Of a stretch of 35,380 nt of DNA, positions 1 through 35,380 are shown piece by piece (the first letter of the stretch is position 1; each line of letters opens with the position of its first letter). Source of the stretch: Octopus bimaculoides (Eukaryota); NCBI RefSeq assembly GCF_001194135.2, contig NC_068985.1:17944325-17979704 (forward strand), in the 5' to 3' direction. The notes under the pieces were generated by a model. The model was not told the origin of the DNA. It saw nothing but the letters and a program-made list of their open reading frames with translations, and searched no databases. The position numbers and the translations under genes are program-made.

Positions 1-221
1 CAGTACCCAGTAGTGCAATTTTCTGTATGTTATATATATTTGTAAGTCCTGGTGTTTTTGTTATGTATTTGTCTGAATATTTTTTTATTATACCTAAGGC
101 ACCTACTATGATAGGAATTGTTTCTGTTTTTAGATTCCACATTCGAGTTATCTCTATTTCCAGGTCTTTGTATTTTGAAAGTTTTTCCATTTCTTTTAGA
201 GAAACGTTGTCATCTGCTGGT
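1..221 (-). mobile_element. 5'-truncated R4/Dong-clade non-LTR retrotransposon, C-terminal restriction-like endonuclease (RLE) region; continues beyond the window start
   Basis: The minus strand translates without stops as PADDNVSLKEMEKLSKYKDLEIEITRMWNLKTETIPIIVGALGIIKKYSDKYITKTPGLTNIYNIQKIALLGT, the EKxxKYxDL..W..+P++vGALG signature of R4/Dong RLE. The truncated 5' end abuts an (AAT)n/(GAT)n tract. Confidence 0.85.
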
Positions 222-270
222 ATTATTATTATTATTATTATTATCATCACCATCATCATCATCATCATCG

Positions 271-331
<61 letters not shown>

Positions 332-345
332 TATTATTATTATTC
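221..345. repeat. Compound (ATT)n/(ATC)n microsatellite
   Basis: Visible directly. It explains the poly-I and poly-S ORFs 27..416 and 118..438. Confidence 0.95.
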
Positions 346-1025
346 CTTTTGTGTATTTTTATGAAGCTCAACATGAGTCATCTTCTGGATGGTTTGAATG
401 CAGAAATTCTGGGTGAATCAACATTCCCAGTGACCTGAAAATTGTCAGCATTTTTTCAAAGCCATTTATTTAATCTAAATAGAGTGAATTTATGTAATTA
501 TTTTTAGTTTAGATATCAAGAAACCTAAGCAATTAGGTTACAACTACTAGCGCCCTTGTGTTTGTATGTATGTATGTATGGATGGATGGATGGATGGATG
601 CTAAATGATGTTAAGCAAGGGGATATACTAGTGCCACCTCTGTTTGCATTAATACTTCGCTATGGTTTTCGCGTCGTGTACAGGGTCTCCATCAGATACT
701 GAACTAGACGTTCTACTGTCAAATAAGGCTGTTCTCATCGATATTACACGAATTCCTGTATGCTGACGATTGTGATCTTATTTGCTCCCCTCCAGGGTGA
801 GGTGCAGCATTTTTTAAAACTCCTCGACGGCTTGCAGTGCATTTTGTGGATATTTTTGGTTTGACGGGCAACACTTGTTTTCTTAACGAAACACTTTCAA
901 ACTTTGGACACTGGTAGAATATGCCATATAAAACAACTTTTTCTCTTAGCCTTCTTAACAAAAAATTGTACATCGCAAGTTATTTCATGTTAAAGTTGTC
1001 GTATTTTTGTAATTTCAACCAATCA

Positions 1026-1370
1026 CTGACGTCTATTCAGCTGAATACAGTTACTGCTGTTTTGTAAACAATAATTTTTTGCTGGTGAGAAAAGTGTTAT
1101 TCCCTGTTGACATATTTCATCCGGTTTTTTGGTTTGTTTTCTTTTGAAGCAGACAAAATTACAGAAAAATGGTAATTCATACGCATATATTGTTTATATA
1201 ATAAATTACGCTGTGCGTATCTGTGTTTGTAACAATTTTTCGCTAATTGAAAAAATAAGCAACACGCGTGTTTATGAACAGTCTAGTTAATCGGAAATGT
1301 CAGAACTAACAGGGATTAATACCATATACACCGCCACAGCAGTAACTGTATTCAACTGAATAGACGTCAG
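1026..1370. mobile_element. MITE-like element with 35-bp terminal inverted repeats
   Basis: 1026-1060 ctgacgtctattcagctgaatacagttactgctgt matches the reverse complement of 1336-1370 at 34/35 positions. The interior is AT-rich and non-coding. No clear TSD. Confidence 0.75.
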
Positions 1371-1544
1371 GGGTTGGTGGCGACCCCTGTTGTATTCTTT
1401 CGCCTCAACTTTCTCTCACTCTTTCTTCCTGTTTCTTGAGTAACGCTGCGATGGACTGGCGTCCCGTCCAGCTGGGGGGGGGGACACAAACGCTATAGAA
1501 ACCGGGAAACCGGGCCCATGAGCCTGGCTAGGCTTTAAAAGGGC
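1368..1544 (+). mobile_element. SINE fragment (central and 3' part; V-SINE-like core gcgatggactggcgtcccgtccag)
   Basis: Its first ~65 nt match the middle of the SINE at 29677-30062, then it diverges into a different tail. The V-domain label is from memory. Confidence 0.6.
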
Positions 1545-2438
1545 AGAAAAAATGTACCAGCAGGGAGCTTCAATTGAGACAAAGCTGAAGGTCTAAATAC
1601 TTGTGCTTTGTCTTCGTTGGTTTATGCATGTGAGACTTGGGTTATGTACTTAAGACATATCAAAACCCTAGATAGTTTTTACTAACAGCGTCTCCATCGT
1701 ATACGGAGTGACGTCGAAGTCCTCAAATGCAGTCAGTTAACCAGTATAGAGTTTCTAGTGCTTCAGCAATGATTACGACGGATTGGTCAAAATGGATGAT
1801 GATCGAATCCATAAACAATTTCTGTATGGTGAATTGGACCAGAGTAAAAGGCCACAAACTGAAATAAAGGTAGAAGGGCTGCGTCGAGAATATACTGGAG
1901 AAGATAAAAATCTTGGAAATTTAATGGGTAAAACCTCACTCTAGATCGTTCCTCGTGGAGAAAAGAAGTTCATGATGGGAAGGGGAAATTCGAACAAAAT
2001 CGTATCGAGCATGAACCGCTCAGGAGAGACATCCACAAGGCTCATGATATGAATTTGCTTGACTATGTTGGCGCACAACACACTTTAACATGTGACAAGT
2101 GTGGGCGTCTGTCTAAGTGAAGCAGGCCTTAAAAGCCATCAGAGAACGACCCACCTTCTATCCGCATACAAACACAGAGGGAAGTTGTTAATTATGCACT
2201 ATACAACATATCTGCTTGGTGGGAGAGTGGAAAAGAATGTGTGTTAGGAGGCGGACTGAAACACCATATGAAGGTCCAACAAAACAATATTATAACACTG
2301 ACTGCAAGAGGCGCCCATCATTGCCACATCTGTGCAAAAGAGTGAAATGTCTTTGGCAGGACTGAAAAGCCATATCCATGCTGCTTGTCATTAAGAGAAT
2401 AATTAAGCGATGACACAACCCGAAATTGAGTATATATT

Positions 2439-2730
2439 GTAGCCTAATGGCTAGGGTGTTACACTCCCGATCTAGCTATCGTGGGTTCTATTCCTGGACT
2501 GAGCAGAACGTTGTGTTCTTGAGCAAAAACCTTCGTTTCATCTGGCTCCAGTCTACTCGGCTGTAAATGGATAACTCTGCGACATCCTTGCCTTCCGATC
2601 GGGGGGTGGGTGGATTGTTGGCCTGCTCACCTAGCCAGCGGGATAGCATCATTCGGAAGCTAAAACGATGCAAACCGTATTGTGATTAGCGATGTGTAAC
2701 AACGTCTAATAGTCTGGTCCATCACGTGAC
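2439..2730 (+). mobile_element. tRNA-derived SINE (head shared with 3942-4278, different tail) ending at (TA)n
   Basis: A-box-like tagcctaatggctagg and B-box-like gggttctattcc, followed by ttcttgagcaa...gctccagtctactcggctg as in 3942-4278. Confidence 0.7.
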
Positions 2731-3255
2731 ATATATATATATATATATATATANNNNNNNNNNNNNNNNNNNNNNNNNNNNNNNNNNNNNNNNNNNNNNN
2801 NNNNNNNNNNNNNNNNNNNNNNNNNNNNNNNNNNNNNNNNNNNNNNNNNNNNNNNNNNNNNNNNNNNNNNNNNNNNNNNNNNNNNNNNNNNNNNNNNNNN
2901 NNNNNNNNNNNNNNNNNNNNNNNNNNNNNNNNNNNNNNNNNNNNNNNNNNNNNNNNNNNNNNNNNNNNNNNNNNNNNNNNNNNNNNNNNNNNNNNNNNNN
3001 NNNNNNNNNNNNNNNNNNNNNNNNNNNNNNNNNNNNNNNNNNNNNNNNNNNNNNNNNNNNNNNNNNNNNNNNNNNNNNNNNNNNNNNNNNNNNNNNNNNN
3101 NNNNNNNNNNNNNNNNNNNNNNNNNNNNNNNNNNNNNNNNNNNNNNNNNNNNNNNNNNGTAGGGAATATAAATCCATAACTTACAGGGAAAAATTCAACT
3201 TAGTAATTCTAAATCAAATTTCACAATATATAATATATGTATATAATTTAGAGAC

Positions 3256-3461
3256 AAAAAAAAAACCTCTATTAAACAATTCAATAATGAAAAACGTAAT
3301 TCATACTATCCAGAAAAATAAATATACTATAAAAACCTCATTCTAAAAAACAATAAAGTCCATAAACAATCATAATACTATTTATTTATAGTATATTTAT
3401 TTTTCTGGATGGTATGAATTACGTTTTTTTAATATTGAATTGTTTAATAGATTTTTTTTTT
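3256..3461. repeat. AT-rich inverted repeat (~66-75 bp arms, ~50 bp loop), MITE-like hairpin
   Basis: 3268-3333 pairs with 3385-3451 with few mismatches. The flanking poly-A and poly-T runs also pair. Confidence 0.8.
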
Positions 3462-3941
3462 GGGAAAAATTACTCCTCTCTGTTATAACTTATCAGGTAA
3501 CTCAAGAACATCGAGGATCGGGTCAAGCCTTACTTCGAGGAGCAAGAAACCGTGGGCTTTACCTAATTTTTCATTCTGAATCAACCCTAAAACAGATGTT
3601 TGAGATATTGTCCAATTATCTTCACCGACGGAGGTTCCTTTTGCGATGTTTCCAAACTTCTCAAGTGTCCAAACATCACAAACCCGTAGATATCGGTCCT
3701 TAGAAACCGCCTTCAAAACGGTATCAGCTTCGCAGGCTTATTTCTCTACCGATTCGCAGTTTTGTGTTCAAACGTTGCTATATTCTTAATTGTAATTATC
3801 ATTGTTCTACGTCGAGCATACATTCGATTTTGATAAGTCGAGCAATGAATTCTTTGTTATATTTTTCTTATATTTGTGTGAGACACATTATTATTGTTGT
3901 GTCTTAAGCGAGTCATTATGTTATTAATACAACATGCACTG

Positions 3942-4278
3942 ATGAAGGCGCGTGGCTTAGCGATTGCGGCATTCGCCTTATGATCGTAAGGTCGTTAGTT
4001 CGATTTCCGGCGGCATGTCGTATTCTTGAGCAAGATACTTTATTTCGCATTGTTCCAATCCACTCAGCTGGTAAAAATGTGTAGTAGCTGTATTTCAAAG
4101 GGCTAGCTTTATCACATTCTATGTCATCCTGAATCTCCCCGAGAACTACTTTAAGGGCGCATGTGTGTGTGTGTGGAGTGCTCAGCCATTTGCACCTTAA
4201 TTTTAATTTTACGAGCAGGCTGTTCTGTTGATCGGATCAGCTGGAACCCACATCGTCTTAACCGACGAATGCCAAGTA
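3942..4278 (+). mobile_element. Full-length tRNA-derived SINE with 16-bp TSD
   Basis: Pol III A/B-box-like head. The direct repeat aatacaacatgcactg is at 3926-3941 and 4279-4294. The tail is shared with 14772-15075 and 29677-30062. Confidence 0.85.
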
Positions 4279-4789
4279 AATACAACATGCACTGGTTCTA
4301 TTGCATTTCTTTTATTAAACGAAACATATATTGACTGATAAAATCTAGTTTATACTCTTCTAACAATGATTATATTCTTTTCAATCTGTTGTTGATATAT
4401 GTTTAATCTGTATGTATGTCTATCGTTAAAATGAACTTCCATTATGCAGCTGAGGAGTACATTTTCATTGCACATGTTATGTGGTGTTCTCACTACATAA
4501 ATAAATGAAGTTTGTACGAAACGTACATACTGCTATAACCTATTGAAGTTTTGTTGCTTTTCTTCAAAAGTTAATCTGTATATAATTAATATAAGCCCTA
4601 GGTAAAGCAAGTATATGATGAAACAAAACACTGGTTGTGACCATCGTGTCTTTTTATCAAAAGTGTTGTTCCTTAATTTAAATTGGTAGCGTGTGATATG
4701 ACTGAGTTTTAGTTGTTAATTCTCGCATATCAGACGACCTTTATGGATGGCACTCATGCATACATATGTCTTACATCGTTGGACGGTAG

Positions 4790-4926
4790 CCATCGCCTTG
4801 ACGGGTTTTAAGCGAACAAATCGACTCCAGCACTTATTTTTAAAAGTCTGCTAATTATTCTATCGTTTTCTTTTACCGAACTGCTAAGTTCGGGATCGTA
4901 AACAAACACCGGTTGTCAAGCGGTGT
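4790..4926 (-). mobile_element. CORE-type (OR-like) SINE, 3' fragment
   Basis: Reverse complement matches the 3' half of 23410-23805 (cgcttgacaaccggtg...gtttacg...cttagcagttcgg). Confidence 0.65.
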
Positions 4927-5297
4927 GAGATTTCTCATATGGGAAAAATAATTTTTGATTTAATATAGATAAGGTAGAAATATAAATGTATAAATGAACA
5001 TCTGGGGAAAGGGAATGTGATCGACCTATGAAATGGATCTAAACGGAGTCTGGAACTGTCACAGAATCGGTTTGTCAAAAGTTTATTTATACACCAGAAA
5101 GTGTATGCCACCAGAATTAAGTTTCAAATATGTAACGAATCGATAACAGCGTGAGTACAAATGTAAATCAATTAATAAATTTTCATCGTATTTTTAATTT
5201 CTGGACAGACAACTGTTTCAGGAGAATTTATCAAAATTACATTTTCGTTGATTTATTATTTTTTTTTTCATAAAGGACTATTGCTTTTTCATTGCAG

Positions 5298-5435
5298 AAT
5301 GGTTCTTTGTTTGTCGAGTTTTCGCCATGTTTGCGGCTGGACTTTGCCTTATAGCCACATTTCTTCAACTGATCTATTTCTGTTGTCCAAAGCAAATCAT
5401 CAGAGCTCAGTCGATGTATATGCTTGGCTCTTCAG
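5298..5435 (+). CDS. Internal (penultimate) exon of a PMP22/claudin/EMP-superfamily tetraspan membrane protein (TM2 to start of TM3)
   Basis: Acceptor ttttcattgcag|, donor tcag|gtaact, phase 1 to phase 1, 138 nt open: xWFFVCRVFAMFAAGLCLIATFLQLIYFCCPKQIIRAQSMYMLGSS. It splices in frame to 6592. Confidence 0.8.
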
Positions 5436-5682
5436 GTAACTACCACTTTTCTCTTTCCAGAGGAAAGTATTAACACCAATTTGAGTTTTAAATCCTTTTT
5501 ACAGTTTTTACAATATCCCGTATTTGATGGTATATATAACGAAATATTCCCCCCCCCCCCCACACACACACCAAATGTCTCCAAAAATTAACCCCGTGTC
5601 CTATATGCGAAGCTGGATCTTCCATAATTTTGTCCCGGGCGTTCTTCTTCCTGTATATGCACTATTGAGAATGGGATGCCAC

Positions 5683-5840
5683 GAGGGAAGGACTGAGAAT
5701 ATTAAGGGTCCTCGGGCATAACTGTTTACTGGGCCCCTTTGAATGTGTGTTCTAGTAGAGTTAACATTTAGAGTGCGAGCCCCTCAGAGCTCCGGACCCT
5801 CGGGCAGTGCCCGATTGACTGACGGCTCAGTCCGTCTCTG
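5683..5840. mobile_element. Degenerate hAT-like MITE in intron
   Basis: Imperfect TIRs gagggaaggactgag / ctcagtccgtctctg. Degenerate 8-bp TSD gatgccac / aatgcctc. Internal gggccc/cgggca motifs. Confidence 0.45.
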
Positions 5841-6166
5841 AATGCCTCTAATATGCCCACGCGTCTTTTATGTCATCAAATACGGTTACGAATTTTTATA
5901 AAACTTTCATTAAACTCATCAATATAATTTTGCTTAATTTACTTATTACTATATAAAAAATATTTAGTAACCTTACTCCAGAATTATAACAAGAAGATAA
6001 GGGTCTAACTAGCAAAGAATCATTGTTTCTACCAAGTTGCGTCTCATTCGTCTTGTGTGTAGTTGCAAGCGCACACATCTTCTCTCAGTCAGGCTTTTAA
6101 AAAGTTACACACTAATTTATTTTTATAAAATCCTCAAATGGAAGCAATTACAGCATTATTCCTTTA

Positions 6167-6230
6167 GTTCTGAGTTCGAACCTGACCAAGTCGATTTTGC
6201 CTTTCCTTCCTCCAGGATTAGTGAAACAGT
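6167..6230 (+). mobile_element. Old fragment of the Meta-type SINE
   Basis: gttctgagttcgaa...gtcgattttgcctttc matches the B-box and core of the copies at 21058 and 32144. Confidence 0.5.
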
Positions 6231-6591
6231 ACAATTCAATTACATTCAAGCCAGATCCTTGGCTCTGTCCCCGCGAACCGTTTTCCCTTCAAACATTGAC
6301 CTGTACATGTAAAGGTTGGACATCAACCTTTACATTAACTTCAACCTGCTAGGAGGTCTTGCAAATGTCATATGCACTCCCCTTCCTTGACTTGAAAATC
6401 CTATTGTGATTAAATTTGAGAAAAATCCTTATACTAAATTAAGCAATTTATTTCTATTTATTAATAATTGCTGTTTAATAAAAAGTGGTAACTTAAATGA
6501 CAATATATTCTTTTTTTTTAGTCATTATTGGTGAAAAAGAATAATTTCTTTTACATATTTTATCCAGTTCCATAATATTTTTATTTTTCAG

Positions 6592-6794
6592 GTTTGTTTA
6601 TTTTGATGTCTGTGTTCATCTTCATCGCTATGTACCAAGTAGCCCAACAGAAAAATAGTTACACTGATATTGAAATTCGACTTGGTTATCCTGTTGGGTT
6701 TTGCATAATTGCTGGAGTCTTAGCTATAGCAGCCGCCATTTTAACTGCTGTTTCGTCAATCGTAGCCGAAAGAGATAACGAAGACTTTTATTAA
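6592..6794 (+). CDS. Last coding exon of the PMP22/claudin-superfamily protein (TM3, ECL2, TM4, short tail)
   Basis: Acceptor tttttatttttcag|, phase 1: GLFILMSVFIFIAMYQVAQQKNSYTDIEIRLGYPVGFCIIAGVLAIAAAILTAVSSIVAERDNEDFY*. Two hydrophobic helices, with the 'lGy..g.ciiagvl' TM4 pattern typical of the family. Exons carrying TM1/ECL1 were not found in the window. Confidence 0.82.
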
Positions 6795-7274
6795 AAAACT
6801 TAATATGCTGCTTCGTTTTTCACTTAATTTGTCATCTTTGCTAACTTATTTTCTTTCCTTTGGTACAGAAAATTTCATTTTGGTCTAGCCATAAGAACAT
6901 AGGAGTTTTAAAGAGAGACCCAAACTTCAGATTTATATATCTAATGAATCAATAGAGGAAATTTCTGTAATATCATGTATCACAAATGTTATCCTGATAT
7001 ATAAATCATCTGAAATATCATACAGTTGAAATATATTTCAACCAACGGCTGGATTAATCAGGGATTTGGAAATGTATTCTGGTAAAACAGCCAAACTTAA
7101 GTATTCACCTTTATGTTCATGCGTATTAGTATGTGTGCACATGTATATTTTGCATATGTGCACATATATATGCCTACATTTGTTTGTATTAACTCCCCCC
7201 CCCGAAAAATCATATGAAGTATTCTAAAAACCACAGTGCAAGTACACATAGCTTCATTTTGCGAGTAAGCACAC

Positions 7275-7456
7275 TGGAGATCGCTGACCACTACATTTAT
7301 GTCTTTTTCTCTCCTTGTTTCTTTCTGTGTTCCTTTCAGTTGAAGAGCGTAGGCTCGAAACGTCAAAGACTTTCTCTATTCCCGAGCGTTATACTAATAC
7401 ATCCATTTGTTGTTTACACCACCTGTCTTCGTCTGTTGTTTTTTTCGTAAATTCTC

Positions 7457-7492
<36 letters not shown>
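7275..7492 (+). mobile_element. Penelope-like element 3' terminal remnant ending in (TA)n, with a decayed minimal hammerhead motif
   Basis: cttt-cagttgaa-gagc gtag gctc-gaaa-cg-tc-aaag at 7333-7368, a T-rich 3' end and an abutting (TA)n. The family assignment is by motif recognition only. Confidence 0.5.
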
Positions 7493-7945
7493 NNNNNNNN
7501 NNNNNNNNNNNNNNNNNNNNNNNNNNNNNNNNNNNNNNNNNNNNNNNNNNNNNNNNNNNNNNNNNNNNNNNNNNNNNNNNNNNNNNNNNNNNNNNNNNNN
7601 NNNNNNNNNNNNNNNNNNNNNNNNNNNNNNNNNNNNNNNNNNNNNNNNNNNNNNNNNNNNNNNNNNNNNNNNNNNNNNNNNNNNNNNNNNNNNNNNNNNN
7701 NNNNNNNNNNNNNNNNNNNNNNNNNNNNNNNNNNNNNNNNNNNNNNNNNNNNNNNNNNNNNNNNNNNNNNNACTGCATTCTTATAGGAGAAAGAGATGTA
7801 AGCTAATGAAGTTCATAACATAATAATTTATTCCTTTGTCATCTCATTTTCTTATTACCACTCTGTACTCGACTAACGCTTCATTCTGAAGCACATGTAT
7901 ATCGAGGTTATACACACCAAGTTATTAATCTCGCAATGCCTAAGC

Positions 7946-7985
<40 letters not shown>

Positions 7986-8606
7986 ACCACATAATAAGTA
8001 ATTAATTAAGTAGATGAATGAATATTAAACTGATTCTGTGTAATCTTTCCTTTTTAATGTTTATAATTGATATACACACCTTTTGCCTATTCTGGTTATG
8101 ATATCATTTTTGAAATTCTTAAATTTTATTTTCATACAACATTACAATATAGTTTATAAACAATCATCCATAGTGCCCCTAAATAAAATTTCTTCTGTAT
8201 TAACAGCTTAGATTTCTTAGCGTCTTGCCTCTTTAACTGGTAATTAACATCATGATTTAAAGTCTACGCTACTCTGCTTCTTTTTATAGAGAGTCACTTA
8301 TATCCAACTGACTACTCCTAATGTCTTATTTCCTCCCCGAGGAAAAGGGATACATATGATAATATTTATGACCACACCTAGCCATAAGCAGTCAAGTCAC
8401 TCATGTCCTTTATTCAAAATAAAAACAGTCTTCTAGTCTTAGATTTAGTAGTTGATAAAAAGATAAATGAATTANNNNNNNNNNNNNNNNNNNNNNNNNN
8501 NNNNNNNNNNNNNNNNNNNNNNNNNNNNNNNNNNNNNNNNNNNNNNNNNNNNNNNNNNNNNNNNNNNNNNNNNNATGTATGTATGTATGTATGTATGTAT
8601 GTATGT

Positions 8607-8820
8607 ATATAATTGTATGAAGGGAGCAAGGGCGAAAAAAACAACGTATCTCCAACATGCTTGAAAATGCCGAGGCATTCAGATACTACCGAAAATCTCC
8701 AAATATATATATATACACGGATTGTAGGCGAGCGAGTGAAAAAAACACACTAAAAATACTTCTCGTTAATTGTGGAGATAAGTCGTTTTTTTCGCCCTTG
8801 CTCCTTTAATATAATTATAT
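8607..8820. mobile_element. MITE with ~48-bp TIRs between (TATG)n and (TA)n-type repeats
   Basis: 8607-8654 atataattgtatgaagggagcaagggcgaaaaaaacaacgtatctcca versus reverse complement of 8773-8820 atataattatattaaaggagcaagggcgaaaaaaacgacttatctcca. Confidence 0.8.
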
Positions 8821-8904
8821 ACATACATATATATAAATATATATATATACATATACATATATATGTATATATATGTATATATATGTATATATATATATAC
8901 ATAT

Positions 8905-9025
8905 GTGTGTGTGTTTACGTCCCTGTAACTTAGCGGTTCGGCAAAACTTATCGATAGGATAAGTACAAGGCTTCACAAAGAATAAGTTCTGAAGTCAATT
9001 TTCTGGACTAGAGTTCTTCAAGGTG
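8905..9025 (+). mobile_element. CORE-type SINE 3' fragment
   Basis: gtgtttacgtccctgtaacttagcggttcggcaaaa...aggcttcacaaagaataag matches 23640-23720. Confidence 0.7.
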
Positions 9026-9565
9026 AGGAGTGGAATTGATAGTATAACGTTTATTCCGTGGGTGATAATTGTTTGAACAACTTGCAGGTGGCCAGTCTTA
9101 TACCATGTCTATACAATTGGATGATAACGACGATTTAGTCATTCATATTTTGTAAAATGTACGTAGTCCGCAACCTGAATTTCCAAAGGAGAAATTCTCC
9201 GGTATGTAACTTCAATCGTTGAGTGCTTCCTAAGGTAAACGCTCGGGTTATCCACTAACTTACTATACATACATACATACATACATACATACATACATAC
9301 ATACATACACACATACATACATAACGGTATGTGTGTATATANNNNNNNNNNNNNNNNNNNNNNNNNNNNNNNNNNNNNNNNNNNNNNNNNNNNNNNNNNN
9401 NNNNNNNNNNNNNNNNNNNNNNNNNNNNNNNNNNNNNNNNNNNNNNNNNNNNNNNNNNNNNNNNNNNNNNNNNNNNNNNNNNNNNNNNNNNNNNNNNNNN
9501 NNNNNNNNNNNNNNNNNNNNNNNNNNNNNNNNNNNNNNNNNNNNNNNNNNNNNNNNNNNNNNNNN

Positions 9566-10085
9566 GGCCCATGACCTCTTAAAAATATGGAGGAGGAAAT
9601 GCCTCACTACTCAAAGGTATTATCAGAGTTCCGAAAGGGGATACGTAATATCATTAGCCAGCCATGTATGTCAACTGAGAGACGATGGGATTCCATACTC
9701 GATCTCATGGAAAATCCTCGAGAACCCAGGCTCCTACATCAACGGGACAAAATGATGCAAATTATGCATAGCGGAACAGGCGAGAATCCTAAAGAACTTC
9801 CTCGAACCAGGGAACATCCTTAACTCCAGAACGGAGATTTTCGGGCCATGTTTACATTTCAGGAGATTCCTGCTTGCCTTTTGGAGCCCACAAAATGGCG
9901 GCACAGCCAGAAGTCGATAGCCGATAACCAAGGGAGATAATCCCTGTTGTTACATATGAGTAGTGAGGCATTTCCTCCTCCTTATTCTTAAGTGTCTTGA
10001 GCCAACAGGTTTTGAGATTTCACGATTCGCCATAAAGCTAAACCATTTATGGGCATGAAACCTAAGGTAATCCCATAAACCAGCC
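9566..10085 (+). mobile_element. Penelope-like element: GIY-YIG endonuclease C-terminal half plus 3' pseudo-LTR, preceded by an inverted copy of the pseudo-LTR
   Basis: Translation SLASHVCQLRDDGIPYSISWKILENPGSYINGTK*CKLCIAEQARILKNFLEPGNILNSRTEIFGPCLHFRRFLL matches the PLE I.W.I..Y....K.C.LC..E....LN.R.E...C.H...FLL pattern. 9566-9613 is an inverted repeat of 9957-10003. Confidence 0.85.
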
Positions 10086-10744
10086 TTATATATATATATA
10101 CATATAGTCTTACTCAAACAGAAGCGCGCGCGCGCACACACACTCATATATGATGTAAATGATGCGTCAAATGATATGTGATCATTTTGACAGTTTCTTT
10201 CCAGTAACCGCGACGCGACTAACGTATATAAGAGAGTAAATTTTAGACGCATGGAACAATTTATTAATTCCTTGCACCGAATATACTTAGTCACTCGAAA
10301 AGACTTTTGTGTATGATATTATAAGACCTACATATATCTAACTGACGACTCTGACGACGTAAATAAGAGATTTGCACAACCTTACAAGCATAAAAAAATC
10401 AATATTCAACTGCAAAGAACATTATATCTTGCTCAAAAACATCACGATGCTAACGAATTAATTTGTTCATAATAAATGAGTATACATAACAAGCAAACCA
10501 ACAATGGCGCCTGTATGTTGTTGGACGAAATGCTAAAATTAGCAGCATAATCTCCGTCACCGTCTATTGACCGTTTCAAGCAAGGAAGGACACATTAAGC
10601 TATTGTTGTACTACGTACCCTTAACATGCTTGGATAAGCAAGGTTTGATGCCTTTCGTTAAAGGTTTATTCAATAAAGGTTAACAAGGGGCTATAAGACA
10701 CACACTACTCTTACTCCTTTTTTTTTTTAAACACTCATTTTAGT

Positions 10745-11108
10745 CCCTGCACTGCGGCCATACTGGGGCACCGCCTTTTCAATCGACTAAGTCAATCCCA
10801 GTTCTTATTTTTAAGCCTGATAATTATTCTATTGGCCTCTTTTTGGCAAATCGCTAAGTTACAGGAAGAGTAAACAGCCAGCAGCTGTGCTAAGGGAGAC
10901 ACAAAAGAGAAACACAAAGACGCACACACGCACATTGTATAAACGATGGGCTTCTGCATAGTTTCCGTGTACCAAATTCACTCGCAAGGCATTTTCCAAC
11001 CCAGGGTTATAGTAAAACACATTTACTAAAAGTGCCACATAGTCGGACTGAACCTTGAACCATGTAGTTGAGAAACAAACTGTTTATCCCCACAGCCATG
11101 TCTGTGCC
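10745..11108 (-). mobile_element. Near full-length, diverged CORE-type SINE
   Basis: Colinear reverse complement of 23410-23805, from the head ggcacagacatggctgtg to the tail ccagtatggccgcagtg. Confidence 0.75.
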
Positions 11109-11153
11109 AGTGTATCAATTACTTTTATATCTTAGACAATCATAAATACTCAC

Positions 11154-11263
11154 ATAGCGCACCTGCCGCAAGGTCATCGGCAGCTGAATAGCGACTTTTG
11201 TAACCAAAATCAAACATTTTGTCTAAGGCGCTGGCATTTCTTGCACTTCTTAATTTACTGCGT
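11154..11263 (-). CDS. Candidate exon 3 of a secreted neuropeptide precursor, containing the DH31-like segment
   Basis: Single open frame (K)RSKLRSARNASALDKMFDFGYKSRYSAADDLAAGAL, ending at the donor at|gtgagt (11153). A cag sits at the gap edge (11266-11264), with an alternative at 11260-11258. Both are phase 2, matching exon 16156-16052. The true 5' boundary may lie in the gap. Confidence 0.55.
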
Positions 11264-12399
11264 CTGNNNNNNNNNNNNNNNNNNNNNNNNNNNNNNNNNN
11301 NNNNNNNNNNNNNNNNNNNNNNNNNNNNNNNNNNNNNNNNNNNNNNNNNNNNNNNNNNNNNNNNNNNNNNNNNNNNNNNNNNNNNNNNNNNNNNNNNNNN
11401 NNNNNNNNNNNNNNNNNNNNNNNNNNNNNNNNNNNNNNNNNNNNNNNNNNNNNNNNNNNNNNNNNNNNNNNNNNNNNNNNNNNNNNNNNNNNNNNNNNNN
11501 NNNNNNNNNNNNNNNNNNNNNNNNNNNNNNNNNNNNNNNNNNNNNNNNNNNNNNNNNNNNNNNNNNNNNNNNNNNNNNNNNNNNNNNNNNNNNNNNNNNN
11601 NNNNNNNNNNNNNNNNNNNNNNNNNNNNNNNNNNNNNNNNNNNNNNNNNNNNNNNNNNNNNNNNNNNNNNNNNNNNNNNNNNNNNNNNNNNNNNNNNNNN
11701 NNNNNNNNNNNNNNNNNNNNNNNNNNNNNNNNNNNNNNNNNNNNNNNNNNNNNNNNNNNNNNNNNNNNNNNNNNNNNNNNNNNNNNNNNNNNNNNNNNNN
11801 NNNNNNNNNNNNNNNNNNNNNNNNNNNNNNNNNNNNNNNNNNNNNNNNNNNNNNNNNNNNNNNNNNNNNNNNNNNNNNNNNNNNNNNNNNNNNNNNNNNN
11901 NNNNNNNNNNNNNNNNNNNNNNNNNNNNNNNNNNNNNNNNNNNNNNNNNNNNNNNNNNNNNNNNNNNNNNNNNNNNNNNNNNNNNNNNNNNNNNNNNNNN
12001 NNNNNNNNNNNNNNNNNNNNNNNNNNNNNNNNNNNNNNNNNNNNNNNNNNNNNNNNNNNNNNNNNNNNNNNNNNNNNNNNNNNNNNNNNNNNNNNNNNNN
12101 NNNNNNNNNNNNNNNNNNNNNNNNNNNNNNNNNNNNNNNNNNNNNNNNNNNNNNNNNNNNNNNNNNNNNNNNNNNNNNACGAAATCCATTGGGTTCAACA
12201 CTGGGGTCTAGCGAAACTAACAGGGCTGACAAGCCAACTGTGAGAAGGAATAAAACGCAAAAGATGTAATTTACATTACGATTTTCCTTAGACACCCGGC
12301 TGCTTTGGTGACTTCCAGAATTTCTATATGTTCCAATTCTTCTTTTTTTTTTTATCATCGTCATCATCATCTTTGTTCAACATTTAGTAGTTTCAGGCA

Positions 12400-12790
12400 A
12401 ATTTCTACTACATCGCCTGCTACACTTCCTTGTTGATGGGGTGTGTGCTGCATTTCCTCTATCGATCTGTTAAAATCTTTAGAGATAGCTCCTCATGTAC
12501 CTATATCTACTAGGATACATTTTACCTGCACTTTCCATAGTTTCTGTAATTCAATAGCTAGGTCCTATTACTTTGCTATTTTTTCTGTACCTCTCATAGT
12601 GACTTTTTTCATCATTTGGGACTGTAAAGTCAATTATCTGGCACTATCTGTTCTCTTTGTCTATCGCTACTATAAAAGACCTTCTAGCTTCTGTTACTCT
12701 ATCAGTCTGAACGTTAAAGTCCCACAACATCTTATATTTCCTAATTCCAAGTACTTTACTAGGTTCATGTCCATATCATTTATCAATACG
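12400..12790 (-). mobile_element. Decayed R4/Dong-clade RLE fragment (second subfamily)
   Basis: *YGHEPSKVLGIRKYKMLWDFNVQTDRVTEARRSFIVAIDKENR*CQIIDFTVPND..VTMRGTEKIAK**DLAIELQKLWKVQVKCILVDIGT*GAISKDF. (GAA)n lies upstream and (GAT)n downstream on the element strand. Confidence 0.8.
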
Positions 12791-12846
12791 TTAAAATCCT
12801 AGCTTTCTACATAACTCTCAGTGGGTTACTCTCCCTAGGTGTCATG

Positions 12847-12891
12847 TCTTTTCTTCTTCTTCTTCTTCTTCTTCTTCTTCTTCTTCTTCTT
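12847..12891. repeat. (TTC)n microsatellite at a gap edge
   Basis: Visible directly. Confidence 0.95.
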
Positions 12892-12904
12892 NNNNNNNNN
12901 NCCA

Positions 12905-13390
12905 TTTCTTTTAGGGAAACGTTAAAACTCTCTGCTTTATTTTTGCTGGGTATGTTGGAAAGTATCAGCTGCCCAGAGCCAGCATACTAAAGTGACACTT
13001 GTTTACTGGTCACGCTTCAAAAACCCTGTGGCGGACTCTTGCAGTTCCGTGTAATGATGGTTTTTGTAGGTGTTCTTTCTCAACATTCGTTCCAATCTGT
13101 TTGAATAGCGTTGGTAGTTGAAGGCTGATACTTCCAAGTGCACCAATCACTATTGGTATCACGTCCACTTTCTTCATTGCCCACCGCCTGCGTATTTCCC
13201 ACTTCAATTCATCATAGTTGTTCACTCTTTCTTCTTCCTTCTCTTCAATCCACTTGTCACCAGAACATGTTATGTCAATTATCAGCCATGTTGTTTTCTT
13301 GTCTGTTCACCACAACAATGTCAGGTTTCCGATGTTTAATCTGATGGTCGCACAAAATCATTGCATTCCACAGGATTTTGCAATCCTCAT
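12905..13390 (-). mobile_element. R4/Dong-clade RLE fragment (third subfamily) with 3' UTR
   Basis: EDCKILW..CDHQIKHRKPDIVVV...IIDITCSGDKWIEEKEEEK (frameshifts) continuing into ORF 13010..13225 NNYDELKWEIRRRWAMKKVDVIPIVIGALGSISLQL...LQKPSLHGTARV. The 5' end abuts (AAT)n/(GAT)n. Confidence 0.85.
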
Positions 13391-13411
13391 TTATTATTAT
13401 TGTCATCATCA

Positions 13412-13494
<83 letters not shown>
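13391..13494. repeat. (ATT)n(AAT)n head-to-head microsatellite (palindromic)
   Basis: The switch point attaat is at 13441-13446. Confidence 0.9.
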
Positions 13495-13496
<2 letters not shown>

Positions 13497-13611
13497 AGGA
13501 GCTTCCTAAAATACAGAGTCACAATAGATATTAGACCTTATAATCTTGACTGATCTTTTGTAACCCATCCGCATATTATTTTGTCGAAGTTGCATCTATA
13601 GAATAAGTTTC

Positions 13612-14443
13612 TTATTTCTTTATTGCCCACAAGGGGATAAACATAGAGGGGACAAACAAGGACAGACAAAGAGATTAAGTCGATTACATCGACGCCAGTG
13701 CGTAACTGATACTTAATTTATCGACCCCGAAAGGATGAAAGGCAAAGTCGACCTCGGCGGAATTTGAACTCAGGACGTAACAGCAGACGAAATACCGCTA
13801 AGCATTTCGCCCGGTGCGCTAACGTTTCTGCCAGCTCACCGCTTTTCATAGAATAAGTTTCTGCTTCAGGACGTCGAATAGGCAGAGTCGTTAAGAAATT
13901 CAACTAGAATGGCGGGCGCCCTTTTTCCAATTAAATAAATAAACTTAGAAATTTAAAGACAATACTACTACAGAAGTAAAAAAAAAAAAAAAAACTTACT
14001 TGTTTCTTATAATTCTCTCTCTNNNNNNNNNNTTATTTCTTTATTGCCCACAAGGGGATAAACATAGAGGGGACAAACAAGGACAGACAAAGAGATTAAG
14101 TCGATTACATCGACGCCAGTGCGTAACTGATACTTAATTTATCGACCCCGAAAGGATGAAAGGCAAAGTCGACCTCGGCGGAATTTGAACTCAGGACGTA
14201 ACAGCAGACGAAATACCGCTAAGCATTTCGCCCGGTGCGCTAACGTTTCTGCCAGCTCACCGCTTTTCATAGAATAAGTTTCTGCTTCAGGACGTCGAAT
14301 AGGCAGAGTCGTTAAGAAATTCAACTAGAATGGCGGGCGCCCTTTTTCCAATTAAATAAATAAACTTAGAAATTTAAAGACAATACTACTACAGAAGTAA
14401 AAAAAAAAAAAAAAACTTACTTGTTTCTTATAATTCTCTCTCT
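13612..14443. repeat. Direct duplication of 411 bp across a 10-N gap (13612-14022 = 14033-14443), probably an assembly overlap artefact
   Basis: Offset 421. The ORFs at 13718..13903 and 14139..14324 are identical. Copy 1 ends and copy 2 begins exactly at the gap edges. Confidence 0.8.
13613..13847 (-). mobile_element. Young full-length Meta-type tRNA-derived SINE with 15-bp TSD
   Basis: TSD atagaataagtttct at 13598-13612 and 13848-13862. The core ttgcctttcatcctttcggggtcgataaattaagta resembles the MetaSINE domain (label from memory). Close match to 27929-28150. Confidence 0.85.
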
Positions 14444-14771
14444 TTTTCCTCCTCTTCTTCCCTCTGTTTCCTTACTATTTCGATCTTTCATCATGCCGTG
14501 ACGGCGTTTCTATTTCTCCAAATTTCTTTCTTCGTTCTTATATCTCCATCTCTATCCTATCTCTTAGAAAAACAGTATATACCCGAAACCTATCGCCCCA
14601 CCCAACTATTTCTGAGCATCAAACAAATACCAATTATGTTTATTTCTATTACCTCATTTTTGCGTTATATTTTTCGCCATCTTTGCCCACACCATCACCA
14701 CCACACACACATACAAACAAACACGTACATATGTATATGTATATATATGTGTGTGGGTGCGTGTGTATATA

Positions 14772-15075
14772 TGTTGTTGTTGTTGGCACTCCGTCGCTTA
14801 CGACGTCGAGGGTTCCAGTTGATCCGATCAACGGAACAGCCTGCTCATAAAATTAACGTGCAAGTGGCTGAGCACTCCACAGACACGTGTACCCTTAAGG
14901 TAGTTCTCGGAGATATTCAGCGTGACACAATGTGACAAGGCTGACCCTTTGAATTACAGACACAACAGAAACAGGAAGTAAGAGTGAGAGAAAGTTGTGG
15001 TGAAAGAGTACAGCAGGGTTCGCCACCATCTTCTGCCGGAGCCTCGTGGAGATTTAGGTGTTTTCGCTCAATAAA
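14772..15075 (-). mobile_element. tRNA-derived SINE (same family as 29677-30062), head lost in the gap, (AAC)n tail
   Basis: High reverse-complement identity to 29760-30060. Confidence 0.85.
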
Positions 15076-15697
15076 NNNNNNNNNNNNNNNNNNNNNNNNN
15101 NNNNNNNNNNNNNNNNNNNNNNNNNNNNNNNNNNNNNNNNNNNNNNNNNNNNNNNNNNNNNNNNNNNNNNNNNNNNNNNNNNNNNNNNNNNNNNNNNNNN
15201 NNNNNNNNNNNNNNNNNNNNNNNNNNNNNNNNNNNNNNNNNNNNNNNNNNNNNNNNNNNNNNNNNNNNNNNNNNNNNNNNNNNNNNNNNNNNNNNNNNNN
15301 NNNNNNNNNNNNNNNNNNNNNNNNNNNNNNNNNNNNNNNNNNNNNNNNNNNNNNNNNNNNNNNNNNNNNNNNNNNNNNNNNNNNNNNNNNNNNNNNNNNN
15401 NNNNNNNNNNNNNNNNNNNNNNNNNNNNNNNNNNNNNNNNNNNNNNNNNNNNNNNNNNNNNNNNNNNNNNNNNNNNNNNNNNNNNNNNNNNNNNNNNNNN
15501 NNNNNNNNNNNNNNNNNNNNNNNNNNNNNNNNNNNNNNNNNNNNNNNNNNNNNNNNNNNNNNNNNNNNNNNNNNCATACGCACTTACACGCGCGTCTTAC
15601 TATTTTATCGAAAAAACAAAAAGAAATTAAAGACAAAATTATTCTGAGGGTCCTTTCGGGAAATTACTCAAGAAGGGAAAAATATTTTCAATTAAAT

Positions 15698-15993
15698 CAG
15701 TGGCTTTCGACCATTTGTTGTCCATGGACCCCTTTGATTCCCATTTTACTTGGGTGGATCCTCATACCCATTTGATATTTTAAAATGTCCCATTATATTT
15801 TTAGTATTAAATATTATTAGGAACTGCATAAAAAATTAAGATATTTGGTGTATTGAAGAAGCATAAGCAATTTATTTATTGCACATAAATTTTAACAAAG
15901 CAAGAACAATCTTATATGGAGCCCCAAAGGTCATATAGACCTTCAGGGTTATATGGAACCCTAAGGATCATGGACCCTAGTTGAGAACCGCTG
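15698..15993. mobile_element. hAT (Charlie-like) MITE with 8-bp TSD
   Basis: TIRs cagtggctttcgacc / gttgagaaccgctg. TSD aattaaat / agttaaat (7/8). Confidence 0.7.
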
Positions 15994-16051
15994 AGTTAAA
16001 TAATAACATGAAACCAGTCAGAAAAAATTTCGCTGCAATCAATATACTCAC

Positions 16052-16156
16052 TTCATTAGAACCCGGATAATATTGGGAAGATAATAAGGTGGAATGTAAC
16101 TATTCTCTTCTAATGGCACCAGGTTTCCCGCTTCAGAGTTTTGATTGTAAGCAAAC
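16052..16156 (-). CDS. Candidate exon 2 of the secreted precursor
   Basis: Acceptor gttatatttcag|, donor aa|gtgagt, 105 nt, phase 2 to phase 2. Only one frame is open: (R)FAYNQNSEAGNLVPLEENSYIPPYYLPNIIRVLM. Confidence 0.65.
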
Positions 16157-16974
16157 CTGAAATATAACAAACATAACTGTAAAACAGTAGACTTTGAGGA
16201 ATGTAGCAATGATTTGTGTCGGCAAATAGTAATGCAAAATAGTTCAAATAGTGGGATAAATTTTGTGTCTTAAGGATGAAGAGAAGTTTAACGTTTAGGA
16301 TACAATCCGTCGTCATCGGAGAGAAACGAGTGTTTACTAATGTTACTGTTTGTTTTAGTGAAATAGGAAACATATCCCAGGACACCGACGAACGTTCGTG
16401 ATCTCCACTGACATAGGCATCCTGGAAGTCGTTGCAATGTCACAATTAACCCAGAAGATAAGGATGATACTGTTTCTGTTTGGCGTATTGTCTTCTGTCA
16501 ATAGAAAATCATCCAATAGCGTAGAAATATAGATTTCCATCGGAAGCTACCCATAGATCATGTACTTCAGATAAAAAAGAAATGCTATCATGACACAAAC
16601 GTTGTGAATGAAATGGGAACAGGCTAAGGCTGTGCGGAAGCTCCACTGAACTCCTCTCCAGTTACACAGTTAATTATTAAATAGTGAAAGATTGTGCTAA
16701 TAGAAAAGATTCTATAGCAACGAGAAATTCTTCAAAGCATTTGAATCTTCCATTTTTGTGCAAGCCCAGGGTCATCAGAGAATGAAATTAACAAGGGTGA
16801 AAAACGTTGAGATTGTAAGATATTGGATGTACTGTAATATGCCATTGTTCCGAGCCCAAAGTATGCCGAAAATGCTTTTTCTTCCATTTTTGATGTAAGA
16901 TCCAGTAAAATATTGACATTCCTTTCTGTAAAAATGTAAGAAGTAATACTATAACTAAATTCTCTAATACTTAC

Positions 16975-17066
16975 CGCTCTTTTGCCGATGATTTTCTTAT
17001 AAAGCCACCTAACCCAGAAGGAACAGCTATCAGTAGAATATTCAAGATTAGGATAAGCGAAGACAT
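16975..17066 (-). CDS. Candidate first coding exon (signal peptide) of the secreted precursor; the exon starts at 17075
   Basis: Acceptor aaactattttacag|, then aaaATG at 17066-17064, MSSLILILNILLIAVPSGLG-GFIRKSSAKE(R), donor cg|gtaagt. It ends in phase 2, matching exon 16156-16052. A second frame (FENVFAYPNLEY...) is also open, so the frame rests on phase compatibility and signal-peptide character. Confidence 0.6.
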
Positions 17067-17663
17067 TTTCAAACGCTGTAAAATAGTTTAAAAGAAAGAC
17101 AAATTACAAGACAACATTAAACGAATGAAAATATAGATGTTTATTAATACTATATTTTTTGTCATACATTTCGAAGTTTTCAGACCAAAATTTACAGCCC
17201 CAAAATTGTATCTTGAATTATACACCAAGACGACTTTAGAAGACCAAAAATTCCACGTGAAACGTAGCAGGATTTGGTAAGATAGTGACGATGTTCGAAT
17301 ATTTACATTACTTGTTTATACAGTTCGAATGTTTATACCTCATTTTTACACTCTAGACTATGTCGACTTGGATGCCGGAAAATACGGTGACATGTTTATA
17401 TTGTTTATCAATGGTATAGATCATCTTTTGACTAAGCATAAGGCGTATTTTTATAAGGGAGTAAAGAGTCGATTATTCCATGAGAACTAAATTATTTAGC
17501 TTTTAATATATAAATAAATGTGGTCAGGATGATAACAGCAAGAAATGAATGGAAAGTTGGATGAGAAAGAACTCAATTGTATTGGATATGACTGTCCATT
17601 AGGGAACTATGGAAAAGCTCAAGTTCTTTTCATACAGTGGTATGCTAGCGGACTGGTTATCAA

Positions 17664-17744
<81 letters not shown>

Positions 17745-17784
17745 GGGGAGAGATAATGGGGAAGAGAGAGAGAGAGAGAGAGTG

Positions 17785-17836
<52 letters not shown>
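17664..17836. repeat. (GA)n/(GATA)n compound microsatellite
   Basis: Visible directly. Confidence 0.95.
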
Positions 17837-17839
<3 letters not shown>

Positions 17840-17959
17840 GTTTGTGGGAAATGTGAGTGTCTTCCTTGGTGTAGTTTTTTAATTGGTGACAGCTCAGATC
17901 GTCTGTGTTGCGGAGTTTCATGTCGGCAAGTGTGTCAAGTTCAGCAACTTCCGAATACA

Positions 17960-18042
17960 TAAATGCATGCGTACATATATACATGTATACATTCATGCAA
18001 ACATACATACGTACATACATACATACGTGCGTACATACGAAC

Positions 18043-18110
<68 letters not shown>
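17960..18110. repeat. (TACA)n/(GATA)n microsatellites
   Basis: Visible directly. Confidence 0.95.
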
Positions 18111-18111
<1 letters not shown>

Positions 18112-18655
18112 CTGGCAGAAGTTCTTTTCATCTGAGAAGAACCAGATCATTCCTGGCTCAACTGGATGCCGCACTTGTTCAGGAGCTTCTTTACCTTCGT
18201 TTTCTTTGGTGTTGACTGTCAGAATTTGTCCTTGGTACCTCTTGTACGAGTGGTAACGAAGGTCCTCATTCAGGATCAGATCTATGGTGGCGAATCCAAC
18301 ATCCATATCTCTCGCCAAAGCCCGAATTTCCTAGCTCGAATCTTCCATCAGTTTGTCATTCAGTTGTTGAATGAATTCCAGCGAACGGACGCAGTTAGAA
18401 CGACTGGTATGCCCCTTCCTGCTGGCCACAGCTTCGTAGTCTCTGTTGCAGCGGTCCATGTCACATCTTGCAGCCTTTAGAGCTTTCATAGAGCACTGAG
18501 CAGTACTCCATGTCAAATAACTTATTCGCAATTTCAGACTTTAATCCTTACGCTCTTCAACGCTGTTGACTGTTTACCAATACATCAAGTTGTTCTTGAA
18601 AAAAGGTGACATAGAAAAATCGTCAGATTTAGTCCGAACATCCTATGTTCCTGTA
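18111..18655 (-). mobile_element. Tc1/mariner-superfamily (maT/DD37D-like) transposase 5' half, decayed
   Basis: ASRKGHTSRSNCVRSLEFIQQLNDKLMED / ARDMDVGFATIDLILNEDLRYHSYKRYQGQILT / HPVEPGMIWFFSDEKNFCQ, i.e. an HTH plus the first catalytic D. A possible degenerate TIR lies near 18615-18654. Confidence 0.8.
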
Positions 18656-18688
18656 TATTATGAATGCATACATATATATGTATATATG

Positions 18689-18689
<1 letters not shown>

Positions 18690-18754
<65 letters not shown>
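18690..18754. repeat. (CA)n at a gap edge
   Basis: Visible directly. Confidence 0.95.
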
Positions 18755-19535
18755 NNNNNNNNNNNNNNNNNNNNNNNNNNNNNNNNNNNNNNNNNNNNNN
18801 NNNNNNNNNNNNNNNNNNNNNNNNNNNNNNNNNNNNNNNNNNNNNNNNNNNNNNNNNNNNNNNNNNNNNNNNNNNNNNNNNNNNNNNNNNNNNNNNNNNN
18901 NNNNNNNNNNNNNNNNNNNNNNNNNNNNNNNNNNNNNNNNNNNNNNNNNNNNNNNNNNNNNNNNNNNNNNNNNNNNNNNNNNNNNNNNNNNNNNNNNNNN
19001 NNNNNNNNNNNNNNNNNNNNNNNNNNNNNNNNNNNNNNNNNNNNNNNNNNNNNNNNNNNNNNNNNNNNNNNNNNNNNNNNNNNNNNNNNNNNNNNNNNNN
19101 NNNNNNNNNNNNNNNNNNNNNNNNNNNNNNNNNNNNNNNNNNNNNNNNNNNNNNNNNNNNNNNNNNNNNNNNNNNNNNNNNNNNNNNNNNNNNNNNNNNN
19201 NNNNNNNNNNNNNNNNNNNNNNNNNNNNNNNNNNNNNNNNNNNNNNNNNNNNNNNNNNNNNNNNNNNNNNNNNNNNNNNNNNNNNNNNNNNNNNNNNNNN
19301 NNNNNNNNNNNNNNNNNNNNNNNNNNNNNNNNNNNNNNNNNNNNNNNNNNNNNNNNNNNNNNNNNNNNNNNNNNNNNNNNNNNNNNNNNNNNNNNNNNNN
19401 NNNNNNNNNNNNNNNNNNNNNNNNNNNNNNNNNNNNNNNNNNNNNNNNNNNNNNNNNNNNNNNNNNNNNNNNNNNNNNNNNNNNNNNNNNNNNNNNNNNN
19501 NNNNNNNNNNNNNNNNNNNNNNNNNNNNNNNNNNN

Positions 19536-19557
19536 ATATATATATATAGAGAGAGAG

Positions 19558-19613
<56 letters not shown>

Positions 19614-19754
19614 TAAAGCCGTGAAAACAGGCTTTTTTCCCTTCGTCAACACAATACACGAGAAATATAAATACAAATAAAGATATATACCCGTACAAAA
19701 AATATTTGCACGTATAGATCAAAGATAGATCTGTATTAATCTGACTTATCTTTG

Positions 19755-19828
<74 letters not shown>
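19536..19828. repeat. (TA)n/(GA)n/(GATA)n and a long (TA)n microsatellite
   Basis: Visible directly at 19536-19612 and ~19760-19826. Confidence 0.9.
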
Positions 19829-19830
<2 letters not shown>

Positions 19831-20213
19831 TCTCTCTTGCTATTTGTCATTCTATATCCATTCAGGATCTCTTCCTGGCGTTACCCATCATTCTAGTCTT
19901 TTTGGCTGAAAGGTAGTATTTATTCCGTCTTCGTCAATCATTTTAAATTACACTGGTTTACTTTCGTTTATCCACTCTGTATCGTTTTGTTCGCCCGAAG
20001 CCCTAATTCTTCGCAACTTTTGCGGATACTGCCGATATGCGAAGTTCCCAATATTATCATTAAAGGCATGAAACTGAGTATTAACATTCGGTTGATAACT
20101 GATGAAGAATTAAGGTCCTTCTGTGCCTGTCTTACGTGTACGTTTTTTTTAGCTATCGTTGTTTATTTAATGCATTTTTTATTTATTATAAATACATACA
20201 TACATACATACAT

Positions 20214-20246
<33 letters not shown>

Positions 20247-20960
20247 ATAGTATAGTATTGATATAATATCTTACTATTAACAACATATTGAAAAGTCGTA
20301 ATTTGACGCCTACAATTTGAAATTGGTTAACTGCATACTCTAGTAAATTGTGTAAGTACTTCAATCACCAAGACTATGAAATTAAGAGGAATCGAATACG
20401 TTTTCGGATTCTTCCCACCCACGTGAGCATGCGAGAACTGTAACTACGATTTCTTCTGAATGATAAACAGCAACATTCATAAAGTAGGTGTGTCATGCGA
20501 ATAGTATTATTGGTTTGTAATCGAAGAAGAAAAGAGAAGCTTTGAACATCAAACCAGTAGATTCCTATGAATAGACCATAATCAAATTATTTTAGTTTCA
20601 AACGCCAGCCGACAACTTCTTTCGTTGAATTACAACACGATTATTTATACATTTTCTATTGTAATTATAGTCATTATTGTCATATAGACTACCGAGACAA
20701 AGTATGAACAAAATAATACAAGAGCCTTTGTAATAACAATAATCTTTCAGCCAACTTAATTTTAAAAGACTTAAAATAAGGACGTTTATTGCCGTTTAAA
20801 ATTCCGTCAGTGTTCATGAAGAAATTCAATAGAAGGATATGCGCAGTTTCATCTGCAATGATAGCTTTTTGAGGTAATTAGTATATTGTTAGAATTATGT
20901 TGGAATTACTTTTTTGTGTTTGATTTACTCTAATTCATTCTTTTCTCAAGACGATTTATA

Positions 20961-20994
20961 AATCATCATCGTCATCGTCATCATCATCATCACC

Positions 20995-21057
<63 letters not shown>
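20961..21057. repeat. (CAT)n/(TAT)n microsatellite
   Basis: Visible directly. Confidence 0.95.
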
Positions 21058-21059
<2 letters not shown>

Positions 21060-21270
21060 GGCGGAGAGCTGGCAGAATCGTTAGTGTGCCGGACGAAATG
21101 CATAGCGGTATTTCGCCTGTCGCTACGTTCAGACTTCAAATTCCGCCGAGGCCGACTTTGCCTTTCATACTTTTGGGGTCGATAAATTAGTACCAGTGAA
21201 ACAATGGAGTCGATGTAATCGACTAGTCCACTCCTCCCAAATTTCAGGTCTTGTGCCTTTAGTAGAAAGG

Positions 21271-21333
<63 letters not shown>
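21058..21333 (+). mobile_element. Full-length Meta-type SINE with an (ATT)n tail, inserted in (ATT)n
   Basis: Head aaggcggagagctggcagaatcgttag; tail tcttgtgcctttagtagaaagg followed by (ATT)n. Confidence 0.85.
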
Positions 21334-21335
<2 letters not shown>

Positions 21336-21531
21336 GGCAGCGAACCGCCAGAATCGTTAGCATGCTGGACAAAATGCTTAGCGGCATTTCGTCCGTCTTT
21401 ACGTTCTGAGTTCAAATTTCGCCGAGATCAACTTTTGCTTTCATCCTTTCAGCACTGGGGTCAGTGTAACAGACTAGCCCCCGCCAACAGAATTTTGAGA
21501 CTTTTTATCTACAATACGAATTATTATTATT
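21334..21531 (+). mobile_element. Second, tandem Meta-type SINE with an internal deletion
   Basis: It begins directly after the (ATT)n tail of the previous copy. Confidence 0.8.
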
Positions 21532-22327
21532 GCTATTGTTGTTTTCTCAATTTATCAACTGTTTAGAAAACTCTGCCAGTCTTCGTATTGTAACTTCGGT
21601 AAAGGATTTAAGTTTGACGTAAGTCTACATCAACTGGGGAAATTTAGGGCGGAATCAAAAAGGAACGCATAATCTAATTCACATCAAAGAAAGTGTAACT
21701 GTTAAAATGACTTCAAATAATGATTGTTGCTCAATGCAAATATCAAACAAATTATTGTAAAATTATCAGCATTGAGAAGCAGACCAATTTATGAGAATGA
21801 TCACAGCCGTTACAAGCTTATTATATCAATAGATTTCAACGAAATTTCACAATGCAGAAACGGAAAACTATTCAAGCCAAATTTTATACCGAAAGAAAAT
21901 TTGCTTTTAAACAAAGGCTTTCTTTTTATTCTTCTTTTCTATTTGTACTAAGATCATTTTCAAACCATTTCGAGGATTTATACAAAAGTTATTGTTACAT
22001 ATTATTTGTGTAGCAATAAACATCTCTTAGGAAGATTATATGGTGAAAATAGATCCATGAATTCTGTAGTTAGAGTGTGTATGTGTGTGTCTGTATGTAA
22101 AAATCTCATATGATATATGATATATATTTGTTATAAAAACAAAATACTTTTAAACAAGATCTAAAATACATGAAATATTAAACTGTGACGGAAAACAGAT
22201 TGACACCTTTTGAGTAATGTTATGCTATGGTCCCATAGCCGAAGCAAAGTCATTCCAGCTGTGACCATCCCCTCTTTATTCAAGTAGAGAAAGAACAGTC
22301 GAAAGAACAGAAGGTAAAATAATTACC

Positions 22328-22518
22328 GCGCCAGGGGAAATGCTTAGCGGCATTTCGTCCGTCTGAACGTTCTGGATTCAAATCCCGCCAAGGTCAACTT
22401 TGCCTTTTGTCCTTTCGAGATCGACGATATAAGTAGCAGTTGAGTACTATGGTTGATGTAATCGTATAGCCTTCTCCTCTAAATGTCAGGTCTTGTGCTT
22501 GTAGTAGAAACGATAATT
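22328..22518 (+). mobile_element. Meta-type SINE, diverged
   Basis: gaaatgcttagcggcatttcgtccgtc...ttcaaatcccgccaaggtcaactttgcc...tcttgtgcttgtagtagaaa. Confidence 0.8.
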
Positions 22519-22629
22519 AGTCCCGCTGATATATGTACCTAAAAACTAAAGATCGCTAAATTACCTAAATCCAAGAAATTTGTATTTGCTAATTAGTAAG
22601 TAGTTCATTACAATAAAAATTTCTAATTT

Positions 22630-22835
22630 AGATACAAGACCAACAGTTTGGAGGGCAGTTAGAGTTAGTCTGTTATATAGAACTAATGCTCCACTGGTAT
22701 TTTATTTTAAGCACCCCGAAAGAATGAAAGGCAAAGTTAATCTGGGCGGGATTCCAACTCAGAATGTAAAAACCCGGATCCAATACCACAAGGTATTTGA
22801 TCCGATGCTCTAATGATTTTTACCAATCCATTGCT
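22630..22835 (-). mobile_element. Meta-type SINE, old
   Basis: accccgaaagaatgaaaggcaaagtt...aactcagaatgtaa is the reverse complement of the core. Confidence 0.7.
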
Positions 22836-22837
22836 CC

Positions 22838-23075
22838 CTCATCATCATCATCATCATCATCATCATTTACTGTTCATCTTCCTTGCTAGCATGGGGTGGA
22901 CAGTTTGACAGGAACTGCCATGCCGGAGAACTGAACTAGGCTCCATTGACTATTTTAACATAGTTTCAACGGCTGAGTGACCTTCCTAACGCCAACCACT
23001 TTACAAAGTGTACAGGGTGTTTCTTTTATGTGGCTCCAGCACTGGTGCATTTTACGTGGCACCAGCACCAGCGGA
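22838..23075 (-). mobile_element. 3' end of an RTE-type retroposon with a (GAT)n tail
   Basis: (CAT)n followed by gcatggggtggacagtttgac...ccttcctaacgccaaccac, a recurrent retroposon tail. The family assignment is by recognition only. Confidence 0.5.
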
Positions 23076-23284
23076 GTTGTCTAGTAACTATCAAGATAAA
23101 CACCCCCTCGGCTGGAAGGGAGAGAGTGGTACTGGGGGATGTGGCTTTGAGCTGGCTGAGAGGTTAAAGTATGATAGAGGGATAGAGATAGGTGTCTTAC
23201 TAAAGAGGAGATACTTGGCTACTCCAATGGGAATAGAAAGCAGGAGAAGAGATAGAGTTAGAGAAAAGGACAGATAGACAGAGT

Positions 23285-23287
<3 letters not shown>

Positions 23288-23343
<56 letters not shown>
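23288..23343. repeat. (GA)n microsatellite
   Basis: Visible directly. Confidence 0.95.
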
Positions 23344-23347
<4 letters not shown>

Positions 23348-23409
23348 GGGGTTGGAGATGCATCTACCCACAAGGTAGAGTGAGTTCATTATAATAATTG
23401 TTTCTAACA

Positions 23410-23805
23410 GAGGCACAGGTGTGGCTGTGTGATAAGAAGCTTGCTTCTCAACCACATGGTTCCGGGTTCAGTCCCACTGCGTGGCACCTTGGGCAAGTGT
23501 CTTCTACTATAGCCTCGGGCCGACCAAAGCCTTGTGAGTGAATTTGATAGACGGAAACTGAAAGAAACCCGTCGTATATATGTATATCTTTGTGCGTCTG
23601 TGTTTGTCTCTCCATCATCGCTTAACAACCGATGTTGGTGTGTTTACGTCCCCGTAACTTAACAGTTCGGCAAAAACGACATATTGAACAAGTACTAGGC
23701 TTACAAAGAATAAGTCCTGAGATTGATTTGTTCGACTAAAAGGTGCTGCTCCAGCATAGCCGCAGTGAAACGACTGAAATAAGTGAAAGAATGAAAAGAA
23801 TAAAC
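23410..23805 (+). mobile_element. Full-length CORE-type (octopus OR-like) SINE
   Basis: tRNA-like head (gtggctgtgtgataag...ccgggttcagtccc), then caccttgggcaagtgtcttctactatagcctc resembling the MIR/CORE domain, and an A-rich tail. Confidence 0.85.
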
Positions 23806-23819
23806 ACGAATCCTGAAGT

Positions 23820-24890
23820 TTTGGTGGGAATAGGAAACACAGTATTTGACTAGTACTTTATTTTATTGCTCGTGAAAGGACGAAAGGCACAGTTGATACC
23901 GGCAGGATTTGAACTCAGAACGTAAAAGCCGGGGGAAAAAAAAGACATGTTACCCGACGAACTATCGAATGATTATACTCATCCATCATTTCCATGACTC
24001 ACTATTACAACGTTTCAAATTTTGGAAGAAGCCTTGCAATTTTTTTAGGATGAATGGGTTAGTCAATTACATCGTATCTCGTTGCTCAGCTGGTACTTAA
24101 TCTTATCGACCCCGAAATGGTGAAAGGCATAGTTGACCTCGACGGAATTTTAATTCAGAAGTTAAAGGACCGGAAAAAAAAGCTGCTTACATTTCTACCA
24201 ATACGTCGTAGTATGGTTCATTATAATATTTATTTGTAATTTTGTCACAAGGCCAGAAAATGCTGAGGGAAGGAGCAAGTCGATTACAGCGACCTCTGTA
24301 CTTGACTTTATTTCATCGACCCCGAAAGGATGAAAGACAAAATTGACCTCGGCGGGATTTGAATTCAGAATGCAATGAGTCGGATAAAATGTTGCTTAGC
24401 ATTTTGTCCGAAGTGCTAATGATTCTGTCAGCTTGTCGCCTTACATTTCATTCTAATAATGTTTTCAAATTTTGGCGTAAGGCCAGAAATTTTGCGGGAA
24501 GCAGGTCAGTCGATTACATCGCCCCAGTGTTCAACTGATCACCCCCGAAAGGATGAAAGATAAAATCATCCCCGGCGGAATTTGAACGCAGAAAATGAAG
24601 ACGGATGAAATGCTGCTAAGCAGTTAACCAAGCGTGCAAATATTGGTTACTTGAGATTGAATCTGATTACAGATTGATTTCAAACTTTGGCAGAAGGCAA
24701 GCAGTTTCGATGGAGGCGGTAAGTCAATTACATCGACCTCAGTACTCAACTGGTACTTAGTTTATCGACCCCGAAAGGATGACAAGTAAAGTCAACCTCG
24801 GTGAAGCGTGAACTCAGAAAGGGAAGACGAACAAAATGGCGCCAAGCATTTCGCTCGGCGTACTAATGACTCTGCCAGCGCGCCTCCTTA
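23820..24890 (-). mobile_element. Cluster of five co-oriented Meta-type SINE copies (~23820-23935, 24040-24190, 24230-24445, 24460-24625, 24675-24890)
   Basis: The core motif (accccgaaaggatgaaag...ggaatttgaactcagaa and variants) recurs five times on the same strand with differing divergence. Confidence 0.8.
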
Positions 24891-24981
24891 CGATCCATTA
24901 TAATAACAAAAGGTTTTAAAACATTAACGCATACTTGCAGTCTGAAAAATAAATAAATAAACAAAACACACGCATACTCAC

Positions 24982-25167
24982 ATACTTTCTGTCTGACAAA
25001 GTCGACCACTTGCAGATTAATTTATTCACCAAAACTTTGCCTTGATAACAAGCGTCATTTTGGAAGTGAGAAATACTCAAGCAAAAAGCGAAAACATTTG
25101 GATTAGGGCAGAAGAAGTAAAGCGTGTCTTGAAACATTTACCATTTCAGATCGTTTGCATATTTATA
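24982..25167 (-). promoter_or_regulatory. Candidate TATA box and non-coding first exon of the minus-strand precursor gene
   Basis: TATAAATA at 25167-25160, ~155 nt of unique sequence, then a donor at|gtgagt at 24981. The coding exon at 17075 has an acceptor upstream of its ATG and so needs an upstream exon. The link between them is inferred. Confidence 0.3.
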
Positions 25168-25809
25168 TTTCCGTGAATTTTTTTTATTGAAAAAAAAAAA
25201 AAAAAAAAAATGGTTAATTTCAGGATTGTTTTAATTGTGGACAAGCGATGGGGAAAAATGTGAAAATAATTGCACACAGAAGGAAAGACTGAAATAATTA
25301 GAAATCTTTAATTGGGTATTTGTTCACAGAACTGTATTAAATTTATACAATGTGGATACGCTGAGACAAACACCTACACACACATACACACACACATATT
25401 CACGCACACACACAGCCCAGCATAATCCTCCTTTTCTGCCTCCTCCTCTTCCTTCTCCTTCTCCTCCCCTCCTCTTCTTCATTATCCTGTCGTCATTTCT
25501 CTTTCATTTACACACAAATATCGTCTTCACATACAAGCACACTCATACAACCATGTACAATTAATAAAATGTACAATGTTTTCAATATGTGTGTGTGTGA
25601 ATAAAATGCATGTTGCATATAGAATGCAGTTATAATTATACATTGTAAGCATGTACATGATCGCATGTTTTATTTGGTGTACATGATAACTATCCGTTTG
25701 ATTTTCATACACATATATAAGTGTTTATCAAATTAACAACTCTTCTCACATACTTCAACAATGTTAGGGGACATATGAACAAAATTAAAGAATACATATT
25801 TTCTTTTAT

Positions 25810-26228
25810 CTTCTTTTATCTTCTTGTTTCAATCGTAAGAACAGCGGCCACGCTGTGACACCGCCTTGAAGAATTTTAATCGAATGAATCTATCCCAGTA
25901 CTTACTTTTTATACAGCCTGGTACTTATTCTAACGGTGCTTTTTGCCGAACCGCTAGATTACGGGGATATAATCCCGTAATCGTCAAACGGTGGTGGGCT
26001 TCTTTCAGTTTCCGTCTCCCAAATCTACTCACAAGGCTTTTGCCGAACCACTAGGTTACGGGGATGTAATCCCGTAATCGTCAAGCGGTGGTGGGCTTCT
26101 TTCAGTTTCCGTCTCTCAAATCTACTCACGAGACTGTAGTAGAAGAAAGTTTCCCAAGGTGCTACGCGATAATATCGAACCTGGAACCTTGTGGTTGGGA
26201 AGCAAACTTCTTACCAGATAGCCACGTC
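25810..26228 (-). mobile_element. CORE-type SINE with an internal 97-bp tandem duplication
   Basis: Reverse complement of the 23410 family. 25944-26032 recurs at 26041-26129. Confidence 0.8.
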
Positions 26229-26364
26229 TTTTCCTTTTATTACGGCATCGACACGACTGTCCCTGTCAACTAAACCTTAACATTCTTCTCGGCATAAACA
26301 CTTATTCTAGTGTTTTAGCAGAGGAAATTATCTGAGTGGAATAAAATGTAATACATCTTTTGTC

Positions 26365-26542
26365 CTTCACTTGTTTCAGTCATTAGAATGCGGCCATACT
26401 ACAGCATCGCCTTAAAGGATTTTAATCGAACGAATCAACTCTAGTACTTATTTTTTTAAAGCCTGGTACTCATTCTATCGGTTTATTTTGCTGAATCGCT
26501 AAGTTACTACAACGTAAACTCCTAGTACCGGTTGTCAAGCGC
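26365..26542 (-). mobile_element. CORE-type SINE 3' half
   Basis: ttgtttcagtcattagaatgcggccatact...ctagtaccggttgtcaagcg. Confidence 0.8.
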
Positions 26543-26597
26543 GCGCGAACCTACACGCACATGCATTTTTAAAATTTTCTGAAAAATCAGAAAAGTG

Positions 26598-26950
26598 TGT
26601 GGCTCCGGGTTCAGTCACCCTGCGCGGCAGGTGTCTTCTACTGTAGCCTCGGGTCGACCAAACCCTTGTGAGTGAATTTGGTAGACGGAAACTGAAAGAA
26701 GCCCGTCGTGTATATATATGTATGTGTATATCTATGTGTGTGTGTGTCTGTCCTCTACCATCGCTTAACAACCGGTGTTGGTGTGTTTATATCCCCGTAA
26801 TCTAGCAGTTCGGCTAAAGAGATCGATAGAATAAGTTCCAGGCTTACAAAATTAAAAGTACTGGGGTTGATTAGTTAGACTAAAAATTCTTCAAGGACGG
26901 TGCCCTAGCATGGCCGCAGTCTAACGACTGAAAGAATGAAAGAAAGAAAG
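26598..26950 (+). mobile_element. CORE-type SINE, head partly truncated
   Basis: ccgggttcagtcacc...gtgtcttctactgtagcctcggg...gcatggccgcagtc and a (GAAA)n tail. Confidence 0.85.
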
Positions 26951-27019
26951 AACAGTAGTTTTCCTTTCATATACATTTTAGGTGAAGGGGAGTTGAATGA
27001 TACATACTTTTTGGACCAT

Positions 27020-27149
27020 GTCTGTGTGTGTGTGTGTGTGTGTTTGATCCTATCGCTTGACAACCAGTGTTGATTTGTTTACTTAGTGGTTCGGGAAAAG
27101 GGACCGATGGAATAAGTACCAGATTTTTTTTTTAAAATAAGTACTGGGG
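27020..27149 (+). mobile_element. CORE-type SINE 3' fragment running into a gap
   Basis: atcgcttgacaaccagtgttg...ggttcgg...gaataagtacc...aataagtactgggg. Confidence 0.7.
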
Positions 27150-27928
27150 NNNNNNNNNNNNNNNNNNNNNNNNNNNNNNNNNNNNNNNNNNNNNNNNNNN
27201 NNNNNNNNNNNNNNNNNNNNNNNNNNNNNNNNNNNNNNNNNNNNNNNNNNNNNNNNNNNNNNNNNNNNNNNNNNNNNNNNNNNNNNNNNNNNNNNNNNNN
27301 NNNNNNNNNNNNNNNNNNNNNNNNNNNNNNNNNNNNNNNNNNNNNNNNNNNNNNNNNNNNNNNNNNNNNNNNNNNNNNNNNNNNNNNNNNNNNNNNNNNN
27401 NNNNNNNNNNNNNNNNNNNNNNNNNNNNNNNNNNNNNNNNNNNNNNNNNNNNNNNNNNNNNNNNNNNNNNNNNNNNNNNNNNNNNNNNNNNNNNNNNNNN
27501 NNNNNNNNNNNNNNNNNNNNNNNNNNNNNNNNNNNNNNNNNNNNNNNNNNNNNNNNNNNNNNNNNNNNNNNNNNNNNNNNNNNNNNNNNNNNNNNNNNNN
27601 NNNNNNNNNNNNNNNNNNNNNNNNNNNNNNNNNNNNNNNNNNNNNNNNNNNNNNNNNNNNNNNNNNNNNNNNNNNNNNNNNNNNNNNNNNNNNNNNNNNN
27701 NNNNNNNNNNNNNNNNNNNNNNNNNNNNNNNNNNNNNNNNNNNNNNNNNNNNNNNNNNNNNNNNNNNNNNNNNNNNNNNNNNNNNNNNNNNNNNNNNNNN
27801 NNNNNNNNNNNNNNNNNNNNNNNNNNNNNNNNNNNNNNNNNGTCTGGAACATCTTCCTTCAAGCGTTCATAGACCTCAAGCGTGATCTTAACTCAGTCTT
27901 TTCGAGATTCTTGGTACTTGATCATTCT

Positions 27929-28150
27929 TATTTCTTTATTGCCCACAAGGGGCTAAATATATAGGGGACAAACAAGGACAGACAAAGGGATTAACTCGAT
28001 CCCAGTGCGTAACTGGTACTTAATTTATCGACCCCCGAAAGGATGAAAGGCAAAGTCGACCTCGGCGGAATTTGAACTCAGAACGTAACGGCAGACGAAA
28101 TACCGCTAAGTATTTCGCCCGGCGTGCTAACGTTTCTGCCAGCTCACCGC
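27929..28150 (-). mobile_element. Young full-length Meta-type SINE with 19-bp TSD
   Basis: The perfect TSD cttggtacttgatcattct is at 27910-27928 and 28151-28169. Confidence 0.9.
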
Positions 28151-28504
28151 CTTGGTACTTGATCATTCTGTGCTGTGTCCAACGAATATATCAACAGGGT
28201 CGATTTCCTCCAGGTTATGCATTAAAGTAATTCTTCTGCTATTTAAAGCAAACACGGGTTTTCTTGATATTATGTAAAGATTGGTGCTGGAAAGGAAAGC
28301 TAGACAATAAGTACGAGAAGAGAATCCCAAAGCACAGCTTTTCAAACACAAAAACTGGAAATTGCAAGCTAAATAAATTAACTTCTCAGTCATAGAGATA
28401 CTACTCCAGTAGTTTATCTAAGGAATTGTGGAACGATGACCAAATTTATCATAAGAAATTTTGGTGTGTACAGTGACGGAGAATATCACTTGAAATCTAT
28501 AATT

Positions 28505-28730
28505 AAACTGTCGTATGTCCAAATTTAGCCAAATACGTTTTTTTTTTTTCAATATTCATTTTTGCTTGCAATAGCCGGTTCTTTTGGTTAAGCTATCGTA
28601 TCTTCGGCTGCTTCAGATGTCAAGATATCAAAAATTGTCAAAATGTAGTACAACGGTTTTGCTATGGAATGGTGAAACTATTTTCCCGTTTTCTGAAAAA
28701 AAGAGCAACCTTTTGGACTTACGACACTTT
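28505..28730. mobile_element. Possible MITE/DNA transposon remnant with 15-bp inverted repeats
   Basis: tgtcgtatgtccaaa (28509-28523) versus tttggacttacgaca (28712-28726), 14/15. No TSD identified. Confidence 0.35.
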
Positions 28731-28960
28731 TGCATAATAGCAACGATTTGTATATCTTAACTTTACATAATTTATTCCATACTTAAATAACAATGTCATC
28801 TTGATGACTACACTAATTAAAAACATTGCTTAACTGTTTGATTTACCGCTAGTGAAATATATCAAATATATCTGCGTCGAAATAATCTTAACAAAAATCT
28901 CGACACTGTCCGCGATGTGATTATGCTGTTGTTATACAAATATAAAGTTTCTTAACGTAT

Positions 28961-29175
28961 TCTTTTCTACTCTAGGCACAAGGCCCGAAATTTGGAGGGA
29001 GAGGGCCAGTCGATTAGATCGACCCCAGTACGCAACTGTTACTTAATTTATCGAACCCCAAAGGATGAAAGGCAAAGTCGACCTCGGCGGAAATTGAACT
29101 CAGAACGTAAAGACAGACGAAATACAGTTAAACCTTTCGCTCGGCATGCTAACGATTCTGCCAGCTCGCCGCCCT
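28961..29175 (-). mobile_element. Full-length Meta-type SINE (cttgtgcct tail) with ~10-bp TSD
   Basis: agtttcttaa at 28946-28955 and 29176-29185. Confidence 0.85.
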
Positions 29176-29249
29176 AGTTTCTTAATATATTAGCATTAAA
29201 TGTTTCCATAGTTATGGGATAAAATATCAAGTTGTGCCTCTAATTTTTT

Positions 29250-29612
29250 TGGCTGTGTAGTTAAGAAGTTTGCTCTGTAACCACACGGTTTCAGGTCCAG
29301 TCCCTCTGCAGGGCACCTTGGGCAAGTGACTTCTACGATAGTCTTAGGCCACCAAGTAACTCGTGAGTGAATTTGGTATATGGAAAATGTGTTGAAGGCC
29401 GTCGTATGTACATGTGTATGCGTCTTTGACAACCAGTGTTGGTTTGTTTACGTCCCCGTCACAAGAGAGATCACTATAATAAATACCAGTCTCAAAAAAA
29501 AAAAAGAATCATAAGTACCGGTGGTGATGTGTTCAGCTAAACCCTTTCAAGGCGGTGCCTCATCATGGTTGCAATCCAATGAGTGAAACAAGTAAAATAT
29601 AAAGGATAAACG
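29250..29612 (+). mobile_element. CORE-type SINE, diverged
   Basis: ggctgtgtagttaagaagtttgc...caccttgggcaagtgacttctac...caaggcggtgcc...gaaacaagtaaaa. Confidence 0.8.
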
Positions 29613-29676
29613 GTAACCACCTGATATCAACAGTATAAGAGGGTTAAGCTTTTTACTTCTGGCTCATTACTGCATC

Positions 29677-30062
29677 GAATCACAATGGCCCAGTGGTTAA
29701 GGCAGCGGACTCGCGGTCATAGGATCGCGGTTTCGATTCCCAGACTGGGCGTTGTGAGTGTTTATTGAGCGAAAACACCTAAAGCTCCACGAGGCTCCGG
29801 CAGGGGCTGGTAGCGAACCCTGCTGTACTCTTCCACCACAACTTTCTCTCACTCTTACTTCCTGTTTCTGTTGTGCCTGTAATTCAAAGGGTCAGCCTTG
29901 TCACACTGTGTCATGCTGAATATCTCCGAGAACTACGTTAAGGGTACACGTGTCTGTGGAGTGCTCAGCCACTTGCACGTTAATTTCACGAGCAGGCTGT
30001 TCCGTTGATCGGATCAGCTGGAACCCTCGACGTCGTAAGCGATGGAGTGCCAACAACAACAA
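29677..30062 (+). mobile_element. Full-length tRNA-derived SINE with an (AAC)n tail and 11-bp TSD
   Basis: A-box tggcccagtggttaagg, B-box ggtttcgattccc. TSD attactgcatc at 29666-29676 and 30063-30073. Confidence 0.9.
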
Positions 30063-30680
30063 ATTACTGCATCATGATGTGTATGATGGTTAATGAACTC
30101 TTGTTTAGTTGAAAGATATTAATTTTTTCCCGTATTGTTTATTGGTAAATCGTGTAATGATAAATTATGAAAGTCATATGATACTTCCAGGAAACTATCG
30201 GCAGGAATTTCCCATATTTCCAATATTTACAGGATCTATGAGTTATTAAATGGTTTTCTATCCAGTTAACAATGCACTTGTTAATTAACGCAATCTTTTG
30301 CAATGAATCTTTTAATTAGCGCTAATGTTTACATTTCCAAAACGTCTTTTTTTAGGCTTTTATATATATATATATATATTTTTACTCAAGATTAACAATC
30401 TGAATCAGTCCTCAACCTAGTTCATAAAGCTATGAAACGTATGCTGTTGTTATTGCTGCGCTCATTGTTGTTGCTGATTTGTTTTATACGAGCTATTCAG
30501 AGTCTTACCCGGAGACCTCAAGTAATAGAAAGTTGACCGTTTTTCTGCGGATGTTATTTATGATTAACAATGATATATTTTACGGAGAATTAAGGTTTTG
30601 TTAAATTTGTAATATCTTCCATTTTGAAAAAGTTTTAAATGAATCAGATATTTCACGTTCATAGAATTATTATTATTATT

Positions 30681-30989
30681 GTTCAGTAGTTTTATTTTTA
30701 TAACGTGCTTTCACTTCACTACCGAGCGCAGCTCTGTGCGCCTTGGGTATGTGCTGTGGTTTGCTGTGGTGCTCTTATGGTTACTGTATTGAAAGTGTTT
30801 TGCGTATGATGTGTGCAGTGCCCAGTAGTGCAATTTTCTGTATGTTATATATATTTATAAGTCCTGGTGTTTTTGTTATGTATTTGTCTGAATATTTTTT
30901 TATTATACCTAAGGCACCTACTATGATAGGAATCGTTTCTGTTTTTAGATTCCACATTCGAGTTACCTCTATTTCCAGGTCTTTGTATT
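30681..30989 (-). mobile_element. R4/Dong element 3' end (same subfamily as 1-221) with ORF stop and 3' UTR, followed by (AAT)n
   Basis: ...NIQKIALLGTAHIIRKTLSIQ*, then a 3' UTR ending ...aataaaactactgaac and (AAT)4. It differs by 4 substitutions in 174 nt from positions 1-174. Confidence 0.9.
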
Positions 30990-31782
30990 NNNNNNNNNNN
31001 NNNNNNNNNNNNNNNNNNNNNNNNNNNNNNNNNNNNNNNNNNNNNNNNNNNNNNNNNNNNNNNNNNNNNNNNNNNNNNNNNNNNNNNNNNNNNNNNNNNN
31101 NNNNNNNNNNNNNNNNNNNNNNNNNNNNNNNNNNNNNNNNNNNNNNNNNNNNNNNNNNNNNNNNNNNNNNNNNNNNNNNNNNNNNNNNNNNNNNNNNNNN
31201 NNNNNNNNNNNNNNNNNNNNNNNNNNNNNNNNNNNNNNNNNNNNNNNNNNNNNNNNNNNNNNNNNNNNNNNNNNNNNNNNNNNNNNNNNNNNNNNNNNNN
31301 NNNNNNNNNNNNNNNNNNNNNNNNNNNNNNNNNNNNNNNNNNNNNNNNNNNNNNNNNNNNNNNNNNNNNNNNNNNNNNNNNNNNNNNNNNNNNNNNNNNN
31401 NNNNNNNNNNNNNNNNNNNNNNNNNNNNNNNNNNNNNNNNNNNNNNNNNNNNNNNNNNNNNNNNNNNNNNNNNNNNNNNNNNNNNNNNNNNNNNNNNNNN
31501 NNNNNNNNNNNNNNNNNNNNNNNNNNNNNNNNNNNNNNNNNNNNNNNNNNNNNNNNNNNNNNNNNNNNNNNNNNNNNNNNNNNNNNNNNNNNNNNNNNNN
31601 NNNNNNNNNNNNNNNNNNNNNNNNNNNNNNNNNNNNNNNNNNNNNNNNNNNNNNNNNNNNNNNNNNNNNNNNNNNNNNNNNNNNNNNNNNNNNNNNNNNN
31701 NNNNNNNNNNNNNNNNNNNNNNNNNNNNNNNNNNNNNNNNNNNNNNNNNNNNNNNNNNNNNNNNNNNNNNNNNNNNNNNNNN

Positions 31783-31893
31783 TTTCAGTACCTTTTTTTT
31801 TTAATCATTCCTAGAGATCCTACAATCATTGGTACGGTAGTCGCCTTGAGGTGCCACATTTTTTCAATTTCTATTAGCATGCTTTATATTTAC

Positions 31894-31895
<2 letters not shown>
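31783..31895 (-). mobile_element. R4/Dong RLE fragment (fourth subfamily), 5' end abutting (AAT)n
   Basis: SKYK/MLIEIEKMWHLKATTVPMIVGSLGMIKK..GTE with one frameshift. The 3' part runs into the gap. Confidence 0.8.
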
Positions 31896-31947
<52 letters not shown>

Positions 31948-31987
31948 GTTAGTATTATTATCATCATCATCATCATCATTATTATTA

Positions 31988-32019
<32 letters not shown>

Positions 32020-32081
32020 GTTGTTCAGTAGTTTTAATTTTATAACGTGCTTTCACTTCACTACCGATATCATTATTATTA

Positions 32082-32143
<62 letters not shown>
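31896..32143. repeat. Long compound (ATT)n/(ATC)n tract
   Basis: Visible directly. It explains the poly-I, poly-L and poly-S ORFs. Confidence 0.95.
32023..32067 (-). mobile_element. 45-bp extreme 3' tip of the R4/Dong element embedded in (ATT)n
   Basis: gttcagtagttttaattttataacgtgctttcacttcactaccga is nearly identical to 30681-30725. Confidence 0.85.
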
Positions 32144-32145
<2 letters not shown>

Positions 32146-32270
32146 AGTGGTGAGTTGACAGAATCGTTACCGCGCTGGACGAAACTCTTAGCGGTATTTC
32201 GCCCGTCGCTACGTTCTGAGTTCAAATTCCGCCGAGGTCGACTTTGCCTATCGTCCTTTAGGGGTCGATA
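32144..32270 (+). mobile_element. Meta-type SINE 5' half, inserted in (ATT)n and ending at (TATG)n
   Basis: aagtggtgagttgacagaatcgtta...ttcaaattccgccgaggtcgactttgcc...ggggtcgata. Confidence 0.85.
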
Positions 32271-33749
32271 TGTATGTATGCGTATACATACATGCATACA
32301 TACATATATACATACAAGCATATGCATTATCTACACACATATATACGTGCGTGTTTATACCTTTGTATATGCATGGTATACGTGGCTAGGCACAAAAGTA
32401 GGCCAGATTATCAAGTTGTGTATAGTGTGGTCAAAGCTTTAATATCAACATATATATTTATATAATGAAAGAAGATTAAATCAATATAATAATATAATGA
32501 TTAATCGAGTAGCTCAGATGTTCTTTTCTCAATTTGGTTGATATTTTGTCTAATCACTTATTCAAACAACAAATGACTATACAAACATCCTAAGTAATTA
32601 TTTCAGATTCAATGAGATTCATTGCTTTCTGTTTTGGTTTTAAGCATTTTATAAATATTTAGCTTTGCACCAAGCTATATTTCCAAAGAAATTACTGTAT
32701 TTCTGTAGAGTAATCTTTAAGTTTAGAACTATTTTTCATTAACCCTTCGCCAGTTTTGTCTATCACATGTGAAGCACAGAATATATTTCCCTGAAAACAA
32801 GCATAGACATTTTGGACAAACTTATGAAAATGCTTTGGACAGGCAAAAGATGAAATGTGACTACAATTGAAGTTTAACTAATTATATTATATGTTCTTAG
32901 TATGCTGACCATGGAGAAATGAAAGATGAATTTTGATATATCGGGATTTGAACTCAGAACAGGGAGTCACTAAAGTAAAAATGTTAGACTATTTTGATAA
33001 ATAGTTTAGTATAAAAACACATTACTTCTTAATGCCGATTGTTATCTCTCTCTCTCTCTCTCTCTGGTGCACATCATACAATTTAGAGACAAGTCACCTT
33101 CATTGTGAAATAAGGCTGTCTATATTACCTGAGATATAAAGATATGCTATACGGAAGAAGGCAATGAATTGATCAATATTCTCTTTATATTAATGGTGGG
33201 TATTCAAAAAGATCTGATAGATAGTCTTGAAACAATTTTTTTTGGCGCATCATTTCATATTCTTTTCAATCCACACTGATAATATTTCCCTCTACATTTT
33301 TATAATATTCAATATAACACCGAATCTTGCTTTACGTCTGCTAAAATTGATCAGTACACATTCAGTTATTAGCCATTAATATGATATTGAAATAGTTACT
33401 TCTCAGACCGTAATCAACTATTTGAGCAAAATAATATTAGCAAAATATTAGCAGGTGCGAAAATGTTTATATTTGTTCAAAAAAAAAAAGTGTACCAATT
33501 TGGATTAATTCTATTCCACGAAATAATCAGTTGAAATCAGTAATCAAAGTAAATATTGTTGTTGTAGATGACTACAACTTAAATAAATATCTTCATACTT
33601 TCTCATAGTCTTCTACATGTTTATAGATATTGTACTCTTGTTTTTAACCGCTCGATGTTGGAAATTGCTGAGGACATAACGTGTTGGTTTATCTGTTGGT
33701 TCGATGTTGTCATTACAGGATGCATGATTCGTCTTCAGAAAAGTTACAT

Positions 33750-34800
33750 GATCGATATTGTTTGTGTAGCCTACCGCGATCGAGCAATCATATGTCACGC
33801 AAGTAGTCGACCGAACGATGAGGTGCAATCTGGTGATACATTTTTCCCAGTTATACTAAGCCGAAGATCATTGTGCATGACCAGACATGCAGTACGGTGT
33901 AGAAAGAGAGCTTGGCCATGTTGAGCTTTCTTCAATATCTAGCCTATTCTTGGACGCCTATAGTCTAGTTTTTGGTAATGGCCACAGCGGATGTAGGCAA
34001 CACAAACTCCGTCAGAGCACGACAGTTACTGCTTCTTTTCACTTATTGGTGATATGCATCTCATCTCACCTAATGGTGATTTTGATGCTCTAGTTATTTT
34101 TGTGCATTTATCATTCGTTTTACGTTTGTCTGAGATTAGTCATTGTTTCAGGATGCTATTGCTGGAATGTTGCGGAGCTATTGTACATTACCCTGAGTAT
34201 TTGGAGGTGATATATTTTCATGCATTATCAAAGACTGTGAGGCGTGAAGATTTCGGTAGCAACAAGCTATACCGCTCTTATGTCCGAGTGGTCTTACATT
34301 TTTAGGATTTTTGTTTCATTGAGTAAGTTTTCTGTGGTTGAGGTTTGTGTACAACTTGTAATGCGACATCGTGTCCATTTGTGTACTTTTTAGTTTATTG
34401 AGAGCTGTTTTGAAGAAACATGAGTCGTCTAATGTATTTGTACACCATCGTCGTTGTTTCTTCCTGTTAAACCAGCTGTAGTATTTGTGTTTACTCTAAG
34501 TACACTTGCAGTCGCCATGTTTTTTTGTGTTTTTTTTTTACTATATCTTTTTCAACTTGTGATGTATGCAGAAATGTTGTATTAACTCCATGTATTATTG
34601 TCTTCTGTGTCTATAGTATCCATATGATGACTGTGAAGGCACGTTGCATTTGATATTCTCTAGTGCTGCTGGGGGACAATGGATTTATTAGGTGGTACTT
34701 GAAGTTTACAGTTGGGTAGTGTAACCCTAGATACAATGTTATAAAACAAGAGGAGATAGCTATGGTCAGAATGTTTTCATTATAGTTTTGCTCATTCAAA
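33750..34800 (-). mobile_element. Heavily decayed I/Jockey-group (Loa/Nimb-like) LINE, end of RT to C-terminal region
   Basis: Frame-hopping fragments: TLYLGLHYPTVNFKYHL (RT YLG), EETTTMVYKYIRRLM, ALNKLKSTQ, RITSCTQTSTTENLLNETKILKM*DH, IRCGHYQKLDYRRPRIG. Confidence 0.55.
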
Positions 34801-35057
34801 GCTCACTTAAGGTTGAACGTCGACTGGAAAATTAAAAAGCTCATAGTTATTTCTTTTCGAAAACTAAAATTTTCATGGATAACCACAGCATTTCTAAACT
34901 CCAGTTGCCTTATAAACCTCAATTACGAAACTTTAATTAAGTTAATTTCGCTCTTTTTCATTCAAGAAGATCTTAAAACTACTTCCAAAGAAAAGCCTTC
35001 ACTTAACTGATCTTACTCTCCAACATACTCCAACCTCTGTCATGCAGACGTGCAATC

Positions 35058-35190
35058 TCTTTCTCTCTCTCTCACACACACACGCATACACACGCTCTAT
35101 CTCTCTCACTCTTTCTCTTTCACTCTCTATCACACACACACACACACACACACACACATTCTCCCTGTCTCTCTTCCTCCTCTCTCTTTT
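35058..35190. repeat. (CT)n/(CA)n compound microsatellite
   Basis: Visible directly. Confidence 0.9.
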
Positions 35191-35380
35191 CTACCGCTAC
35201 AACGAGGTCTAGGACATATAAGAAATGGAATGGTTTCATATCACTTCTGCTCATGCCTTCTCGATTCACTCATCGCACTTAGTCTCGATATTGTATCGAC
35301 CCCTCAATGTCCTTACATTAACCACCACAAAGACCTTTATTCTCCGAACATCATCTCTCTGAAAATTCCTCGCAGAACAT

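What the first reader, a model, noticed from the sequence alone, without database searches (positions are those of the whole stretch)
11154..17075. Hidden minus-strand gene: candidate DH31-like (calcitonin-family) neuropeptide precursor in a probable cephalopod
Seen in sequence: three exons with canonical GT-AG sites and compatible phases (17066-16975, 16156-16052, 11263-11154) join into one open frame, MSSLILILNILLIAVPSGLG|GFIRKSSAKERFAYNQNSEAGNLVPLEENSYIPPYYLPNIIRVLMKRSKLRSARNASALDKMFDFGYKSRYSAADDLAAGAL. The layout is a hydrophobic N-terminus, a spacer, basic sites (KR, RSAR) and a peptide-like segment. Established knowledge, recalled from memory and needing verification: annelid DH31 begins roughly RIDAGYGSRYAAA and insect DH31 xxDF/LGLxRGY/FSG, both ending GPG-amide. 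DFGYKSRYSAA aligns with these as D-x-G-Y-x-S-R-Y-x-A-A. As I recall, DH31 has often been described as lost or patchy in molluscs, which keep calcitonin-type peptides. Inference: this may be a divergent cephalopod DH31. Caveats: there is no dibasic site immediately before MFDFG, the exon 3 acceptor sits at a gap edge, and I could not find the expected final exon with an amidation signal.
Basis: partly seen in the sequence, partly recalled or inferred. Interest (0 to 1): 0.72.

Follow-up and report, generated by a model that had tools for sequence, protein, structure and literature searches.

The report
Divergent DH31-type neuropeptide gene in octopus
The three minus-strand exons are a real Octopus bimaculoides gene, annotated only as "uncharacterized", that encodes a small secreted peptide precursor related to the diuretic hormone 31 (calcitonin-family) genes of annelids, a hormone type the literature read here describes as lost in nearly all molluscs.

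Summary
Exons 17066-16975, 16156-16052 and 11263-11154 (minus strand) have GT-AG sites and join in frame. Their product is 100% identical to NCBI model XP_014773865.1 (O. bimaculoides LOC106871750). All four gaps lie inside intron 2, which is collinear with O. sinensis.

By synteny it falls in the 100-N gap at 8475-8574. In O. sinensis it reads ...GAL|LNYQLKKA-G-RRRR-DV..., which is an amidation and cleavage signal.

Evidence for a DH31 relationship:
- A shared D-x-G-Y-x-S-R-Y motif.
- hhalign P=1.7e-5 against annelid DH31, versus P=0.056 against Platynereis calcitonin.
- An identical four-exon structure with start phases 0/2/2/1 in two octopods, two annelids and a clam. A third annelid, Capitella, shares the last two introns.
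- A phase-1 intron in exactly the 20th codon after the conserved Asp in all six genes.
- Purifying selection, dN/dS about 0.04.

It departs from canonical DH31. There is an 11-16-residue extension before that Asp, and the C-terminus is three residues shorter and ends in Ala-amide, not Pro-amide.

Verdict: a divergent DH31-type precursor in octopods. Receptor and function are inferred, not shown.

The parts
16975..17066 (-). Coding exon 1 (92 nt). It encodes the start codon, the signal peptide MSSLILILNILLIAVPSGLG (17066-17007) and the first propeptide residues. It ends in phase 2.
   Evidence: The hydrophobic core and the small residues at -3/-1 (G-L-G) are conserved in Argonauta. An AG acceptor at 17077-17076 allows an upstream exon, as in XP_014773865.1 (MMDQLRLK...). 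That exon was not found in the readable window.
16052..16156 (-). Coding exon 2 (105 nt, start phase 2). It encodes the propeptide spacer RFAYNQNSEAGNLVPLEENSYIPPYYLPNIIRVLM plus two bases of the Lys codon of the KR cleavage site.
   Evidence: The orthologous exons are 108 nt in O. sinensis and 105 nt in Argonauta, with the same phases.
11264..16051 (-). Intron 2 (phase 2), which holds all four assembly gaps named in the finding.
   Evidence: The readable blocks are collinear with O. sinensis L001 11777-16464.
11154..11263 (-). Coding exon 3 (110 nt, start phase 2, ending one base into a split codon). It encodes (K)R, then SKLRSARNASALDKMFDFGYKSRYSAADDLAAGAL, the N-terminal 35 residues of the predicted peptide. 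The DFGYKSRY motif is at 11211-11188, the KR site at 16053-16052 + 11263-11260, and an RSAR furin-like site at 11250-11239.
   Evidence: The exon boundaries are the same relative to the motif in every gene mapped: O. sinensis, Argonauta, Capitella, Ridgeia, Owenia and Mercenaria.
11152..11153 (-). GT donor of intron 3 (phase 1, in the 20th codon counted from the conserved Asp).
   Evidence: One search shows GTGAGT. The split-codon base is T here and C in O. sinensis. With the TA that opens O. sinensis exon 4, both codons read Leu, whereas read-through would give Cys versus Arg.
8475..8574 (-). The 100-N gap where the missing exon 4 is expected. That exon should encode (L)NYQLKKA-G-RRRR-DVKPIRLYFRKYMPLPQQLF, the stop codon and the AATAAA signal.
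   Evidence: L001 17623-17709 matches window 9341-9251, and L001 18475-18971 matches window 8474-7979. L001 17710-18474, which holds exon 4 at 17935-18035, has no counterpart in the readable window. Window 8575-9250 is instead repeat-bearing sequence flanked by (TATG)n and (CATA)n runs.

Best explanation
This is the Octopus bimaculoides orthologue (LOC106871750) of a four-exon gene for a small secreted prepropeptide. The gene descends from the lophotrochozoan DH31-type (cysteine-free calcitonin-family) neuropeptide gene.

Shown:
- The exons, their splice sites and their phases.
- Identity to annotated octopod genes.
- Purifying selection.
- The precursor layout: signal peptide, a spacer of about 45 residues, KR, one peptide copy, then (in the orthologues) Gly + RRRR/KRRR and a short tail.
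- The D-x-G-Y-x-S-R-Y motif and the conserved intron positions and phases shared with annelid and clam DH31-type genes.

Inferred:
- The signal peptide is removed.
- Prohormone convertases cut after KR67 and at RRRR.
- Carboxypeptidase trimming and PAM convert the Gly into a C-terminal amide. This gives SKLRSARNASALDKMFDFGYKSRYSAADDLAAGALLNYQLKKA-NH2 (43 residues), or a 36-residue form if RSAR is also cut.
- The peptide signals through a family-B1 calcitonin/DH31-type GPCR.

Compared with canonical DH31, the octopod peptide has 11-16 residues before the conserved Asp and has lost three C-terminal residues, including the Pro of the Pro-amide.
For: -: 100% identity to XP_014773865.1 and 98% to O. 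sinensis LOC115212303, whose fourth exon supplies ...LNYQLKKAGRRRRDV....
- the only other hit among 1.84 billion representatives is the Argonauta hians orthologue (42% identity, E=7.5e-10). It has the same layout and conserved DFGYxSRYxxADxLA...A-G-[KR]RRR-DV.
- 7 synonymous versus 1 non-synonymous change over 71.7 and 234.3 sites, so dN/dS is about 0.04.
- hhalign of the octopod alignment against the annelid DH31 alignment gives P=1.7e-5. It aligns DFGYKSRY with DAGYGSRY and AG-RRRR with PG-RKRR.
- the same test against Platynereis calcitonin gives P=0.056, and only the cleavage site aligns.
- against an HMM built from 16 DH31 precursors (annelids where named; several unnamed; no octopod), Argonauta scores 21.4 bits, O. 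sinensis 19.7 and the window's three exons alone 15.5. The best of 20,000 shuffles scores 9.8.
- exon start phases are 0/2/2/1 in O. sinensis, Argonauta, Ridgeia, Owenia and Mercenaria. Capitella shares the last two introns. Intron 2 lies in or next to the basic site before the peptide.
- Same calls: intron 3 is phase 1 in the 20th codon from the conserved Asp in all six genes, without any gap.
- the profile search retrieves proteins that sources label DH31 (Urechis) or that carry Pfam PF27927 'DH2-like'. It also retrieves a clam DH31-type precursor with GP-amide.
Against: - The final exon, and so the amidation signal, is not in the readable window. It is inferred from orthologues and synteny.
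- The C-terminal Pro-amide is missing, and the peptide is 38-43 residues rather than about 31. Cai et al. 2018 (PMC6002491) list Pro-amide as conserved in all calcitonin-family peptides except CGRP.
- The DH31 HMM also gives Platynereis calcitonin 17.3 bits. Sequence scores alone therefore separate DH31-type from calcitonin-type only weakly.
- I could not check whether calcitonin-type genes share the same introns.
- No transcript, peptide or receptor data were available here.
- No decapodiform (squid or cuttlefish) orthologue was found.
- The amphipathic-helix test was uninformative.
Confidence: 0.8

Rival explanations
1. An octopod-specific orphan secreted peptide gene whose resemblance to DH31 is coincidental.
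For: - Only three octopod sequences were found in very large databases.
- Overall identity to annelid DH31 is 15-19%.
- The termini are non-canonical.
- Pfam gives no hit, although that copy also fails on genuine Platynereis DH31.
Against: - hhalign P=1.7e-5.
- The HMM score is about 10 bits above the best of 20,000 shuffles.
- Two intron positions and phases are conserved across three phyla-level lineages, including an ungapped 19-residue spacing from the motif to intron 3.
- The precursor layout and cleavage-site placement are the same.
Confidence: 0.1
2. A calcitonin-type paralogue (the cysteine-containing branch) that lost its two Cys residues, rather than a descendant of the DH31-type branch.
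For: - Molluscs are known to keep calcitonin-type genes (PMC6425005, PMC7200681).
- Platynereis calcitonin scores 17.3 bits on the DH31 HMM.
- The octopod C-terminal segment LLNYQL-KKAGRRRRD aligns weakly with calcitonin YLNSPL-SPGRKRRD (P=0.056).
- Intron positions in calcitonin-type genes were not examined.
Against: - The mature region has no Cys.
- The D-x-G-Y-x-S-R-Y motif occurs in the DH31-type sequences compared here and not in Platynereis calcitonin.
- hhalign favours DH31 by more than three orders of magnitude.
- A clam has a clearly DH31-type gene with the same structure, so this branch did survive in conchiferan molluscs.
Confidence: 0.07
3. In O. bimaculoides the gene is truncated or decaying. 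On this reading the NCBI model that reads through the exon 3 donor to CEYL* is the real product, and exon 4 has been lost.
For: - XP_014773865.1 ends ...GALCEYL.
- No exon 4 sequence exists anywhere in the readable window.
Against: - Exons 1-3 are under strong purifying selection.
- The donor GTGAGT is intact.
- The T/C difference at the split codon is synonymous only if the exon is spliced.
- The region where exon 4 should sit is an unresolved gap next to microsatellites, beside a repeat-bearing piece with no counterpart in O. sinensis.
Confidence: 0.03

Closest known systems
Annelid DH31 precursors (Platynereis dumerilii DH31, Conzelmann et al. 2013; Capitella teleta CAPTEDRAFT_215078; Ridgeia, Owenia; Urechis 'DH31')
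   Same: - A single-copy peptide precursor of about 105-135 residues.
- Layout of signal peptide, spacer, basic site, peptide, Gly + four basic residues and a short tail.
- The D-x-G-Y-x-S-R-Y motif and no Cys pair.
- Four coding exons with start phases 0/2/2/1 in Ridgeia and Owenia; Capitella has one extra 5' exon but the same last two introns.
- Intron 3 in the 20th codon after the Asp.
   Different: - The annelid peptide has about 31 residues, with the Asp at position 2-3. It ends ...LKQAADWNGP-amide.
- Octopods have 11-16 residues before the Asp. Only 8 residues follow intron 3 instead of 11, ending ...KKA-amide or ...EGA-amide.
- The middle of the peptide is poorly conserved.
Mercenaria mercenaria LOC123537401 (bivalve, annotated as uncharacterized)
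   Same: It is a mollusc and Cys-free. It has DAGYGSR, a mid-region closer to octopus (SRVSAGSNIAS versus SRYSAADDLAA), and the same exon phases and intron 3 position.
   Different: It keeps the full length and the GP-amide end (...GLFGITGP-G-RRKRR). It has five residues (GHLSD) from the RR site to the motif.
Arthropod DH31 / calcitonin-like diuretic hormone (Furuya et al. 2000; Coast et al. 2001, cited in PMC6002491)
   Same: It is a Cys-free calcitonin-family peptide. From my own recall of the Drosophila sequence (TVDFGLARGYSG...), it has an N-terminal D-[FL]-G motif and is amidated.
   Different: It has exactly 31 residues and ends GGP-amide. Its diuretic, gut-motility and circadian functions are established in insects and cannot be transferred to octopus without tests.
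Lophotrochozoan calcitonin-type peptides (Cragi-CT1/2, mussel CALCI/II, scallop CT, Platynereis calcitonin)
   Same: The same superfamily, with amidation followed by a basic cleavage site. These are the family members known to be present in molluscs.
   Different: They have two N-terminal Cys forming a ring and end in Pro-amide. Only the cleavage site aligns with the octopod profile.

Membership tests
DH31-type (Cys-free calcitonin-family) neuropeptide precursors | Significant sequence or profile similarity to bona fide DH31 precursors over the peptide region | tested here: met
   hhalign P=1.7e-5, probability 78.6%. Against an HMM of 16 DH31 precursors with no octopod, octopod scores are 15.5-21.4 bits and the best of 20,000 shuffles is 9.8. 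The shared motif is D-x-G-Y-x-S-R-Y.
DH31-type (Cys-free calcitonin-family) neuropeptide precursors | Small secreted precursor with one peptide copy between basic cleavage sites | tested here: met
   A hydrophobic N-terminus with a G-L-G cleavage motif, KR before the peptide, and RRRR/KRRR after it in the orthologues. No SignalP-type tool was available, so the signal peptide is judged by eye.
DH31-type (Cys-free calcitonin-family) neuropeptide precursors | No N-terminal cysteine pair in the mature peptide (this separates DH31-type from calcitonin-type) | tested here: met
   The predicted peptide has no Cys in Octopus or Argonauta.
DH31-type (Cys-free calcitonin-family) neuropeptide precursors | C-terminal amidation signal (Gly followed by basic residues) | tested here: inconclusive
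   The signal is present in O. sinensis (A-G-RRRR) and Argonauta (A-G-KRRR). In this window the exon that would carry it lies in the gap at 8475-8574.
DH31-type (Cys-free calcitonin-family) neuropeptide precursors | C-terminal Pro-amide (conserved in calcitonin-family peptides except CGRP; PMC6002491) | tested here: not met
   The orthologues end in Ala-amide (KKA, EGA). No alternative exon encoding GPG[KR][KR] exists in L001, L004 or the window.
DH31-type (Cys-free calcitonin-family) neuropeptide precursors | Peptide of about 31 residues starting 1-2 residues before the conserved Asp | tested here: not met
   The predicted peptide has 43 residues in Octopus (36 if RSAR is cut) and 38 in Argonauta. 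Neither has a basic site directly before DFGY.
DH31-type (Cys-free calcitonin-family) neuropeptide precursors | Shared gene structure with DH31 genes (intron positions and phases) | tested here: met
   Start phases are 0/2/2/1, and intron 3 is phase 1 in the 20th codon from the Asp, in Octopus, Argonauta, Capitella, Ridgeia, Owenia and Mercenaria. I did not test whether calcitonin-type genes share this structure.
DH31-type (Cys-free calcitonin-family) neuropeptide precursors | Amphipathic alpha-helical core | tested here: inconclusive
   The hydrophobic moment does not exceed shuffles for the octopod peptides, nor for genuine Platynereis DH31.
DH31-type (Cys-free calcitonin-family) neuropeptide precursors | Activates a family-B1 calcitonin/DH31-type GPCR | not testable with these tools
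   This needs a receptor assay. The literature reports such receptor clusters in molluscs, including DH31R-like ones (L-DCc1) that mussel calcitonins activate only at micromolar concentrations (PMC8557429; PMC7200681).
Calcitonin-type (Cys-containing) peptides | Two N-terminal Cys and profile similarity over the peptide | tested here: not met
   No Cys pair. hhalign against Platynereis calcitonin gives P=0.056, with only the amidation and cleavage site aligned.

The most novel reading that the evidence does not exclude
DH31-type signalling was not lost in conchiferan molluscs. Octopods keep a fast-evolving DH31 orthologue with an N-terminal extension and an Ala-amide end, and at least one bivalve (Mercenaria) keeps a near-canonical one. 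These overlooked peptides would then be the missing cognate ligands of the molluscan DH31R-like (L-DCc1) family-B1 receptors, which calcitonins activate only weakly.
Probability: 0.5. Interest if true: 0.65.

Novelty: new variant of a known kind. Interest (0 to 1): 0.58.

Why it matters
The papers I could read state that DH31 was lost from molluscs (Conzelmann 2013, PMC3890597; Cai 2018, PMC6002491), or survives only in chitons (De Oliveira 2019, PMC6425005; Thiel 2021, PMC8557429).

The same literature notes that molluscs keep DH31R-like receptors, and calls it puzzling that mussel calcitonins activate them only at micromolar concentrations.

A conserved DH31-type gene in octopods, together with the clam gene found along the way, would revise that loss scenario. 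It would also give concrete peptides to test on those receptors.

It shows too how a family-B ligand can change both termini, including the Pro-amide, while its gene structure stays fixed. That makes intron phase a useful marker for finding fast-evolving neuropeptide genes.

For genome annotation, it assigns a function class to LOC106871750, LOC115212303 and the Argonauta gene. It also flags that the O. bimaculoides model is truncated by an assembly gap.

Tried and rejected
- **Pfam scan.** It returned nothing for the octopod proteins, but also nothing for genuine Platynereis DH31. The relevant model, PF27927 'DH2-like', is not in the local copy, so the scan is uninformative.
- **tblastn and blastn for exon 4 in the window.** The only hit was VNYQLKR at 8248-8230. 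This is chance: the syntenic O. sinensis site reads VNCQLKR, and it lies outside the gene.
- **Upstream MMDQL exon of XP_014773865.1.** I did not find it in the readable window or in 10 kb upstream in O. sinensis.
- **De Oliveira 2019 supplements.** I looked for the chiton DH31 sequence. The files are cut or unlabelled, and it was not recovered.
- **Literature search.** Searching for the peptide string and the LOC/XP identifiers returned no paper.
- **Cardoso et al. 2024 (Mol Cell Endocrinol 586:112192).** The paper could not be read. It may already discuss mollusc DH31-like ligands.
- **Hydrophobic-moment test for an amphipathic helix.** It gave no signal, even for true DH31.
- **Alternative exon giving a canonical GP-amide end.** None was found.
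- **Brute-force reconstruction of the neighbouring 126-residue gene model.** The result was ambiguous. Only its exons were located, by tblastn.

Full report
**1. The observation**

Reading the minus strand confirms every coordinate.
- The ATG is at 17066.
- Exon 1 is 17066-16975 with donor GTAAGT.
- Exon 2 is 16156-16052 with acceptor TTTCAG and donor GTGAGT.
- Exon 3 is 11263-11154 with acceptor CAG and donor GTGAGT.

None of the exons contains N. The four gaps flagged by the scan's program all lie inside intron 2. I tested continuity against the gap-free Octopus sinensis locus (L001).
- The readable blocks of intron 2 are collinear and in the same orientation.
- The intron is about the same length in both species: 4788 bp here, with estimated gaps, and 4688 bp in O. 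sinensis.
- The acceptor at the gap edge is the one used in O. sinensis and Argonauta. O. sinensis has a run of 17 T just before it, the stretch that is unread here and which may explain the break.

**2. It is a real, annotated gene**

The spliced product is 100% identical over its full length to XP_014773865.1, "uncharacterized protein LOC106871750" of Octopus bimaculoides. It is 98% identical to LOC115212303 of O. sinensis. The window is therefore O. bimaculoides, and the gene is annotated but unnamed rather than hidden.

A full HMMER scan of 1.84 billion representative proteins found only one more relative, E=7.5e-10 at 42% identity. It is the orthologue in Argonauta hians, another octopod.

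Between the two Octopus species, exons 1-3 differ by 7 synonymous changes, 1 non-synonymous change and one in-frame codon indel. With 71.7 synonymous and 234.3 non-synonymous sites, dN/dS is about 0.04. The alignable intron sequence is about 7-8% diverged, close to the synonymous rate. The frame is under purifying selection.

**3. The missing last exon**

O. sinensis has a fourth exon (L001 17935-18035). It reads (L)NYQLKKAGRRRRDVKPIRLYFRKYMPLPQQLF*, and AATAAA follows about 90 nt later.

The synteny is as follows:
- L001 17623-17709 matches window 9341-9251.
- L001 18475 onward matches window 8474 downward.
- The 765 bp between them, which contain exon 4, have no counterpart in the readable window.

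In their place sits a repeat-bearing piece (8575-9250) bounded by (TATG)n and (CATA)n runs, followed by a 100-N gap (8475-8574). The exon is therefore most likely unsequenced, not absent.

This also explains why the NCBI model for O. bimaculoides reads through the donor to end in CEYL*. A small point supports splicing. The first base of the split codon is T here and C in O. sinensis. With the TA that opens O. sinensis exon 4, both codons read Leu, whereas in the read-through frame the difference would be Cys versus Arg.

**4. What it encodes**

The layout, completed from the orthologues, is:
- signal peptide (MSSLILILNILLIAVPSGLG);
- a spacer of about 45 residues;
- KR;
- SKLRSARNASALDKMFDFGYKSRYSAADDLAAGALLNYQLKKA;
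- Gly-RRRR;
- a short tail.

Argonauta has the same plan: KR-SNTENKWNNVPDFGYNSRYRLADKLALQTLLKKLLEGA-G-KRRR-DV.... Conservation between the two genera is concentrated in four places: the signal peptide, the KRS junction, DFGYxSRYxxADxLA, and the A-G-basic-DV end.

**5. Is it DH31-like?**

I took the real Platynereis DH31 precursor from Conzelmann et al. 2013 and used it to collect annelid DH31s.

Sequence and profile tests:
- Profile-profile comparison of the octopod alignment with the annelid alignment gives P=1.7e-5. It aligns DFGYKSRY with DAGYGSRY and AG-RRRR with PG-RKRR, with one three-residue gap.
- The same test against Platynereis calcitonin gives P=0.056, and only the cleavage site aligns.
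- An HMM built from 16 DH31 precursors (annelids where named; several unnamed; no octopod) scores Argonauta 21.4 bits, O. sinensis 19.7 bits and the window's three exons alone 15.5 bits. The best of 20,000 composition-matched shuffles scores 9.8 bits.

The strongest evidence is gene structure, from exact spliced mapping.

| Species | Coding exon lengths (nt) | Start phases |
|---|---|---|
| O. sinensis | 92/108/110/101 | 0/2/2/1 |
| Argonauta | 80/105/95/80 | 0/2/2/1 |
| Ridgeia (DH31) | 92/93/74/80 | 0/2/2/1 |
| Owenia (DH31) | 86/99/74/50 | 0/2/2/1 |
| Mercenaria | 101/84/86/119 | 0/2/2/1 |
| Capitella (DH31; one extra 5' exon) | 48/104/87/74/68 | 0/0/2/2/1 |

- Capitella shares the last two introns.
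- Intron 2 is phase 2, in or next to the basic site that precedes the peptide.
- Intron 3 is phase 1 in exactly the 20th codon counted from the conserved Asp in all six genes, with no gap needed.

The chance of such a match at two introns is small, and it is independent of the sequence score.

**6. How it departs from canonical DH31**

- Annelid peptides have about 31 residues, with the Asp at position 2-3. Eleven residues follow intron 3, ending ...WNGP-amide.
- Octopod peptides have 11-16 residues between KR and the Asp, with no basic site before DFGY in either genus.
- Only eight residues follow intron 3 in octopods, ending in Ala-amide.
- Cai et al. 2018 list the C-terminal Pro-amide as conserved in all calcitonin-family peptides except CGRP. 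That feature is not met here.
- No alternative exon could restore it.

I therefore treat the gene as a divergent variant descended from the DH31-type gene, not as a canonical DH31.

**7. A by-product: a clam DH31-type gene**

The profile search also returned Mercenaria mercenaria LOC123537401. It reads ...RERR-GHLSDAGYGSRVSAGSNIASAVMARQGLFGITGP-G-RRKRR.

This is a Cys-free, near-canonical DH31-type precursor with a GP-amide end. It has the same intron positions. Its mid-region is closer to octopus than the annelid sequences are (P=0.0022).

**8. What the literature says**

- Conzelmann 2013 and Cai 2018 state that DH31 was lost in molluscs.
- De Oliveira 2019 and Thiel 2021 restrict it to a chiton.
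- The scallop "calcitonin/DH31" peptides are all Cys-containing.
- No paper in the library holds this peptide string or these gene identifiers.
- Thiel 2021 notes that molluscs keep DH31R-like receptors, which mussel calcitonins activate only at micromolar concentrations.
- One possibly relevant paper, Cardoso et al. 2024, could not be read. Prior description therefore cannot be excluded.

**9. Mechanism and limits**

*Shown:* the gene, its frame, its conservation, the precursor layout, and the homology evidence.

*Inferred from established prohormone biochemistry:* signal peptide removal, convertase cleavage at KR and RRRR, carboxypeptidase trimming, and PAM amidation of Ala.

*Inferred from family membership only:* signalling through a family-B1 CT/DH31-type GPCR, and any physiological role.

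There are no expression, peptide or receptor data here. No squid or cuttlefish orthologue was detected. I did not test whether calcitonin-type genes share the intron pattern.

**10. Verdict**

This is a new variant of a known kind. It is of moderate interest to neuropeptide evolution, and it is directly testable.

Noticed in passing
L005 (Mercenaria mercenaria CM038775.1), exons 26445-26545, 28867-28950, 40452-40537, 43837-43955: The bivalve LOC123537401, annotated as uncharacterized, encodes a Cys-free, near-canonical DH31-type peptide (SDAGYGSRVSAGSNIASAVMARQGLFGITGP-G-RRKRR). It has the same intron phases as annelid DH31 genes. The papers read here say DH31 is absent from bivalves. The first exon of isoform X1 does not look like a signal peptide.
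   Followed up: partly
window 13612-14022 and 14033-14443: An exact 411-bp duplicate sits on either side of the 10-N gap at 14023-14032. O. sinensis has a single copy. It looks like unmerged overlapping contig ends, which is an assembly artefact inside intron 2.
   Followed up: yes
window 8575-9250: A 676-bp piece with no counterpart at the syntenic O. sinensis position. It is bounded by (TATG)n and (CATA)n runs and contains an interspersed repeat (about 8809-9013) that has at least five copies in L001. It is either an insertion or a misplaced small contig, and it sits where exon 4 should be.
   Followed up: partly
window + strand, about 373-405, 5273-5428, 6579-6794: A convergent neighbouring gene, a 126-residue model in O. 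sinensis (L001 20996-26060, minus strand). It encodes a small multi-pass membrane protein with a weak, sub-threshold match to Pfam Claudin_3 (24.2 bits against a cutoff of 28.7). I did not resolve its exact exon structure.
   Followed up: partly
window >17075 (minus strand upstream): XP_014773865.1 starts MMDQLRLK, from an exon upstream of the acceptor at 17077-17076. No ATGATGGAYCAR was found in the readable window or in 10 kb upstream in O. sinensis. That exon may lie in a gap or outside the window, or may be a model artefact. The O. sinensis and Argonauta models start at the Met that corresponds to window 17066.
   Followed up: partly
P0020, P0022, P0023, P0021 (proteins, unknown taxa): These are further DH31-like precursors with altered N-terminal motifs: NENTEYARYGRHGVGSKLLALKQAADWNGP-G-RKKR and VDAGYGSRNSAASQVGSKLVALYKAKNIYGP-G-RRKR. 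They come from transcriptome-type contigs of unidentified organisms and show that both ends of this peptide vary across lophotrochozoans.
   Followed up: no
P0024, P0026, P0027, P0030, P0025, P0029: These are ORF calls on genomic contigs that stop at ...GSKLM or ...GSQLM and then run into unrelated sequence, or that begin at ALKQAADWNGPGRKRR. That is the footprint of the same phase-1 intron in further, unidentified species.
   Followed up: no
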